Below are positions 1 through 64,000 of a DNA stretch of 64,000 nt, piece by piece. Position 1 is the stretch's first letter, and every line of letters starts with the position of its first letter. Source of the stretch: Candidatus Hermodarchaeota archaeon (lineage in GTDB: Archaea > Asgardarchaeota > Thorarchaeia > Thorarchaeales > Thorarchaeaceae). Both the position numbers and the translations under genes were made by a program. The stretch covers positions 96,001-160,000 of the forward strand of contig JBHLLF010000003.1 of the NCBI GenBank assembly GCA_048885865.1. The letters are read 5' to 3'. A model generated the notes under the pieces. The model was not told the DNA's origin, did no database searches, and worked only from the letters and a program-made list of their open reading frames with translations.

Positions 1-1404
1 TCCTAGACGCACACGTCGCCTCAAATCGTTCAATGTCTGAGGGAATTCATTCCTCATTGAGTATCGAATCTCAGCCTCAATAACAGGTTCGCAAGTGCAA
101 ATTGTGGTTCTCCATTCAGGACGCTCCTTTACGAGCTCGAGGATCTCAAGCATCTGTGTTCCTCGGCGAGCCCTCATGCGCTCCAGTGCGTGTTGAGAGA
201 TGTCATAGTCATTTGCGAGGGAGAGAACATCCACATCAGACTCCATTCCCGGAAGTGGTAGCTTATGAGTAGTGCATTTTGCTTTGAAACCAATTTTCTG
301 ACAGACGATATCTGTGGCTGCTTCGGCCATATGCCGACACATAACAAGTTTCCCACCTGTGAAACTTACCAGGCCTGAAACGCCCTCAGATTCATGATCA
401 ATTACTTCATAGCCTCTTGTCACTTTGCCTTCTGGGACTTTCCATGTGGGCACTAGAGGCCTGACACCCTCCATTGTACGGATTATTCGAGCTTCTCTAA
501 TTGAGGGAATGACCCATTCCATGCTCTTCAGAAGGTATTCGATTTCGTCATGAGTTGCGACGAGTGTGTCAGGGTCATCCCAAGTATCTAGGGCAGTTGT
601 CCCGAGTAGAGTAGTATTCTCATGTGGGAACAAATAGATCATACGACCATCTACTGCTTTGGCGATTATCCCAACGTTAACGACACGCCTATCCAAGATT
701 ACGTGAGCGCCCTTGTTCAGACGTAGGTCAAGCTTCGCTCCTGCTAGTGCTGCAATCTTGTGAGCCCAAGGACCACCAGCGTTAATTATCGTCTGAGTGC
801 TTGCACTTTCGATCTCTCCAGTGATACGATTGTAGAATGTCACACTCTCGACTGAGCCATCACGCGTTGTGATATCTACAACTTCACAGTAAGTCCTTAT
901 TGTGGCACCCTTCTCTCGTGCATCTAGTGCTTGAAGAAGACACAATCTGAATGGGTCAATGAAATACTCCTCGAAGTACATGCTTGCAATTAAATTCGTA
1001 TTTAGAAGTGGCTCAATCTCAAGGGCATCTTCTGGCTCAAGAAAGAGGACCGGAGGCACATCTCTGGACTCAGCTCGCTTAGAGTATTCAGCTGCAAAGT
1101 TACCTCCTGTCGACAAGTCGCTCATCTCGAGAATAGGAGTCAGAATTGGGTTCTTCATGATGATATGATGAGCAATGCGATTGAGATGGACGACCTCCTC
1201 AGAGCACATGTCAACTATTTCAGGCTCATCCATGTACTTGAGACCCGAGGATATCATTCCTGCACAAGTTCCCACTGTAGCTGAAGCAATGTCATCACGT
1301 TCAAGGAGCAGGGTCTTGAGGCCTCTTAGAGCACAATCTCTAGCTACTGCTGTACCGGTGCTGCCTCCACCAATCACAACCACATCAAAGTCTGAATCAT
1401 TCAT
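1..1404 (-). CDS. glpA: FAD-dependent glycerol-3-phosphate dehydrogenase (GlpA/GlpD family), truncated at window edge
   Basis: Not in ORF track because it runs off the window. Manual translation from ATG 1404 gives MNDSDFDVVVIGGGSTGTAVARDCALRGLKTLLLERDDIASATVGTCAGMISSGLKY (GxGxxG, GlpA/D N-terminus). The end reads ICTCEPVIEAEIR...DLRRRVRLG, the BFD-like C-terminal domain of GlpA. GGTGA SD upstream. Confidence 0.88.
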   Translation of the reverse strand, partial: MNDSDFDVVVIGGGSTGTAVARDCALRGLKTLLLERDDIASATVGTCAGMISSGLKYMDEPEIVDMCSEEVVHLNRIAHHIIMKNPILTPILEMSDLSTGGNFAAEYSKRAESRDVPPVLFLEPEDALEIEPLLNTNLIASMYFEEYFIDPFRLCLLQALDAREKGATIRTYCEVVDITTRDGSVESVTFYNRITGEIESASTQTIINAGGPWAHKIAALAGAKLDLRLNKGAHVILDRRVVNVGIIAKAVDGRMIYLFPHENTTLLGTTALDTWDDPDTLVATHDEIEYLLKSMEWVIPSIREARIIRTMEGVRPLVPTWKVPEGKVTRGYEVIDHESEGVSGLVSFTGGKLVMCRHMAEAATDIVCQKIGFKAKCTTHKLPLPGMESDVDVLSLANDYDISQHALERMRARRGTQMLEILELVKERPEWRTTICTCEPVIEAEIRYSMRNEFPQTLNDLRRRVRLG

Positions 1405-1458
1405 AGCGCTCATCACCAGTGTGGGATTTTGGTTGCATGTCCATTAAGATCTCAGCCT

Positions 1459-2895
1459 TCAATAGTGTGCGAGTAGGGTAGAAATCTCTGCTAGAATAAG
1501 CTTGTTGAATACCTCAAATCGCTTTTCATAGACTTCAATATTCTCAGGAACAGGCTCTCTTTTCTCTTCAACATGAAACATGTTGTCAAAGGCCTCATCG
1601 AATGAGCCGTACACTCCAGAACCTACGGCTGCGATCATTGCGGCGCCAATAACTGTGGAGTCTCGGGCACGTGGCAAAACCACCGTCTTACCAGTACAGT
1701 CAGCTATAATCTGCCGCCAAAGAGGAGAGTTCGCTCCGCCACCATCGATTCTGAGCTCGCTATAATTCTGGTCGAGCATGACCTCCATCGTCTGGGCATA
1801 GAACTGGATACCATATCCATTGCCCTCCATTATAGCTCGAGCGAAATGAGCCTTGGTGTGGTTAAAGCCCAAATTGTAGACGATGCCCTTAGTGAATGCC
1901 ATGAAGGGGAAGAATACAAGCCCATCACTACCCGGTGACACATTCTTTGCTGAGGATTCCATCAATTCGAAGAGGTCATTGTTGCTCTTCGAATCATAGA
2001 ATTGGTCACGATACCATTTGAACGCCCATCCGGTCCCAGGAAGGACTCCTTCTAATATCCAAGTCCCTTCAATTGCGCCAGGATTGCTATACATCACGTA
2101 GGGATCTTCAACATATTCGTCTGTGTGAACCGTGACAAAGGTGCCAGTTCCAGTGGTTGCTTTCATAAGTCCTGATTTTGTGATGCCTGTGCCTAGGGCA
2201 GAACACTGCTGGTCACCTGATCCCATGATGACAGGAGTTCCTTTGCGTAGGCCAGTTGCCTTGGCAGAGTTTCCAGTTATCTCTCCAATCGGAACACCGG
2301 GTTTCACGATTTCAGCGTACTTGTCAGCGGAAATGCCTGTTTCTTCGCAAATCTCATCCGAGAGAGTCATGGTTGAGTGGTCAATCGGACCGTATCGTGC
2401 GTTTGATGGATCTGCAACCATTGCACCACATAATCTATTGTTTAGAAACGCATCCAAGGTAACGAATTTGTGAGCAGAATGAAACAACTTCTTCTTGTTC
2501 TCAGATAGCCACAGAATCTTCCTGAGACCTCGCCTAGGCCCTATCAGCTCTGCGAGTTCATCCCTTTTCTTACTTAGGCGATTGTCCGTCCAAAGGATAG
2601 TAGGTCCAAGTGGATCTCCATCCTTATCCACAGGTGTGAAGCAATCACGAGTTGTCGTCACGACGACACCCTCTACGGATTCAGCTCCAGGCTCATAGCC
2701 AGATATGGCCCGCTGCATAGTTGTGCAAGCCGCTCTCCAAAAGGTGTCAGCCAGCTGCTCATGCGTTGCTAGCTCCTTTGGGGTCGGTGGATATTCCTCA
2801 TAGGCTTTGCTCAGTTCGCGGCCTTCCTCATCCACAAGAACTGACCGCGTACCAGTTGTGCCGACATCGAATACTGCAAAGACTCGCTGACTCAT
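1459..2895 (-). CDS. FGGY-family carbohydrate kinase (glycerol/xylulose kinase-like)
   Basis: FDVGTTGTR, ILWTDNR, GSGDQQ, TTGTGTF, DGGGANSPLWRQ motifs. Start moved to ATG 2895 (GGTGA SD). Lies upstream of glpA. Confidence 0.88.
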   Translation of the reverse strand: MSQRVFAVFDVGTTGTRSVLVDEEGRELSKAYEEYPPTPKELATHEQLADTFWRAACTTMQRAISGYEPGAESVEGVVVTTTRDCFTPVDKDGDPLGPTILWTDNRLSKKRDELAELIGPRRGLRKILWLSENKKKLFHSAHKFVTLDAFLNNRLCGAMVADPSNARYGPIDHSTMTLSDEICEETGISADKYAEIVKPGVPIGEITGNSAKATGLRKGTPVIMGSGDQQCSALGTGITKSGLMKATTGTGTFVTVHTDEYVEDPYVMYSNPGAIEGTWILEGVLPGTGWAFKWYRDQFYDSKSNNDLFELMESSAKNVSPGSDGLVFFPFMAFTKGIVYNLGFNHTKAHFARAIMEGNGYGIQFYAQTMEVMLDQNYSELRIDGGGANSPLWRQIIADCTGKTVVLPRARDSTVIGAAMIAAVGSGVYGSFDEAFDNMFHVEEKREPVPENIEVYEKRFEVFNKLILAEISTLLAHY

Positions 2896-2979
2896 TTTTT
2901 TCACCGGTGATTTATAGGGAAGTAGTTTAGGCGGCAATGCTCAATATGAATCGTCCGACAGTGAGAGTTATCAGACTGA

Positions 2980-3933
2980 ATGCCGCTTGAGGCGTTAATG
3001 TCAGAAAATGTGCCCTCTATAGAAGTCGAGCCACGTGTTCATCTTGTACGAGGTCTGAATAAGGCACGCTTTCCTGAGGCAAACTCACTCCTGATTGATG
3101 ACGAGATATTGACACTAGTTGACGCTGGTTCTGACTTGGGCGAGGTCAGCGAGGCTCTGAAGAACCTTGGACATAGATTGGAAGATGTTGAAAGGCTAAT
3201 TCTCACTCATTTTCATCTAGACCACAAGCACCATGCCGAGGAGATTCACAAGATAGCAGGCTGTGAGGTAATCTGTCATCCATTATCCGACAAAGGAGTT
3301 GAAACATTCCTGGGGATGGCTGAATACTATGGGATTCTACATCATCATTTATTCGAAACCTGGAAAGTCATGATAAAGGGATGGATTCCCCCTATATATG
3401 GAAACTACACCGTCACTGGACACTACGATGATATGAAGACCATATCATGTGGCGAGGTTGACCTCATCCCAATTCATCTTCCAGGACATACATTAGACCA
3501 TACCTGCTTCGGTATCAATGGCTTTGAAACCATCTTCCTAGTGGATATCGACCTCACTGGCTTTGGTCCTTGGTATGGCAACAAAGTAAGTGACATCCGA
3601 GACTTTCAGGACTCCATTGAAAGGGTGATACAACTCGAGCCCAAGGTGGGTATAAGCAGCCATCTTCAGGATGTAGTGACTGATGATCTCTCTAGCCGTC
3701 TTGAACAATTTGCGGATTCATTTGAGAGGCGAGAAGAAAAGATTCTGAAGAACATCCATGATGGATACGATACCCTAGAAAAACTCGTGCAATTGCCTAC
3801 TATATACCCCCGAATACCGGAAGTAATTTTCGAAATCTTTGAGGAGTTCATGGTTCAAAAACATCTTGAGATCCTTGTTGAAGATGCAAAGATTGTCCAA
3901 GATGGTAGCCGGTACAGGATAGAAAGAAGATAG
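2980..3933 (+). CDS. MBL-fold metallo-hydrolase
   Basis: LVDAG, THFHLDH (HxHxDH), PGHTLDH; start may be 2998. Confidence 0.85.
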   Translation: MPLEALMSENVPSIEVEPRVHLVRGLNKARFPEANSLLIDDEILTLVDAGSDLGEVSEALKNLGHRLEDVERLILTHFHLDHKHHAEEIHKIAGCEVICHPLSDKGVETFLGMAEYYGILHHHLFETWKVMIKGWIPPIYGNYTVTGHYDDMKTISCGEVDLIPIHLPGHTLDHTCFGINGFETIFLVDIDLTGFGPWYGNKVSDIRDFQDSIERVIQLEPKVGISSHLQDVVTDDLSSRLEQFADSFERREEKILKNIHDGYDTLEKLVQLPTIYPRIPEVIFEIFEEFMVQKHLEILVEDAKIVQDGSRYRIERR

Positions 3934-3951
3934 CGGGAATGACTCCCGCTA
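3931..3951. terminator. Hairpin between convergent genes
   Basis: TAGCGGGA-atgac-TCCCGCTA perfect 8-bp inverted repeat between two convergent stop codons. Confidence 0.5.
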
Positions 3952-3953
3952 AA

Positions 3954-4736
3954 CTACTTGTGTTTGAAAACAGGTTCTCGTTTATTGAGAAAGGCATCAA
4001 CTCCTTCCTCTTTGTCTTTAGTATCGAATGTCTGACAAAAAACATCAATTTCGTAGGATAGGTTATCCTTCAAGCTCATTTCCCAAGCATTGTTCAAAGA
4101 CTGCTTGGCAAGCTTGATGGCGACTCCTGGTTTCTTGGCAAGAGTCTTGGCAAGCTCCATCGCACCATTTCGGAGCTCTTCTACGGTTTCGAACACCTTG
4201 TTCACCAGTCCAATTCGTAGCGCTTCATCTGCCTTTATTGGATTTCCACTAAGAACAAGTTCCTTGGCGATACCCAATCCCACCAAGCGTGGTAGACGAA
4301 CAGTACCACCATACCCTGGAATGATTCCAAGATTGATTTCAGGTTGGCCAAATCTAGCATTTGCTGAAGCATAGCGTATGTCACATGCCATGGCAAACTC
4401 GCAGCCTCCACCAAGTGCATAACCATTGACTGCAGCGATGGTTGGAATGCTCAAAGCCTCTATGTAGTTGGCAACAGCCTGACCCTTCTCAACGAAAGGC
4501 CTCACTGTCTTTGAGTCACGCCCGGGGAAAGCAGTAATGTCTGCTCCCGCAGCAAATGCCTTTTCACCCATGCCAGTGAGAATTACTGCCCTCACCTCGG
4601 GATCTTCCTCAGCTTTCTGGAAGAAGCTGTGCATCGCGTTAGCAACATCAACGTTTAGTGCATTGTATTTTTCAGGGCGATTGATTGTGATTATAGCCAC
4701 ACCATCTTCAACTTCGTACAGAACTTCATCAGCCAT
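3954..4736 (-). CDS. Enoyl-CoA hydratase/crotonase
   Basis: NRPEKYNAL, AFAAGADI, GYALGGGCE, FGQPEINLGIIPGYGGT. Confidence 0.93.
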   Translation of the reverse strand: MADEVLYEVEDGVAIITINRPEKYNALNVDVANAMHSFFQKAEEDPEVRAVILTGMGEKAFAAGADITAFPGRDSKTVRPFVEKGQAVANYIEALSIPTIAAVNGYALGGGCEFAMACDIRYASANARFGQPEINLGIIPGYGGTVRLPRLVGLGIAKELVLSGNPIKADEALRIGLVNKVFETVEELRNGAMELAKTLAKKPGVAIKLAKQSLNNAWEMSLKDNLSYEIDVFCQTFDTKDKEEGVDAFLNKREPVFKHK

Positions 4737-4848
4737 TTCTAACTCCTCCTTGAGAATGATTTGAGAAGCCCACTAGGCAAGTAATAAGCGTTGGCAAATG
4801 GGGGACATCTGACTGAACACATTTATTGAATAGTCATACTCCTTTCAT

Positions 4849-6225
4849 TTGTCTATGTCCGATTTTCAAGTTAAACCAATCCTTCTCTATGGGATTTATG
4901 AGAAGAAGGTACAGACTAGTTGGAGACCGTGGGGTTGGATTCAATCCGAAGCTGATGCAGATAGTGAGATTGAGAGAATCAAGAAAGAATTACAGGCCTT
5001 ACAGAATGAGGCTGAGTTCTCAATGCGTATTCAACCTGTAGCAAAGACCAAAGCTGCCGAAGATATGGAGAAGTTAGACATCAATGCAGACGCAATTCTG
5101 CTATACGCAGCCGGAGTGCAAGAAATTGACTCAATTGAGCCATTGGAACAGTTATTGTCGTATGATATTCCAATAATCTTCTTCCTTAGGAAAGACTATC
5201 TCTGGTATGAGATAATTCATCCACGTTTCCTAAGAAGAAGTGTATCTGATGAGATACTTCAACCTGTAATTGTAGAGGATATTGTAGTTGAAGATTACAC
5301 TGAACTTCTACAAAAATTGAGGTCTCTAGCAGGCCTGAAATCTGCAGTTGGTGCAAAAGTCATCTCGATAGGGAAACCTGGAGGGTGGGGCATTGGTGAG
5401 GAGGCAGTGCAGCAGGCAAGAAAGACATGGAAATTTCGAATAGAAGCAATCACCTATCAGGAGTTAACGGATAGAATCGAGGCATTGAATGTAGACACTA
5501 AGGCGGTTGAAAGGGCCCGAAAAGATGCGGAGGATTATTTGTCACAAAAGGAAGTAGCGCTTAAAACAGATAGGAGATTCGTGGTCAATGCATTTCTACT
5601 TGAACGCGTTTTCAAAGAGATAATGAAGGAAGAAGACGCACACATTCTTACAGTTGCAGAATGCATGTCAATCATTATGCCAATATCTGAAACAACTGCT
5701 TGCTTGCCCATCTGTTTGCTCAATGATTCTGGATACTTGGCATTCTGCGAGTCAGACTTTGTCGCTATTCCGGCAGGAATTCTATTGCACTTCATTTCAG
5801 GCAAGCCTGTTTTCTTCGCTGATCCAACCCTACCTCATAAAGGCCAAGTCACTGTTGCACACTGCACCGCACCTCGTAGAATGGATGGCTCAAACCTTGA
5901 AAGAGTTGAAATCCTCACTCACTTCGAATCTGACTATGGGGCAGCACCGCAAGTGAAAATGAAGCAAGGGCAAGTGGTCACTATAATCAATCCTTCGTTT
6001 AGCGGAAACGAGTGGATTGGATTCAGAGGAAGAATAAGAGACAATCCCACTCTTCAAATCTGCCGCACGCAGCTAGACATAGAGATTGAGGGTGATTGGG
6101 AGAAATTGCTGCACGAAATGAAAGGATTTCATTGGCTAGTCGTCTATGGTGATTATTTGAACGAAATTGAGTATGCTTTGAAGAAAGTGAATGTCAATTG
6201 GACCAATCTCTCCAAGAGTCACTAA
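4849..6225 (+). CDS. L-fucose/L-arabinose isomerase-like protein
   Basis: AFCESD, VAHCTAP, THFES, CRTQ pattern typical of uncharacterised fucose-isomerase-related proteins. Confidence 0.6.
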   Translation: MSMSDFQVKPILLYGIYEKKVQTSWRPWGWIQSEADADSEIERIKKELQALQNEAEFSMRIQPVAKTKAAEDMEKLDINADAILLYAAGVQEIDSIEPLEQLLSYDIPIIFFLRKDYLWYEIIHPRFLRRSVSDEILQPVIVEDIVVEDYTELLQKLRSLAGLKSAVGAKVISIGKPGGWGIGEEAVQQARKTWKFRIEAITYQELTDRIEALNVDTKAVERARKDAEDYLSQKEVALKTDRRFVVNAFLLERVFKEIMKEEDAHILTVAECMSIIMPISETTACLPICLLNDSGYLAFCESDFVAIPAGILLHFISGKPVFFADPTLPHKGQVTVAHCTAPRRMDGSNLERVEILTHFESDYGAAPQVKMKQGQVVTIINPSFSGNEWIGFRGRIRDNPTLQICRTQLDIEIEGDWEKLLHEMKGFHWLVVYGDYLNEIEYALKKVNVNWTNLSKSH

Positions 6226-6369
6226 TCCCTAGGAACGTCGATTTGCCAATTCAAACTGCATAACTCAAAAGGAGGCAGAAACTGCCGTAGATGTCCGAGC
6301 TAGGCAAATGCTGAATCATCCGGTTCTCTTTTTACGCCGAGATTCATAGAGCCATTGAGGCTGTATTGA

Positions 6370-7560
6370 ATGGATAGAAAATGGCGAATAGCATCTGAAG
6401 CAGAGATCCTCAGTGGCAAGACCACCGATATCTACTTTGAGAGAGCAGTTCAAATCCTCAAAGCGGAGGGTCTGAATCCAACCGTCCACGCAGAAGTTAC
6501 GGTGTCTGGAATGCCTAAGGAGTTCGGTTGGGGGATAGTTGCCGGCGTGAATGACTCGCTTGAGTTATTCGAAGGAAAAGAGGTTGACATCTTCGGATTG
6601 GAAGAGGGGACTTTCTTTAGGCCAAGAGATCCAAGCGGCGTGAAAACGCCGGTATTCGCAATAGAAGGCCCATACCAAGAGTTCGCCACTCTTGAAACCC
6701 CACTCCTTGGCTTTCTGTGTCATACCTCCGGAATGGCGACACAGACTGCTCATGTTCGAATCGCTGCTGGGGAGAAGAGCCTTCTTTCATTTGGAGCGAG
6801 GAGAACTCATCCAGCAATCACTCCTCAGGTCGAATATGCGGCATTCATTGGCGGATGTGATGGCATTTCATGCATTCTGGGAGCAGAATTGTTGGGAGTT
6901 GAACCTCAGGGAACAATGCCGCATGCACTCATAATTGCTGCAGGTGACCACATCAGAGCGTGGCAGGCTTACGATAGACATCTCTCAAAAGACATTCCAA
7001 GAATTGCTCTAACTGACACATATCTTGATGAAGTTGTAGAATCTGTGATGGCTGCAGATGCGATTGAAGACCTGGTAGGAGTCAGACTAGACACAACTAG
7101 CAGTAGAAGAGGAAACTTTGCACGAATCATTCAAGAGGTGCGGTGGGAGCTTGATATCCGAGGGCATGAAGATGTCAAGATATACATCAGTGGTGGACTT
7201 GATGTGGACTCAATTAAAGCGCTGCATGAAGCACCAGTTGATGGTTTTGGAGTTGGTGGCGCAATTTCGAATTCGCCTGCAATTGATTTCGCAATGGACA
7301 TCGTCATGAAGCAAGAGAATGGAGAATGGATTCCTAGTGCGAAACGTGGCAAGTTCTCAGGAAGAAAGTCTGTCTGGAGATGCACCTCATGCTTCAAGGA
7401 TCGAGTAACTCTCTCAGAGGCCACCTCACCGACCTGTGCCTGCGGCAATAAAATGGAGAGGCTGACCACCCAATTGATGGAAAAAGGAGAGATTCTGCAC
7501 CGAGCATTGAGTCCAAAAGCAATCAGAGATAATGTATTGAAACAGATAAAGAGGCTATAG
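6370..7560 (+). CDS. pncB: Nicotinate phosphoribosyltransferase
   Basis: TDIYF, SFGARR, GTMPH (phospho-His), GVRLDT, SGG, FGVG; archaeal-type C-terminal Cys motifs. Confidence 0.92.
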   Translation: MDRKWRIASEAEILSGKTTDIYFERAVQILKAEGLNPTVHAEVTVSGMPKEFGWGIVAGVNDSLELFEGKEVDIFGLEEGTFFRPRDPSGVKTPVFAIEGPYQEFATLETPLLGFLCHTSGMATQTAHVRIAAGEKSLLSFGARRTHPAITPQVEYAAFIGGCDGISCILGAELLGVEPQGTMPHALIIAAGDHIRAWQAYDRHLSKDIPRIALTDTYLDEVVESVMAADAIEDLVGVRLDTTSSRRGNFARIIQEVRWELDIRGHEDVKIYISGGLDVDSIKALHEAPVDGFGVGGAISNSPAIDFAMDIVMKQENGEWIPSAKRGKFSGRKSVWRCTSCFKDRVTLSEATSPTCACGNKMERLTTQLMEKGEILHRALSPKAIRDNVLKQIKRL

Positions 7561-7562
7561 AG

Positions 7563-8132
7563 TTGACACTTCCCAAGCTAGACCCAGAAAATACCGCACT
7601 CATAATAATAGACATGCTCAATGATTTTGTTGAGGAGAATGGCGCACTTATAGTGCCAGCAGCCAAGGCGTTGGTACCAACGCAGTTGCAGATTCTCAAC
7701 AAAGCACGACAGAAGTCTTTGACCGTTGTTTACTTGGCTGACAACCATATGCCTGATGATGATGAGTTTAAAGTATGGCCCAAGCATTCTGTTGCAGGAA
7801 CACGAGGGGCTCAAGTGGTGGATGAACTAGCTCCGATTAAAGGCGAAAAAGTCATTCCCAAGCGCAGGTACTCGGGCTTTTTTGGTACAGACCTTGATTT
7901 GACTCTCAGGGAAAGGGGAATTACCAATATCATTCTGATGGGAGTCTTGACTGATATTTGCATAATGTATACATCAGCAGATGCATCAGCCAGGGGCTAC
8001 AATGTCTATGTTGTAGCGGATGGAACTGGCAGCACTGTGAGAGAGAATCATCAATTTGCCTTGCAGCATATGAAGGAAATCCACACTACTGCTGTCGTCA
8101 CTGCGAATCAGGTCTTAACCCAACTACTCTAG
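7563..8132 (+). CDS. pncA: Isochorismatase-family cysteine hydrolase, probable nicotinamidase
   Basis: IIDMLNDF, KRRYSGF, TDIC (Asp/Lys/Cys triad); 2 nt after pncB. Confidence 0.8.
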   Translation: MTLPKLDPENTALIIIDMLNDFVEENGALIVPAAKALVPTQLQILNKARQKSLTVVYLADNHMPDDDEFKVWPKHSVAGTRGAQVVDELAPIKGEKVIPKRRYSGFFGTDLDLTLRERGITNIILMGVLTDICIMYTSADASARGYNVYVVADGTGSTVRENHQFALQHMKEIHTTAVVTANQVLTQLL

Positions 8133-8255
8133 GCTAGGAGTGCTTCAAATTTCTCGAACATTGGCGCTTTTCCTACTCCACAGTATTATGGTATTCCTCA
8201 GGTTTATTTAGCTCCAAATGCGGATTCAATTAGTGTACTGCCGAGAGGGAAGCAG

Positions 8256-8603
8256 ATGAGTTCAATGAGCAGACGTGAGGTATGGAAGGATTCTCTGATT
8301 GCCATGAAAACATCACTGGCAAGTTCCTATGATATGAGCACAGCCGTCGACGAGCAAAGACGATTCCTCAATGCCTGGGATCGGGGTGATCTTGAATACA
8401 TGGTCTTCTCGGATTACAGACGGAATGAGGGCAAAAGGAGACTCAGAGATGTCATGGAAGTCATTGACTCTGCAATTGCGAAGTTGGATGATTGTGATAC
8501 TGAAACAGCATCCAGGGTATATCTTGATACTCTCAAGACTGTAGCACTTTTCTCAAAATGGGCTAAGGTTCTGGAAACATCCACCATGTGGTTCAGTTCC
8601 TAA
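8256..8603 (+). CDS. Hypothetical helical protein
   Basis: 115-aa ORF with purine-rich upstream site, fills the intergenic space; no motif recognised. Confidence 0.65.
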   Translation: MSSMSRREVWKDSLIAMKTSLASSYDMSTAVDEQRRFLNAWDRGDLEYMVFSDYRRNEGKRRLRDVMEVIDSAIAKLDDCDTETASRVYLDTLKTVALFSKWAKVLETSTMWFSS

Positions 8604-8717
8604 AGGACAAGGAAAAATGGGCTAGAAGCCCGTGAGTACCAATACACAAGCCAATAGTAATGGAGATTTCTGTCGTCGATATATTAGACCCAAGCTTCTC
8701 ATCCAAGAGCGACGGAA

Positions 8718-9272
8718 TCATGCATACATACGCGATGAAACACGGGTGATCTTGAATGTACAGCTTTTATCACCCATTGACATGCAGGTTTCCTCTTCTA
8801 CGGCCAGCTTCTCATACTTGGCATTGTCGAGTTCTGTAGCGTACTCAAGAACAGCCTCGATGAATCCTCTCAGGAAATAACAGCAGAATGGCTCCTCACT
8901 TTCATGCATGCCTGTATACGGGTTCTCCTTAACCTCCAATATCGCCTCTTCGTCTTGCCACATTATTTGCAGCTTGGCAATCTTGATGTCGCCAAATGGA
9001 ATGATGAGCCGTTCAAGAGCCATCTTTATGAACTCGATGAGGCCCTTGAGATGACCAAAAGGCTTTCGTCTTCCAATCTGGAAGTACTCCTTTTGCGCTT
9101 CCACTCCTGCCATTCGACCAGCAGAGTAGTAAATGTCACGAACATGTTCTGGAAACATCTCGGCAATTCTATTTGTGAGCTTGCTCAATACCTTAGAGAA
9201 GAAAGCAGAAACCAGCTGCTTCTTATCGAGCTGTCCTCGCCACCAAGGTACGACATCTTCTCGTTTCGACAT
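8718..9272 (-). CDS. V4R (4-vinyl reductase) domain protein
   Basis: PFCCYFLRGFIEAV...VEEETCMSMGDKSCTF V4R Cys pattern. Confidence 0.8.
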   Translation of the reverse strand: MSKREDVVPWWRGQLDKKQLVSAFFSKVLSKLTNRIAEMFPEHVRDIYYSAGRMAGVEAQKEYFQIGRRKPFGHLKGLIEFIKMALERLIIPFGDIKIAKLQIMWQDEEAILEVKENPYTGMHESEEPFCCYFLRGFIEAVLEYATELDNAKYEKLAVEEETCMSMGDKSCTFKITRVSSRMYA

Positions 9273-9367
9273 TGGAATTCTCCTAAGGCAGTGGAATTAG
9301 TGAATACAGATGTTAAGTGCTTTGCTTAGAATTCATTGAGGAGCACACAAGTGATTTATCTGGAAGC

Positions 9368-9399
9368 AAAAGAGCGAATGAGGGCACGAAGCCCTCATT
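9368..9399 (-). terminator. Stem-loop plus T-tract after the thiolase/DUF35 operon
   Basis: AATGAGGGC-acgaa-GCCCTCATT 9-bp inverted repeat (9377-9399), followed on the minus strand by CGCTCTTTT. Confidence 0.55.
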
Positions 9400-9403
9400 G
9401 TGC

Positions 9404-9820
9404 TTAAACGAGCCACTTGTACGAGAGCTTCTTGTCATCGATATGCTCGAAACCAAGTTTCAGAGGCATTCCGACTTCAGGCAGGCTCATCAAATTTGTG
9501 ATGTGGGCCGTGAGCCTACGTCCCGATGGGAACTCACCGATAGCAACAACATATGGTGCTTTTGATGAAAGGCTCTCTGGTGCAAATTCAACTACCACAA
9601 AAGATACGAGCTTGGCCTCGCGCTCAGTGAACTCCTCTAATTTGCACTCACTTAGGCATTTCTGGCAGTGCTGTCTCGGTGGTAGGTATTCAGTACCACA
9701 ACTTGAACACACGCTTTTCATCAGCTTCTCTTGATCGAGTGCTTCCAGGAATTCTTGGTAGAAAGGGGTGATAGCTTTGTCTGAGCTATACCCCAGGTAA
9801 AGCTCCTTCTTCTCAGCCAC
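9404..9820 (-). CDS. DUF35-type Zn-ribbon/OB-fold protein (thiolase partner)
   Basis: CSSCG...PPRQHCQKC plus OB fold; overlaps the thiolase stop codon. Confidence 0.88.
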   Translation of the reverse strand: MAEKKELYLGYSSDKAITPFYQEFLEALDQEKLMKSVCSSCGTEYLPPRQHCQKCLSECKLEEFTEREAKLVSFVVVEFAPESLSSKAPYVVAIGEFPSGRRLTAHITNLMSLPEVGMPLKLGFEHIDDKKLSYKWLV

Positions 9821-10986
9821 TAGAATCCCCTCTCAAAGATAAAGACATTAACGAACTGGCCGCTTTGCCCAACATTGTGCGCCAAACCATATTGAACGTC
9901 CTTTATCTGGCGTGATGGGTTCTCAGCCTCGCCACGCATTTGTTTCAGTATCTCATATGTCATTGACACTCCCGTCGCGCCAAGCGGATGGCCCTTACTC
10001 TTCAGTCCGCCATCAACATTTACAGGCAGTCTACCATCGTGATACATCTCTTTGTTTTCGACAAACTCGGGGCCTTTTCCTGGTTCAACGAATCCTAGGT
10101 CTTCATATGCAATGAGCTCAGCAATCGTGAAACAGTCATGGACCTGGGCCATGTTGATGTCCTCTGGACCAACTCCCGCCATCTCGTAGGCAGCCTTTCC
10201 GGCTCTTTTCGCTCCTGGAATTGAGGTCAAGCTTGGACGATCCTGAATCATCATCTCAGACGCTCCAGCTCCAATGCCTTTAATCCACATTGGCCGGTCC
10301 GTGAACTCCTTCACACGGTCTTCAGCGGCAATCACGACAGCAGCAGCACCATCTGTGATGAGACTGCAGTCATATAGATTCAAAGGTCTGCAGATTGGAA
10401 CAGCATTGTTCGCCTCCTCAAATGACACCTCTTTTGGTAGATGTGCTTTCGGGTTTTGAGCACCATAATGGTGAGATTTCACTGCTATTTTCGCCAATAT
10501 GTCGTGCGGCATATTGTACTCAGCCATATACTTCGAAGCCATTAAGGCATAGAATGCAGGGAAACTGATTCCAAAGGGATATTCCCAGCGCATATCGCCT
10601 GCCTGACTCATATACTCAGTAGCAGTGGCAGATGACACCCTATTCATCTGTTCTACTCCAAGCACCAACATTACATCATAAAGCCCAGCGGCTACCATGC
10701 CCCATGCAGCTCTCAGTGAGGCTGTGCCAGTGGTACATGCTGATTCAACCCTGAGATGTGGCTTGTCGTGAAGCCCGATATAGTCTGCAATTAGAGCTGA
10801 ACCGGCACCCTGCCCAGTGAACTGAGATGCAGCATAGGAGAGAACTGAGGCGTCAATCTTGTCTTGAGTTAAACCTTCATCATAGATTGGCTTGTATGCT
10901 TCCGCACACAGTTCTCTCATGGTGGCATCGTACCGTTTTCCGAATTTGCTGTGGCCGCCAGCAACGACAGCAACTTTTCTTGCCAT
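9820..10986 (-). CDS. Thiolase (acetyl-CoA C-acyltransferase, archaeal/SCP-x type)
   Basis: VESACTTG, QVHDCFT, GGLKSKGHPLGATG. Confidence 0.93.
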   Translation of the reverse strand: MARKVAVVAGGHSKFGKRYDATMRELCAEAYKPIYDEGLTQDKIDASVLSYAASQFTGQGAGSALIADYIGLHDKPHLRVESACTTGTASLRAAWGMVAAGLYDVMLVLGVEQMNRVSSATATEYMSQAGDMRWEYPFGISFPAFYALMASKYMAEYNMPHDILAKIAVKSHHYGAQNPKAHLPKEVSFEEANNAVPICRPLNLYDCSLITDGAAAVVIAAEDRVKEFTDRPMWIKGIGAGASEMMIQDRPSLTSIPGAKRAGKAAYEMAGVGPEDINMAQVHDCFTIAELIAYEDLGFVEPGKGPEFVENKEMYHDGRLPVNVDGGLKSKGHPLGATGVSMTYEILKQMRGEAENPSRQIKDVQYGLAHNVGQSGQFVNVFIFERGF

Positions 10987-11195
10987 TTCTTTTCCTCCGG
11001 TGTCAGAACCTGCTTATGGAACATAAAACAGGTTTTTTCAATCCGTAACTACTCGCGATTTCTCATTCAACGAGGACTTAAGGTTGACGATTAGAAGAAG
11101 TTTCGTTTTGAAGGGCATTATCTTAGTGTTTGTGGCAATTCCATGCAATTGCGCTGAACCAAATCACTTAGAACCCTCAGTCATGGTTTGAAATT

Positions 11196-12140
11196 ATGAT
11201 AGAGCCCCTTGAACTTGACAGACGCGACGATGTTAGGTCAGTTTTGGAAGAGTATCTAGCATCTCTAGATGAGAATCGGAAACCCCCGCCAACCTTTATT
11301 GATCAAGTCATCGAGAATTGGAATAGCCGGGAAATCGAGATTATTGCGAAGTTGGATGCTGAAAATCAGATTCTTGGCATTGTGGTACTCGGATTGGTAT
11401 CTAACAGCATAAGCATCATCTTCATGACTGAAGCTGCCCAGGCTCTAGACAAGTATCTAGTTCAGGATATTCAGAAGGAGCTCTTGGAAGCTGGACTTAA
11501 CCGTCTCAAGACGACTGGAGATTGGATTCAAACAAGTGGTACACTTGAGGGCAGTTTGCGTGAACATGCAAAGGGTTTAGGATTCAGAGGCTTCGAGCGC
11601 ACTTCGATGGAGATTTCCAGGGATGTACTGGAGAGGATAAATGATTCCCCATTAAGCGATGATTTTTCGCTTCTTCCTTTTGAGGAGGAAATGAAGGAAA
11701 CCCTTGGTAACCTAATTCTCAGAGGCCACGCGGGATCAATAGATTTGGATGTCTTTCCTATGTTCTTTAGCACGGAAGAACTTGCCATTAAGCTAATTGA
11801 GGACACAATTGAGAATCGATATGGAGAATTCAGAAGACCCGATGATTCAAGAGTCTTGTTGCAAGCTGATACTCTCATTGGTGTATGCTTGATAACAATT
11901 CGAGGCAACTATGGCTATATACCCGACATTTGCATTGATCCGGACCTACGACGAATGGGTCTGGGAAGGACTTTGCTAATACACACACTAAAGCGGCTGA
12001 TGGCATCCTATACTGACCTTGATGGGGTTCGCCTAGATGTGACCCTTGAGAATCCAGCAAAGCATCTTTACGACTCTATTGGATTCAAGGAGCTAAGAAG
12101 ATACGAAGTTCTAAACTGGTTGAAGAAATGGTATAGCTAA
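11196..12140 (+). CDS. Tandem GNAT-family acetyltransferase
   Basis: C-terminal ICIDPDLRRMGLGRTL...ENPAKHLYDSIGF; degenerate N-terminal GNAT. Confidence 0.8.
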   Translation: MIEPLELDRRDDVRSVLEEYLASLDENRKPPPTFIDQVIENWNSREIEIIAKLDAENQILGIVVLGLVSNSISIIFMTEAAQALDKYLVQDIQKELLEAGLNRLKTTGDWIQTSGTLEGSLREHAKGLGFRGFERTSMEISRDVLERINDSPLSDDFSLLPFEEEMKETLGNLILRGHAGSIDLDVFPMFFSTEELAIKLIEDTIENRYGEFRRPDDSRVLLQADTLIGVCLITIRGNYGYIPDICIDPDLRRMGLGRTLLIHTLKRLMASYTDLDGVRLDVTLENPAKHLYDSIGFKELRRYEVLNWLKKWYS

Positions 12141-12150
12141 GTGTCAATTG

Positions 12151-12206
12151 GTCTAGTGACTAGACACCTCGCAAAGAAAGAGGGGGTCCTCCCTAGTGAG
12201 AGGACC
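12151..12206. terminator. Two inverted repeats between convergent genes
   Basis: GTCTAGT-G-ACTAGAC (12151-12165) and GGTCCTC-8nt-GAGGACC (12185-12206, followed on the minus strand by a C/T-rich tract). Confidence 0.45.
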
Positions 12207-12213
12207 GATAATT

Positions 12214-13035
12214 TTACTCGCCTGTGAATTTGCCTCGACGCTTTTCTAGGAGAGCTGAGATTCCCTCAGCTAGGTCCTTGGTCTTAAAGCACTCAGTACA
12301 AGCTTCTACTTCATATTTGAAGTTCTGTTCAGTTCCCTCTTCCAGAGCCAAATGAGTAGCCTTCTTAGCAAGCTTCACCGCTATGGGAGCATTTCCTCCT
12401 ACCTTTGCACCATACCACATTGCTTGGCTGAGAAGCTCATCCTTGGACACGACTTTGCTCACAAGTCCCATGGCCATGGCTTCATCGGCGGTCACCTGTC
12501 CACCAGTCAGAATCAGTTCCATGGCTTTTCCAAGACCAACAATTCTGGGTAGCCGCATGCATCCACCCCAAGCAGGAAATAGTCCCAAGCTCACCTCAGG
12601 CGTTCCCAGTTTGGCTTCCTTCTCGGCAATCCTAATGTCGCATGCTAGAGCAATCTCAAGTCCACCACCGAGAGCCAGTCCATTGATTGCAGCAATAGTC
12701 ACTTTGTCCATTGTGGCAAGTCGATCAACGATTTGCTGACCTTGAGCTATGAGGTCGCCTACATTACTTGGGTCACTCAGCAACGTCTGAGCCATCTTTA
12801 CGTCAGCACCAGTGCAATAGACCTTATCATGATTTGATGCAATCACGATAGAGCGAATATCTGGATCCTTCTCGGCCTCATCTAGAGCATCGCTGAAGTC
12901 TTGAAGGAATTGATCATTTATCGCATTGAGTGCATCAAGTCGGTTCATCTTGATGACTGCTGTGTTCTTCACAGGGGAGAGGAAAGATCCCTCTTTGCTA
13001 TACAGCATTGTTTCGAATTCTGGCATTTCAATCAC
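12214..13035 (-). CDS. Enoyl-CoA hydratase/crotonase
   Basis: YCTGADV, GLALGGGLE, GTPEVSLGLFPAWGG. Confidence 0.92.
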   Translation of the reverse strand: MIEMPEFETMLYSKEGSFLSPVKNTAVIKMNRLDALNAINDQFLQDFSDALDEAEKDPDIRSIVIASNHDKVYCTGADVKMAQTLLSDPSNVGDLIAQGQQIVDRLATMDKVTIAAINGLALGGGLEIALACDIRIAEKEAKLGTPEVSLGLFPAWGGCMRLPRIVGLGKAMELILTGGQVTADEAMAMGLVSKVVSKDELLSQAMWYGAKVGGNAPIAVKLAKKATHLALEEGTEQNFKYEVEACTECFKTKDLAEGISALLEKRRGKFTGE

Positions 13036-13121
13036 CTGTTGAAAATCTGAGCTGTTTGGGATATGCCCTACTTAAAAATGCGCTCCTAAAATGCCACTTC
13101 TGTGACGGGGGAGGATATACT

Positions 13122-13153
13122 AAAAAATAGGGTGGCAGGGCGCTTTGCCCTGC
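13122..13153 (-). terminator. Stem-loop plus T-tract after the 3-hydroxyacyl-CoA dehydrogenase gene
   Basis: GCAGGGC-gcttt-GCCCTGC (13135-13153), then CACCCTATTTTTT on the minus strand. Confidence 0.5.
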
Positions 13154-13162
13154 ATTTCAAAT

Positions 13163-14287
13163 CTACTTTAGGTACTTCGGCATGCTATAGCATTCACCAA
13201 GCTCAGACTCGAGCTTTCCGATGAATTCCCTACACCTGTCTAGGCCATATTGGTCAGCCATCTCAAATGGACCCATGGGCCAGCTAGCACCGAGCTTCAT
13301 TGCCATGTCAATGTCTTCCTTGTTGGCGATTTCGTCGTCAACAAGTATCATAGCTTCTCTAATCGCTGGCATGTTCAGCCGTTCCACAATCCAAGCAGGG
13401 TCAGCTCCCTTTGCCGCTTCAGGTTGGGCGTCGTCGGCAGCATAGTCATAGAATCCCTTCTTGGACTTCATACCTATAGCGCCAGATTCAACTAGCTTTG
13501 CTAGGGTTTCAGGAGGCTTGAAGCAGTCTCCAATCTCTCGGTAGAGTGTAGACATAGCATTAAAGGCAATGTCCAAACCAACAAAGTCACCCAGCGAGAA
13601 GGGACCAGCAGGAGCCTTTCCTATGCTGACCATTGCTGTGTCAATCTCTTCCTTCGTAGCCTCACCGCGTTCCAGCATCAGGATTGCCTCACGCATCACG
13701 GGCATTAGGAGACGATTGACAATGAAGCCAGGGCTATTTTTGGCAAAAACGGTCTGTTTGCCTTGCTTTTGGCCAACGGTCTTCGCGACGTTGATTGTTT
13801 CTTCGCTTGTCTTTTCACCGAGCACTATTTCTAGCAACTTCATTGCAGGGACTGGAGAGAAATAGTGCATTCCTATGAATTTGTCAGGACGACCAGTAGC
13901 AGTTGCCAGCTCGTCAATGCTGAGGGATGATGTATTTGTCGCAAGGATGCAATGGGCCGGTGCAACTGCATCTATTTTGGCGAAGACCTCCTTCTTGACT
14001 TCCATGTTCTCAAAAATTGCCTCGATAACAAGGTCAGCATCTTTCACCGCAGCTTCAGTGTCAGTTGTCCCGCTAAGTCTCGACATTAAGCCCTCAGCTT
14101 CAGTGATACTCATCTTGCCCTTGTCAATGCCGGTCATGACATCGGTTCGAAGCCGTTCCATGCCTTTGTCCACAAGATCCTGGTTGATATCGACCATGGC
14201 GACCTCGTACCCATTCCACGCGGACACATATGCAATTCCAGCACCCATTAGACCCGAGCCAATGACTGCAATTTTCTTGACTTCCAT
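13163..14287 (-). CDS. 3-hydroxyacyl-CoA dehydrogenase with duplicated C-terminal domain
   Basis: IGSGLMGAG, VIEAIFE, TNTSS, GMHYFSP, PGFIVNR; second 3HCDH-C repeat (WPMGPFE). Confidence 0.93.
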   Translation of the reverse strand: MEVKKIAVIGSGLMGAGIAYVSAWNGYEVAMVDINQDLVDKGMERLRTDVMTGIDKGKMSITEAEGLMSRLSGTTDTEAAVKDADLVIEAIFENMEVKKEVFAKIDAVAPAHCILATNTSSLSIDELATATGRPDKFIGMHYFSPVPAMKLLEIVLGEKTSEETINVAKTVGQKQGKQTVFAKNSPGFIVNRLLMPVMREAILMLERGEATKEEIDTAMVSIGKAPAGPFSLGDFVGLDIAFNAMSTLYREIGDCFKPPETLAKLVESGAIGMKSKKGFYDYAADDAQPEAAKGADPAWIVERLNMPAIREAMILVDDEIANKEDIDMAMKLGASWPMGPFEMADQYGLDRCREFIGKLESELGECYSMPKYLK

Positions 14288-14298
14288 AACAGACCCTC

Positions 14299-14661
14299 CT
14301 ACATCGCACCCATCATGGCTGCAAGGATTAGATTGGCCAAGAAGTCACTCTCATGTGCATTGCCTATGACCTCGAGGCTGCCATCTCTCATTGTGTCCTT
14401 GAAGGGCACTTCACCGGTGAAGATGCCAAGGAGAGTTGCAGAATTGGCTTTGTATATCACATCCGGACTTGGATAGATACCCTCATGAAGTGTCATTCCT
14501 TCTTTGGTGACCACCATGTATTGGTCACCTTCTTCAGTATGTACCTGCAGGATTTTTCCGTCATAGGGGCCAATCCATTCTTCTACCATTTTCTTGAGGT
14601 CTTCCTTCTCATTGGTCTTGGAAGAGAGGAATTTGAAAAACTCCTGTAACTGTGACATCAT
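14299..14661 (-). CDS. SCP2 sterol/lipid-binding domain protein
   Basis: PDVIYKANSATLLGIFTGEVPFKDTMRDGSLEVIGN matches the SCP2 C-terminal pattern; start moved to MMSQ. Confidence 0.75.
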   Translation of the reverse strand: MMSQLQEFFKFLSSKTNEKEDLKKMVEEWIGPYDGKILQVHTEEGDQYMVVTKEGMTLHEGIYPSPDVIYKANSATLLGIFTGEVPFKDTMRDGSLEVIGNAHESDFLANLILAAMMGAM

Positions 14662-14662
14662 C

Positions 14663-15190
14663 TCATTCCTCCTTTGCCATCCAGTCAGTGATTGCCTCCT
14701 GCATCGCAGCATCAACACTGACTGTCCAGATATTCCCTTTCTTTTGCTTCACTGTGCGGAGAAACTCATCATAGCGGTCACCCTCCATGGTGACGACGAC
14801 TCGTCCTTTTCTATCCTCCAAGAACGCCTGATGGTACATCTTCTTTGACGTCCAATACTCGTGCTCAATGTCGCCTTCCTTGAGGCGTGGATAGAACGGC
14901 CACTCACCGGTAGGATGAGGTCGAAACTTCTTTCCACCGGATTTCCATTTCTTGACCAGGTCTCCTGTGGCCTCCTTGAACCCGGGTCTGAATGGCCATT
15001 GAGGCACATAGCGGAATCCCTTTTCGCCATCCACCTCGCCTTTGGACCATCTACCAGTGTAGACTCGGCCACCCTTATTGTCACAGAATTGCTCCATGAC
15101 AACCTCAATGAAACCTTCAGGAGTCAATCCAGCTTCCTCAGCTAATTCCTTCATATTCTCCAGAGTCTTTCCTTCGAAATTGACTTCCAT
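14663..15190 (-). CDS. Hypothetical protein with internal repeat
   Basis: Operonic spacing (4 nt and 1 nt to neighbours); repeated WPFxPxxKE..GD. Confidence 0.7.
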   Translation of the reverse strand: MEVNFEGKTLENMKELAEEAGLTPEGFIEVVMEQFCDNKGGRVYTGRWSKGEVDGEKGFRYVPQWPFRPGFKEATGDLVKKWKSGGKKFRPHPTGEWPFYPRLKEGDIEHEYWTSKKMYHQAFLEDRKGRVVVTMEGDRYDEFLRTVKQKKGNIWTVSVDAAMQEAITDWMAKEE

Positions 15191-15194
15191 GATA

Positions 15195-15959
15195 TCACCC
15201 CTTCTTCCTGAACGCCAGCCGCGTCCATGGCAATCCCCAACGCTCCTGGTACATTAGACCCTCGAGAGGTGGTCTGCTTGGTCCAAGTGCACGCGGTGAT
15301 ACTCGCGTCCCAATGCAGAACGCTGTCAAGGGCGTCCATGTTGGTGGAATTCCAAGTCTGTCACGAATAAGCATCGCATGGCGAGGGTCGGAGCAGACCA
15401 GTGCCTCATACCCACAGCCATACCCTAGTTCAGTTGCTGTCAACCACATGTTCTGAATTGCCATACCTGCAACTACAGACCCGAATAGCTCGTTGGGATA
15501 CTGATATCCTGCATCATGCCACATTTCGCTGGCACACACAATTATTACAGCGTCACTCTTCTCAGGATATCTGAAAAGCTCCCCATCTCTTAGCCTAGCA
15601 TAGACAGCCGCCCGATAAGGATCGTTGATGAACCAGTTCCTGCCGCTTGTCAGCTCAAAGGGGGCTCCACCAAAGGCTGTTTGAGCCATCTCTTGTGCTA
15701 TGTCGGCAAGGAACACTTTCATGTCTTCATCATCTCGTATTACAACGAAACGAATCATGAGCATGTTCTCGGGACTTGGTGCATGTCTGGCAGCTTCAAG
15801 AATCATCTCTAAATGCTCGTCGGGTAGTTTCTCGCCAGTGAATTCACGTATGGAACGTCTATCACGGATGAGCTTCAAGGATTGCAGTTCCTGAGCAACC
15901 TTAGCATCATCCTTTGCTTCACCGGCGGCATCCGACTTGCCTTCAGTATCTGTTGCCAT
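15195..15959 (-). CDS. Nitroreductase-family flavoprotein
   Basis: RRSIREF, AARHAPSPEN, AIQNMWLTATELGYG. Confidence 0.88.
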   Translation of the reverse strand: MATDTEGKSDAAGEAKDDAKVAQELQSLKLIRDRRSIREFTGEKLPDEHLEMILEAARHAPSPENMLMIRFVVIRDDEDMKVFLADIAQEMAQTAFGGAPFELTSGRNWFINDPYRAAVYARLRDGELFRYPEKSDAVIIVCASEMWHDAGYQYPNELFGSVVAGMAIQNMWLTATELGYGCGYEALVCSDPRHAMLIRDRLGIPPTWTPLTAFCIGTRVSPRALGPSRPPLEGLMYQERWGLPWTRLAFRKKG

Positions 15960-16286
15960 TGATTCACCTCATGTTATATGATAAATGCGGACCTCGGTGA
16001 CAATGGGCTGCATAAATGTATTAGCTTTCTCCAAAGAAATCTGACACGCGTTCAAGATTGAGTTTATTGACGAACGATACATCGTGACATGTCGACACTA
16101 TGTGTAGATATGCAGCCATATCTTGTCAGGAACATATCCTGAATATTAACCCAGTATTGGCATGGATATACAAGATGACTTATTCCAGTTTCTTTCCTAG
16201 TAAACTGGAGTGCACTCAACTCTCCCGGACCAAAGTGTGCTCTATTACTTCTTGAGCAGGAGCGGACGCGCTCCTTCTCATAATCA

Positions 16287-17357
16287 TCAACGATCATTGG
16301 CGAATCCTTTGAGGTCTAATGCATCTCCAACAATTTGCTGTACTACCGCGACTTTTTCTTTGTTCTCTGGCAAAACCGTTCCGACTAATCGGTCCACTAG
16401 CTGACCTGTGGTGTAGGTGTCGTGAGCAGTCATCATTATTGGAATGCCTAATTCCTTAGCCCGAGATAGCGTACGAATATCAGGCCCCATACCTCCCGTG
16501 AGAATCAGTAGATTCGTATCCGTTTCAAGTGCGGCTAGGCAGATGTCAGATCGGTCACCGCTCGTGATGACAGCTTTGTCTTTCGCCCTTCTGAACCATT
16601 TGAGAGCATTCTCAGGAGCCATGCTGCCAACCAAGAAACGATCGATTAGGAGATCCATCTTATCTTCTCCAGACATCATCTGACCTTCGAGAGCGCGAAG
16701 AATATCTCTTACAGTAGGACTGAACAGCTCCCGCCGTTGGTAAATAACTCCAAGAAAGTTTACACCGCTCTCTTCCAAAAAGGGCTTAATTTTATTCTCA
16801 ACTGTCTTCTTGAGCATTGGAGCAACCATATTGAGAACTACACCTATTTCCTTGATGCCTACTTGAGTGAACAAATCTCTCTGGAGGAAAACGTCGTCTA
16901 TTGCTATTATGTCTGGAAAATTGACTAGAATAATGACAGACGCTTCAAACTCCTTAGCAATTTGTGGAGCTGAAAGACCAACATGTAGGAGATGCCACGG
17001 CGCTTTGGCACTCTCAATCACCATGTAATCCTTTCCAACAGAGCCTTTGCTATAGCAGTCCTTGATTCTCTTGAGAAGCTCGTCATGGCCAATTTGAAGT
17101 AGTTCATCATAGCTCGACTTCGTTCGAATTATTGGACTGATACAGGATACATCGACATCGAGTCCAAGTACCTCCTTCATAACTGCAGCGTCTTCATCCA
17201 CATCCACTTCATCGCTGCTAAGCTCAAAGCTCTTGTCACCAACCGGCTTGAAGTAGCCAACCTTATGTCCTTGCTTCTGAAGCTTGGCTGCTAATGCCAG
17301 AGCAACCATGGTCTTTCCAGTCAGTGTTTCGCCACTGATTACAATATTCTTCGCCAT
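16287..17357 (-). CDS. Phosphotransacetylase N-terminal-like protein (BioD-like P-loop plus DRTGG), no PTA catalytic domain
   Basis: TGKT, GYFKPVG, ITSGDRSD, LILTGG. Confidence 0.85.
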   Translation of the reverse strand: MAKNIVISGETLTGKTMVALALAAKLQKQGHKVGYFKPVGDKSFELSSDEVDVDEDAAVMKEVLGLDVDVSCISPIIRTKSSYDELLQIGHDELLKRIKDCYSKGSVGKDYMVIESAKAPWHLLHVGLSAPQIAKEFEASVIILVNFPDIIAIDDVFLQRDLFTQVGIKEIGVVLNMVAPMLKKTVENKIKPFLEESGVNFLGVIYQRRELFSPTVRDILRALEGQMMSGEDKMDLLIDRFLVGSMAPENALKWFRRAKDKAVITSGDRSDICLAALETDTNLLILTGGMGPDIRTLSRAKELGIPIMMTAHDTYTTGQLVDRLVGTVLPENKEKVAVVQQIVGDALDLKGFANDR

Positions 17358-17358
17358 C

Positions 17359-19488
17359 TCATTCTCCTCCAATAGTAATCTTCACATCCACTGCAATGGC
17401 ACCCTTGCCCTTCTCGTAAGCGAATGCAGGATTGATATCCATTTCCACAATATCCTCGAAATCGGATACAAGCTGTGATATCCGCAAGATTGTGTCAACT
17501 ACTGCATCAATATCACTTGGTTCCTCGCCCCTTACTCCGCTAAGCAATGTGCCCATTTTTGTTTCAGAAATCAAATCAGCTGCATCACTACGCGTCATGG
17601 GTGCAAGTCTGAATGCTACATCCTTCAGATAGTTGACAAAGATCCCTCCGGCTCCGAACATGATCATCGGACCAAACTGAATATCGCGCGAGCATCCGAT
17701 GATCAGCTCCTTTCCCTTCTCTGCAAGTTCCTGAACATCTACACCATAGACGACAGCCCTAGGCACACGGGTCTTGACATTATCAAGAATCTTAAGAAAG
17801 GCATTTTCGACCTCTTCTTTGGAGTTCATGCCAATCATTAGACCGCCAATGTCGCTCTTGTGAACGATATCTGGACTAGCAATTTTCATGACAACAGGGA
17901 AACCAATATCTACAGCAATTGCCTTGGCTTCCTCTGCACCTGTAGCCAGTTTCGTTCTCGCAACCCGAATACCATATGCTTCAGCTACCTCGTGCGCTTC
18001 GCTGCCCAGCATCACTCTTCTTCGGTCATTTCGAACGCTTTTGATTATCTCCTTGACACGCTTCTTATCCACCTTGAACTTAGCAGGTGCTTCATCCTTT
18101 AGGCTATCCCGCAGGAGAGTGTATCGATAGAGTTCAGCGATAGCATTTACAGCACGCTCAGGAAAGGCGAAGACCGGAACACCTCCCTCATTCAATACAA
18201 TTCGTGGGTAAATCATCGAGTTCCCGCCCATGAACACAGCTAGGAGAGGCTTGTTTGGATATTTCTTGTGAGATTCAACAATTACTTGAGCGGTCTCTGT
18301 TTCTTTTGTCATCGCTTGCGGCGTAAGCAGAACCAGAACAGAATCAACATTTTCATCCTGAAGTGTAGCCTCAACACAAAGGGCATAATCCTCTGGTTGG
18401 GCAGTCCCAAGTGCATCCACTGGGTTGTATACTGATGCTGCGGAAGGCAATCCATTCTTCATCTTCTCGATAGTGGATGGTGAGAATTGGGCCGTCTGTA
18501 AACCATTCATCTCGACGGCATCAGTTGTAAGGATTCCAGGACCGCCAGCATTCGTTACAATTGCTACACGATTCCCCTTTGGCAAGTAGCAGTCATCAAA
18601 CACATTTGCCACATCAAATAGCTCTGACATACTATCTGCTCGAATCACACCGCATTGCTTGAAGGCAACAGAATAGGCTGTATCGCTCCCCGCTAATGAG
18701 CCGGTATGGGATGAGGCAGCTCTAGCGCCTGCTGTGCTAACCCCGGATTTGACGACATAGATAGGCTTGTGTGGTGCAATCTTCCTGCAAGCTTCCATGA
18801 ACTTCTTGCCGTCTACCACCGATTCTATGTAAAGAAGTAAGAAATTCGTGTCGGGATCTCTTCCGAAGGCTTCTATGAAATCTGCTTCATCCAGTTGAGC
18901 TTTGTTTCCCAGACTCACGAATTTTGAAAAACCAATCTTCTCCATTAGACTCCAATCAAGAATCCCTGTCATCAGGGCACCAGATTGAGAGGCAAAAGCT
19001 ACACTGCCTTTCACTGGAGTGCCTGCGGCAAATGATGCATTGTAGGGTGCGAAGGTGTTCACAATTCCCAAGCAATTCGGCCCTTGCACAATCATACCAT
19101 ATTTCTCTGCCATCTCAACTATCTTCTTCTCGGCTTCTTGGCCTTCGTGTCCGATTTCCTTGAAACCCGCGGTGATTATGACTAGAGCAGTGACGCCCTT
19201 CTCGCCGCACTCCTCAATGACTGGAAGGACAAATCTAGCAGGAATGACTATAACTGCTACATCAACGTCCCCTGCAACCTCAGAAACAGAACGATACACC
19301 TTGAGATCCAGAATCTCTCCACCCCTAGGATTAATCGGGTATACTCTTCCCTCAAAACCGCTTTCAATCAGGTTTCGTACTACATCATTGCCCAGTTTTC
19401 CCTTGGTTGCTGATGCGCCTATCACTGCTATCGATTTTGGATTGAATAATACATCAATGCCCTTCTGTCTGTCCACCTTCAAGCACAA
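17359..19488 (-). CDS. acdAB: ADP-forming acetate/acyl-CoA ligase, fused alpha-beta
   Basis: IAVIGAS, GPNCLG, SQSGA, SHTGSLAG (phospho-His), TNAGG, NPVD, HKSDIGG, DINP. Confidence 0.93.
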   Translation of the reverse strand: MCLKVDRQKGIDVLFNPKSIAVIGASATKGKLGNDVVRNLIESGFEGRVYPINPRGGEILDLKVYRSVSEVAGDVDVAVIVIPARFVLPVIEECGEKGVTALVIITAGFKEIGHEGQEAEKKIVEMAEKYGMIVQGPNCLGIVNTFAPYNASFAAGTPVKGSVAFASQSGALMTGILDWSLMEKIGFSKFVSLGNKAQLDEADFIEAFGRDPDTNFLLLYIESVVDGKKFMEACRKIAPHKPIYVVKSGVSTAGARAASSHTGSLAGSDTAYSVAFKQCGVIRADSMSELFDVANVFDDCYLPKGNRVAIVTNAGGPGILTTDAVEMNGLQTAQFSPSTIEKMKNGLPSAASVYNPVDALGTAQPEDYALCVEATLQDENVDSVLVLLTPQAMTKETETAQVIVESHKKYPNKPLLAVFMGGNSMIYPRIVLNEGGVPVFAFPERAVNAIAELYRYTLLRDSLKDEAPAKFKVDKKRVKEIIKSVRNDRRRVMLGSEAHEVAEAYGIRVARTKLATGAEEAKAIAVDIGFPVVMKIASPDIVHKSDIGGLMIGMNSKEEVENAFLKILDNVKTRVPRAVVYGVDVQELAEKGKELIIGCSRDIQFGPMIMFGAGGIFVNYLKDVAFRLAPMTRSDAADLISETKMGTLLSGVRGEEPSDIDAVVDTILRISQLVSDFEDIVEMDINPAFAYEKGKGAIAVDVKITIGGE

Positions 19489-19663
19489 CCAGGACTAAAT
19501 CAATGCCGGAATCTTCGTACCAAGGATGGATGATATACCTTCTGCCAATGAGGCAAATTAGACCTCCAAGAAAGGAACGGCGCATCCAGTTTCATATATG
19601 AGACCCAGTATTACTCGCAATCATATTCATGTGTTACGTGGGTTTCACACAGGTGATACCCAG

Positions 19664-19804
19664 ATGAAGCTCGTAACTTTGCACATTCCTGAAACATACG
19701 TTGAAGGACTAGAGAAATTGGTGGACAGTAATCTCTATCCAAATCGCTCTGAGGCAATCAGGATTGCCATTCGCGATCTCCTGAAGAGAGAGCTGTGGAG
19801 CTAA
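19664..19804 (+). CDS. CdrS-like ribbon-helix-helix regulator, copy 1 (46 aa)
   Basis: MKLVTLHIPETYVEGLEKLVDSNLYPNRSEAIRIAIRDLLKRELWS; AGGTGA SD at 19651. Confidence 0.88.
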   Translation: MKLVTLHIPETYVEGLEKLVDSNLYPNRSEAIRIAIRDLLKRELWS

Positions 19805-19821
19805 AAGGAGTAGATGAGAAA

Positions 19822-19962
19822 ATGAAGCTAATTACGCTTCATGTCCCTGAGCAGTACATAGAAGGTCTTGAGAAGTTGGTCGACAACAAGCTCTATCCAA
19901 ACAGGTCTGAGGCCATTCGTATTGCTATACGAGACCTCTTGAAGAGAGAGCTCTGGGGCTAG
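19822..19962 (+). CDS. CdrS-like ribbon-helix-helix regulator, copy 2 (46 aa, absent from ORF track)
   Basis: Manual translation MKLITLHVPEQYIEGLEKLVDNKLYPNRSEAIRIAIRDLLKRELWG; 39/46 identical to copy 1. Confidence 0.88.
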   Translation: MKLITLHVPEQYIEGLEKLVDNKLYPNRSEAIRIAIRDLLKRELWG

Positions 19963-20013
19963 AAGCACATTTGGATTTGGCGCCAGCGAAAAAAAGATAC
20001 GAGCCCAATTTAG

Positions 20014-20053
20014 GCATCCGAGATTGATTGAAAAGCGCTTTTTCTTCGGATGC
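20014..20053. repeat. Nested inverted repeat in intergenic region
   Basis: GCATCCGA...TCGGATGC enclosing the palindrome AAAAGCGCTTTT (20031-20042). Confidence 0.5.
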
Positions 20054-20197
20054 AATGTCGACTTCAAGTCGTGCTTTATTTACAGACAGATACAAAATTT
20101 AATATGGCCTCATATAATATAATCAATGGCAGGCGGGAACCTGCTAGACCTCGCGACTCGGAGTTTGGCTGCAACATCGACCAGGAGCATCATGTGA

Positions 20198-21169
20198 ATG
20201 GGACTAGACTCAACCGCCATGGCGGGACCTTTGAGTGGCAATAATCGCTTTGTGAAGGGATGCCCCTGTCTCAAAGAGTTCGGCAGTGAGAAGGTCTGCC
20301 TGAACAATGATGATGTTGTCCCAATTGTCACTATCGCAGTCGATCCAATGTTCCTGGGAGAAGCCACAACACCCGCGGAACTTGCTAATCTCAAGAGCGA
20401 CAATGAGAGTATGTGCTACCTTCTGATTTTTCTTGATGCTGATGCTGATCATACCCATTGTATTAGCCAGGGCCAGAAAATTCGGATTAATTCACAAGAT
20501 GTCAAGGCCTCTGAGATTCTTGCCGCTCTCCAATTTGTAACTACTGCGGAACAGGCAAGTGATGGCATTGCGTGCTCTTCTTGCCTCTACAAGTATCTTG
20601 TCACACTTGGAGAGACGTTTGACGATGTGCTTTCGGAAGCCGAACGTTCAGAGTTAATTTCTGCCTATGTGAAGAATATCACGTCTCAGATGGCTACAGA
20701 GCTGATTGGGAGCGATAAAACAACAGACCCAGAAATGATCGATGAACTTGTAAGCAGTCGAATCAGCAAGCTCCTCACCTTGAGAATAACTTGGGCATCA
20801 ATTCTGCATGACCTCAATAAAGACAATGGTGACAGAAAACTCATTGACCTAATTCGACGCTATAGACAGCTAGCGAGATTTGAAACAATATTCCTCTTTC
20901 AAGTTTCGACCCTGAGGGAGTCAGAAGACAAAGAGGTATCCCTCGGTCTCTTGAGATTCATGGTGGATGTTGCAGAGCGTATTGTCAGACTGATTTCATT
21001 AATCAGAGATTCGACACACTCTGTGGCAGAGTCCAATAATGTGCCAGAACACATACGTGATCTCTTGGACGAGCAAATCGAAGATCGCAATCGAACAGAA
21101 GAGTGGTTCACAAATCTTGTGAAATTGCTTAATACGATTGAGATACGCACGGCACAAAAATCCTCATAA
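20198..21169 (+). CDS. Hypothetical Cys-motif protein, paralog A
   Basis: GCPC, KVCLNND, DPM, CY, CISQG, CSSCLYKYL; helical C-terminus. Confidence 0.8.
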   Translation: MGLDSTAMAGPLSGNNRFVKGCPCLKEFGSEKVCLNNDDVVPIVTIAVDPMFLGEATTPAELANLKSDNESMCYLLIFLDADADHTHCISQGQKIRINSQDVKASEILAALQFVTTAEQASDGIACSSCLYKYLVTLGETFDDVLSEAERSELISAYVKNITSQMATELIGSDKTTDPEMIDELVSSRISKLLTLRITWASILHDLNKDNGDRKLIDLIRRYRQLARFETIFLFQVSTLRESEDKEVSLGLLRFMVDVAERIVRLISLIRDSTHSVAESNNVPEHIRDLLDEQIEDRNRTEEWFTNLVKLLNTIEIRTAQKSS

Positions 21170-21227
21170 ACGTGAGCGTCACTGAGAAGTGAGGTTAAGT
21201 AAAAGACCTGCTAGATAGAAATCGTAA

Positions 21228-22211
21228 ATGGAGCCCGATGGAGTGACTGTAGGACTGAATGATGGGCAGAGCCAGAGTCAAATAAAGCTGGTCAGAGGCT
21301 GTCCATGCTACAAGGTCTTCGGTGATGAGAAGCTTTGTGTCAATGATGACAAGGTCCTCGAAGTTGAGGCCATCGAGATAGATCCCATGCTCTTTTCGTA
21401 TCATAAGACCAGAGAGAGCATGAAGGCCGAAGAGGCCATGGATGACAATGTATGCTATACAGCAATCTTCGTCAACCATCCGGACAATAGGGTTTTTTGT
21501 ATCTCTCAAGGGTGGGTTCTTAGAATCCATGGAAGGAATGTTCCGGGCGACGACTTGGAAGATGCATTGCAGTTCCTTTCGACGAAGGACCTCTCAGCGA
21601 GTGCCGAGATATGTTCCGAATGCCTCTACAAATTCCTACTCACCCTTTCGGACAAATTTGCAGACACGATGTCAAAGAAGGAGAAGACTGACGAAGTAAA
21701 GCGCTATGTTGACAAGTTTTCGCTCATGATAGCTGTAAAAGCGAGCCAAACTGACAAGATGATGGAGCCGATAGGAACTGAGGATGATATTGAGGAAGGT
21801 GTCGATCACTTCGAATTCCTTAGGAAGTACCTTGTGCAGCTCCTTGAACAGCAGCAGTCCTGGACCGAGCTTTTGAGCGAGTTCTCTGATGAAACAGATA
21901 TTTGGCTACGAAACATTGTAGAGATGAGAGTCCGCCTAGCTAGACTGGAGTATCAATTCTACAGTCAGACACTACAGATAAGAGACATAAACGACTTCAA
22001 TATGCTAATCAAAATGCTCCAGTTCATACTCAAGACATCCAGCGACATTCTGAATCTGAATGATGAAATTCATTCGGAGATACGATCCAAGAAATTCTGC
22101 AAGGAAGCCGAGTCAGACTCCAGATTAGATATTCTGGCATCCTATGGGGACAAGAGTAGAACAGTTGAGCACAACTTCGGGAATATTCTTCAAATCCTCA
22201 GCAAGCTGTGA
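21228..22211 (+). CDS. Hypothetical Cys-motif protein, paralog B
   Basis: GCPC, KLCVNDD, DPM, CY, CISQG, CSECLYKFL; collinear with paralog A. Confidence 0.82.
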   Translation: MEPDGVTVGLNDGQSQSQIKLVRGCPCYKVFGDEKLCVNDDKVLEVEAIEIDPMLFSYHKTRESMKAEEAMDDNVCYTAIFVNHPDNRVFCISQGWVLRIHGRNVPGDDLEDALQFLSTKDLSASAEICSECLYKFLLTLSDKFADTMSKKEKTDEVKRYVDKFSLMIAVKASQTDKMMEPIGTEDDIEEGVDHFEFLRKYLVQLLEQQQSWTELLSEFSDETDIWLRNIVEMRVRLARLEYQFYSQTLQIRDINDFNMLIKMLQFILKTSSDILNLNDEIHSEIRSKKFCKEAESDSRLDILASYGDKSRTVEHNFGNILQILSKL

Positions 22212-22231
22212 TTCTGCATTTCCATGCAATA

Positions 22232-23182
22232 CTACTTGAGTGCGCCGAAGGTTTCCACAAGCCAGTTTAGGTATAGCTTCACTCCTTGCTTCAGAGAGAC
22301 CTCTTGTTTCCAGCCAGCTTTTCGTAGCAATCCAACATCTAGGTCAGTAAGCAGCACATCTCCGGACCAACCACGTTCAGATCCGGTGTAGTGGATTTCA
22401 ACCTCGGTTTCAGTGAGCTCTTCAGCAACCAGCTCAGCAATTTCTCTAACCTTTAGTCGTTCTCCTGAACCCACGTTGACTGGTGTGTACCCCGAACTCA
22501 AATTCTCAGCTAATGTGACAGTCGCATTGATAGCATCTGTCACATACATGTAGGATTTCTCTTGAAGGCCAGTTCCTAGGACTTCGAGTCGATTCGGATT
22601 CTCCTTTAGTTTCTCATAGAAATCAAAAATCACGCCATGAGTCAGTCGGGGTCCAATTATGTTTGCCAGTCTTAGACTTACGGAATCAAATCCATACAAT
22701 TCCGAATACGATGAGAGATACATTTCAACGGCACACTTTGCTGCCCCATAATTGCTGATGGGCTTGAGCGGGGTTGATTCAGGTGTAGGCAGAATTTCTG
22801 AATCACCGTATACAGTCCCTCCAGAGGATGCAAACACAATTTCGGTAACATCATTCATTCTCATAGCCTCCATTATCTGGAGACTTCCTTGCACATTTAT
22901 CCCGAAATCCAATAGCGGTTGAGCTATGCTGAGCCTTACGTCTGGCTGTGCGGCAAAATGATAGACAATGTCAACACCATTCATTACTTGGGATATATCA
23001 TCCTCAGAGGTGATTGAGCCATTCACAAACAGGAACTTGACGTTGTCTTCGTGTTGCCGAAGGTTATTCATGAGCCCACTTGAAAGGTCATCTAGCACAA
23101 CCACCTCGTTTTCTATCAATAGACGATCAACGAGATGGCTTCCAAGAAAGCCAGCTCCACCAGTCACCAGTATTCTTGCCAT
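22232..23182 (-). CDS. NAD-dependent epimerase/dehydratase (UDP-glucose 4-epimerase-like)
   Basis: VTGGAGFLG, ASSGGTVYG, YGAAK (YxxxK). Confidence 0.9.
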   Translation of the reverse strand: MARILVTGGAGFLGSHLVDRLLIENEVVVLDDLSSGLMNNLRQHEDNVKFLFVNGSITSEDDISQVMNGVDIVYHFAAQPDVRLSIAQPLLDFGINVQGSLQIMEAMRMNDVTEIVFASSGGTVYGDSEILPTPESTPLKPISNYGAAKCAVEMYLSSYSELYGFDSVSLRLANIIGPRLTHGVIFDFYEKLKENPNRLEVLGTGLQEKSYMYVTDAINATVTLAENLSSGYTPVNVGSGERLKVREIAELVAEELTETEVEIHYTGSERGWSGDVLLTDLDVGLLRKAGWKQEVSLKQGVKLYLNWLVETFGALK

Positions 23183-23224
23183 TGCATTCAGTCCGCAAGT
23201 TCTTAACTTTGGCATTAAGTTTTG

Positions 23225-23800
23225 CTAGGTCGTGAAACGTGTATCGGAAAGGATGGTTTCAATCAGCAACAAAGCACTGGGAGTTTCTTGATTTTCATTC
23301 CATTCTGATACGAATTCGCGGTATAACGATAATTCTCTCAAGATGTCGAATGATATATCCTCAAGTTCGTCAATTCCAATTTCAGTTCCCGCACCCAAGC
23401 CCGGACAAATCTCTTTCACTGCGCTCAAGCCCCACGTAGTTTCGCCCTCTTTCTCTTGAAACACAAAAGGAAATGACCTGCAGACTCCAGGTCTAAACTG
23501 ATGAATCATGCATAGATCGTCTGACAAGAATATACATTCATTATTTTCCATTTTGCGGAGAGCCATATACGCCGCTCCATGTTCAGTGTTCACAGAAGGT
23601 ATATCCCTCATACCTACGGGCGGGTTACCACCATTTTCTGGTAGCAAATAGAAGTCCAATGCACGAAGTGTCTCGGATGCAGACATACCCAAGAAGAGTG
23701 ATAGTCGGACTATGTCATTGCCGGTGACAGTCACTAGAAGCTCCTCCTCCCTACAACAGGCTCCGCATTTTGTACACTCGAAATGGACCTTAGTTCCCAG
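23225..23800 (-). CDS. YkgJ-family cysteine-cluster protein
   Basis: Frame extends upstream of the tracked ORF to CTG 23800 (GAGGTGG SD), adding FECTKCGACC; then CIFL, CMIHQFRPGVCRSFPF, CPG. Confidence 0.85.
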   Translation of the reverse strand: MGTKVHFECTKCGACCREEELLVTVTGNDIVRLSLFLGMSASETLRALDFYLLPENGGNPPVGMRDIPSVNTEHGAAYMALRKMENNECIFLSDDLCMIHQFRPGVCRSFPFVFQEKEGETTWGLSAVKEICPGLGAGTEIGIDELEDISFDILRELSLYREFVSEWNENQETPSALLLIETILSDTRFTT

Positions 23801-23859
23801 ATTTAGCCACCTCTCTCTGCACTAACAATCTCGCCTCTTAAAGGAAGGCAAAGCACAAA

Positions 23860-25026
23860 TCAGCTTAATGAAGGTAGAAATGCCTCTAGCGAATCCAACC
23901 CCTGCTCTATTGTTTCTTGAGACGCGGCATAACAGAACCGCAGATAACCGTCAAACGCTCTTCCAAATACCGAACCAGAAGCAGTGGAAACGCCTGCTTT
24001 CATAAGAAGCAACTCGGCGATTGTATTGCTGCTTAGACCATAGGCACTGAAGTCTGGAAATGCGTAGAAAGCACCTTCTGGCATTTCGCACTCGACATCT
24101 TCTATATCGCGAAGCCGCTCGACCATATAGTTCCGACGAGCTTCGTAAGCTTCCCGCATTTTAGTGATATGACTCTGGTCACTCTCTAATGCCACAGCGC
24201 CCGCATATTGCACAAATGATGTAGGACATGAAGTAGTGTTCTGTTGTATCCGCACCATATTCCCGATTGTTTCAGGATTCCCGATTGCATATCCGAGGCG
24301 CCAACCAGTCATACTGTAGGCCTTGGAGAATCCACTAATTACAAGTGTATGCTCCATGGCTGGATCCACCTCAAGCATGGATGATTGCTTAAAGCCATCA
24401 TAAACAAGCGACTCGTAAATCTCATCACTGAACACGACAAAATCGTAGTCTGTGGCAAGTTCATAGATGAGCTTCAGGTGGTCCTTGGAAAGAACTCCCC
24501 CAGATGGATTATTGGGGGTATTGATGATGATGGCTGTTACGCTCTTGTTGACACTGCACTTCAGTGCTTCTTCATCCAGTTTATACCCAGGCAAAGTTGA
24601 AACATCCCTTGGTTTCCCACCTGCCATTCGGACTAGCACGCGATACGTGGGCCAAGCAGGAGATAGAAGGAGCACATCATCACCTGCATCAAGCGTGCTC
24701 AGAAAGCCCTTGAATAGAGCCATCTTTGCTCCAGGAGTCACTATCACATCTTTTCGCCCATCGATTTCAATGCCTCGAGTTGCATAATGATTCTGGATAG
24801 CATCAAGTAGTTGCGGTATCCCCCGAGATGAGGTATATTTTGTGAGGCCTTTGCTTAGAGCAGTATTTGCCGCTTCCACGATATGGGGAGGGGTGGGGAA
24901 ATCTGGCTGTCCCACTTCGAAATGGTATACGGTCTTCCCCTTGGCTTCCAATCGGGAAGCCAGCTCAAACATCTTCAGGGTTCCAGAAGGCGGTATTCGT
25001 TCCATATGATGGCTTGTCCAGTCCAT
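23860..25026 (-). CDS. PLP-dependent aminotransferase class I/II (aspartate aminotransferase-like)
   Basis: GQPDF, NTPNNPSG, SDEIY, SGFSKAYSMTGWRLG. Confidence 0.92.
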   Translation of the reverse strand: MDWTSHHMERIPPSGTLKMFELASRLEAKGKTVYHFEVGQPDFPTPPHIVEAANTALSKGLTKYTSSRGIPQLLDAIQNHYATRGIEIDGRKDVIVTPGAKMALFKGFLSTLDAGDDVLLLSPAWPTYRVLVRMAGGKPRDVSTLPGYKLDEEALKCSVNKSVTAIIINTPNNPSGGVLSKDHLKLIYELATDYDFVVFSDEIYESLVYDGFKQSSMLEVDPAMEHTLVISGFSKAYSMTGWRLGYAIGNPETIGNMVRIQQNTTSCPTSFVQYAGAVALESDQSHITKMREAYEARRNYMVERLRDIEDVECEMPEGAFYAFPDFSAYGLSSNTIAELLLMKAGVSTASGSVFGRAFDGYLRFCYAASQETIEQGLDSLEAFLPSLS

Positions 25027-25122
25027 ACGTCATGCCTCACCTTTATCTTCACGACACTCAGTCGAGAGCGTCCAGAGAAATGCGCGCTGGCTTCTAGAAC
25101 TAATATTACTTCCGGCGTGATA

Positions 25123-25950
25123 CTATAGAATCATTCGCTCCGACAGAATGTGCTTCTGATGTTCTGTGCCTCTGACTTCGATCCGATCAAGAAGCGCCTC
25201 GCCAAGGCCTAGGTCATAAGCATGTTTGAGATAAGGCACCTTCATCGAGTCTAAACCAAATAGACCAGCACAGTAAGAGTCCACCGCAACTGGATCTACA
25301 CCGACGACTACGCCACCAACTTTCATGCTTCGTCCAGTACGCCTCTTCCCTATTACAACCTCAGACAGGTCTATGACTGTCAAATTCGGACGAAATGCGC
25401 TCAGAAGATCAAGCAAGACAGATTCTAGGTGAGAATGTAGTTCCTGCTTTTCCACCTCTGGCAACAGACCAAAGAGATTCTTTATCCCGCCCCAAATCAA
25501 GCCTTCATCCGGGCGAAATTTGAGGGTCGCGACATTAACGAGAAAAAGGGGATCTTTGAGTGCTTGAGGCATTTTGTGAGGTGTGGAGAAGTGATGACCT
25601 GGCATAGCAATTGGTTCGAGTGTATCAAGTGAAAGATTGAACAGCTTAACACTCTCGGTAGCAAGATCCCTGTATCCGAGTTTCGAGTAGGCATCCTCAA
25701 CAGTCCTGTATGGATTATTACTCTCTACGAGTAGCACCTCAGTATTGTTCTCAAAAAGGCCAACGACTGCTCTTATCACTTCAAGGGAAGTATTTCCTGG
25801 AAATTCCGGATCAAGAATTGAGGGCTTTATAACAACGCGTGTTTCAGTCCCTGTAATGGGTAGGGGTTGCGTTAGCTTTGACAGAGCAGTTGCAAGAGCT
25901 TGGCGCGGATTCTTCTTTACAGCTATTGCGACTTCTGCTGAAGTGCCCAT
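25123..25950 (-). CDS. DUF362 domain protein
   Basis: VVIKP, GGIKNLFG, DPVAVD. Confidence 0.75.
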   Translation of the reverse strand: MGTSAEVAIAVKKNPRQALATALSKLTQPLPITGTETRVVIKPSILDPEFPGNTSLEVIRAVVGLFENNTEVLLVESNNPYRTVEDAYSKLGYRDLATESVKLFNLSLDTLEPIAMPGHHFSTPHKMPQALKDPLFLVNVATLKFRPDEGLIWGGIKNLFGLLPEVEKQELHSHLESVLLDLLSAFRPNLTVIDLSEVVIGKRRTGRSMKVGGVVVGVDPVAVDSYCAGLFGLDSMKVPYLKHAYDLGLGEALLDRIEVRGTEHQKHILSERMIL

Positions 25951-26000
25951 AGGTTTGACGTGGAGTCCAAGGCTTTAAGTGAGTCTATCCGTAGGACTGA

Positions 26001-26768
26001 TTGAAAATGAGCCTCAGACCAGACCAGCTTGAAAGGTACTCTAGAAACCTCAAGTTACATGATTTCAGCGAGAAGGACCAGCTAGCGCTGGGAAACACCG
26101 TAGTATCTATGGCTGGTGCCGGGGGAATTGGCAGCCCAGTGCTAAGACTCTTGGCTTCAATGGGATTTGGTGTGGTACGCATAATTGATGCAGACGCAGT
26201 CGAGCTATCCAATATCCAGCGACAGAATCTCTACAACACTGATGACATTGGGAACAAGAAGGCTGAGTGTGCTGCAGCGAATCTTGCTCTCCTTAATCCC
26301 GAAGCGGAATTCATTCCCATAGTGGAGCAAATTGATCATAGAAATGCCGAGGATATCCTACAAGGATCAAATCTCATTTTGGATGGATTGGACTCCTTTG
26401 AAGCGCGTCGTGCTGTTAACGAAGTCAGTGTGAAAAGGGGAATACCATATGTTTTTGCAGGAGCGGTTGAGTATTTTGCCAATCTATCCACCTTTATACC
26501 AGGTATTACCGGTTGCCTAAACTGCGTAATGGGGGAAGCGAAAGACCATCCAGATAGAACCGCAGCTGCAATTGGTGTATCGCCTGAGCTGCTCTCAGTG
26601 GTGGCCGGAATAGAAGTGAGAGAAGCAGTGCTTCTGGCTCTCCAACGTGAACCAAATCTGGCAAGAAAGCTCATGACAATAGACATTAGCTCCTTGAGCT
26701 TTGATATCTTCGAGATCACTAGATCTGAAACATGCAGTGTCTGTGGTCAATCAAGTGCCAAAGAATAG
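26001..26768 (+). CDS. ThiF/MoeB/E1-like adenylyltransferase
   Basis: RYSR, GAGGIG, DAVELSNIQRQ, CLNC and CSVC Zn motifs. Confidence 0.9.
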   Translation: MKMSLRPDQLERYSRNLKLHDFSEKDQLALGNTVVSMAGAGGIGSPVLRLLASMGFGVVRIIDADAVELSNIQRQNLYNTDDIGNKKAECAAANLALLNPEAEFIPIVEQIDHRNAEDILQGSNLILDGLDSFEARRAVNEVSVKRGIPYVFAGAVEYFANLSTFIPGITGCLNCVMGEAKDHPDRTAAAIGVSPELLSVVAGIEVREAVLLALQREPNLARKLMTIDISSLSFDIFEITRSETCSVCGQSSAKE

Positions 26769-27689
26769 ACGCCTGGCTCTCCTTCTGCGCTCTTCCTCAG
26801 TTTCATCGGTTTCTGGAGGCGGGGGCGGCGGCGGAGGCTTCACCGTCGGAGGATCTTCCGACTCTTCAGGGGCCTCTTCATCTTCAGCATCTGTCGAGGC
26901 AGATTCATCATCTTCATACTCGTCTTGAAGTGGCGGCTCGTCATATGGACTCCATAATTCACGCCTAGGTGCGGCCACTGACTGGGATTCTTCAGCGCTT
27001 GGAGGCGACTCTAAAATCTCTAAGACATCATCATAGGTTTCGACTTCTAGGTCTTCATCCTCCGGAGGCATTAGCTCGTCATCGTCTGCTTCAGCCAACA
27101 CCGCCCTCATGACGTCTTCCGGCGTGGAGGGCACTGCCTTTTTGCCATCTTCCTTGTCGATTATAGGAGCTGGTTCATCCAACGGAAAGTCAGCAAGGAA
27201 GTCTCGTTTTACTCCCTCAAATGCGAGCTCATCTTCTGACATGGATTCCTCTGCACCTACAAATGTTTCAACCTCATCTATGGAAACTGGTTCGGAGGGT
27301 GGCATCTCAGGTTCATCTCTGATCACTTCTAAAGTATCAGGTTCACCTGTTGGCTCCATGGTAACCAGTTCCTCATCGATTTCTGATATATCTTCAACCT
27401 CTGGCTCGACGTCTGGGATTGGTTCCTCGAAATGCGCTGGTTCTTCGATTTCTCGTGGCTCATCTACCTCAGGATCATCTGAACCATACTTCATTCCCAG
27501 CTCCTTGCCTAGGCAGGACTCACATCGTTTTGCCGCAGCTACCAATCCCTCAGCTAAGAAATCATCAATAGTCTTGGCTTCCTTTGGATGCTTTCGCGCC
27601 CACCGCAGAAATGAATCTACCATTCGAAGTGCATCACGGACGCCCATCCAGTAATTGTCATCTCTTTCCTCTGAGGACACATGTGCCAC
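26751..27689 (-). CDS. Acidic, disordered, polyproline-containing hypothetical protein
   Basis: Helical N-terminus with CESC, long E/D/P-rich region, KPPPPPPPPE, C-terminal EEERRRRARRLFFGT. Confidence 0.8.
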   Translation of the reverse strand: MAHVSSEERDDNYWMGVRDALRMVDSFLRWARKHPKEAKTIDDFLAEGLVAAAKRCESCLGKELGMKYGSDDPEVDEPREIEEPAHFEEPIPDVEPEVEDISEIDEELVTMEPTGEPDTLEVIRDEPEMPPSEPVSIDEVETFVGAEESMSEDELAFEGVKRDFLADFPLDEPAPIIDKEDGKKAVPSTPEDVMRAVLAEADDDELMPPEDEDLEVETYDDVLEILESPPSAEESQSVAAPRRELWSPYDEPPLQDEYEDDESASTDAEDEEAPEESEDPPTVKPPPPPPPPETDETEEERRRRARRLFFGT

Positions 27690-27754
27690 CTACTTGCTTC
27701 AGTTATTAAAACGGAATAAAGGCTTTGTATCATACAGCAGTTACATTTCACACC

Positions 27755-28213
27755 TTATTCTTGTGTTGAGAGGGCAAGAATCTCTTCCATCAGTTCATCA
27801 AGTAGGTTTTGGATCTCTGTTCTTTTGAATTCATCAATATCTGAGCCTACACAGATGACTCTTGTGGGAATGCCTTCACCTAGATTCTCACGAATTTCGT
27901 TCCTATACATCGTTTCGATTTCAGGATCAGCATCTTTCAAGACGATGATAACACCAGTTGCCCCTTTGTAAGTAAGCGATAACAGGATATCAAGTGCAGA
28001 ATGCTTTGGAGACATGAAGAGTGTGGATACATCCGAATCCTCCCACTCCATCTTTACAGCTCCTATGCGAATGCCATCGACAGACATCACTTGTTCGTTG
28101 AACACGCCCAAGACCTGCTCCAACAGTCCATCCTCAGGACCAACTACTGTTACTTTGAAGAGATAGCGCGACTTCTCTTTCTTTTTCTTCGTTGATTTCT
28201 TCTTAGGTGACAT
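27755..28213 (-). CDS. Degenerate small-GTPase-like protein
   Basis: YLFKVTVVG and YKGATGVIIV resemble Rab/Ras strands; GxxxxGKS, DxxG and NKxD are absent. Confidence 0.55.
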   Translation of the reverse strand: MSPKKKSTKKKKEKSRYLFKVTVVGPEDGLLEQVLGVFNEQVMSVDGIRIGAVKMEWEDSDVSTLFMSPKHSALDILLSLTYKGATGVIIVLKDADPEIETMYRNEIRENLGEGIPTRVICVGSDIDEFKRTEIQNLLDELMEEILALSTQE

Positions 28214-28371
28214 TCCGGCACCCCTCGTTATTGTTGAGTATATGGCGTGACTCAACAAACACTGATTTCTGACAGCCCCTTGATTGATATGTGTTGTGTG
28301 AACTTAGAATCTCTAAGAGGCGTATAGATTCTTAAGCCCCGTATAGGGGATTGCATATTGAGGCGATATCG

Positions 28372-28719
28372 ATGGCATCAGTTGCAGAGGTCTTCGAGGC
28401 CTTGAAACCTGTTCAGGACCCAGAACATCCCATTAGTATAACAGATCCCAGAATGGCCATTGTCAAAGAGGAATACATATCCATAACAGAAGAGGGAATT
28501 CAAGTCAAATTCAAGCCAACTGTTCCCCATTGTCCGATGGGAGGGCTAATTGGAATCTTGATACGCCATCACCTTGAAGAAATATATCCGGAAAGTGCTG
28601 TTTCTGTTAAGGTGCTACCAGGTTCGCACTCAAGAGAGCAGGAAGTCAATTCGATGATATCGGATGACGCAAAGTATACTGCAATCGTCCAGCAATTGAA
28701 GGAACGCGGAATGCTCTAG
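28372..28719 (+). CDS. Fe-S cluster assembly protein, DUF59/MIP18 (FAM96/CIA2-like)
   Basis: VQDPEHP, FKPTVPHCPMGGLIG, PGSH...VN. Confidence 0.85.
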   Translation: MASVAEVFEALKPVQDPEHPISITDPRMAIVKEEYISITEEGIQVKFKPTVPHCPMGGLIGILIRHHLEEIYPESAVSVKVLPGSHSREQEVNSMISDDAKYTAIVQQLKERGML

Positions 28720-28740
28720 AATATCGAGCATCCTTTTAGT

Positions 28741-29115
28741 GTGGGATGGATTTTGCGAGTGTCAGAAAGACTCATCATTCTTGGATTGGTCCTAGCGCTC
28801 ATAGGATTTCTTGTCATTGCGATCACAAGTTCATCCACCGAAGTTGGTTTTGTCTTTGTTTTCCCATTCTTCTTCATTGGTGATGTGTCTGAACCATTCA
28901 TGGCCCCAATTTTAGTATCTATGCTCCTGATGTTCATGATATTGTTCTTCTGGCTTCTAAGAGCTAGCAGTTACAAAGAGATTGAGAAATATGTGAAGAT
29001 AGCGTCTCTATGCGAATACTGTAGCAATCCCATTCCCAGTGGCTCCGCCTTCTGTCCCTCATGCGGACGGCCTCTTAGAGAAGAGACAGCAGATAGCGAT
29101 GAGCGGATGTATTAA
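28741..29115 (+). CDS. Membrane protein with C-terminal zinc ribbon
   Basis: Hydrophobic segments (incl. GFVFVFPFFFIG) followed by CEYC...FCPSCG. Confidence 0.7.
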   Translation: MGWILRVSERLIILGLVLALIGFLVIAITSSSTEVGFVFVFPFFFIGDVSEPFMAPILVSMLLMFMILFFWLLRASSYKEIEKYVKIASLCEYCSNPIPSGSAFCPSCGRPLREETADSDERMY

Positions 29116-29130
29116 TGGAGGCCTTCTAGG

Positions 29131-29601
29131 ATGAGTCGAAATCTGATTAGAGTTGTCACCAGAGATGATGTGCCAGATATCATCGCAATAGAAAGAACAA
29201 GCTTCCCGAAACCTTGGGATGATGATATCTTCCGCATCTTGGGAGCTTGGCGAGGCCGAGTTCGGACCCAAAAAGGAAAGACTGTCTTCATGTATGTGAT
29301 TGAGGAAGATGGTGAATTGGCCGGATACATCGTCTGGGAAGAGGACGTCCAGTTAGAAGAAAGCCACCTTCTCAATATAGCAATTCGCCGAGAAAGCAGA
29401 CGTAGGGGACTAGGAAGAGAACTCCTAGACTACGCCTTTAGCATGATGCGTGAACGCAAAATGGCATCATGTCGATTGGAAGTGAGAGCGAGCAACACAC
29501 CTGCTCAAGCTCTGTACGCCAACGCAGGCATGTCTGTGCTATGCCGTGATGACCAATACTACGATGATGAAGACGCGCTTATCTATACAATTGGATTCTA
29601 G
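29131..29601 (+). CDS. rimI: RimI/Ard1-type N-acetyltransferase
   Basis: IERTSFPKPW, HLLNIAI, RRRGLG, LEVRASN, YYDDEDA. Confidence 0.85.
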   Translation: MSRNLIRVVTRDDVPDIIAIERTSFPKPWDDDIFRILGAWRGRVRTQKGKTVFMYVIEEDGELAGYIVWEEDVQLEESHLLNIAIRRESRRRGLGRELLDYAFSMMRERKMASCRLEVRASNTPAQALYANAGMSVLCRDDQYYDDEDALIYTIGF

Positions 29602-29602
29602 C

Positions 29603-32600
29603 TTAGCTCTTTCTCGCCTTTGTGATTACCGGACCAAGATAGTCGTGATATAAACGAAGATATGATTCATCACGGGATACCAGAGCTAGAGGTGTGCCAG
29701 CCGTTTCGGATCCGCCAACCAAAACTTCCGATTTGTCAATAAGAGCCAAGGTTGTCGGTGCCTCTGTATGCCAAATCCTCCAGCCTTCGAGGGAGCTCAA
29801 TGCTGAATCCATCTCTTCGGTGTCAGGGACAACAAGAATCTTTCGACGAGGTCCTTTCGCTTTGGCTAGCTTCTTCAGGTCCAAACATTCAAGGTCCATT
29901 ACGGAAAGCACAACTGACTTTTCAGCTCGGGAAACCATGTCAAGCATGTGTGCGCAAATCTCATCGTTACCAGTAACATACCATGTGTTCTCGGTTGTGA
30001 GGGAAAGCAACTCCTCCCGCGCAATCTTGACAGCTTCAATTGTTTCGATAGATTGATTGGTCAGGTCAGATATGGCACCTATAGTTTCATCAAGGCCTCC
30101 CTTGAGCGAGGTGATGTCTTTCTTCTGCTCGGCGCTCCATTGCCTCAGAATCTTGTCTACGTGCTCACTCAGGCCATTGAATGCATCATTTCGAGTTTGG
30201 CGAAGATCTGAAAGGCCTTCATTTGCCTCATTCATTGCCTTTGCAGAGGAACCTGCAATCTCCGCATTCTTCACTGTTGTCTCATTTTGGGTACGCTCTG
30301 TGAGCCGTGCAGATTCACTGCCCACGTATGTCTTTAATTCAATACCCATGGATTCCAGCTTGCGAGATGCATATTGATTGGAAAACACTGAACTCTGCTT
30401 CGCTTCCTCGAGGGCTTTGTCCAGGCCTTTGGCTGCTTGCGTCACCATTCCATCAATAAGTGTCTTGGAGGTACTTGTGATAGACTTGGATGATTCAGAG
30501 AAGTCTGTGAGCGCCGTGTCAATGGTGGCTTTGGTTTCGTTCCCTATCTTGGCTGTCTGCTCAATGGCGTTTGATGAGGATGAAGCGATAACATCATTCA
30601 ATGTATTGGGCAGGTCAGATAGCGCCTCAGCCGCCTTTGTAAGAACATCCAAGCCATCATCACCAAACTGCACAGCGCTACCTTTGATGTCAGATTCTGT
30701 CTTCTTGAATAGGGCACGGCTCTTGGTTTCGACTTCCTTCAGATTCTTCTCCCCACGTTCTAGGACCTTTGCAGCAGTTGCATCTGCGGCTTTCTCCAAC
30801 TTGCCTCCAAGTGTGGAAATCTCACCTTCAAGCTTGTTGGCAAGCTGCTCAAGGGAGGATGTTAGATTGGATGAGGAGGTTTCGATTGTTTCTGAGGCTC
30901 CAGTGAAGGCGAGAGCGACCTCATTTCTTCGATCCTCAATTGCTGCCAATGCTTCTTCCCTAATTGCCCTAGCTGATTCCAGCCGAGAGGTTTCTTTCTC
31001 AGCGAGAGAGTTTTGGAATGCTTCAACATTGGAATTCGAAGCTTTTACAAGCTGAGATGCGAGATTATCCATCTTCTTACTGGTGTCTGCCAACAGAAGG
31101 TCTCCCGACTCTCTTTGTCTTGTTGTGTAGGCGTCTACTAGTTCAAGGAGTTTCCCTGTACTCTTTGCTATGCCGTCCTGAGTTGTTTCCTTGATGTTTG
31201 AAATACGCTCAGTGATGTTGTCTCGAGCACCAGTGACAGTTGCGCTGAACTCCCTCGAAACCTGATGTAGATTCTCCCCAAATTGATAGATTGTGCCAGT
31301 TTCTATTTCATTAAGCGCATCCTCTGTGCTCCTGACTGCATCCTCAATTCGGTTAAGCGTATCCGCCATAGACTCCGAGATTTCGGTTCGTTTGTTTGTA
31401 GATAACTCATCGAGGGCTTTCTTGATCGAGTCAGCGGCTCCTGCGAGCTCATCAATCCTCCCGCCCAACTGTGATGAGAAATCTTCTTGGAGTAGCATTG
31501 AGTCTTCTTGTAACGATGCCATTTCAGTTTTCAAAGCACCCTTGAACTCAGTATGTGCAGAAGAAATGAGGTCCCTCGCCTCAGATGTCTGGCTGGAGAG
31601 GAATCCATTGAATGTTGCCTCCAATCCTTTGATGAGGTTGGTGAATTGCTGTGCCAAATCTTCCAGGTGAACATGAAGCTCTTCCCGTATTCCCAATGCG
31701 TGCTGGTCAATACGCTCCACCTGGCCTGCCAGGGCTTTATCTATCTCTCTCTGCACTTTGTTGGCCTGACTTGTAAGAGTGCCTACACTTTGACCAAGCC
31801 GTTCATCAAGTTTCTCATTTAGATTCTCGTAGAGTGCTTTGGCATCTCGTATGTGAGAACGTGTGGTCGATACATATCCCGCACCAAGCTCAGAAAGATG
31901 TGTTCCAATTTCGGCTTCAAAGTCATGAGTTGCCTTCTTTACTGAGGTTAGAGCGGATGCATTCTTTGTTGATGATGTAGATATCACAGTGCTGAATGCG
32001 GATTTGAGTCTACTGTCAATGGAATCAACAAGAGTGTCCATTTCAGACACTTCTGTTTCCAGAATCTTGCTGATATCGGTGATAATCCTTGTTAATTTGG
32101 CGTCTACATTCTTCGTTGTGCTTGCAGACCACTTATCGACGTTGGATCTAATTTCTAGGTTTGCAGAATCGAGGTTTTTCTCTTGTGAGTTCAGCTGCTT
32201 CTTCAGGAGATCCAATGTCGAAGTTCGGCAACTGTTTAGATGTGATTCAAACTGCGTGATGCCCTCTATAGACATCTCCTTCAGGGTTTGGTACTCATTC
32301 GCAAAATGAGCTTGTGTCTTCTCGAGATTCCCTCGCACGGCAGCCTTCACATTTTCTAAGTAATCATTCTCAGTGGCGCTAACTCTATCGAGTTGAAGTC
32401 GCAAAGACTGCATGGCAACATCGCCAAAGGTGGCTACTTCTTCCTTCCAAACCCCAATAGTCTCCTTTGCTGCTTCACAAATTTCAAGAGCTGCTGCTAT
32501 CCGAGTTCTAGCTGCTTCCGATTCTTCGGCGATGTCTGATCGACCCTTGGTAGTGATTCCTCGTAGCGTTTCCTCCGCCACAGAGAATGCTGCAGTAAGC

Positions 32601-33508
32601 TCTGAGTCCATGCCAGAGATCGTGTCGTCTAGTGCTTTTGTGGCTTCACCAATAGAAGTAATTGCATCATCTGATGACGCGGTGGATTTTGCTAGAATCT
32701 CATCAGCTAATGCACTGACAGTCACATCCAGAGCAGCTCTTGAAATGCTCAATGCTTTGGAAACTGAATCACTCAATGTCTGGGTTAGTGTAAGCACCTC
32801 TTTCTCGAGAGCCTTCATTGCGGTGGTGGTGGACTTACCTTCTGAGGTGAGCCATTTTTCGAAGCTCTTGGAGATGTCATTTGCGGTGATTCCGAGCTCC
32901 TTCTGGCTCTTGTCAAGCTCAAGCTGAAGGGCTGAGAGCCGAGTGCCTAATCCTTCGTCGAGAGAAAGGCCGAATGTTTTCATTGTTTCCTCAATACTCT
33001 TTGTGAACGCTGAGAGTGCTTCAGTAGCAATTGACGTGATTATGTCCACCTGTGACTGAACAGCTGCAACCATATCAGTTTCATATGTTTGAAATGCAAC
33101 TTTGCCGTCATTCATGGTGTTTTTGTGCAGGTCAGAAACCGCGTTGACAGATTCGTCAATTCCTCTGAGATGGCCGTCAAACATCTTCTGGATATCTTCC
33201 AAGTTGATCTGTAAATCATCTCGCACTGAAGACAATGACCCCTCTAGTGAGAAGATAGTTGGTGATAGGCGGAAAATTGGCACCACGCCTTCAATTCGCG
33301 TCACCAGTCCTTTCTTTTCCAATCGGGCCAATGCGCTCTCAACCTTTTTGAGAGGCTCTCCCGAAGCTACAGAAACCCCGCCAGCTGTCATGTTGCCACC
33401 GGCAAACACAGGGAGGATTGCCTTAGCTTCAATATTCGTTATTCCCAAACTTCTCTTTAATACTGGAATGCTTTCTGCTACTACATTTCCACTCAAGATG
33501 AATCCCAC
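29603..33508 (-). CDS. 1301-aa protein: TrmB-like N-terminal wHTH, about 1100-aa helical/coiled-coil rod, TrmB-like C-terminal domain
   Basis: LGITNIEAKAIL...VESALARLEKKGLV (TrmB HTH); TWYVTGNDEICAHMLDMVSRAEKSVVL...LIDKSEVLVG (TrmB C-terminal/PLD-like); amphipathic A/S/T/L/E/K-rich middle. Confidence 0.8.
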   Translation of the reverse strand: MGFILSGNVVAESIPVLKRSLGITNIEAKAILPVFAGGNMTAGGVSVASGEPLKKVESALARLEKKGLVTRIEGVVPIFRLSPTIFSLEGSLSSVRDDLQINLEDIQKMFDGHLRGIDESVNAVSDLHKNTMNDGKVAFQTYETDMVAAVQSQVDIITSIATEALSAFTKSIEETMKTFGLSLDEGLGTRLSALQLELDKSQKELGITANDISKSFEKWLTSEGKSTTTAMKALEKEVLTLTQTLSDSVSKALSISRAALDVTVSALADEILAKSTASSDDAITSIGEATKALDDTISGMDSELTAAFSVAEETLRGITTKGRSDIAEESEAARTRIAAALEICEAAKETIGVWKEEVATFGDVAMQSLRLQLDRVSATENDYLENVKAAVRGNLEKTQAHFANEYQTLKEMSIEGITQFESHLNSCRTSTLDLLKKQLNSQEKNLDSANLEIRSNVDKWSASTTKNVDAKLTRIITDISKILETEVSEMDTLVDSIDSRLKSAFSTVISTSSTKNASALTSVKKATHDFEAEIGTHLSELGAGYVSTTRSHIRDAKALYENLNEKLDERLGQSVGTLTSQANKVQREIDKALAGQVERIDQHALGIREELHVHLEDLAQQFTNLIKGLEATFNGFLSSQTSEARDLISSAHTEFKGALKTEMASLQEDSMLLQEDFSSQLGGRIDELAGAADSIKKALDELSTNKRTEISESMADTLNRIEDAVRSTEDALNEIETGTIYQFGENLHQVSREFSATVTGARDNITERISNIKETTQDGIAKSTGKLLELVDAYTTRQRESGDLLLADTSKKMDNLASQLVKASNSNVEAFQNSLAEKETSRLESARAIREEALAAIEDRRNEVALAFTGASETIETSSSNLTSSLEQLANKLEGEISTLGGKLEKAADATAAKVLERGEKNLKEVETKSRALFKKTESDIKGSAVQFGDDGLDVLTKAAEALSDLPNTLNDVIASSSSNAIEQTAKIGNETKATIDTALTDFSESSKSITSTSKTLIDGMVTQAAKGLDKALEEAKQSSVFSNQYASRKLESMGIELKTYVGSESARLTERTQNETTVKNAEIAGSSAKAMNEANEGLSDLRQTRNDAFNGLSEHVDKILRQWSAEQKKDITSLKGGLDETIGAISDLTNQSIETIEAVKIAREELLSLTTENTWYVTGNDEICAHMLDMVSRAEKSVVLSVMDLECLDLKKLAKAKGPRRKILVVPDTEEMDSALSSLEGWRIWHTEAPTTLALIDKSEVLVGGSETAGTPLALVSRDESYLRLYHDYLGPVITKARKS

Positions 33509-33541
33509 CGCTAGTGATTCAAGAAGTAGTCCCGATTTGGA

Positions 33542-34369
33542 CTACTCTGACTTCTTACGTCGTTTGGATTTGGAAACTCCTTCAAACAGAGAAATCAAAT
33601 CCTGTACCTCAAATGGAGAATTGCCTCCATTCGAAATGATCTCAGCCTCAATGTGCCCAGAACCGTCAGCCATGTCAATATGCAGATCTTCATATTTTTG
33701 GAGGGTATTTTCCTCTAGCAGAGACCCCTCTTTCAGGGGCTTCACACCATCAAGTTCGATAGTTAGAAGCCACCAGTTGGTTGCCAAATCTGATACAGAT
33801 GCATTGATGCCATAATGCTTTGATAATAGCTCCACATACATCCTGAAGACCTGGAAGGTATTAACCTCATGATGACGAGGATTCACTATGACAATGCCCC
33901 TTGCAAAATCAAAATGGAATATCAAATCATCTCCTGCAACAAGCATGATATTATCCTCTTGGACATCGGAGGTGGTTTTCCAGATTTTCTTGAATCGAGA
34001 AGCAAAATGCTTGATTGAACTGACTCTCAGAGTCGAAAGAAAGTCTTTCGTCTGAAGACGCCTATCTACCATGCCTCTTCCTTTCCTCTCAAGAATGAAA
34101 CGCTTTAGCTGTTCAAGGTATTGACTGTAGCAGAAGCTCGGCAGGTCCTCAGGTTCGACACCTATCTCTATCAGCATGTTGAGAAAATTGCGGTTATCGC
34201 AGGCCGGTCTTACGGTGCAACCTAGGCGGTCCTCCTGACATTCGCGACATCGCTCCTCATAAAGCTCTATGAACTCCTTGGCCAATTGACTATCTGCAGG
34301 GAGGTCTAAAAGCTCCATTCGCATCGCAAGTTCATTAGCATGCTTCTTTAGTTTCATTAATCGATTCAA
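33542..34369 (-). CDS. Hypothetical protein with N-terminal Cys cluster
   Basis: CRECQEDRLGCTVRPAC...FCY; 33 nt upstream of the 1301-aa gene. Confidence 0.75.
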   Translation of the reverse strand: MNRLMKLKKHANELAMRMELLDLPADSQLAKEFIELYEERCRECQEDRLGCTVRPACDNRNFLNMLIEIGVEPEDLPSFCYSQYLEQLKRFILERKGRGMVDRRLQTKDFLSTLRVSSIKHFASRFKKIWKTTSDVQEDNIMLVAGDDLIFHFDFARGIVIVNPRHHEVNTFQVFRMYVELLSKHYGINASVSDLATNWWLLTIELDGVKPLKEGSLLEENTLQKYEDLHIDMADGSGHIEAEIISNGGNSPFEVQDLISLFEGVSKSKRRKKSE

Positions 34370-34545
34370 CTCTGATTATGGTTCAGACTTTGGAGTGACC
34401 TGAGGTAATCTGCATGATCTCGATCAGTTCATATGCAGCACATAAGGCTCCAGATGCGAATGCGCATTTCAGTTTGATAAGTTTATGGCAGGTGACATGC
34501 TTCTCAATCGACCTCTGATTTGTATTTCCGATAATTGAGAGAAGC

Positions 34546-35466
34546 TTAGCTTGTCTTCGCCATCTCTTTAAGCTTGGTAGCCCAATTGCGAATCTCCGTG
34601 TTCAGATTTGCTATGTCATTCTCATTGAGAGTAGCAGTAGGTGGATATGACTTGAGTTCTCTTGCCTTCTTGCCAAACTGGAAGAGAACGGGAGTATGTC
34701 CAGAGATCATTGTGGTCAGCTTATCACGAGTTTCTTCCAAAACACGAGCCATCTCGCGAGCCTCTGTTTGAGGAGTCACTTCTTTCAGAAGCCCCTTCAT
34801 GATCTCGTCAATGGTAGACATACTGACCTTCTTTGGGGTAGGCTCCTTTTCCTCCTTTTCTTCCTTTTCCTCCTCAGCTTTCTCCTTGACCGTCTTTTTA
34901 GTTGGCCTCTTCGCTGATTTCTCAGCAGGTTCGCCTGATTCAGATGCAGGAAGACTAGTCAGTGTTTCCAGCGCTTCTTCAATTCTGTCAATAGCTTGGT
35001 TATACTTGCGCTCTATGTCATCAAGCTGGCGGACAATTATACCAACTATCTCTTTCGTTTCCGTGAGGGATCCTGATACTTCCTGAACTGTGTCCTCAAG
35101 GCCGGAAAGGCCAGCAACATATTGTTGCAACTCATCAATCTTCTTAGTGATAACTTCACCCTCAAGAGAACCAGCCATCTCTTCAATCTTCTTTACAACG
35201 TCGTCAGCTGTGCTCGAATTGCTCACTTCATTACTAAGATCCGATAATCCAACGAGGATATCATCCATCTTCTTGAAGAGAACTTCCATCTCCTTCGAGT
35301 CACGAACTTCAACTAAGTCGGAAGACATTGTATCAATTTTCTTGTCTATACCCTTCACTGAAGATAATTCCGCTAATTCGTTCTTGACAGAAGCGAGCTC
35401 ATCTGTGACCTTGTCGATTTTCTTTTCAATGGATTCAAGAGCTGCTTCGGACTTGTCGTCAGGCAT
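34546..35466 (-). CDS. Coiled-coil hypothetical protein
   Basis: Heptad-rich N-terminal ~170 aa, K/E-rich linker, small helical C-terminal domain. Confidence 0.78.
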   Translation of the reverse strand: MPDDKSEAALESIEKKIDKVTDELASVKNELAELSSVKGIDKKIDTMSSDLVEVRDSKEMEVLFKKMDDILVGLSDLSNEVSNSSTADDVVKKIEEMAGSLEGEVITKKIDELQQYVAGLSGLEDTVQEVSGSLTETKEIVGIIVRQLDDIERKYNQAIDRIEEALETLTSLPASESGEPAEKSAKRPTKKTVKEKAEEEKEEKEEKEPTPKKVSMSTIDEIMKGLLKEVTPQTEAREMARVLEETRDKLTTMISGHTPVLFQFGKKARELKSYPPTATLNENDIANLNTEIRNWATKLKEMAKTS

Positions 35467-35560
35467 GAAAATACCCCAACCTATGTAGCCGCTGTGTGGA
35501 GGATAGCCGCTGCATATTTAGATTTTCGTACTGCATTTGAGACTGTGTAATAACAGTCGA

Positions 35561-36385
35561 CTATAGTTTACTTGCCCGGACGACGGGAATGCCGAGGTCC
35601 TTCAGAATCGGAAATAGCACAGCTTTGTTCTCAGCATTAGTTCCTTTCCAGTCAATAATCGCTTGTGTTATTTCTTGAGCGCTCCGCTTCAACATCTGAG
35701 AGACAACACCCTGTGTAATCTGGTTCAATGCGTACTTTGGAGCCATATGTCCTATTGTGACATCTTTCTCAAGCACAAGTTTGTTGAATTTGCTGGCATA
35801 ATGTGTCCCGCCGAAGCCAATTGAGGCGCCACCAGTCATAGGTTCTTTGACGCAGTCCATCACTGCTGCGGCAACTGCCTGGGCTCCTTCCTCATGACTC
35901 CAATACTTCTCATCACTGCCAAGCTCCACAAAAAGAAGAGGAGTATTCATTGATGTGGGACCATGATGTGTGACCTCCAATGTTACATCAAACTCAGCTA
36001 GATTCCGTTCGATCTTCTGCTGGTTGAGACTCTTGAGTGCAATAGAAACAAGGGATGGAGCAGAGACTGATAGCTGTCTAGGTCTTCCCCCAAAGTCCGC
36101 TTGCGGACCAAAATTCCCTGTACTATGAACGAGAAGAGCAGGTTTCCCTGATGCCGCTCGATGTCGAGAACAATAGATGAACACCTCAGCTTGAAAATGG
36201 TCCTCTAGGTAGCCTGAATGAATCATGTCTTGATTTATTGTGATGAGTAGCGCATCATCCAGCCTGTAGACCGGATTACCCTCAAACAGTTCACCCGTCC
36301 TTTCGAATTCATACTCATCGCGAAGGGCTTTGGCAATCGTCTGGCTTGCTATATCTTCAGTGGAACACACCAAGACTCTCATCAA
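35561..36385 (-). CDS. dtdA: D-aminoacyl-tRNA deacylase (archaeal DTD2/GEK1 type)
   Basis: SRH, LVHSTGN, LEVTHHGP, FVELGS, GFGGTHYA. Confidence 0.92.
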   Translation of the reverse strand: MMRVLVCSTEDIASQTIAKALRDEYEFERTGELFEGNPVYRLDDALLITINQDMIHSGYLEDHFQAEVFIYCSRHRAASGKPALLVHSTGNFGPQADFGGRPRQLSVSAPSLVSIALKSLNQQKIERNLAEFDVTLEVTHHGPTSMNTPLLFVELGSDEKYWSHEEGAQAVAAAVMDCVKEPMTGGASIGFGGTHYASKFNKLVLEKDVTIGHMAPKYALNQITQGVVSQMLKRSAQEITQAIIDWKGTNAENKAVLFPILKDLGIPVVRASKL

Positions 36386-36397
36386 ATCACCAGAAGC

Positions 36398-37633
36398 CTA
36401 TGCAATATTGGTCTTTTCGAGAAGGGGCTCAAGAGAGATCTCCATCTGAAGCTTTACCTTTTCATCAAAGGACTCTAGAATCTCGGATTCAATCCTCACC
36501 TTGAAGTCCTTTGCACGATCAATCTCACGAGTAATATCATCCCTGATTCTTAGCATGTCACTTCGATGATACTCCAAGTTCCTTTCAGCTTCATTCAATT
36601 CCTCTTGCAGTTTTGCACTCTTCGCATATATGTCAGAATCAGCAAAAGCATGACGCTTCTCTTCAAGTTCCTTTGCTTTCTCCTGAAGCTCACCCAGAGA
36701 TCCGCTGCTGATGGCTTGGACCTCTTCAATAGCCCTTCTTGCCAGCCGGTCCTTCATAGGTAGCTTGCCATTCTCAATTGCCTGTCTCAAACCGGCTAAT
36801 CCCTCCAACAATCCAGGATAGCCGATTGGCTCTTCCACGATGGCATCATAGGGATTCTCGAAGTATTCGTTCAGCGCCTTCTGCCCTGTCGCACCAACTC
36901 GTACTCCTGTATCATGTTGAAAGAACTTCTTCACCTGCTTCTTGAGGGGATTCAGTTTCATTCTCAAGAGACTCGCAATATGGTCTGCTTCGGAGTCGAT
37001 GTTCAGCAAATCCGCTACATTTGAAGTTTCAGTGAATTCCTCATACTTTTTCTTTGCTGATTCATATTCAGTCAGTGCTGTTTCAATCTTTGCTCGAGTC
37101 GTACGAATTTGCTCTTCATATACCTCTTTACTAAAGCCAAGATCTTGAAGAGTCTGGATTCTACCACCTATGCGCTCTAAATCCTTCAGCCAGCTGAACT
37201 CGTAAAGGAGCTTCTGTATCTTGTTCATCTCAGACATGAGTTCTTTCATGCTGACATCCAGCTGCTTGATAGTACTCTTGTGCTTCTTGTCCATCCGTCT
37301 AATCCAACGAGCGCCAGCACCCCAGAGTTCTTGGATGAAGCTTCGAATCCCTTCTTGAAGCGACTCAGTGCTTTCGTACGTTATTTCCTTACCAACGTAG
37401 AAATCATTTGTAATGTCTTCAACCTTCATTGCGAATCTCGTAGCAATTCCTATGGAATCAGGGTCATCATCTTCACCTGGTTCCTTAAGATTCCGCGACA
37501 TCACCTGAATGTCTTTGAGAGCTCTCTCGACAATCCTGTAGCTCTTTTCAGCCTTCTTTGTAAAATCCTTGGACATCTTGCTTAGACGATTGCGATACCA
37601 CTTCTGAAGCTGCTCGATTGTTAGAGTCGTCAT
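36398..37633 (-). CDS. Coiled-coil hypothetical protein
   Basis: 411 aa, predominantly helical with heptads; 12 nt upstream of dtdA. Confidence 0.78.
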   Translation of the reverse strand: MTTLTIEQLQKWYRNRLSKMSKDFTKKAEKSYRIVERALKDIQVMSRNLKEPGEDDDPDSIGIATRFAMKVEDITNDFYVGKEITYESTESLQEGIRSFIQELWGAGARWIRRMDKKHKSTIKQLDVSMKELMSEMNKIQKLLYEFSWLKDLERIGGRIQTLQDLGFSKEVYEEQIRTTRAKIETALTEYESAKKKYEEFTETSNVADLLNIDSEADHIASLLRMKLNPLKKQVKKFFQHDTGVRVGATGQKALNEYFENPYDAIVEEPIGYPGLLEGLAGLRQAIENGKLPMKDRLARRAIEEVQAISSGSLGELQEKAKELEEKRHAFADSDIYAKSAKLQEELNEAERNLEYHRSDMLRIRDDITREIDRAKDFKVRIESEILESFDEKVKLQMEISLEPLLEKTNIA

Positions 37634-37775
37634 TGAAAGCCCACCTGAGATTCGAAAGGGTTTTCCGAGTGCACTTTATCAACTTTGTGACCCGAGCGTA
37701 GCTGCACAACTTGTGTATGGTAGAGCTTTTAACTCTAGGAAACTCGGAGAAACTAGCATAGGAACGTGGTCGGTC

Positions 37776-38579
37776 ATGTCCGAGATCTTTGAAACCGGTA
37801 ACCGACGTCCAAGGCTCGACATCAATTATGCTGTTGAATGTGCGTCATGAGGCGTAGGTCGCATCGGTTTCTACATCAGACGCCTCGGACTGATAGATCC
37901 CACCGGAAAGGAACGACTACTGCTCAAGAATCCTGCTGACTATAAAGGCGGAATCTGGGCGTCTTATGTCGCAGATGGGACTGTAGCTGTCGTCGAGTCG
38001 ACAGAAGCTGACACCATCGCTGTCGTGGAGCGAAAGCAGAAGAAAGGTAGCCTAAGTCTAGTGATGAGCCATACACCTCAAGAATTCGAGGAACCTGTGG
38101 TCAACTTCACACTTGATTTATGGAGCTACAATAAACCTGTCTTGCTACTTCGGCATACGACAACAAACGTCAGTTCCAGCATGGTCCAAGACCTCAAGGT
38201 CTACAGCATCTTCGACTTCGATATAGGAGGTCCAATGAGCTACAAAGACGACATGGGCACCTATGACGAAAAGAACGGAATCGTCATTGCCTATGATGAA
38301 AGCCAGGTTTCTGTAGCCATTTCCTCACAGCCGAGTCCCGATGGCTGGGAGATATCATCTCCACTGAAGCTCAAGGTAGAATCAGATAAGCGCGACCTAA
38401 GGAACAATCCCGAAGCGGGACCGAAGGACATTGCCACCGGTCTGCAGTGCAACCTAGGCGATTTAAAGCCGGGTGATAGCAGTTCGGTGGATCTTGTCCT
38501 CGCCTCCGCGCACGGTCTTGACGAGGTTCGAAGCCTCATCGATATGTCATGGGGCTTCTTCAACAAGAAAATCCGATGA
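37776..38579 (+). CDS. Putative selenoprotein (267 aa, Sec at codon 25, CxxU motif), function unknown
   Basis: ATG 37776 is in frame with tracked ORF 38025-38579 (offset 249 nt). The only interruption is TGA at 37848-37850 in MSEIFETGNRRPRLDINYAVECAS*GVGRIGFYIRRL. A SECIS-like hairpin lies at the 3' end. Confidence 0.82.
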
Positions 38580-38621
38580 TATCTACACCTAAAGCAATGC
38601 GGTGTCGATGGAGGCCGGGTT
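38570..38621 (+). promoter_or_regulatory. Eukaryote-type SECIS element
   Basis: Helix I AATCCG/CGGGTT; core ATGA(38576-79)...GA(38611-12); helix II TATC-T-ACACC / GGTGT-C-GATG; AAA 11 nt after ATGA; apical GC-AAT-GC mini-stem. Confidence 0.8.
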
Positions 38622-38642
38622 GCAGCCCGCGGCAAGCAGTGG

Positions 38643-38692
38643 AAAAAAAGAGAATGAGAGGGGATTACTCTCGAAAGTGATCCCGCCTCTCA
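38643..38692 (-). terminator. Stem-loop plus T7 tract after the wHTH gene
   Basis: Minus strand TGAGAGG-CG-GGATCAC-TTTCGAGA-GTAATCC-CCTCTCA followed by TTCTCTTTTTTT. Confidence 0.6.
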
Positions 38693-39082
38693 CTTGTAAT
38701 ACTGTTCTTCGAGGAAGTTAGCCAACATTACAGCAGTTGCTGTAAGCTTTGCCAGCTGTCCTCTGTTTTCCATATCACCGCCAGATAGCAAACCCAAGTC
38801 CATTAAGGATCGCAGATTCCATTTCACAGTGCTATAGGCAACTGAAGTCCTGCGAGATACCTGGTCTGCTAATGCCGTCACTGTCAGATCATTATGCCTT
38901 AACAGCTGGGCACTCACTCTCAGAACGTATTTCTGAGTCTCACTCATTCTCATATCTGCTAGAGACAAGAATGACGCAGCGAGGCTCTCAAAAGAAGGCT
39001 TGGCGAAAGGTTCGTGACTCTCTTGGAATACCTGGTTGGCACTAGAGAATACATTCACCTCTTTGGCGAATTTGGCACTCAC
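38690..39082 (-). CDS. Winged helix-turn-helix protein
   Basis: LTVTALADQVSRRTSVAYSTVKWNLRSLMDLGLL...AKLT; start uncertain. Confidence 0.7.
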   Translation of the reverse strand: MSAKFAKEVNVFSSANQVFQESHEPFAKPSFESLAASFLSLADMRMSETQKYVLRVSAQLLRHNDLTVTALADQVSRRTSVAYSTVKWNLRSLMDLGLLSGGDMENRGQLAKLTATAVMLANFLEEQYYK

Positions 39083-39232
39083 CTCTAGCCTGTACGACCC
39101 GACATCGATGGGCGGCGGTTGCTGTTTCTACACCCATTTCGCTTTTCACCTCTTTTTGGGGGTCAAAATCAGCCTCAAGTCAATTGCACTTAAGCATTTG
39201 CAGTAACGCGATTTTGAGTAATGAAGTGAAGT

Positions 39233-39733
39233 TCACGACATTTCATCAGGTATCTCGAGTCCAAGTGAACCCAATTTGGCAAATCCTTGACTATACAGAC
39301 TCATATGATGACGAATGTCCTCCTCAATCTCAGCAAGAGAGGTCAAATAGGGGACAACCTCCTCCAGTCCACTTGTTTTGTATTCATCCATCATGGTGTG
39401 AATAACATCGCTCATACGAAGCATTGCCCCTTGAATCACATCACTCAGGTCAATCATTGATTGAACAATCTCACGAGCATCAGGATCGGGCATATAGGGC
39501 ATGAAGTCTTCTAATGCCACAGCCGTTTCTTTCGCCTTATCAACTCGGCCAGGAATAATCTCGTCATACATCGAATTCATCCAACCAAGACGTTCTTCCG
39601 ATGTAAGTCCCCTCAGGTTCTCAAGCGAAAAATACCCTGTCCAAGGACCGAATTCAGAACTCTCGTAATAGATCCAATTATCGAAAGCACCTAGAACTCT
39701 ATGCCAACCTTCTGCCGTTTCAGACATGTTCAT
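39233..39733 (-). CDS. Hypothetical helical protein
   Basis: 166-aa ORF with protein-like composition; no motif recognised. Confidence 0.7.
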   Translation of the reverse strand: MNMSETAEGWHRVLGAFDNWIYYESSEFGPWTGYFSLENLRGLTSEERLGWMNSMYDEIIPGRVDKAKETAVALEDFMPYMPDPDAREIVQSMIDLSDVIQGAMLRMSDVIHTMMDEYKTSGLEEVVPYLTSLAEIEEDIRHHMSLYSQGFAKLGSLGLEIPDEMS

Positions 39734-39790
39734 CCCGAAAGTCTGTCATCAATGGAGGTTATAAACTAGCGCGAGCTACCAGGATATATC

Positions 39791-40462
39791 ATGAGGGAGA
39801 TGCTTCTCGGAGATATATTGAGGATTCTGAAGGAGTCCAAGGAAGACAATTGCATCAAAGACGCCGAGAACACTCTTGACGACGTTCTAAAGGCAATTAG
39901 AGCTCGAAGATTGGACTCCGGTGCTTGGGAAATCGAGAGATCACTTCGTATTGATTTGGCACTTCGGGCGGTTTCCATTGGAGCGGAAGTTGAGGATGTA
40001 GTCGACCTATTAACATGGAAGGACTTTGAGGGATTCGTCGCAAGCATATTGGTGGAGAACAACTTTCGGTGTGTTGAGAGTTTCAGGAAACGTGGCACAG
40101 CTGAAACTCTGGGAATGGAAATTGATGTGATTGGCGTTCGGGGTAATAGCATAGTTTCTATTGATGCAAAGATGTGGGGCATCAGGACTGGAAAGTCATC
40201 AGCATTGAAAACCGCAGCAGAAAAACAGAAGGAGAGAACGAAAAGACTCTGTGGGGTGATTTCACGTTTGGCGAAAGGACTGAATGGGCTGACCACAGGA
40301 CAATACATATTGAAACCAGTTTTGGTGACTTGGATGGTGGAAGAGGTCGTCTTCCATGATGGCGTTCCTATTGTCCCAGTGTTCTTGCTGAATTCGTTTT
40401 TGCAGGACATATCCATCTATGAGGACATGATAGCGACGTCATCCTGTGTTTATGAGGGGTAG
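39791..40462 (+). CDS. PD-(D/E)XK restriction-endonuclease-like protein (Mrr-cat-like)
   Basis: LTWKDFEGFVASIL, EIDVIG, IDAKMW. Confidence 0.72.
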   Translation: MREMLLGDILRILKESKEDNCIKDAENTLDDVLKAIRARRLDSGAWEIERSLRIDLALRAVSIGAEVEDVVDLLTWKDFEGFVASILVENNFRCVESFRKRGTAETLGMEIDVIGVRGNSIVSIDAKMWGIRTGKSSALKTAAEKQKERTKRLCGVISRLAKGLNGLTTGQYILKPVLVTWMVEEVVFHDGVPIVPVFLLNSFLQDISIYEDMIATSSCVYEG

Positions 40463-40637
40463 GAGAATTATACATTCCAGCAATGATGTCTATTCGATGA
40501 AGACACGCGATCTTTGGTCAAGGGTGCAACAGTAAACGCAGCATTTAGTCTGTCAAGAGCACTCGCATCATAGGGGTCTGACCAATTGATTCCTAAACGA
40601 TTGAGGTATATTTCTGTGGGGATGGTTCATCTTTAAA

Positions 40638-41576
40638 TTGAAAAACGCGTCAAGCCAGACGACCTCCCCGGAAGGATTGATGATTTTGGCTCAATTCGGG
40701 ATTGTATATCACGAGAACGTGAATAATTGGGCTACTGCAAGCCTAATGGAAGCCATCAAAGCTAAGGGACATATTCCTAAGCCATTCCGACTCCCAGATG
40801 TGGCTGCAGAACTGCCTCATAAGTTCACACATCTGGAGAATGAAGATATGTCCAACTTGGACGGTGTGATGGTTAGAACTGTTGGCTTTGGTAACGGTGA
40901 CCAAATCACTTTCAGAATCAGCCTGTTAGAACACTTTGAGGATGCAGGAATCTATGTAATGAATCCAGCTTACTCATTCAGAAGAGCCAAGGACAAGTAT
41001 GCCACATTAACTGCACTTCACAAGGCTGGCATCAAAGTGCCAAGAACCTTCATTGGAGAGAATTTGGAAGCCGCAATTGATTTTGCTGATGAGGTCGGTG
41101 ATGTAGTAATCAAGCCACTAATTGGAGCAAGAGGCTTGGGTTCAATCCGAGCTCAGAACAGGGAACTGAACTATCGAGCGATGAAGTTCATACATCAGCT
41201 AGGGCAGGTCCTATATGTTCAGGAAATGATACCCAAACCGAATCGCGATATACGAGCTTTTGTAATAGGTAGCCAATTGGTTGGAGCAATGTACAGATAT
41301 CTTCCTGAGGACAAAGGCGATGAATGGAGGACCAATGTTCACGGGGGTGGGCACGCAGAGATGGCGAAGCTAGATGCAGAATACAAAGAGTGTGCGATAA
41401 GGACTGCAGAAACTTTGAAGCTCGACTACACTGGCGTAGATATACTGGAGTCTCCTGATGGCCCATGCGTCATTGAAGCAAACGCAGCGCCATCATGGAG
41501 TGCATTGTCTCGAGTAACTGGAAAAGACATTGCAGGCCTTATAGTTGACAGGTTGATTAAGCAGACTCGTGTATAG
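40638..41576 (+). CDS. RimK-family ATP-grasp ligase (RimK/LysX/CofF/MptN group)
   Basis: DKY, VIKPLIGARG, YVQEMI, DIRAFV, WRTNVHGG, GVDI, EANAAP; start may be 40680. Confidence 0.88.
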   Translation: MKNASSQTTSPEGLMILAQFGIVYHENVNNWATASLMEAIKAKGHIPKPFRLPDVAAELPHKFTHLENEDMSNLDGVMVRTVGFGNGDQITFRISLLEHFEDAGIYVMNPAYSFRRAKDKYATLTALHKAGIKVPRTFIGENLEAAIDFADEVGDVVIKPLIGARGLGSIRAQNRELNYRAMKFIHQLGQVLYVQEMIPKPNRDIRAFVIGSQLVGAMYRYLPEDKGDEWRTNVHGGGHAEMAKLDAEYKECAIRTAETLKLDYTGVDILESPDGPCVIEANAAPSWSALSRVTGKDIAGLIVDRLIKQTRV

Positions 41577-41590
41577 ATTGTAGGAATTAC

Positions 41591-42343
41591 TCAATCCTCT
41601 GCGCTGATTGAGCTAAGAGCCGCTTCAACTTCCTCCAATGATAGAGGCTTGAAGATTCGTTCCTCAGTATCGATCTTTCCAATCTCTACTCTTCGAGGTC
41701 GCTCTGCAGGTTCAAGACTTGCAATTTCGCCACTTTTTAGAAGTCCTCTGAGGGCTAGGTCAGTTGCTTCGGGAAGAGAGAGTTCTTCCTTGTCTTTGAG
41801 GCTCTCTTTGAAGAAATCACGAACATCATCTGCCTCTCTGCCAATAGCTGCAGCCTTCCAACCCCAGAAGGAACCAGAGGGATCTGTAGTGTATAGCTGA
41901 GGACCATCATGGTCAACACCGCCGACTAGGAGCGACACTCCGAATGGGCGGACTCCTCCGTACTGTGTATGCAATTGCTTAGTGTCACAAATGTTGACTA
42001 CAAGTGATTGAATAGAGATAGGTTCATCATAGCTCAGACGGTTAACCTGGGCTTGCACTCGCGCCTGGTCGATTAGCTTTCTAGCATCAGCATGCAAACC
42101 AGCGATTGCAGTCCCGACGTGGTCATCAATGAGCAGGATTTTCTTAAGGGTATCAAGATCGACCAAAGTGTGGGGAGAGCGTTTCTCTCCAGCCAAGACT
42201 ACGCCATCAGTAGCCTTGACTCCAACAGCAAGAGGCCCATGACGAACAGCCTCAGTTGCATACTCGACTTGATATAATCGGCCTTCAGGGCTAAATACCG
42301 TAATCGCGCGGTCATAGCCCATACTCTGTGTGGGACCAAACAT
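41591..42343 (-). CDS. psmA: Proteasome subunit alpha
   Basis: YDRAITVFSPEGRLYQVEYA signature, RPFGVSLL, TDPSG. Confidence 0.97.
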   Translation of the reverse strand: MFGPTQSMGYDRAITVFSPEGRLYQVEYATEAVRHGPLAVGVKATDGVVLAGEKRSPHTLVDLDTLKKILLIDDHVGTAIAGLHADARKLIDQARVQAQVNRLSYDEPISIQSLVVNICDTKQLHTQYGGVRPFGVSLLVGGVDHDGPQLYTTDPSGSFWGWKAAAIGREADDVRDFFKESLKDKEELSLPEATDLALRGLLKSGEIASLEPAERPRRVEIGKIDTEERIFKPLSLEEVEAALSSISAED

Positions 42344-42460
42344 GCTATGATAAACACTCCACTATTGTAAGACCCAAAACCGAAGGGGTCAAACTAATCT
42401 CACTTGAGAGGCGTTTAAAAACTCTCCTGTGTGTTTGTTCTTGAAAACCTTGGTTGAGAA

Positions 42461-43153
42461 CTATCGCCACTCGAGTCGCACGTCGATACTATCAGACATG
42501 TCGCGCGTTGCTGGCTCGAGCTCGGAAATATCTGGAACTTGCAGATAGGCTTTTTCTGATTGCCTAACCCCTGAGGATGCCACATAGTTCTGGACAACAT
42601 ATTCGCCGCTGAATCCCAAATCGTCAAGCTCGTGAACGATCGCTTTGATGTCAGCAGGTGAGAGTAAACTTCCTGTGAAGGTTGTACGAGGCCAGAATTC
42701 CACATCAGAAGATATCAAGAGCTTCATCGAGTCCACAACCTTCGACCAAGGATCTGCTGTAGTTCTACTGATGCGCGTATAGATGGCAGGAGGAGCTTTT
42801 ATGTCAAACCAGACGGAGTCCAGGAAGGGAAGGCATTTCTCGAGGATGGATGGGACTGAGCCCTGCGTATTCAGATTCACATGCAGTCCTGTGGATTTCA
42901 AAGCTTTGAGCACTTCGGGCAAGTCTTGATGGATTGTGGGTTCGCCCCCCGTTACACAAAACCCATCCACAAGGTTTCCAGTGGTTTTCTGGACTATCTC
43001 TTCAACGGACATCTCAATTCCGGAGTCATGAGGTATTATTTCGGCGTTCTGACAGTAGGGACAATCGAAATTGCAGCCACCAGTGAATATGACTGTCACA
43101 GGAATTCCTGGGACATCTACCAAGCTGATGTCAATTATAGATGCAATTCGCAT
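42461..43153 (-). CDS. nrdG: Radical SAM activating enzyme (anaerobic ribonucleotide reductase activase-like)
   Basis: GCNFDCPYCQN, VTGGEPT, FDIKAP. Confidence 0.8.
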   Translation of the reverse strand: MRIASIIDISLVDVPGIPVTVIFTGGCNFDCPYCQNAEIIPHDSGIEMSVEEIVQKTTGNLVDGFCVTGGEPTIHQDLPEVLKALKSTGLHVNLNTQGSVPSILEKCLPFLDSVWFDIKAPPAIYTRISRTTADPWSKVVDSMKLLISSDVEFWPRTTFTGSLLSPADIKAIVHELDDLGFSGEYVVQNYVASSGVRQSEKAYLQVPDISELEPATRDMSDSIDVRLEWR

Positions 43154-43351
43154 AAGTAATGTCCAGCCTCAACAGTGGAGTACGTATGATGGATATAACT
43201 TCCCCTGTAGACCTGTGAATATTCACGAGAGAATACATGCTCTTTTCTAGTGAGACTATTCGAATAAGAATACAATAGCTCGAAATCTCGAAGGACGTTA
43301 CTATAACCTTTAAGAGGAACTAATAGGTCATCATAAGCGGGGACGTGTGCA

Positions 43352-43621
43352 ATGGCGAGTCGGAGTATCAACAGAAACGCAATAATTCAGAGTACTCTCT
43401 TTCACATTCAACTGAAACAGTGTCAGTATATCGATGACTTTCCTGAGGCTGTGGCAGATGTCTTTGAGAATAATGTCCATCGAGGCAGACTAAAGAAGTA
43501 TCAGGATCTGAAGAGAAAGCTGTACCGCATTAAGACAAGTTTCTTTGATGTAAATAGGAACATTGGGAAGAAGGAATTCTTCGAATCTCTCTATGACCGA
43601 ATTAAGCGTCGAATTAGTTGA
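43352..43621 (+). CDS. Small hypothetical protein
   Basis: 89-aa basic ORF filling the intergenic space. Confidence 0.5.
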   Translation: MASRSINRNAIIQSTLFHIQLKQCQYIDDFPEAVADVFENNVHRGRLKKYQDLKRKLYRIKTSFFDVNRNIGKKEFFESLYDRIKRRIS

Positions 43622-43638
43622 AATCGGATATTGCTGAA

Positions 43639-45429
43639 CTAGATTTCTAGTTCATGCAAGGAGATAATGAATTTTGCACCATGACTCGGCTTTCCCTGCA
43701 CACGATCTTGTACTTCGATTGCCCCGCCATATTTGCGAACCATCTGAGCCACAAGAGTCAGACCAACACCGCCAGAATGTTTTCGCTTGTCGAAGATTGT
43801 CTTCTTTCGGGCACTGCTTATGCCAGGACCGTCATCAGAGATTGATAGTTTGTACATCCCGTTTTCCCTACTTCCACCAACCCAGATTCGGGGCTTCTCT
43901 TTCGGATTATGTCTCGCGGCATTCTCAAGAAGGTTCCATATTAACTCTCCAAGCAATGTATCTGCTTTGACAAATATAGGAGCCTCGATATCTTCAAGGA
44001 AAACCGTTGCACCATGGACTCGTGCCAGTGTGTTAATCTTCTCATCCAATATGCTTGTAAGCTCAATCTTCGTTGTGGGAAGTCTTCTATACTCACCTGC
44101 GCGCTTCACTTTTGTGATGAGCCTGTTACAGCGTTCTACAGCATCTAGGATGTCGTTTTGAGCGTCAACAAGATATGACCTTGGTAGGTCAACATCCAGG
44201 AGGCCTGATGCTGTGATGATCACCTGAAGCTGGTTCGCAACATCGTGAGTAAGCAAATCCAGATAGAATTGAATTGTATCCTCTGCCTCCCTTTGTGCAG
44301 TTATCTCTGTGATTACAGCAAAGGTTCCATCGAAGATATCATCGTCTCCAAATAATGGCGTAGCTGAGATGATGGTCGGAACCGTTTCTCCATCTTTGCT
44401 TACCCATTCAAGTTCATAGCGAGCTCCTTTCCCAGATCGCCGCTCAGCAATCATGGTTTCTACCCAACCCGGATCTCGATCTTTGACGAATTGAACCCAC
44501 TCCTGACCCAGTAGTTCCTTCTGCGTTCTGCCCAGCATTTCGCAGAATGCTTCGTTGGCATAGACCAGTCTGCCCTTTTCATCATCAATAGCCAATCCGT
44601 CATTCATCGTTTCAACAAGAACTCGATAACGCTCCTCGGTTTCCGCGAGAGCTTCCTGTTCCCTACGTCTATCAGTGATATCGAGGATGTGTACGAGGGT
44701 TTTTGTGGACCCATCGGAAGCCCTAGCCAACGAGACTCTGATGTCAACCATCAGGGGCAATCGATTCTTGGAGAGGATTTGAACTGGATAGGTTTCTGGA
44801 ACCTCCTTGCCATCTCTTCGTTCAGTGTATCTATCACTCATAAGAGTGGCTACTTCTTTTGTCAGAAATCCCCTAAAATCATGCCCAATAAGATCCTCTT
44901 TCGATCCGCCAAAAAGTGCGGCCAGCTGTTCATTGACATATTCAACCTTGAAATCATCGCCGACTAATGCAATGCCTTCATGTGTGTTATCAATCATTGA
45001 TCTAAGGATTTCTTCATTGAAAGGGAAACTTGGAGAGAGAGAACCTGTTATGCTGACATCGCTTGCATAGACTCGTAGTCTCCGAGCTATTCCCTTGCCA
45101 ATTGTCTGAAGTCGAAGCTCAGCATCAATTGTGGTTCCATCTAGTCTTTGAAGTGACATTGTCTGCACAATGAGCCGATTGCTCTTCTTTAACTCCTTAA
45201 TTGCATCTTTGAAGCGGTCCTTGTAAGCAGACGGAATCAATGACTTGATTGAAAAACCCTTGAGATTTTTCCTGTCATCGACCCGAAGAAGACGCTGAGC
45301 ATATTCATTCATGTAAACAAGTTTTAGGTCCATCTTCGATTCCAACACTGCAAACGGAAATTCTTCTGCGATTTCTCTGAACTCTCGTAAGCCAGGAGAG
45401 CCAGATGGTTTTCTCGCACCTTTGCTCAT
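43639..45429 (-). CDS. Cytoplasmic multi-PAS sensor histidine kinase
   Basis: Three PAS repeats; LLTHDVANQL (H box), NLLENAARH (N), DDGPGI (G1), GGVGL (G2). Confidence 0.9.
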   Translation of the reverse strand: MSKGARKPSGSPGLREFREIAEEFPFAVLESKMDLKLVYMNEYAQRLLRVDDRKNLKGFSIKSLIPSAYKDRFKDAIKELKKSNRLIVQTMSLQRLDGTTIDAELRLQTIGKGIARRLRVYASDVSITGSLSPSFPFNEEILRSMIDNTHEGIALVGDDFKVEYVNEQLAALFGGSKEDLIGHDFRGFLTKEVATLMSDRYTERRDGKEVPETYPVQILSKNRLPLMVDIRVSLARASDGSTKTLVHILDITDRRREQEALAETEERYRVLVETMNDGLAIDDEKGRLVYANEAFCEMLGRTQKELLGQEWVQFVKDRDPGWVETMIAERRSGKGARYELEWVSKDGETVPTIISATPLFGDDDIFDGTFAVITEITAQREAEDTIQFYLDLLTHDVANQLQVIITASGLLDVDLPRSYLVDAQNDILDAVERCNRLITKVKRAGEYRRLPTTKIELTSILDEKINTLARVHGATVFLEDIEAPIFVKADTLLGELIWNLLENAARHNPKEKPRIWVGGSRENGMYKLSISDDGPGISSARKKTIFDKRKHSGGVGLTLVAQMVRKYGGAIEVQDRVQGKPSHGAKFIISLHELEI

Positions 45430-45564
45430 TGGAACCTAGTCTCCAGTCATATGGACGCGTTTATCCCTATTTGGGAAGTAAATTAAATGACATTGTATTA
45501 TAAGAGATATTCAGCTGTAGCGATGAATCATTTGGGGCAAGAATGTGTTGATTTTTGACGCCTA

Positions 45565-46899
45565 TCAGGGGCGTCTTTGCTTGCCGTACCCAATGATATC
45601 ATCGAATTTTAGAATAAGTCGATTCAGCCATGGGAAATAACGGACAACCCATAGCACAGCACGATGAAGTAGTCCATCTCGCTTATTATAGGGACAGGAT
45701 CTTATGCAATTGGAGCAATCACTCCCATTCTCAATCCAGAAGCCATAGCAGGTTTCTGGGTTCACAAACCACTTCTTGACACCCGGATTGTTAGATTTGG
45801 TGGCGCCAGACCAACCCCGATCTTTACCAACAGGAATTGACTTTGAAGGGCAATGATGGGCGCATTTCTCGCATACGTCGCAGAAACGAATTACAGCGTC
45901 ACAGAAACCATAATCTGGAGAATCGCTTAGTAAGGGCATATCTGTGAGAACCTTAGCAATTCTGACCCTCGGGCCAAACTCCTTTGTGATTAGCAGACCA
46001 TGCCGTCCATACTGGCCCAGTCCTGCGTCAATAGCAAGAGGGACGCTGAGAGCTATGTCATTCCCGCAGGGAATTGCACCATATCCAAGTCTCCTAATGA
46101 AGGCCGTTAGCTCAATCTCAGCAAAGGCCATCATCGAATAGCCAACTGCAGTACTTGTAGCACTGGCAAATGCAGGTGACTTCGAGATGCCTTCATAGTC
46201 CATTTCAATGGCCATCACAATTGCATGACTGAAACGTTCAGGAACATGATAAGGCTCTCCACGCCGATTAACACTGTACAACCATCTTCTGTCCAAAGCA
46301 GCGATGCCAACAAGAGAAGCTCCGTAAATTCTTGCAGCTCTCTTGATTTCATCAGTGAGTTTCTTCGCGCCCCATTCAGCACGCTTTTCTAAATTGGAAT
46401 CAGTTTGAGCATCTCCCAGAAGAGGGCCTACTACAGCAGCTCTATTGTCATACAATCTCCAACCAGCTTCTGCTCTTTCATATTCAAATCGGTCATACCC
46501 TGGTATGTTTCGAGAAACCATGGCTTCCCCACCGTAAAAGGCATGCTTACCATAGTGTTCGAAATCAGGATCATTGAAGACTCGAGCGAATATCATATCG
46601 CTCTCAGGAAACTGCTCAAGATCGTCAGCTGTCTGATATGGCCGAGTGTAATCCTTCCTGTGAGATGCTTCTTTCTGAGCCTTCAATTTTCCAGTCATTA
46701 CGATTCTAGTGCTAGAAATGGCTCCAAAGGGGCAGGCTCTAACACAACCTAGGCAGTCTGTGCAATCTCTAACAATTCTGGGATAGGCAGCGCCCTCTTC
46801 GAAAATAAGAGATGGATCCTCACTATGAAAACGATTACAAGCCGCTATGCATTCCCTATTGCACTCATTTGATTTGCATAGCTGTTGGTCGATGTACAT
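45565..46899 (-). CDS. rdhA: Reductive dehalogenase-family (RdhA-like) cobalamin/Fe-S protein with N-terminal ferredoxin, no TAT signal
   Basis: GASLVGIA, AIDAGLGQYGRHGLLIT..FGPRVR, FCDVCEKCAHHCP, CSNCIRSCP; N-terminal CxxxxCxxxCxxxC and CxxCxxCxxxCP. Confidence 0.85.
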   Translation of the reverse strand: MYIDQQLCKSNECNRECIAACNRFHSEDPSLIFEEGAAYPRIVRDCTDCLGCVRACPFGAISSTRIVMTGKLKAQKEASHRKDYTRPYQTADDLEQFPESDMIFARVFNDPDFEHYGKHAFYGGEAMVSRNIPGYDRFEYERAEAGWRLYDNRAAVVGPLLGDAQTDSNLEKRAEWGAKKLTDEIKRAARIYGASLVGIAALDRRWLYSVNRRGEPYHVPERFSHAIVMAIEMDYEGISKSPAFASATSTAVGYSMMAFAEIELTAFIRRLGYGAIPCGNDIALSVPLAIDAGLGQYGRHGLLITKEFGPRVRIAKVLTDMPLLSDSPDYGFCDAVIRFCDVCEKCAHHCPSKSIPVGKDRGWSGATKSNNPGVKKWFVNPETCYGFWIENGSDCSNCIRSCPYNKRDGLLHRAVLWVVRYFPWLNRLILKFDDIIGYGKQRRP

Positions 46900-47037
46900 C
46901 GCTTCACATTCCCAGACTCACCGGGTATCATTACAGCATCATTAAACACTTACTATGAGTACTACTTCTCAACCAAAGATTCATGGGTAGGTTGGATTAC
47001 AGAGAGGAGTAATGCAGTGAAATTGGAGACCTGTAAT

Positions 47038-47943
47038 GTGTACAGCTATAGTGTTGAACAGAAAACATTGGAAATAGGATCTGTAAAGATAGGCGGGAAT
47101 CCGGGCCTAATCCCAACAGTGATGGTAGGCTCTATTTTCTACTCCAAAGATAGACTCGTTAAGAACGCTGAGAGTGGAGAGATCGACAAGGTAGGCACCG
47201 AAACGATGTTGAGCCAACTTGCCGACATATCGGAGAGAACTGGACTTCCAAGTGTCCTTGATGTGGTCGCATCCTCTCCTCAAGCAATGGGATATTATCT
47301 CCGATATCTAGCAGATGCGACTAACATGCCTCTGTTAATCGATGGTTCAGGCTCAGCTGAAGTCAATATCGCCGGTCTCGAAACTGCAAAGGACGCAGGC
47401 TTACTTGATAGAGTTGCTCTCAACTCTCTCACGCCGGATGATGATGAGGCAATCTATTCTAAAATGGAAGAGGTCGGTCTCGGAAATGCTATCATCCTGA
47501 CATTCTCCAACGTAGCAATGACTTCTGCCACGAAAAGAGCAGAGCTCGCTGTTGAGCTATATGGCAAGGCGAATGGGGCAGGAATTGACAACATAATGTT
47601 TGACACAGGAGTAGTTGATCTTCCAACCCTTGGACTCGCTTGTAGAGCACTCATGATGATAAAGGACAAGTTTGGTCTTCCAGTTGGATGCGGAGCGCAC
47701 AATGCTGTGGCAATGTGGAATGGTCTTGTGCCGAAATTTGGAAAAGACGCAAAAACTCCTGCGTTTGTTGGATCAAATCTCATGCCTGTAGCTTTAGGGG
47801 CTGATTTCGTTCTTTATGGACCAATCAAGCATGCCCCAGTAGTATTCCCATCAGTTGCCATGATTGATGTGGCTTTATCTGGGAGTTTGATAGAAGAACG
47901 TATCAGACCAGAACGTCCGCACCCGAGATACCTGGTAGGATAG
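47038..47943 (+). CDS. mtrH: MtrH-family corrinoid:pterin methyltransferase
   Basis: KIGGNPG...PTVMVGSIFY, LLIDG, ALNS, GCGAHN, GADFVLYGPI; start moved to GTG 47038. Confidence 0.85.
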   Translation: MYSYSVEQKTLEIGSVKIGGNPGLIPTVMVGSIFYSKDRLVKNAESGEIDKVGTETMLSQLADISERTGLPSVLDVVASSPQAMGYYLRYLADATNMPLLIDGSGSAEVNIAGLETAKDAGLLDRVALNSLTPDDDEAIYSKMEEVGLGNAIILTFSNVAMTSATKRAELAVELYGKANGAGIDNIMFDTGVVDLPTLGLACRALMMIKDKFGLPVGCGAHNAVAMWNGLVPKFGKDAKTPAFVGSNLMPVALGADFVLYGPIKHAPVVFPSVAMIDVALSGSLIEERIRPERPHPRYLVG

Positions 47944-47951
47944 GAATTCTT

Positions 47952-49556
47952 GTGCCAAAGAAACGTGTCGTCTTCGAGCCTTCGGGGCTTCGAATCGCAG
48001 TTGAGGAATCAAACACTGTCTTGGATGCGGCACGAAAACTTGGTCTGCACATCCCATCCGAGTGTGCTGGAAGAGGCACCTGTGGCAAGTGTTTCGTTAC
48101 AATGGAGCCAGCCGCAGAACCATCACAAGAAGACATGAAACACATTTCAGAAGTAGACATCGCGCGGGGGGTTCGGCTAGCCTGTGAACATAGGATAAAG
48201 GCCGACACCAGAGTCGTTATTCCACATGCGTCAAAAGCCAAGATACTCATAGATGGGATTACGAGCTCTATGGATTGGGATATTGACGATGGTCTTGCTG
48301 GTCAGATGGGCATAGCTATTGACTTGGGAACCACAACAATTGTTGCATACTTGATGAGTATGGAGAATGGAATTCAATTTGGACAAACGGCATCGCTCAA
48401 TCCACAGGTCATCTATGGTGAGGACGTTATGTCCCGCATATCTTATGCTAGTCTTGAAGAAGGTGGTGCGAAGATCCTCAGGGACATTGTCCTGCGTAGG
48501 CTTGATGAACTCATTATTGAGTTGACATCATCAACTGATATTGACATTGAAACTGTCACTAGACTGTCTATTGTTGGCAATCCTGCAATGCATCACCTAT
48601 TGCTAGGATTGGACACCACCTCCCTGGGAAGGTCCCCCTTTGAGCCAGTAGTACGTGATGCTCTTAATACCAACGGAGACGTATTGGGAATCAAGTCTAA
48701 TTCCAAGGTCAGTGTATATATTGCTCCGAATATTGCAGGATTTGTAGGGGGAGATACTGCTGGGTTCATTCTGTCACAACGATTGGATGCCACTGATGAA
48801 ATTGTACTGGGGATTGACATTGGAACAAATGGCGAGATCGTTCTCTCTGTTCGAGGACAATTATTCTGCTGCTCTACTGCAGCGGGATCTGCCTTTGAAG
48901 GTGCTACGATTAAACATGGTATGAGAGGGCAAGAGGGAGCAATAGAGCACCTGTCAATAGCGAATCCAGAGGAGAAACCTAAGATTTACGTCATCGGAGA
49001 TGTATTGCCTAAGGGCTTATGTGGTTCAGCTATTGTAGATGCCACAGCCCAGCTACTAAAGTCCGGCATTGTTGAGCCTGGAGGCCTGATGCTAGATTCA
49101 ACCAGAGTGATTCATACAGATGAGGGGAAAGCCTACATCATCGTCGATTCAGGGGAGAGCAACTCAGAAAGGCGTGTAGTTTTCACACAGACAGACGTTA
49201 GACAGGTGCAACTGGCAAAGGGGGCGATTCTTGCTGGAGCAAGCATCTTGATGGAGTCTGCGGGGATAGCGATATCGGACATCGATAAGCTGTTGCTAGC
49301 GGGTGCATTTGGGAACTACATCGATCCATTGAATGCACTTAGTATCGGACTTCTGCCTCCAATTGACATGGACAAGGTGATTCCAGTCGGCAATGCAGCT
49401 GGAGAAGGTGCTAAGAGAATGTTATTATCTACTAGAGAGAGGACGCTGATTGAAGAGATTGTCAAGAAGATAAACTACCTTGAGCTAGCTAGATATGAAA
49501 ACTTCGACAAGATTTTCGCCCGGGCGACTACACTTCAGGCAAGGATGCCTCTATAA
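47952..49556 (+). CDS. Reductive activator of corrinoid proteins (RACo/RamA-like; 2Fe-2S plus ASKHA)
   Basis: CAGRGTCGKC...RLAC, DLGTTT, GEDVMSR, FVGGD, DIGTNGE, LAGAFG, GNAA. Confidence 0.92.
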   Translation: MPKKRVVFEPSGLRIAVEESNTVLDAARKLGLHIPSECAGRGTCGKCFVTMEPAAEPSQEDMKHISEVDIARGVRLACEHRIKADTRVVIPHASKAKILIDGITSSMDWDIDDGLAGQMGIAIDLGTTTIVAYLMSMENGIQFGQTASLNPQVIYGEDVMSRISYASLEEGGAKILRDIVLRRLDELIIELTSSTDIDIETVTRLSIVGNPAMHHLLLGLDTTSLGRSPFEPVVRDALNTNGDVLGIKSNSKVSVYIAPNIAGFVGGDTAGFILSQRLDATDEIVLGIDIGTNGEIVLSVRGQLFCCSTAAGSAFEGATIKHGMRGQEGAIEHLSIANPEEKPKIYVIGDVLPKGLCGSAIVDATAQLLKSGIVEPGGLMLDSTRVIHTDEGKAYIIVDSGESNSERRVVFTQTDVRQVQLAKGAILAGASILMESAGIAISDIDKLLLAGAFGNYIDPLNALSIGLLPPIDMDKVIPVGNAAGEGAKRMLLSTRERTLIEEIVKKINYLELARYENFDKIFARATTLQARMPL

Positions 49557-49684
49557 TGCCGTTGGCATAATGAAACATATATGGCAGGCTGTATGAGAAC
49601 TTCATTGAGCGTGTAATGAATAACTCAAGCACCTAGAAGAATGCAGAGGTCGGCGGGCGATCGAATAGGAATGGTGCAAGGTCT

Positions 49685-50308
49685 ATGAATGAACTCACAG
49701 AAGCCTTGGCTGAGCTAGAAGAGAATACTGTCCAAGAAATGGTTGAGAAACAGATTGCTGAGGGTAGAAACCCACTCAAAATCCTCGAAGACCTAAAGCA
49801 GGGAATGGATATAGTGGGTAAACGATTCTCAGAAAACGAGTACTTTTTGGTTGAGCTTGTAGTGTCTGCAGAGATCTTCAACAAAGCATTGGAGGTTCTT
49901 GAGCCAAAACTCTTGGAAACCCAATCAGGAGAGGAGAAGGGCAAGGTCGTGATTGGAACAGTCAAGGGAGACATCCACTATATAGGCAAGAACCTTGTTG
50001 TTGCATTTCTCAAGTCTAACGGATTTGAGGTCTATGACTTGGGTGAGGATGTAGCGCCAGAGAAGTTCATTGACAAGCTAAAGGAAACAGGAGCCACAAT
50101 CTTAGCTTTGAGCGGACTTATCACAACCACGCATGATGTAATGCGAGAAACTGTCGATGCTTTGAAGGCAGCTGGCATTCGTGACAAGGTCAGTGTCATG
50201 ATAGGAGGATGTGATGTCAATCAGGAAGTCGTAGATCACACCGGTGCAGATGCATTTGGAAGGGACGCAGTCAGTGCAGTGGAAGTGGCTAAGAAGCTCC
50301 TGATTTAG
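49685..50308 (+). CDS. Methyltransferase corrinoid protein (MtaC/MttC-like)
   Basis: Cap domain plus GDIHYIGKN (DxHxxG), SGL, MIGG. Confidence 0.92.
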   Translation: MNELTEALAELEENTVQEMVEKQIAEGRNPLKILEDLKQGMDIVGKRFSENEYFLVELVVSAEIFNKALEVLEPKLLETQSGEEKGKVVIGTVKGDIHYIGKNLVVAFLKSNGFEVYDLGEDVAPEKFIDKLKETGATILALSGLITTTHDVMRETVDALKAAGIRDKVSVMIGGCDVNQEVVDHTGADAFGRDAVSAVEVAKKLLI

Positions 50309-50359
50309 CTTTCATCCATTGAAGGCGAAACGGCCAAATGCCAGTTCTACCTGATTGTA

Positions 50360-51244
50360 GTGATTCGATTGTCTGGAGAAGAACTTGCAGGACCGTTGGA
50401 TATCAACTACATCAGAACTTGCGATTGTCCACCAAATCATATCAATTGCCTGACTGCAAAGGAGTGGATGCAGCATCAGATTGCTGTCTGGGAATTTTTC
50501 TACGAGAAACGCGACATCAGGGATAAGAAAATCCACCCTGCAGTCTTCCCCATCGCACTTCCAAAGAAATGCATTGAACTCTTTACGCACCAAGGAGAAC
50601 TGGTCATTGATCCATTTGTGGGGAGTGGTACCACACTTGTGGCCGCAAAGGACACCAATAGAAATGCAGTTGGTTTTGATTTGAAGCAGGAATATGTTGA
50701 TCTTTCTAACGAACGGGTGAAGCCTCAGGAGAAGAACAATGGTACGCAGCTAGCAATTTGTGTTGAAGCGCATAATGTAAAGGACTATCTGAATGATGAA
50801 ACAGTATCTCTGTGCATCACGTCTCCTCCTTATGCGAACTTGCTGAATAGAAAGAGACGAAACAAGAGCGTGCGGGGAAACCTGAGAAAAGACGAACATT
50901 ATCTCGAGGTACAGCAATACTCTGATGATCCTAGAGACCTCGGAACTATGGATGTGAGGAAATACGCAGAAACAATTGGGACCATCTTCGAAGGAATTCT
51001 CCCCAAAATGCGCCGTAGAGGACATTGTGTAATCAATATCACTGATTATTGGTGGAAGAGTCAGAGAGTACCTGCGCATGTCTATGTCATCGACGCGCTA
51101 CAAGATGTAGGATTTGAACTCAGGAATACGATAATCTGGGATCGAAGGAACATTGTGAACAAGGCGGGGATTTTCGGATGGCCAAGCAACTATATCACTC
51201 TCTCGACAACATTTGAGTACCTACTGCATTTCTGGAAACCGTAG
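50360..51244 (+). CDS. Orphan amino-DNA methyltransferase (N4-C/N6-A)
   Basis: HPAVFP, DPFVGSGTT (motif I) precedes TSPPY (motif IV). Confidence 0.85.
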   Translation: MIRLSGEELAGPLDINYIRTCDCPPNHINCLTAKEWMQHQIAVWEFFYEKRDIRDKKIHPAVFPIALPKKCIELFTHQGELVIDPFVGSGTTLVAAKDTNRNAVGFDLKQEYVDLSNERVKPQEKNNGTQLAICVEAHNVKDYLNDETVSLCITSPPYANLLNRKRRNKSVRGNLRKDEHYLEVQQYSDDPRDLGTMDVRKYAETIGTIFEGILPKMRRRGHCVINITDYWWKSQRVPAHVYVIDALQDVGFELRNTIIWDRRNIVNKAGIFGWPSNYITLSTTFEYLLHFWKP

Positions 51245-51253
51245 CATCACTCT

Positions 51254-52333
51254 TCATATTCCGAGTGCTGAGAAGACCAAATCCTGAACTTTCTGAGTGT
51301 TTTCTTTGACCACAGCCCAGATTTCATCATCATCCTCAAAGGGTGGCGTTTGTGTGGGAGGATTAAAGACAGCTCCGGTGAGGACAGACATCACTACTCC
51401 TGCTCCATATCGAAAGACTTCACGATTGTACCCACCGCCTGATATGACACTTAGACGACCGCTTGCCCATCTATGGGCGGCAGCATGGATTTCTTCCGTT
51501 ACATAGCGAATTGTGTTCATTGTCAGATTCAAATGAGTCATAGGATCATCATAGTGTGCATCAAATCCAGGAAGGAAGAGAATGAAATCAGGTTGGTAGA
51601 AATTGAAGAGAGGTGGCACGATTCTATCGAACGCATATCGATATACTTCGTCTCCTGAGTCCATAGGAAAATGCATGTTGATGTTGTAGCCAAGGCCCTC
51701 GCCCTCTCCTATATCCTCGATGAAACCATCATGTGGGTATATCCACTCAGGATCTTCATGGAACGAAATCTGCATGACTCCAGAATCATCATAGAAATAA
51801 GCCTGAGTTCCGTTTCCATGGTGAACATCGAAGTCTGCTATCAGAATGCGTTCATATCCCAGGTCTTTAAGACGGTACACGGAGGCTGCAACATCATTGA
51901 ATATGCAGAATCCGCCACCAGTTTCGTAGCGAGCATGATGAAATCCTCCCGTTGGAGAATAGGTGTGACAAACCTTCTTCGAATGGATAGCCTCAACTCC
52001 AGTCACAGTTGCACCACTCGTAATCCTGGCATTATTGTATATTCCCTTAAACCCCGGAGTGTCGATGTCAATCTCACCTTTTCCAGTTTCTGATATCTTT
52101 CTGACCTTTTCCAAATACTCCTGAGAGTGGATTCGACTTAGAAGCGACCTTGCCAAAGGCTTCGGTTTAATTATCTTCACGTTGGGATGTTCAAGGAATC
52201 GAGTTTCTTGAAGGAAATCCCTGACCATTTGAAAACGGCCAACACGAATGGGGTGTTTTGAGCCAAAGTCAAAAGTTTCGAGTTCTGGACTCCATAGGAA
52301 CCCTGCTTTACATTTGTGAATGGAAGGACTCAT
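51254..52333 (-). CDS. Histone deacetylase/AcuC-family deacetylase
   Basis: HP, GGFHHA, GFCIFND, DFDVHHGNGTQ, GFDAH..DP, GGGY. Confidence 0.92.
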   Translation of the reverse strand: MSPSIHKCKAGFLWSPELETFDFGSKHPIRVGRFQMVRDFLQETRFLEHPNVKIIKPKPLARSLLSRIHSQEYLEKVRKISETGKGEIDIDTPGFKGIYNNARITSGATVTGVEAIHSKKVCHTYSPTGGFHHARYETGGGFCIFNDVAASVYRLKDLGYERILIADFDVHHGNGTQAYFYDDSGVMQISFHEDPEWIYPHDGFIEDIGEGEGLGYNINMHFPMDSGDEVYRYAFDRIVPPLFNFYQPDFILFLPGFDAHYDDPMTHLNLTMNTIRYVTEEIHAAAHRWASGRLSVISGGGYNREVFRYGAGVVMSVLTGAVFNPPTQTPPFEDDDEIWAVVKENTQKVQDLVFSALGI

Positions 52334-53839
52334 TATGGAGTTGTTTTCTGCGCATCCTTATATGCTTACATGAGCAGAACTCCACAAGGTGCTTGTTGGA
52401 CTGTGCGATTCCAGGAAACTTCAGTTGTTTCTCTTCCCGCCAATGTTTACAGTCTCTACGTGAGGCAGCAGAGGGACGCGAGGGCGCAGGTCTTCTCACT
52501 CGACTATGGAGAAAGGCTACGGATTTTTGACACCATGGGATCTCAAAAGTCATCGAGGGGCTACAGTAGCAAAGTTCGATGCATAGCAGTAGGAGATGTT
52601 GAAAGCAGTGGAGAAGATGCTCTTATTGGAGGAGCAGGCAAAAGACTCCTAGTTGTGAATCAAAAAGGCAGAGTACTATGGAAGAACGACCTTGAGAGTA
52701 CAGTCATTGCATGTGATGCACGAGATGTTGACGGAGATGATGCCGCGGAAGTTGTCGCCGCCCTACAGAATAAGAGAGTCATTCTGTGGAACCATGAACA
52801 GACTGCCCTATTCAGTCGTACCGTGGACGAGGCAGTATCCGATGTCTGGTTGGAAGATATAACGAACGATTCAGAACTCGAAGTAGTCATTGCACAGCGG
52901 AAAGGTACCGTGTTGATTCTATCTGCAGCTGGTTACGAGCTGAAGCGGCTAAACCTTGGCAACGTAATCACGGTATTTGGGGTACTGACTTTCGGAAAGA
53001 GGAAACTGTTTGTCACAGGAGATCATTCACCTCAGTTACAGGTCTGGGACATTGAGGGGAATCCGGTTACATCATTAATGCTTCCAGCTCCGCCCAAGGC
53101 TTTGGCTACGGGAATACCTGATGATGTTTCTGATGTCGCATATTTGGTTGCAAGTACGCGCGACAGGAAGCTCCTCTTCTGGGAGGCCCAAGACACTGTC
53201 AAAGTGAAGAAGTCAGAGAAAACGACTCTTCAAGAGATAGGATCAACGAAGATGACTTTATATCGTCGAGCAATCAAGTGCGGCAATTGTGGAGCATCCA
53301 CGTCCCCGGAGGCTCTTGAATGTACATCATGCGGAGCTAAGCTTGAGATGTTGGATGAGTATAAAATCGAGGAATATATGCAGGACAGCATAGAATCGAT
53401 CACATCGAAACATAGTAGAATTCAGCTGAAGGAATTGGATAGGATTCTCAGAAAGACCCTTCCGAGACCGGCTGCATATAACTTGAGAAGAAGTATTCAG
53501 ACGATGATTGAGAAAGGGATACTTGATGGGCATTTCAACAAAGACGTTTTTGTACGGACAATAGAAAAGGAAGATAGAAGGCCACTAAAGGCTTCAAGGG
53601 CTCAGGCGCAAGCTGCGGTCAAGATGACAAAGGACCTTCTTGACAAGAATGAGAGCTTCGATATTGCAGATGTGGAAAAGGAAACTGGAGTGCCCCAGAA
53701 TATTCTTCGAAGAACACTGATCATACTCCTTGGAGAAGGATTGATTGAAGGCATCATAGAAGGTAATGCATTCGTTCTGGCCAAGGAGCAGGACATTAGG
53801 AAATTCTTGAATATACTACAGAAAGAATTAGAGGCGTAA
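52316..53839 (+). CDS. Beta-propeller + zinc ribbon + tandem winged-helix-like protein
   Basis: FG-GAP-like repeats (GDVESSG, DVDGDDAAE, DITNDSELE), CGNCG...CTSCG, two WH/PCI-like segments (MIEKGILDGHF; LLGEGLIEGII); true start probably 52370 or 52403. Confidence 0.72.
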   Translation: MNGRTHYGVVFCASLYAYMSRTPQGACWTVRFQETSVVSLPANVYSLYVRQQRDARAQVFSLDYGERLRIFDTMGSQKSSRGYSSKVRCIAVGDVESSGEDALIGGAGKRLLVVNQKGRVLWKNDLESTVIACDARDVDGDDAAEVVAALQNKRVILWNHEQTALFSRTVDEAVSDVWLEDITNDSELEVVIAQRKGTVLILSAAGYELKRLNLGNVITVFGVLTFGKRKLFVTGDHSPQLQVWDIEGNPVTSLMLPAPPKALATGIPDDVSDVAYLVASTRDRKLLFWEAQDTVKVKKSEKTTLQEIGSTKMTLYRRAIKCGNCGASTSPEALECTSCGAKLEMLDEYKIEEYMQDSIESITSKHSRIQLKELDRILRKTLPRPAAYNLRRSIQTMIEKGILDGHFNKDVFVRTIEKEDRRPLKASRAQAQAAVKMTKDLLDKNESFDIADVEKETGVPQNILRRTLIILLGEGLIEGIIEGNAFVLAKEQDIRKFLNILQKELEA

Positions 53840-53885
53840 ATCAGAAAATGGAATCAAATAACTACAGACGAGAGGAGGCAGTGCA

Positions 53886-56735
53886 ATGGATATCAGCAAA
53901 CGAATAGTGGTGACCTTTGTAGTCGTGTCACTGGTGCCAATTCTGATTATAGCGGCACTCTCTGCAAATAGTGTTTTTACAACATCAAACGAGAATGCTG
54001 CTGATGCCGCAGAAGCGCTTAGGACTGAGGAACTTGCCAATCTTCTGAGGATTTCGGAAGACACTGCGTCCTTCATTTCGGAGAGAATGCAGCAATACTT
54101 CGATGGCGTCTACATGATGGAGAAGTATGCTGAAGACCTATTCAATGAGAGAATTAATGCGACACCCCAATACTCGTACTTCTGGGATCCATCCTTGGAA
54201 TGGTTTCACAGTGGAAGGGATATACCCGGGAGAAATCCAGCCACATATGACGAGGCGTATGATTCGAATGACATCTCTTTCGATGTCAGCTGCTGGTACA
54301 TGCCAACTGATGATTACCAAACTCCAAATGATCCTTGGGACTGGAGTCCTACCACTCGAAATCTCATAGAGATCTCTAGCAACATGGACAATGTCTATCG
54401 CTCGCTGCATCAGGCCAGTGAGGACTATATATGGCTATACATGGGCTTCTCTCCGGATATTAGCGATACACGCCTTTTCAGGAACTATCCCTACGACAAT
54501 CTCTTCTACTTCGAGGACTGGTACGGTCCGGGTCTGGATTATGATCCAACTATAGAAGAGTGGTACCTTAACGCAGCTGCCGTACTAGATGACAGCATCG
54601 CGTTTACAAGTCCCTATGGAGACCCCTCCACTGGTCTAGTCATTTCAATGGGACGCCCCATTCACTTTGACAATGGAACGCTAATCGGGGTCGTATCGGC
54701 TGACGTGACCCTTGACACGATCATGGCGAATGTGCTTGGCATAGAAGTCTTAGAGAGCGGCTATGCCTATCTTTTGGAATCAGATGGAGGACTCATAGCA
54801 CATCCGGACTTGGTTGCAGAGGGGCAGACCCTAAATGAAGCTGAGTTCTCTGGAGCTAGCTCGACGGAGATTGCAGCATTCACATCGCTTCTGCCTACAA
54901 TTCTATCTGAAGAGAGTGGACAGGATACATTCCAGAAACGAGGTGAGGAATGGTATATCACCTACTCGAAGGTCAATGTGACAGGCTTTGTGCTTGCCAT
55001 CGTTGTTCCCTCAGCAGAAGTGATAGGACCTGCTACGAATATTCTGAATCTCGTCCTTGGCCAGACCTTTTTGCTTACCATAATCCTAGGCGCAATGCTG
55101 GCTGGCGTGGCTGTAGGAGTTGCTTTCATTTCTTACAGGAGAGGAAACGCTGTAGTGGAGCCCATAAAGGAGATGACACGTCTAGTGACGAAGATGGCAA
55201 GCCAGGACTTTACTCGCGGTGTTTCAACTGCAGGAGCAATGTATGAAGAGGTTGGTACCACCGTTGATGCACTGCTGAACTTCCAAGAAGCAATCAGATT
55301 CGGAAATCAAGCCTTCATTCGGGGTGACCTGAACCGAGCCCTGGCGAACTATCAAAATTTGCTCGAAATTAGTCGCAGCCTCAATATTGAGATTGGCGAG
55401 CAAACAATGTATCTGAACATTGGAAATGTGTTCCGTCAGCGTGGAGATACAGGTAACGCGATGGATTACTATGAACAGGCATTAGCACTGGCAAAGATGC
55501 TCCTTGAAAGAGCCCGGCAAGAGGATGCAGAAGAAACTGATGCCTTGGTTAGAGTCGCTTCAGTCTATCACAACATGGCACTCGTCGAGATGGACAAGAA
55601 CAATCCCAAAAAGGCGATGGAGCTGCTAGAGGATGCTGTAGCGATTGACCTTACTCTAGGCAACCAGAGAGGCCTTGCAAAACGCTTCGATGCGCAAGGA
55701 CTTGTCTTGGTAAGGGAAGGCAGATACAGCCAGGCCCTTTCAAAGTTTGAAGAAGCACTTAGAACTGCTGCTGCTGAAGGCTATGAAAGAAGCATGGCAT
55801 ACATTCACTATCACATGGGCGAGCTCTTCCAGGTTCAAGGAAAACTGAAGAAGGCCGAAGATGAATACAATGACGCAATTCGTCTTGGAGAAATAACTGA
55901 GGAGTTCTGGCTGGTCGTCTATGCTATGCAGAATCTGGCTGATGTCTTGGATCAGCGGGATAAGCCGAGTCACGAGATCAGGCGCAAGGCTGAGAGATTG
56001 AAACGTTCAATCATGTTCAAGAAGAGCGTTATTCTCGTTATCGACTACTCGGGGAGCATGCAAGCTCAGAACAGGATCAGAGCTGCAGTTCAGGGTGCGA
56101 AGGAGATTGTAGAAACTCAAGTCAATCCACAGGATGAGGTGAGTATCATAGTCTTCAACTCATCATTTAGAGAGATTCTCCGACTTACTAGGAAGGGAGA
56201 ATATGAACGCCCCAGAGATAGCCCGATCATTCGTGCCCTAGACTCTCTCAGGCACCCTAATTATGCAACAGCATTCTACGATGCTCTAGGTAGGGCTCTT
56301 GAGGAACTTGATAGGATTGAGTCAAGCGAGCACAGATGGGTAATAGCCCTGACAGATGGCCAAGACAATAGCTCTGAGAAGTACTCACTTGATGCATTGG
56401 AAGGGATCTTCACTGAGGAAGATAGACATCGAAGAAAGAGACCTCTGACCATTGAGGGATTCATCAGGGATAACCATCTCGATGTCAACTTAATTATAAT
56501 TGGCGTAGGTGATGAGCTGAAGGCACCAATTGAAGCCAAGGTGAGGTCACCGATCACAGGGCGAAGAATGACCTTTGAAGAATTACTTGATTCAGTGTGT
56601 GACCACATCCCTCAGGGACAATATCTCTCGGTAGTTGACAGCATAGATGTGAGAAGTGACATTGAGAAAGCCTTCCAGGAGGTTGGAGTGATGATGGCTC
56701 AACTGGAAGTAGGAGGAAGTACAGTAGATTTCTAG
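53886..56735 (+). CDS. Membrane sensor: TM-dCache-TM-HAMP-TPR repeats-vWA
   Basis: N-terminal TM; YDPTIEEWY/FTSPYGD/GVVSADV Cache motifs; second TM; HAMP; TPRs (YLNIGNVFRQRGD); vWA MIDAS DYSGSM...TAFYDA...LTDGQD. Confidence 0.85.
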   Translation: MDISKRIVVTFVVVSLVPILIIAALSANSVFTTSNENAADAAEALRTEELANLLRISEDTASFISERMQQYFDGVYMMEKYAEDLFNERINATPQYSYFWDPSLEWFHSGRDIPGRNPATYDEAYDSNDISFDVSCWYMPTDDYQTPNDPWDWSPTTRNLIEISSNMDNVYRSLHQASEDYIWLYMGFSPDISDTRLFRNYPYDNLFYFEDWYGPGLDYDPTIEEWYLNAAAVLDDSIAFTSPYGDPSTGLVISMGRPIHFDNGTLIGVVSADVTLDTIMANVLGIEVLESGYAYLLESDGGLIAHPDLVAEGQTLNEAEFSGASSTEIAAFTSLLPTILSEESGQDTFQKRGEEWYITYSKVNVTGFVLAIVVPSAEVIGPATNILNLVLGQTFLLTIILGAMLAGVAVGVAFISYRRGNAVVEPIKEMTRLVTKMASQDFTRGVSTAGAMYEEVGTTVDALLNFQEAIRFGNQAFIRGDLNRALANYQNLLEISRSLNIEIGEQTMYLNIGNVFRQRGDTGNAMDYYEQALALAKMLLERARQEDAEETDALVRVASVYHNMALVEMDKNNPKKAMELLEDAVAIDLTLGNQRGLAKRFDAQGLVLVREGRYSQALSKFEEALRTAAAEGYERSMAYIHYHMGELFQVQGKLKKAEDEYNDAIRLGEITEEFWLVVYAMQNLADVLDQRDKPSHEIRRKAERLKRSIMFKKSVILVIDYSGSMQAQNRIRAAVQGAKEIVETQVNPQDEVSIIVFNSSFREILRLTRKGEYERPRDSPIIRALDSLRHPNYATAFYDALGRALEELDRIESSEHRWVIALTDGQDNSSEKYSLDALEGIFTEEDRHRRKRPLTIEGFIRDNHLDVNLIIIGVGDELKAPIEAKVRSPITGRRMTFEELLDSVCDHIPQGQYLSVVDSIDVRSDIEKAFQEVGVMMAQLEVGGSTVDF

Positions 56736-56742
56736 GAGGTGA

Positions 56743-58191
56743 ATGAAGTTGTCAAAGATGGCAAGAACCAAGAAGAAAGGCAGTTTCCGCAGGAATGTCA
56801 TACTAACATTCGTCACAATTTCGATCATTTCTCTAGGAGTCACTGGAGGAATCTCATACTTCTTTGTAAATTTGATTGGAGACTTCACCACTACCGAGAG
56901 CACAAATGCTCTCGAATCACAGATTCAGACCAACATGGATCTTACCGGTGAGAAGACAGCACTCGTCATTAATCAGAAACTATCAAATGCGGAGTCTATG
57001 ATTGCGGCACTAGCCGAGGAAGCAGAGAAGCTTCTAAGTGATGAATCAACATACATACCTCGAAGAACATACTACGACTACTATTTCGAATATGGATCTC
57101 CAGGAGAGTATCCAGCTGATACAGCCTATGATCCCAATTATGAACTTAATGTGTCATGGACATTTAGCAGCTGGTATGTCCCGCCCTCAACAGTTGCTGA
57201 TTATCAGCTGTATGAGGACGAGAGGCTCGCAAGGATTTCAAACATCGACCAAATGTTTCAATCAGTCCATGAACAGCTTGACTTCAGGTGGCTGTACGTT
57301 GTTTTCAAAGATACTAACATGTTCATCAACTATCCAGGAAGCTTGCTACCCATCGAGAATCGACTAATTGATCCATGGTATCCAACAACAGACTTCTTCT
57401 ACACAGAGGTTGAGGACGGTGATGGTGATATGGTCTTTGTAGAACCATATTTCGACCCGCTTGAAGGAGTTCTCCTTGTGACCATTGGTCGAGCGATTTA
57501 CTTCGAGAATGGCACTCTCATTGGTATTGTTGCTGGAGATATTACAATAGCAGATATCAATCAGGAAGTTCTTGATGTTACTGTTCTAACATCAGGTTAT
57601 GCCGCTCTTGTAGAGAGCAGTCTTGGACTGGTAGTTGCACATCCAGAGGTTCCAGACGAAGCGTACGAAACAGGATTGCCTGCTCTTACATTCGTTGAAC
57701 GTAATACTGATGGAAGTCCAGCATTATCATCCCAAGATGTAGACCAGATACGTTCAGGCGCAACCGGATTCCTAAGATACACTCGGGATGGTGAAGACTT
57801 CATCCTAGTTTACACTCCAGTTGGCAAGGCAAATTGGATTTGCATCATAGTCGTACCGGTTGATGAAGTATTGAATGCAATTCCTGAATTAGAGGCACGT
57901 ATCGAGGCTGCAAACACTCAAGCAACATTATTCATCCTAGCGATAACAGTAGCAGGAATCATGATAGCCGCAGCTGTTGCTGTTGTGATATCAAACCAAA
58001 TCACGGGACCTCTCCAATACATGATGGACCTCGCAACAAAGAATGTCGCAGCTATGATTAAACAAGAACCGCTCGATACCCTTGACCTGCAGGTGGACAA
58101 GACATATACTTCAAAGGATGACGAAATAGGAGAGCTAGCACGAGCATTCCAGGGAATGCTGGATTCAATTAAGGATGATGAGTCACAGTAG
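56743..58191 (+). CDS. Membrane sensor: TM-dCache-TM-HAMP, no output domain
   Basis: Paralogous Cache region (WLYV, INYP, FVEPYFD, GIVAGDI, SGYA); ends after HAMP DEIGELARAFQGML. Confidence 0.85.
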   Translation: MKLSKMARTKKKGSFRRNVILTFVTISIISLGVTGGISYFFVNLIGDFTTTESTNALESQIQTNMDLTGEKTALVINQKLSNAESMIAALAEEAEKLLSDESTYIPRRTYYDYYFEYGSPGEYPADTAYDPNYELNVSWTFSSWYVPPSTVADYQLYEDERLARISNIDQMFQSVHEQLDFRWLYVVFKDTNMFINYPGSLLPIENRLIDPWYPTTDFFYTEVEDGDGDMVFVEPYFDPLEGVLLVTIGRAIYFENGTLIGIVAGDITIADINQEVLDVTVLTSGYAALVESSLGLVVAHPEVPDEAYETGLPALTFVERNTDGSPALSSQDVDQIRSGATGFLRYTRDGEDFILVYTPVGKANWICIIVVPVDEVLNAIPELEARIEAANTQATLFILAITVAGIMIAAAVAVVISNQITGPLQYMMDLATKNVAAMIKQEPLDTLDLQVDKTYTSKDDEIGELARAFQGMLDSIKDDESQ

Positions 58192-58209
58192 CTATATGAG
58201 GTGTGAATT

Positions 58210-60036
58210 CTGACCTTAGACGATTGGTCGATAGAGAAGTCGAGGCTAATCTATGGACTCAGTAGCAACGATCTTCATTTCCTGGACATCAATGAGCAAG
58301 GTGATTTGGTTATCAAACTTGATGACAGCACAATCTCAATCCGTGAGATTGTGAAGCGAATCGAAGCTGCAAATGGAACTCGAACAGGCTATACATCTTC
58401 CTTTACCCTGCGAATCCCCCAGCTCATCTCGTACCAAGTCAGGAAGCTGGTTGCCACGTTTCACAAAGTGATCGAAGCTATGGATTACAAAGGTGAATTT
58501 AGTGCTGTATATCCAGTGAAGGTGAATCAGCGACGTGACTATGTAGTTCAAGTCCTCCACACCAATCCTGATTACGGCCTTGAGGCAGGGACGAAGGCAG
58601 AGCTGTTCCTCATCAAATCCGTGTTAGAGATGGAGAAGCATCGACTCATAATCTGCAATGGTGCTAAAGATCCTGAATATCTCAACACAATTCAGGATTG
58701 CATTGAGGAGGGCTACAACATTGCGGTATCAATTGAGTCACTTCACGAGGCCCAGCTCATTGTAGATAGATTCCGTCCTGGGAAAGTCAACATGGTTCTG
58801 AGAATAAAACCGTATGTGACAGCCAGGGGCCATTGGTCACACTCTGCAGGACGCGATTCCAAGTTTGGTTTGAGTATACATGACCTATTCGATGTGGTAG
58901 GCCTGCTGAAGGCAAAAGGATTCGAGGACTCTGTTTCCACTATTCTGGGACATGTTGGCTCTCAAATCACAGCGATTGAGGATTTCGTAGGATTTGCAGA
59001 GTTTATGACGAGGACATTTCTGGAGTTGCGGCAAAATGGCCTCGCAGGCCTCACACTGATTGACTTTGGTGGTGGACTCCCCATTGACTATACTAGTACG
59101 TACGCACCAAACTTGATGGAGCAATACGCTGAATCGTTAGTTAAAGGCATCCAAAATGAGCTACTCAAATGGCCGAAGGGATTAGCTCCAAACATAATGG
59201 TTGAGTCTGGACGAGGACTAACAGCCCTCGGATCTGTGGTGCTAATCAAAGCCTTGGAGGTAAGGTCTGTATTCCCAAGCCTTGAGGACATTGGCGAGAG
59301 CGGCATGAGTCAATACAAGGCAGTGCTGGAAGAGATAGCAGATGCTGCTTCTATCAGCGAGCTTGCGGAAGTCTGGAACACCTTTCAGATTGGCAAGAGC
59401 ACCTTGGCAGATTCCCTTGTTGCACTGAGGGAGAGAGAGGCACTAATCGGTCAGGTGAGAGCTGAGATTCGCAGGAGAATCGTAAGACTAGGAGTAACGA
59501 GCTTGAGGTCTGACGCACTGAGTGAGAGCTTGTGGCATCCAGACCATATTGTTATAGGAAACTTCAGTGTGTTCAACAGCGCCTGCGATTACGTTCTGGT
59601 GAAACAGCACTTCCCGATTGTTCCAATTCGCGATCTTCATCTTCACCCCGAAACGACTGTGCGGCTTTGTGACTTAACTTGTGATTCGGATGGTGAGATT
59701 TCTCAGTTTCATAGAAAAGGCACTGGGGAGATTTGGTTCACTCGGGACTCCCGCCCGGTGACCATGCCTATAGGTCAGATGGGAGAGGGAATTCCTGTTG
59801 GATCAATCGAGAATATACCAGGCTCATATTTCGCTATCGCACTCACAGGTGCATATCAAGATGTGATTGAGATGAACCACAATCTACTTGGTGACCTTCC
59901 TGATGTTGAAATCATCCTTAACAAAGAAGGAAAGTGGCAGGTTAGGTGGATGACCGGAGCTGAAAGCATGGAGGACATTCTAGAGGAGATGGGATTCGTT
60001 GGGTTCGACATAGACGAAGACCCATACATTTCCTGA
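58210..60036 (+). CDS. speA: Biosynthetic arginine decarboxylase (PLP fold III, bacterial SpeA type)
   Basis: YPVKVNQ, GLEAGTKAEL, CNGAKD, HVGSQ, DFGGGL, TCDSDG, GAYQ; frame extends upstream to CTG 58210 (GAGGTG SD), adding WSIEKSRLIYG. Confidence 0.88.
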   Translation: MTLDDWSIEKSRLIYGLSSNDLHFLDINEQGDLVIKLDDSTISIREIVKRIEAANGTRTGYTSSFTLRIPQLISYQVRKLVATFHKVIEAMDYKGEFSAVYPVKVNQRRDYVVQVLHTNPDYGLEAGTKAELFLIKSVLEMEKHRLIICNGAKDPEYLNTIQDCIEEGYNIAVSIESLHEAQLIVDRFRPGKVNMVLRIKPYVTARGHWSHSAGRDSKFGLSIHDLFDVVGLLKAKGFEDSVSTILGHVGSQITAIEDFVGFAEFMTRTFLELRQNGLAGLTLIDFGGGLPIDYTSTYAPNLMEQYAESLVKGIQNELLKWPKGLAPNIMVESGRGLTALGSVVLIKALEVRSVFPSLEDIGESGMSQYKAVLEEIADAASISELAEVWNTFQIGKSTLADSLVALREREALIGQVRAEIRRRIVRLGVTSLRSDALSESLWHPDHIVIGNFSVFNSACDYVLVKQHFPIVPIRDLHLHPETTVRLCDLTCDSDGEISQFHRKGTGEIWFTRDSRPVTMPIGQMGEGIPVGSIENIPGSYFAIALTGAYQDVIEMNHNLLGDLPDVEIILNKEGKWQVRWMTGAESMEDILEEMGFVGFDIDEDPYIS

Positions 60037-60083
60037 TCTCTAAATGATTCTATGCTAGTTCTCAACGCTTAAGACTAGAGAGA

Positions 60084-60908
60084 GTGGCTGAAACAGGACT
60101 AGAAATGACAGAGTCATATCATTCCAAGCTGGAAATTGTGAGAGAGTCACTTAGAGGAAAGAAAGTGCTTGTAGCTTTTAGTGGTGGCGTTGACAGCTCA
60201 ACTCTAGCCTTGATAGCACGAGATATAGCTGATGAAGTGGTTCTTCTTACGATGGATACTGTCACCTTTGCTGAATCAGAACTTGAAGTAGCCAAGCGTG
60301 TCGCATCAGAGATTGGGCTGCAGCATGACATTGAATGGCATGACTGGTTGGCAGAGGGCGAGCTTGTAGAAAACCCGCGAGATCGATGCTATCAATGCAA
60401 GAAGAAACTTGCACAGCGATGGATCCAAGAAGCAAAGAAACGGGGACTCGATATGGTCATCGAGGGTACTACAGCAAGTGATGTTGAGAGCTATCGACCG
60501 GGAGAGAAAGCCCTTAGAGAGACCAGCGTTCGCTCACCATTACTTGAGGCTGGTATGACAAAGGATGAGGTCCGTGAAATCGCGCGAGAGAATGGCCTCT
60601 CGGTTTCTGACAGTCCTTCCATGGCATGTTTAGCCACGAGATTCCCATATGGGACCCGGATAACGAGTGAGAAGCTCGAGATGGTCGCCGGGATCGAAAA
60701 CTTCGCTAGGCTCCATTTTGGTGTAAAGAGTGTTCGTGCGCGCTATCATGGAGATCTAGTGCGAGTGGAAGTTGGACGAAATGAACGCTCAAAGCTATTT
60801 GATGAAAGAAAGCTTGACGAGTTCCAAAAGTATGCTGCTGACCTGGGCTTTACTTTCGTTACTATCGATGTATTTGGATACAGGACTGGAGCTATGGATG
60901 AAAGCTGA
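60084..60908 (+). CDS. larE: LarE-family ATP-dependent sulfur transferase
   Basis: AFSGGVDS PP-loop, RCYQCK, RPG, ACLATRFPYG. Confidence 0.88.
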   Translation: MAETGLEMTESYHSKLEIVRESLRGKKVLVAFSGGVDSSTLALIARDIADEVVLLTMDTVTFAESELEVAKRVASEIGLQHDIEWHDWLAEGELVENPRDRCYQCKKKLAQRWIQEAKKRGLDMVIEGTTASDVESYRPGEKALRETSVRSPLLEAGMTKDEVREIARENGLSVSDSPSMACLATRFPYGTRITSEKLEMVAGIENFARLHFGVKSVRARYHGDLVRVEVGRNERSKLFDERKLDEFQKYAADLGFTFVTIDVFGYRTGAMDES

Positions 60909-60949
60909 TGCCTGTCTCGCCCTCGATAAGATAGGCGGATTGGAATTGG

Positions 60950-61165
60950 TCAAGTAATTTCTAGTTCGATATCCTCCCCAGTCCACTGCTTGACTAAAAT
61001 ATAGAGATGCTTTATCTGATCTGGCTTGAGACGTGGCATCTTCTCGGATATCCACTTTCTCATCATGAATGAGTTCAGATACTGCTCTCGCAACTTCTTC
61101 GTAGCATTAGACAAAGGAAACCCTCCTGGAAACATTCCTTTTCTAGAATCATATCTAATAGCCAT
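60950..61165 (-). CDS. Small hypothetical protein
   Basis: 71 aa from ATG 61165, just downstream of the peptidase gene. Confidence 0.4.
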   Translation of the reverse strand: MAIRYDSRKGMFPGGFPLSNATKKLREQYLNSFMMRKWISEKMPRLKPDQIKHLYILVKQWTGEDIELEIT

Positions 61166-61197
61166 GGTAGTCACATAAACTTTTGCGAAGAATTTTA

Positions 61198-62385
61198 CTA
61201 GATGCAGATTAGCTCCTTTTGAGGGCGCGAGAGGAACTCGCACCCCTTTCTTGTGATGAGTATGTCCTCTTCCAGGCTGATTTGACCATAATGTTCGGTC
61301 GTGACATATAATTCAAGGGTAAATATGTTCCCGACTTCAACTACCCCCATGGGCGTATCACCATATCGTTCCCATCGTGGCCCAAGTAGGGTGCCACCAT
61401 CATGAGCTTGCCTTCCAAGCTGGTGGCCTAATGCATGTTGATATTCCTCATACCCATGTTCTTTTACAAACTCCCGTGCTATTGTGTCGACTTCGTATCC
61501 CACAGCACCCGGCCGTATCCAGTCAGCTGCAGCTTGAATTGCGTCTCTGACGGTTTCAAAGGCATGCTGCACTTCCTGAGGCACATCCTCCGGTTTTCCG
61601 AAAAAGAACATCCGTTGTATGTCAGAGCAATAATTCATATACTTCACACCGAAATCAAAGTGGAGCAGATGCCCCTCTTTCGTAACATGAGAAGTGGGGC
61701 CTAAATGGCCAAATTGCTTGTAGGGACCAGCATCGACCGCAGGATTATGGTCCCTTCCCCACGCAAAACCTACTCCATATTGGTTCATCGCTTCATGGAA
61801 CTTGTTCTGGATTTCTATCTCAGTCATTCCAACTTTCAGGAATGTCCGTGCTTCTTCAAAGATGGATTCTGTAATCCGAATTGCTTCTCTTATTCTCTCA
61901 ACCTCGGTCTGGGTCTTGCGTCCGCGCAGCTTTGACACGACATTCTCCGCACTCACTAGACGATTCTTGAAGTCTGAGACAGCGAGATAATCCTGGAGAA
62001 GAAGGTACATTCCGTGGGAAAGTCCATCTGCGGCAACATCATTTCTGCTGTAATTGATTGCTATTCTTGATGGTCCAAGCCGGTTTAATTCCTTGATGAA
62101 GGGCTCCTTGATGCCCTCAGTGTAGGGAATAACTCCGCCAAAGAGGCCGGTGGCTTTTGTGGCATCCGCATCGAAGTTACCGACAATAGCAATGGGCTTC
62201 TTGTTCAATGGGAATAGCAAGGCAGACTGCCAAACGAAACTGCCAGGATATATCAACTCAAGAACGGGGTCCGCCATTTGGGAAGTTTCTCGAACCCACA
62301 CAAGCCATAGATCAGTATCATCTTCACTTAGGATTTGACTTACTTGGTTCACCTTTTCCTTCTGTAATTCATTATTCATGATCAT
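61198..62385 (-). CDS. M24 Xaa-Pro peptidase family
   Basis: DFG, YCSDIQR, HALGHQLG..AHD, FTLE, LEED. Confidence 0.9.
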   Translation of the reverse strand: MIMNNELQKEKVNQVSQILSEDDTDLWLVWVRETSQMADPVLELIYPGSFVWQSALLFPLNKKPIAIVGNFDADATKATGLFGGVIPYTEGIKEPFIKELNRLGPSRIAINYSRNDVAADGLSHGMYLLLQDYLAVSDFKNRLVSAENVVSKLRGRKTQTEVERIREAIRITESIFEEARTFLKVGMTEIEIQNKFHEAMNQYGVGFAWGRDHNPAVDAGPYKQFGHLGPTSHVTKEGHLLHFDFGVKYMNYCSDIQRMFFFGKPEDVPQEVQHAFETVRDAIQAAADWIRPGAVGYEVDTIAREFVKEHGYEEYQHALGHQLGRQAHDGGTLLGPRWERYGDTPMGVVEVGNIFTLELYVTTEHYGQISLEEDILITRKGCEFLSRPQKELICI

Positions 62386-62403
62386 ATCCTCTCAGTAGAT
62401 GTG

Positions 62404-63513
62404 TCAATCATTTGGAGTGATGACCGCCTTGACTGATTCGTGGCGCTCCTGCGTTTCTAATGCCTCTTGCGTCTTGTCTAGTGAGAACTTGTGTGTCACA
62501 ACATCCTCGAACGGAAACTCGTCATAATTGTCAGCAATAGTACGAACTGCTTGATACACATGTGTCGTTTCTGAACCCCAGACCGTACGTATATCGAGAT
62601 GCTTTCGATTCATAAGATGGGGATTAATTTCTACAGTTCCACTGTCTGTGTATTGGCCGCAAATCGTATAGGTTCCACCCTCCCTCACAAGCTCAATCCC
62701 CTCAGGAACGGCCAATGCACTCCCTGTTGCTTCATATACAATGTCAGGACCGTGTCCATCAGTGATATCCCTCAGGAAGTCATACCGTTCCTTCAAAGAG
62801 GTCTCCCTGATGTTCAACGTGTGAGTAGCTCCGAACTTCTCAGCTAGGTTGAGTCGGTGAGATTCCATATCGATTGAGGTGATTGTTGCAGCTCCATTGA
62901 TTTTTGCCAGTGATAAGAGCATAAGCCCAACAGGTCCTGCGCCTTGAATCACAACATTTGAACCCCACTTCAAGGGACTACGAGTCACTGTATGAACAGC
63001 AGTTGGCATCGCACACCCCACAGCACCGGCACCATCAAAGCTCACATGATCAGGTATTTGAATAACGTGCGTTCCCGGTGAAAGATACACGTACTCACTG
63101 TAGGCTCCAATTAGGTGTGGCCATTTGGTAGAGTCCATTGTAATGCCATACACCTCCCGATTGGGGCATTTCGTGGGAGCCTTGGCAATTAGGCAAAACC
63201 AACAGGAGTAACAGGTCTTCGTCACATCATGAATTGTGACCCTGTCTCCAACTTTTATCTCATGACCATCTACATTCTTGATCTTCTTTGGTCCTATGGC
63301 TTCAACTGTTCCCACCATTTCGTGTCCAGGAATCAAGGGGTATGGCACACCAGCCAGTTTGCCATGCCATAAATGAACATCAGTTCCGCAAACTCCTGCA
63401 TTTGCCACCCTTAGCAAAGCAGCACCGGGTTTCAACTCAGGAATCTCAAACTCCTGAATTTCAACCGGAGCATCTGGTTTGGGGATCACAGCTGCACGAC
63501 TAGTCTTAGGCAT
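62404..63513 (-). CDS. Zinc-dependent medium-chain alcohol dehydrogenase
   Basis: CGTD, GHE, CYSCWFC...C, GAGPVG. Confidence 0.92.
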   Translation of the reverse strand: MPKTSRAAVIPKPDAPVEIQEFEIPELKPGAALLRVANAGVCGTDVHLWHGKLAGVPYPLIPGHEMVGTVEAIGPKKIKNVDGHEIKVGDRVTIHDVTKTCYSCWFCLIAKAPTKCPNREVYGITMDSTKWPHLIGAYSEYVYLSPGTHVIQIPDHVSFDGAGAVGCAMPTAVHTVTRSPLKWGSNVVIQGAGPVGLMLLSLAKINGAATITSIDMESHRLNLAEKFGATHTLNIRETSLKERYDFLRDITDGHGPDIVYEATGSALAVPEGIELVREGGTYTICGQYTDSGTVEINPHLMNRKHLDIRTVWGSETTHVYQAVRTIADNYDEFPFEDVVTHKFSLDKTQEALETQERHESVKAVITPND

Positions 63514-63641
63514 CTTGACTCACACCTCACTGTCAACAAATCTTATGCATTTGACTGGAAAACCCCGATTTAACACTGAGGCTTTGACAATTATGCGGTT
63601 AATGAGAAACGCTAAAGAGTGGCGCTTTTGCTTTCGAACTC

Positions 63642-64000
63642 ATGGGAGAACCCTTCAAGCTCTACCTTCACGAGATTCAGCCAAGTCAACTCTACATTAG
63701 CAAGGCGAAGCTGGATGCAGTCATCAATGGAAGGAACCTGGGAGACCTGTCCATGTATGCGCCAATACCGATCAAGGAGATAGGTGGGGAGCTCGTGTCA
63801 ACAGATGGGCACACCCGAGGAGTTGCCTGGTTGCTGGAAGGATATGAAGAGGTCGAGGTTGAATGGGAAACCTTTGAGCTTGACTGGGAAGCCTATGAGG
63901 TTTGCATACAATGGTGCAAAGAGGAGGGCATTACCTCAATTGGAGACCTGAAGAATCGAGTCATTGATCATAGTGACTACGAAGTTCTTTGGTACGATAG
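63642..64000 (+). CDS. ParB/Srx-like fold protein, truncated at window edge
   Basis: Manual translation MGEPFKLYLHEIQPSQLYISKAKL...PIPIKEIGGELVSTDGHTR; open to the end of the window. Confidence 0.65.
   Translation, partial: MGEPFKLYLHEIQPSQLYISKAKLDAVINGRNLGDLSMYAPIPIKEIGGELVSTDGHTRGVAWLLEGYEEVEVEWETFELDWEAYEVCIQWCKEEGITSIGDLKNRVIDHSDYEVLWYD

Follow-up and report, generated by a model that had tools for sequence, protein, structure and literature searches.

The window analysed here is a 64,000-nucleotide stretch of the genome of a Candidatus Hermodarchaeota archaeon (contig JBHLLF010000003.1, positions 96,001 to 160,000), and one of its genes raises the question of whether an in-frame TGA terminates translation or encodes selenocysteine (Sec). 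A frame of 267 codons runs from ATG 37776 to the TGA at 38577-38579, with a TGA at codon 25 (peptide context V-E-C-A-S-*-G-V-G) as its sole internal stop; the 184-aa ORF from GTG 38025 is the 3' portion of this frame, as the initial annotation had stated. Sec insertion is conventionally recognised by coding constraint through the UGA, exchange of U and C at the recoded position, a covarying SECIS element and the presence of the Sec machinery. Weighing the sequence evidence on each, we consider that the gene very probably encodes a genuine selenoprotein (probability approximately 0.96). Translation would begin at AUG 37776, and EFSec with Sec-tRNA(UCA) would insert Sec at UGA-25 under the guidance of a type II SECIS that overlaps the stop codon. 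The features of the locus are listed in Table 1.

Table 1. Features of the putative selenoprotein gene and its 3' flank (window coordinates).
Feature	Position	Strand	Remark
Full coding sequence, 267 aa if UGA-25 is read as Sec	37776..38579	+	Predicted stand-alone beta-supersandwich plus C-terminal helix
Codons 1-24, left out by gene callers	37776..37847	+	Strand E13-22 in the model
Cys22 (TGT), putative resolving Cys of CxxU	37839..37841	+	Cys in 26/27 Thorarchaeial orthologues
In-frame TGA, predicted Sec25	37848..37850	+	Loop of the E13-22/E29-40 hairpin
Acidic motif D147-F-D149-I-G-G152...D159	38214..38252	+	Most conserved core segment
Type II eukaryote-like SECIS	38576..38613	+	AUGA core (38576-79) overlaps the stop codon
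SECIS helix (8 bp)	38581-88/38602-09	+	Pairs covary
SECIS apical AAA; GC ministem; GA	38591-93; 38594-95/38599-600; 38611-12	+	
Side hairpin GGG-N6-CCC	38616..38629	+	Conserved, just 3' of the SECIS core
GC-rich hairpin with A-run	38656..38703	.	Chance level in scan; context only

The TGA is reproduced in other contigs. A contig from run X2, which derives from a different sediment sample but belongs to the study of the possible source run, is identical over 37739-37933, TGA included, and an X5 contig from a separate study covers 37504-38900 unbroken, its single gap lying upstream of the gene. Codon 25 is also TGA in each of the 27 Thorarchaeial orthologues whose codons were read individually, among which codon 24 uses six Ser codons. 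A sequencing error, one of the concerns raised in the initial annotation, is ruled out by these contigs and orthologues, and so is a chance occurrence of the TGA. Neither of two RNA runs compared covers the gene, a result that has no bearing on whether it is expressed.

Conservation extends to both sides of the codon. Full-length orthologues number 61 in Thorarchaeia; 60 of them contain exactly one TGA, and the remaining one (G373) has TGT, producing CxxC. In the alignment of 34 members sharing 18-63% identity, column 25 is U or C throughout, which is the pattern that had been predicted for homologues. The CxxC versions include those of two cultured organisms, Promethearchaeum syntrophicum (QEE16515.1) and Ca. 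Lokiarchaeum ossiferum (UYP48442.1). Residues 1-24, likewise expected to be conserved, are under purifying selection (pN/pS of 0.29 for codons 2-24 and 0.37 for codons 26-49 in the 27 Thorarchaeial orthologues). In a family tree, the Thorarchaeial Cys copy is nested among Sec copies; because the tree is unrooted, with long-branch outgroups and unsettled deep forks, we claim no order of Sec gain or loss beyond this nesting.

Two copies are atypical. The Thorarchaeial TGT copy of G373 (L055) retains a degenerate SECIS (57 bits) and may be explained by a recent switch from Sec to Cys or by faulty assembly. SepSecS and EFSec were not found in G373; loss of the Sec machinery was considered and rejected, since a TGA-containing SelD is still present in this genome, whose completeness is 89%. 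The copy in G020 (L029) matches residues 1-80 and 217-256 only, with both UGA and SECIS (75 bits) intact; it apparently carries an internal deletion, and is a pseudogene or a misassembly.

The genome containing the window encodes the machinery required. A PSTK-like gene, tRNA-Sec, SepSecS and EFSec are clustered on one contig (C4, 14.9-19.2 kb), and a TGA-containing, Sec-type SelD is located on another (C20). tRNA-Sec, SepSecS, EFSec and SelD score over the cut-off; the PSTK-like gene (E 2e-36) falls below it and lies inside the same cluster. TGA terminates 549 of 1496 long ORFs and the sole UCA tRNA is tRNA-Sec, which excludes a global change of the genetic code.

As had been anticipated, a SECIS element is present at the 3' end of the gene. 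Among 28 orthologues, two-sided changes occur in 8/8 pairs of its stem, 92% of cells are paired, and covariation is 0.574 (compared to 0.256 when shuffled and no more than 0.19 in slid controls). RNAalifold recovers the helix unaided, and a covariance model built from these elements scores 10 held-out Thorarchaeial Sec genes at 71-87 bits. The gene-specific covariance model applied to the whole genome has the gene's own locus as its sole match, missing the SECIS of SelD and those of the genome family designated f9. Among Sec genes, the SECIS pattern is found in 34/37 from Thorarchaeia, 12/12 from f9 and 2/2 from f16, where shuffled sequences would give <0.2 in each group; among non-Thorarchaeial Cys genes it is found in 0/5. 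The element agrees with the type II, eSECIS-like model of an earlier study and with the overlap of the stop codon reported there (PMC11227280).

It is comparison alone that reveals this element: single-sequence folding shows no preference for it (z of -0.5 to -0.9), and an Rfam scan of the locus returned no SECIS family match. A loose SECIS pattern gave 186 matches in a whole-genome scan, mostly by chance, and is useless for finding further selenoproteins. No canonical SECIS was identified within 90 nt of the stop in five f30-type members with TGA. These genes (L061-L063, L081 and L082) keep the UGA, and several have a hairpin preceded by GUGA that is possibly a divergent recoding element.

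The side hairpin adjacent to the SECIS is 93% paired, although none of its three core pairs changes on both sides, and a lower helix is 60% paired, with 3/5 pairs covarying. In most orthologues, the hairpin and this helix may give rise to a three-way junction, which is apparently missing in the genus subgroup of the present genome. A comparable side hairpin is observed in f9 genes. In the SelD gene of the same genome (contig C20; L033, approximately 2515-2590), the SECIS overlaps the UGA stop and, as read by eye, is accompanied by a similar side hairpin and lower helix.

The family is widespread in Asgard archaea beyond Thorarchaeia, which extends the initial annotation. The closest named relatives of the window are Candidatus Thorarchaeota, and the genomes with the gene include Thor AB_25 and SMTZ1-45. 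Full-length matches were used for Thorarchaeia, as the raw count (70/85) contains weak matches to a protease-like domain. A broader profile has matches in f9 (124/135), f29 (11/14), f30 (4/4, one weak), f16 (5/5) and f28 (1/1). It has none in the SepSecS-negative families f5, f14, f21 and f23 (0/77), nor in the Sec-using families f13 (0/3), f7 (0/5), f26 and f27, a comparison limited by incomplete genomes and kinship. The gene is single-copy and, in the genomes searched, the family is confined to Sec-using Asgard lineages. A feature search with the Cys orthologue returned unnamed archaeal clusters only.

P. syntrophicum and Ca. L. ossiferum belong to f29, where SepSecS is present; both of their genes encode CxxC and have no SECIS pattern. 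Synteny is common to f9 and f29, and on this basis we read f9 as Lokiarchaeial. The f9 genes have a TGA at codon 13-14 and a SECIS (12/12 inspected), and mostly start at a conserved AUA approximately 9 nt past a GGAGG Shine-Dalgarno sequence, so that a near-cognate AUA or AUU start is likely. Eight f9 copies (L030, L066, L068, L069, L071-L073 and L078) have no AUG ahead of the UGA. The f16 members encode CxxU, and their SECIS starts within the last codons.

The protein is predicted to adopt an all-beta fold with one C-terminal helix (AlphaFold2 model; pLDDT 92.6, pTM 0.90). Strand 13-22 (pLDDT 87-94 for residues 1-20) ends at C22, and U25 lies in a loop ahead of strand 29-40 (block pLDDT 65), which gives C22 and U25 the structural placement that had been lacking. 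The best structural match is the N domain of glucodextranase 1ulv (Z 23.3, rmsd 2.4, 227 aligned), in agreement with an earlier guess of a glucodextranase-N or supersandwich-type domain, followed by glucoamylase 1lf6 (Z 22.7) and GH94 phosphorylases. The whole chain (1-267), linker helix included, aligns to the N domains of GH15 (1ulv, 1lf6) and GH94 (2cqs, 8rf9) enzymes with Z of 21-23 and rmsd of 2.4-2.8, all within the galactose-mutarotase-like superfold. Unlike these enzymes, to which it is 11-16% identical, the protein has no (alpha/alpha)6 barrel and carries the Sec/Cys hairpin. Its chain ends at residue 267 (approximately 305-320 in relatives), and no GH barrel gene is adjacent in Thorarchaeial loci. 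As the catalytic barrel is absent, we do not consider it a glycoside hydrolase. GH15 and GH94 N domains are not known to be enzymatically active by themselves, a point against a catalytic role. Based on the model, the protein would be a soluble, stand-alone GH15/GH94-N-type beta-supersandwich with U25 on an exposed hairpin loop. The P. syntrophicum Cys orthologue is also modelled as a GH15/GH94-N-type supersandwich, its C-terminal Cys and CxxC loop both having pLDDT <50.

There was no Pfam match at E 1 and no NCBIfam match (June 2026 release) for the query, nothing better than E 0.002 for 25 members in NCBIfam, and no match in a PDB sequence search. The superfold of aldose 1-epimerase (galactose mutarotase), an enzyme with a catalytic His/Glu pair, is matched at a lower Z (14-16); at the level of the family alignment, no His or Glu is invariant. 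The model has no thioredoxin-type alpha/beta fold, in which CxxU would begin a helix: the motif lies between two strands. Residues ~105-260 do have sequence relatives in unnamed DFDI/DWDI supersandwich domains that occur in secreted proteases and in transglutaminase-like proteins, but these domains are parts of large, mostly secreted-looking proteins and are without the N-terminal Sec/Cys hairpin. One related domain, also without the hairpin, is encoded in the same genome (contig C6, near 121465) by a large, membrane-anchored, S8-protease-like protein (family guessed from motifs), and weak second matches resembling it are seen in most Thorarchaeia.

What Sec25 does is suggested by which residues vary around it. 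The CxxU motif had been put forward as a redox hallmark; the motif holds in Thorarchaeia, where Cys22 is retained in nearly all orthologues, but not in most Lokiarchaeial-type (f9) members, which lack Cys22 and have a C-terminal Cys instead. Only the U/C at position 25, and not Cys22, is invariant in the family. Since position 25 alone is fixed while the nearest Cys shifts (from -3 to the C-terminal tail) and is missing once, U25 is likely the functional residue. The exception, the Thorarchaeial member L027, has no Cys at all, and resolution by an internal Cys is therefore not universal. Such a pattern is closer to that of a catalytic Sec whose resolving Cys varies than to that of a fixed metal site, and if the protein is a selenoprotein we lean slightly towards a redox-catalytic role. 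U25 would act as the nucleophile that reacts in a redox cycle of thiol-disulfide or peroxide type; its selenenylsulfide would be resolved by Cys22 in Thorarchaeia and by the C-terminal-tail Cys in Lokiarchaeial-type members (a predicted pairing). Among the 34 divergent members, D147 and G152 are invariant and F148, D149 and D159 are at least 90% conserved, making the D-F-D...D acidic motif a candidate ligand or cation site; the sandwich bearing it may bind a substrate or partner. More tentatively, and on balance doubtfully, the family could represent an ancestral Asgard-specific selenoenzyme, in which a glycoside-hydrolase accessory fold presents a selenol nucleophile to a bound carbohydrate or protein and expression in Lokiarchaeia is gated three times, by the non-AUG start, by the recoding of UGA and, within a single clade, by a tRNA-type (bulge-helix-bulge) mRNA intron beside the Sec codon.

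Alternatively, U25 could be a metal ligand, with C-x-x-U-G-x-G forming a rubredoxin- or zinc-ribbon-type knuckle for Zn, Fe, Ni or a heavy metal; the C-terminal Cys or another subunit would then complete the site. In favour of this, the motif occupies the turn of a beta-hairpin and has G-x-G after it, C-x-x-C-x-x-C occurs in one clade, and f29 and f30 members have three thiols (CxxC/U plus the C-terminal Cys). Thorarchaeia, however, would supply two ligands only, most f9 members are without C22 and L027 has U alone, a loss of ligands that a structural metal site is not expected to tolerate. The four-ligand rubredoxin/zinc-ribbon pattern of two CxxC pairs is absent (there is one CxxU in Thorarchaeia, and at most three conserved thiols elsewhere), and we regard metal binding as unlikely.

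We think it still less probable that the protein, instead of being an enzyme, senses selenium or redox state as part of a signalling module with a Roadblock/LC7-small GTPase fusion, where UGA readthrough would tie its level to selenium. Such a fusion is encoded directly upstream and co-oriented in 17/17 f9/f28/f29-type loci (22 nt from the gene in P. syntrophicum), and the near-cognate start of f9 genes, together with an intron beside the UGA in some, suggests tightly limited expression. The fusion is missing from Thorarchaeial, f16 and f30 loci, though, and the present genome has no full-length match to it among the top tblastn matches. Loci with the upstream fusion include L103-L105, L107, L108 and L080.

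An accessory role in selenium metabolism, as a selenide carrier or store serving SelD/SepSecS, would agree with a distribution within SepSecS-positive lineages and with the f16 arrangement, in which one GcvH-like gene separates the orthologue from SepSecS in four genomes; absence from the Sec-using families f13, f7, f26 and f27 and retention of a Cys version in f29 despite its Sec machinery make this very improbable. In one f16 genome (G349, L106:6600-14300), the orthologue is followed by the GcvH-like gene and then a convergent SepSecS, and the locus adjoins an HdrA-MvhD cluster and a radical SAM gene.

Finally, a true stop at the UGA (a short upstream ORF with re-initiation, or a pseudogene), or its reading as Trp or Cys through a genome-wide code change, is scarcely credible: databases hold only truncated forms of Sec versions (159-241 aa) and a 119-aa record (P0036) has W here, probably from a code-4 gene call, but these forms begin at scattered points 26-108 residues downstream and so share no alternative start, residues 13-22 are a core strand, genomic orthologues substitute Cys and never Trp, TGA is a common stop in the genome, and the SECIS covaries.

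With the selenoprotein reading preferred, the gene is corrected with respect to the searched databases, bearing out the suspicion that gene callers truncate it. The family is also probably unpublished. Five Asgard selenoprotein families were reported by Mariotti 2016, and seven by Huang 2024 via homology to known selenoproteins (PMC11227280); Sun 2021 and Valentin-Alvarado 2024 added none. A 2026 review lists 119 prokaryotic families, none named for a supersandwich fold (PMC13188914). The present family is absent from these four surveys and from the 119, the latter compared by the names in the table and through NCBIfam, which gave no match; a literature search, with subscription journals outside its coverage, found no description of it. 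Its omission from earlier surveys is plausibly due to their being mainly homology-driven, though the gene is present in both Thor genomes named above.

The known Asgard selenoproteins (SelD/SPS, VhuU/FrhA, HdrA, VhuD/FrhD, Prx-like, AhpF-N and DsbA-like; PMC4989117, PMC11227280) share host lineages with this family, and their genes share with it an in-frame UGA and a SECIS with an AUGA...GA core and apical adenines, placed at the 3' end, often over the stop, and of type II as in selD. The protein itself matches none of the seven, having no thioredoxin fold, flavin or Fe-S motif; the original impression that it resembled neither thioredoxin, SelD, HdrA, VhuD/U nor peroxiredoxin was thus well founded. 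CxxU and CxxC homologues also occur among the CxxU oxidoreductases (SelW-like/Rdx, GrdA and AhpD/CMD-like; PMC13188914 Table 1), from which the family differs in its fold, in the position of the motif on a beta-hairpin tip and in the dispensability of the first Cys. It adds an eighth Asgard selenoprotein family to the previous seven, which are all homologous to selenoproteins known elsewhere (PMC11227280, PMC13188914), and appears to be Asgard-specific. In short, this is a real, well supported and apparently unpublished new selenoprotein family that combines an unusual fold with a known recoding system, and it places Sec on a fold that has given its name to none of the families listed in 2026. 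It is near-universal in Thorarchaeia and in the largest Lokiarchaeial-type family, at a frequency there similar to that of SepSecS. The family provides many new natural SECIS for study of a eukaryote-like element that works without SBP2, and because the two cultured Lokiarchaeia have Cys versions, ordinary recombinant protein is sufficient for functional tests.

Several features surrounding these genes were recorded in addition. In five f9 genomes of one genus, an insert of 28-32 nt is found one base past the Sec UGA (L072:1085-1115 in the complete genome G235, and L099, L100, L101 and L102). The insert folds as a bulge-helix-bulge with a CUUG/CAAG helix and two 3-nt bulges. Its length breaks the frame in 5/5 copies, and predicted cuts after the second base of each bulge restore the frame in 5/5, with full-length products of 305-307 codons. 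These properties make the insert a probable mRNA intron of the bulge-helix-bulge type, adjacent to the Sec codon. A literature search found no report of such an intron in Asgard archaea; a precedent is the crenarchaeal cbf5 intron at a catalytic codon (PMC2738675).

In the window itself, the block upstream of the gene (29603-37633, minus strand) is conserved in Thorarchaeia. It contains genes for two coiled-coil proteins (one of 1301 aa with a TrmB-like start, the other of 411 aa) and for a D-aminoacyl-tRNA deacylase, together with two unknown genes. Genes beside Thorarchaeial copies are not redox genes, which weighs against a redox-catalytic role of the protein. Downstream, the GC-rich hairpin is probably the terminator of a convergent winged-helix gene (38690-39082, minus strand). 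Further along, 45565-46899 (minus strand) encodes a 444-aa double-Fe-S protein, for which Pfam gave 4Fe-4S matches only and whose C-terminal part is reductive dehalogenase-like by eye; its gene adjoins one that is MtrH-like and a corrinoid-activation-like gene with a ferredoxin domain.

Follow-up and report, generated by a model that had tools for sequence, protein, structure and literature searches.

A probable Asgard-type SECIS element whose core holds the stop codon of a predicted, uncatalogued archaeal selenoprotein gene

Here we describe an RNA element at positions 38573-38629 of the window, i.e., of the whole 64,000-nucleotide stretch of archaeal DNA that was analysed, which is very probably the SECIS of the mRNA of the gene at 37776-38579, and which belongs to the eukaryote-like kind already known from Asgard archaea. 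An original prediction, made from the letters of this DNA, had seen there an AUGA core holding the gene's own UGA stop codon, and this is confirmed: the frame that begins at ATG 37776 ends with the TGA (38577-38579) of an ATGA at 38576-38579. Both the protein and the RNA comparisons reported below are based on 61 orthologues extracted from related genomes. Of these, 60 have their reading frame closed by the core UGA; the remaining one, L079, has a different frame, closed by the UAA in the apical UAAAGC. The overlap between stop and AUGA, which had been put forward as the unusual point of the locus, is real and conserved, but it has already been published for Asgard archaea. Indeed, the AUGA of Loki VhuU.1 includes the gene's UGA stop, and a minimal-distance rule was derived from this overlap (Mariotti 2016, PMC4989117); stops were later found to overlap AUGA often in Asgard SECIS elements, and the search for these elements was extended 30 nt into the gene because such overlaps are frequent (Huang 2024, PMC11227280). 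What is new relative to these accounts is the host protein family and an accessory hairpin that follows the core (Table 1).

Table 1. Features of the locus, in positions of the window; RNA structures and the selenocysteine assignment are predicted.
Feature	Position	Strand	Remarks
Predicted selenoprotein gene	37776..38579	+	267 codons and UGA stop; frame opened by ATG 37776
Predicted Sec codon, U25	37848..37850	+	motif E-C-A-S-U-G-V-G-R (C-x-x-U); context ...YAVECAS-U-GVGR...
Hairpin in coding sequence (GAAGCCUCAU.../...AUGGGGCUUC)	38530..38558	+	putative accessory helix
C-stem of k-turn, 5' strand (C, C)	38573..38574	+	within the last two sense codons
Three-base loop of k-turn, G-A-U	38575..38577	+	A at least 90% conserved, U invariant; U38577 is base 1 of the stop codon
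Core G, A	38578..38579	+	tandem G.A/A.G (sheared), partners A38612 and G38611; last two bases of the stop codon; invariant in 61/61
Helix II, 5' arm	38580..38589	+	first position U.G, replacing the non-Watson-Crick 3b.3n pair
Apical loop UAAAGCAAUGC (11 nt)	38590..38600	+	A38592 invariant, neighbours at least 90% conserved; 2-bp GC/GC mini-stem possible
Helix II, 3' arm	38601..38610	+	8 Watson-Crick pairs with the 5' arm
Core G, A, 3' side	38611..38612	+	G at least 90% conserved, A invariant
C-stem of k-turn, 3' strand (G, G)	38613..38614	+	G38613 invariant
Accessory hairpin CGGG-UUGCAG-CCCG	38616..38629	+	5' arm CGGGUU is one strand of the 'helix I' proposed earlier

The gene is unannotated, and ORF calling renders it as a stub of 45 aa and a separate ORF of 184 aa. 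Translation of the frame gives a single in-frame TGA, at codon 25. This codon is TGA in 60/61 orthologues, within a C-x-x-U motif, and TGC (Cys, giving C-x-x-C) in one, L034; the two UGAs per transcript that the original prediction had deduced, one recoded and the other terminating inside the core, are thus borne out across the set. The orthologues align over residues 1-267 with the internal TGA always at the same column, and the 24 residues that precede it (MSE.LETGNR.PRLD..Y.VEC.S) are conserved as strongly as those that follow. In distant homologues the position matching U25 is U or C. Furthermore, six-frame searches found homologues in 210 out of 400 genomes of the phylum and in 68 out of 85 of the source genome's own family, and essentially each full-length match among the 400 has exactly one stop, a TGA. 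From the sequence comparison, the UGA at codon 25 is best regarded as a coding, selenocysteine codon. The public protein predictions of the homologues all start after it, one pipeline having translated the codon as W, and the N-terminal stub appears there as a separate gene; the closest database proteins carry the label Candidatus Thorarchaeota. Since the protein is truncated by gene callers in all public genomes examined, Asgard selenoproteomes would be under-counted.

The source organism itself appears to use selenocysteine, as judged from its gene content. Its assembly (3.58 Mb), in which the window is 96001-160000 of contig C3, contains a tRNA-Sec (59 bits) with SepSecS adjoining, and its SelD gene carries an in-frame TGA. 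The FlpD/MvhD and HdrA-fused genes of this genome have no in-frame TGA in the matched parts, and offered no extra examples of SECIS elements.

No match to the host protein was found in Pfam or NCBIfam. Long multidomain relatives gave in Pfam only PKD, Ig-like and transglutaminase neighbours, which provide no clue to function. An AlphaFold2 model built on 48 orthologues (pLDDT 93.9, pTM 0.92) predicts an all-beta protein with a C-terminal helix, in which the selenocysteine would sit in the turn of the first beta-hairpin, and Foldseek matched this model to the N-terminal supersandwich of GH94 phosphorylases, GH15 glucodextranase, GH116 and GalM (TM 0.6-0.68). Membership in the Prx-like Asgard selenoproteins, which have a thioredoxin fold and a U-x-x-C motif, was considered and rejected because of both fold and motif order, the host being an all-beta supersandwich with C-x-x-U in a beta-hairpin. 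The family is absent from the seven Asgard selenoprotein families of Huang 2024 (PMC11227280) and from those of a May 2026 review, and it is likewise missing from two further papers. Taking the model together with the searches, we regard it as a family of widespread Asgard selenoproteins missed by published catalogues, with a predicted supersandwich fold and selenocysteine in the N-terminal hairpin.

Turning to the RNA, the helix II of about ten positions with one mismatch, followed by adenines, is present as it had been described and covaries in the orthologues. UAUCUACACC (38580-38589) pairs with GGUGUCGAUG (38601-38610) except for a single U x C mismatch, and one of the pairs is U.G; directly 3' of the 5' arm comes UAAA (38590-38593), and GA occupies 38611-38612. 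Covariation in orthologous 3' ends had been proposed as a check, and it is found here at 8/8 Watson-Crick pairs, which are 93.4% paired and show changes on both sides in 8-33 sequences each. This pairing and compensation is matched by 0/500 shuffles, and sliding the partner columns leaves about 40% pairing. Moreover, RNAalifold, unaided, predicts the same eight pairs. The position adjoining the core, U38580.G38610 in this copy, is non-Watson-Crick in 36/61 sequences, as expected for the NC stem of a k-turn.

Conservation of the AUGA, AA and GA positions in orthologues that keep the in-frame TGA was the companion check, and core and loop adenines are indeed kept. The 5' side of the core is [A/G]UGA in 61/61 orthologues, and the 3' GA is replaced by UA or AA in five. 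In the MAFFT alignment, the invariant positions (61/61) comprise the core U, G and A, a single loop adenine and, past the helix, an A and a G; the loops are A-rich, mostly GUAAAGC...GCA. The overlap leaves its mark on the protein as well: the last sense codon is forced to C-N-[A/G], its C being the invariant C of the k-turn and its third base the A/G before UGA. With regard to the apical part, the type-II-like small stem of the original prediction is weak: the 2-bp mini-stem is 91% paired, but compensatory change is absent from it in the model-fitted alignment and amounts to one cell in that made by MAFFT, and four of the seven sequences of the source genus break it. Altogether, the conservation of core, helix and loop supports the assignment to a eukaryote/Asgard-type AUGA...AAA...GA SECIS and not to the methanogen GAA_A type.

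It is below the core that the picture has to be redrawn. The original prediction had closed the element with a helix I, AAUCCG (38570-75) with CGGGUU (38616-21), which pairs in the source genus only. What recurs instead is a shorter stem, C38574-G38613 (alignment columns 20-60) being C-G in 61/61 sequences, and its neighbour C38573-G38614 (columns 19-61) appearing as C-G, G-C, U-A and A-U, with 23 two-sided changes; this C-stem has a third pair, which is U-A in 38 of 61 sequences. Core and lower stem together read better as a canonical k-turn in which G-A-U forms a loop of three bases preceding the sheared pairs, and at the level of sequence all its elements are found: a Watson-Crick end of the C-stem, a 3-nt bulge, G.A/A.G, and the NC stem. 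The k-turn of box C/D RNAs combines a C-G pair, a three-base loop and tandem G.A/A.G, formed by box C (RUGAUGA) with box D (CUGA), and the CGAUGA 5' strand of the present element presumably resembles such a box C.

Behind the k-turn, the accessory hairpin is 83.2% paired over the 61 orthologues, with 39 cells changed on both sides vs 13 +/- 4 in shuffles, and a family consensus NNGGG-NAGCA-CCCNN. In most lineages an outer helix then closes a three-way junction, the K-K-I codons (AAGAAGAU) pairing with AUCUUCUU behind the hairpin. This helix has been replaced in full in some sequences, as GCCGAGAG/CUCUCGGC (L079), GGCAAGAAG/CUUCUUGCC (L033) and GACAGGAAA/UUUCCUGUC (L076), and the mean pairing of its arms is -8.4 kcal/mol for cognate partners, -5.3 for non-cognate and -3.5 for shuffled ones. 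No outer helix was found in the source genus, where the cognate duplex is worth about 0 kcal/mol in flanks reaching 48 nt upstream and 105 nt downstream, and for this reason the lower part of the 38573-38629 copy is uncertain. Further upstream, the hairpin within the coding sequence ranks, in 54% of orthologues, with the most stable tenth of the 40-nt segments into which the ORF was read, and is possibly another accessory helix.

The same architecture stands behind other genes. The stop of SelD lies inside the SECIS core in 22/22 genomes of the family; its type-II SECIS is accompanied by a hairpin with a GCGA, GCAA or GUGA loop and by an outer helix, GAGACCG/CGGUCUC, that exists in the compensatory variants GAGGCCG/CGGCCUC, GAAACUG/CAGUUUC and GAGACUG/CAGUCUC. 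A small VhuU-like gene of the source genome, with the motif DCULSCGAH, has its Sec codon 96 nt before a stop that is the UGA of AUGA, and its end is laid out as outer helix GACUGGCG/CGCCAGUC, SECIS, and hairpin CCC-GCAA-GGG. SelD and VhuU therefore share with the host family the stop in the core, the outer helix and a GNRA hairpin, the latter corresponding to GCA-containing pentaloops in the host family. Among distant homologues of the host protein from another large Asgard family, f22, a textbook lokiSECIS follows 11-32 nt after the stop in 17/17 sampled; an in-frame U is visible in 15 of these (N-terminal ...A[T/L]-U-N..GY), and the element is enclosed by AAUCC/GGAUU-type helices and then followed by a small hairpin, with a GNRA loop in those inspected. 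Neither Mariotti 2016 (PMC4989117) nor Huang 2024 (PMC11227280) describes the accessory hairpin, the latter never using the word 'hairpin', and a full-text search joining SECIS with three-way junction returned no relevant literature. As hairpin and outer helix are common to three gene families, the published SECIS models may be incomplete.

The pattern by itself is weak evidence for the element. A loose SECIS pattern has 170 matches in the 3.58-Mb genome vs 78 in a shuffled copy, and it missed SelD because of the bulged stem of the latter; combined with a filter on ORF context, the 38573-38629 locus alone stood out in the genome. Of the two computations suggested in the original prediction, RNAfold did not recover the described structure, the unconstrained minimum-energy fold preferring other pairings (z = -0.7), and the covariance models of Rfam gave no match, no SECIS family, RF00031 SECIS_1 included, being found over 37000-39500 at E up to 10. 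The absence of a covariance-model hit had been named as a refutation, which is invalid because SECISearch3 and older models fail on Asgard SECIS elements (Mariotti 2016, PMC4989117; Huang 2024, PMC11227280). A covariance model of the family itself, R1, recovers all 61 sites at 47-95 bits and finds exactly one site in the source genome, the present one (62 bits, E 8e-13). The same search did not find the SECIS elements of SelD and VhuU, so that R1 is family-specific and unusable as a general SECIS detector. In short, the bare pattern is at chance level, and it is conservation among the orthologous sequences that lifts the element above it.

How does the element compare with the described systems? 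With lokiSECIS (PMC4989117) it shares the AUGA, a stem of about 9 bp, an A-rich loop of about 11 nt, the GA and the position at the gene end; the lokiSECIS loop, in contrast, starts with AAAAA and ends with AG, whereas here it starts with UAAAG, has three A, and ends with GC. The host family is unlisted in that paper, which also presents neither an accessory hairpin nor an outer helix, and it is the element of the f22 homologues that has all lokiSECIS features. The Asgard eSECIS-like elements of Huang 2024 (PMC11227280) are defined by a GA_GA core (3' [G/A]A), a stem of 7-15 bp containing no more than 2 mismatches and, for type I, a loop of 8-20 nt, type II having a bulge of 4-12 nt, a mini-stem of 2-8 bp and a loop of 2-6 nt. 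The present copy has the core (G38578 A38579/G38611 A38612), ten stem positions with one mismatch and an 11-nt loop and, in a genome that uses Sec, it stands at the end of a gene with an in-frame UGA for Sec, all of which agrees with type I in every respect; read as UAAA, then GC/GC, then AAU, its apical part agrees with type II also. G[U/G]AAA loops were reported in that work for frhA of Thorarchaeia, and lower-stem motifs for frhA and selD (Huang 2024, PMC11227280); its text has a lower stem and an internal loop but no second hairpin, and its list of seven families does not include the host family.

Eukaryotic SECIS elements (RF00031) are alike in the AUGA/GA k-turn core, the unpaired A some 10-11 nt after it, and the long-range action on a UGA further upstream; helix II is shorter here, and the present element extends into the coding sequence and takes in the stop. 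With the methanogen SECIS the likeness is one of place, close behind the gene, and of action on an upstream UGA in an archaeon, whereas the GAA_A bulge is lacking here, as is a short upper stem with consecutive G-C pairs, and the core is AUGA/GA. The box C/D k-turn bound by archaeal L7Ae, for its part, belongs to a guide RNA, while the present one would belong to an mRNA three-way junction.

Several other explanations of the locus have to be weighed. That UGA-25 is a true stop, the locus being a pseudogene or two ORFs with a protein that starts downstream, e.g., at GTG 38025, is the way gene callers annotate it; it is nevertheless hardly credible, as the 24 codons upstream and the 58 codons from the TGA to GTG 38025 are conserved at the protein level in 61 genomes (39-97% identity), each match has a single TGA at a fixed column and a Cys counterpart exists, and residues 1-40 are modelled with high confidence as two strands of the sandwich. 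Scarcely more probable is a general 3'-end element without a role in selenocysteine insertion, such as a transcript-end or stability hairpin or a regulatory k-turn bound by L7Ae. The commonness of the bare pattern and the U-rich tracts that follow the element in many orthologues would fit it, and so would the Cys form L034, which retains core, helix II and hairpin. Equal presence in Cys-encoding forms had been named in the original prediction as evidence against a SECIS, and the outcome is divided: L034 keeps much of the element, but none of the four C-x-x-C homologues sampled from family f21 (0/4) has one. Against a general 3'-end element also speak the match of core, A-rich loop and helix length to the SECIS elements of SelD and VhuU and to the lokiSECIS of family f22, and the lack of a second genomic copy in the R1 search.

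The remaining alternatives concern the lower part. Helix I would be right for the source genus if GGC were a 3' bulge and there were no separate accessory hairpin. The two folds are here energetically comparable (-15.3 kcal/mol with helix I vs -13.4 with helix II and hairpin), the constrained minimum-energy fold finds helix I, AUCCG/CGGGU can pair in 7/7 sequences of the genus, and a substitute lower stem is conceivable where the outer helix is missing. Helix I being energetically as good as the hairpin in this genus, the choice for this copy rests on homology, and homology makes helix I unlikely: only 50.6% of its cells are paired across the 61 orthologues, against the universal C-G pair that competes with it and the covarying neighbour of that pair; it has no compensatory change within the genus, and the accessory hairpin with its NNGCA loop is retained there and in all other lineages. 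On the sequences compared, helix I is not supported and should be replaced by the canonical k-turn stem and the accessory hairpin. Somewhat less improbable, although still doubtful in our view, is that the SECIS proper consists of the k-turn hairpin only, hairpin and outer helix being independent devices (a terminator or mRNA protection) with no part in recoding. The source genus manages without the outer helix, the Cys form retains the hairpin, and the published models require just core, stem and loop. On the other hand, a covarying arrangement of the same three parts is seen after three unrelated selenoprotein genes, as well as in two distant Asgard families, with a fixed spacing to the core and with GNRA loops in SelD, VhuU and family f22 and GCA pentaloops in the host family. 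We put forward, as a tentative proposal slightly less likely than not, that the working Asgard SECIS is a k-turn in a three-way junction, that its hairpin and its closing helix, which extends into the coding sequence, are functional, and that its box-C-like CGAUGA core is read by a substitute for SBP2 from the L7Ae family.

If the element is a SECIS of this kind, its mode of action might be the following. The short stem of C38573-G38614 and C38574-G38613, the loop G-A-U and the tandem pairs G38578.A38612 and A38579.G38611 would form the k-turn, topped by a helix of about 9 bp with its A-rich cap and followed by the accessory hairpin at 38616-38629. Once folded, it would recruit the archaeal Sec-specific elongation factor, carrying Sec-tRNA, for ribosomes translating further upstream, either directly or via a putative k-turn-binding protein, possibly of the L7Ae type, and the UGA at codon 25, 729 nt upstream, would then be decoded as selenocysteine. 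A ribosome reaching the last codons would melt the outer helix (where present), the C-stem and the 5' arm of helix II. With UGA 38577-38579 in the A site, this 5' arm would be in the mRNA channel and the signal gone, so that the release factor could terminate. The structure, with its conservation and its association with the internal UGA, is seen in the sequences; the binding partners and this self-inactivation at the stop are what we infer. As the core reads as a canonical k-turn, the binding of L7Ae is directly testable.

The positions of the stops add a quantitative aspect to this scheme. Counting from the core UGA, recoding would take place at 729 nt in the present gene (37776-38579) and at 96 nt in the VhuU-like gene, and termination at 0 nt in the host family, SelD and VhuU. 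To terminate near the SECIS would be common, as L127 and L128, from related genomes, have UGA stops just 15-18 nt before the core. Taken at face value, these sequences bracket the distance rule between recoding at 96 and 729 nt and termination at 0 and 15-18 nt. Within the host family the SECIS is found with three offsets of the stop, in the apical loop, where the UAA of the loop terminates the homologues of family f30, in the core, or 11-32 nt upstream of the element. These three offsets constitute a natural series for measuring the minimal distance of recoding.

No SBP2 is known in Archaea (Mariotti 2016, PMC4989117), nor is any other SECIS-binding protein. The locus bears on the problem of how Archaea and the ancestors of eukaryotes couple an RNA signal at the 3' end to a distant UGA without SBP2, and offers a clean and deeply conserved example of such coupling.

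Two other selenoprotein genes of the organism's genome carry SECIS elements of the same design as that of the gene at 37776-38579. In SelD, both here and in 21 relatives, the terminal UGA forms the core of a type-II SECIS. An outer helix that covaries, GAGACCG/CGGUCUC, encloses this element, and a hairpin with a GNRA loop lies on its 3′ side. A small VhuU-like gene, preceded by a [NiFe] hydrogenase large-subunit gene, likewise ends on the UGA within its AUGA, its Sec codon lying 96 nt earlier; its SECIS region has the outer helix GACUGGCG/CGCCAGUC, and the hairpin CCC-GCAA-GGG is also present.

Several homologues of the host gene depart from this arrangement. The [A/G]UGA core is not in the reading frame of L079 (genome G315) and L081 (genome G308), which terminate instead at the UAA of a UAAAGC motif in the SECIS apical loop, so that the 5′ arm of the element encodes their last five codons. 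Natural variation in the second sheared pair is seen in five Thor-type orthologues (L056, L061, L065, L077 and L078), whose 3′ core dinucleotide is UA or AA rather than GA. The sole Cys form among the 61 Thor-type orthologues, L034 (genome G345), still has an AUGA/GA core with its helix II, and the accessory hairpin is retained as well. Its apical loop deviates (UUGAAAGAAAAGGAU), it has no outer helix, and it looks like a SECIS at an early stage of decay.

Two further hairpins flank the element (see table). In 54% of the 61 orthologues the 40-nt segment corresponding to the upstream one ranks in the top 10% of its ORF for stability, and the arm sequences vary from lineage to lineage; possible identities for this hairpin are a fourth helix and an SRE-like element. 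The downstream hairpin overlaps the stop codon of the gene at 38690-39082 (minus strand) and may be a 3′-end structure common to both convergent genes.

Features in and around the selenoprotein genes, with their positions
Feature	Sequence	Position	Remarks
Stable hairpin, arms GAAGCCUCAU.../...AUGGGGCUUC	window	38530-38558	within coding sequence, just 5′ of SECIS
Long hairpin, arms GAGAGGGGAUUAC.../...GUGAUCCCGCCUCUC	window	38656-38691	between two convergent genes
SelD stop TGA	same genome (G000), contig C20	42095	relatives' loci L098-L118
Small VhuU-like selenoprotein gene, unannotated	same genome (G000), contig C19	~11374	minus strand; motif DCULSCGAH

Distant homologues with an N-terminal UGA or C-x-x-C (L085, L087 and L119-L137) occur in other Asgard families. 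These proteins, of about 290-340 aa, share a short conserved N-terminal peptide with an in-frame UGA, replaced in family f21 by C-x-x-C. At their C-terminal end they carry a conserved Cys (..WCK, ..DCK, ..EGC), which the Thor-type proteins lack and which could act as a resolving cysteine.
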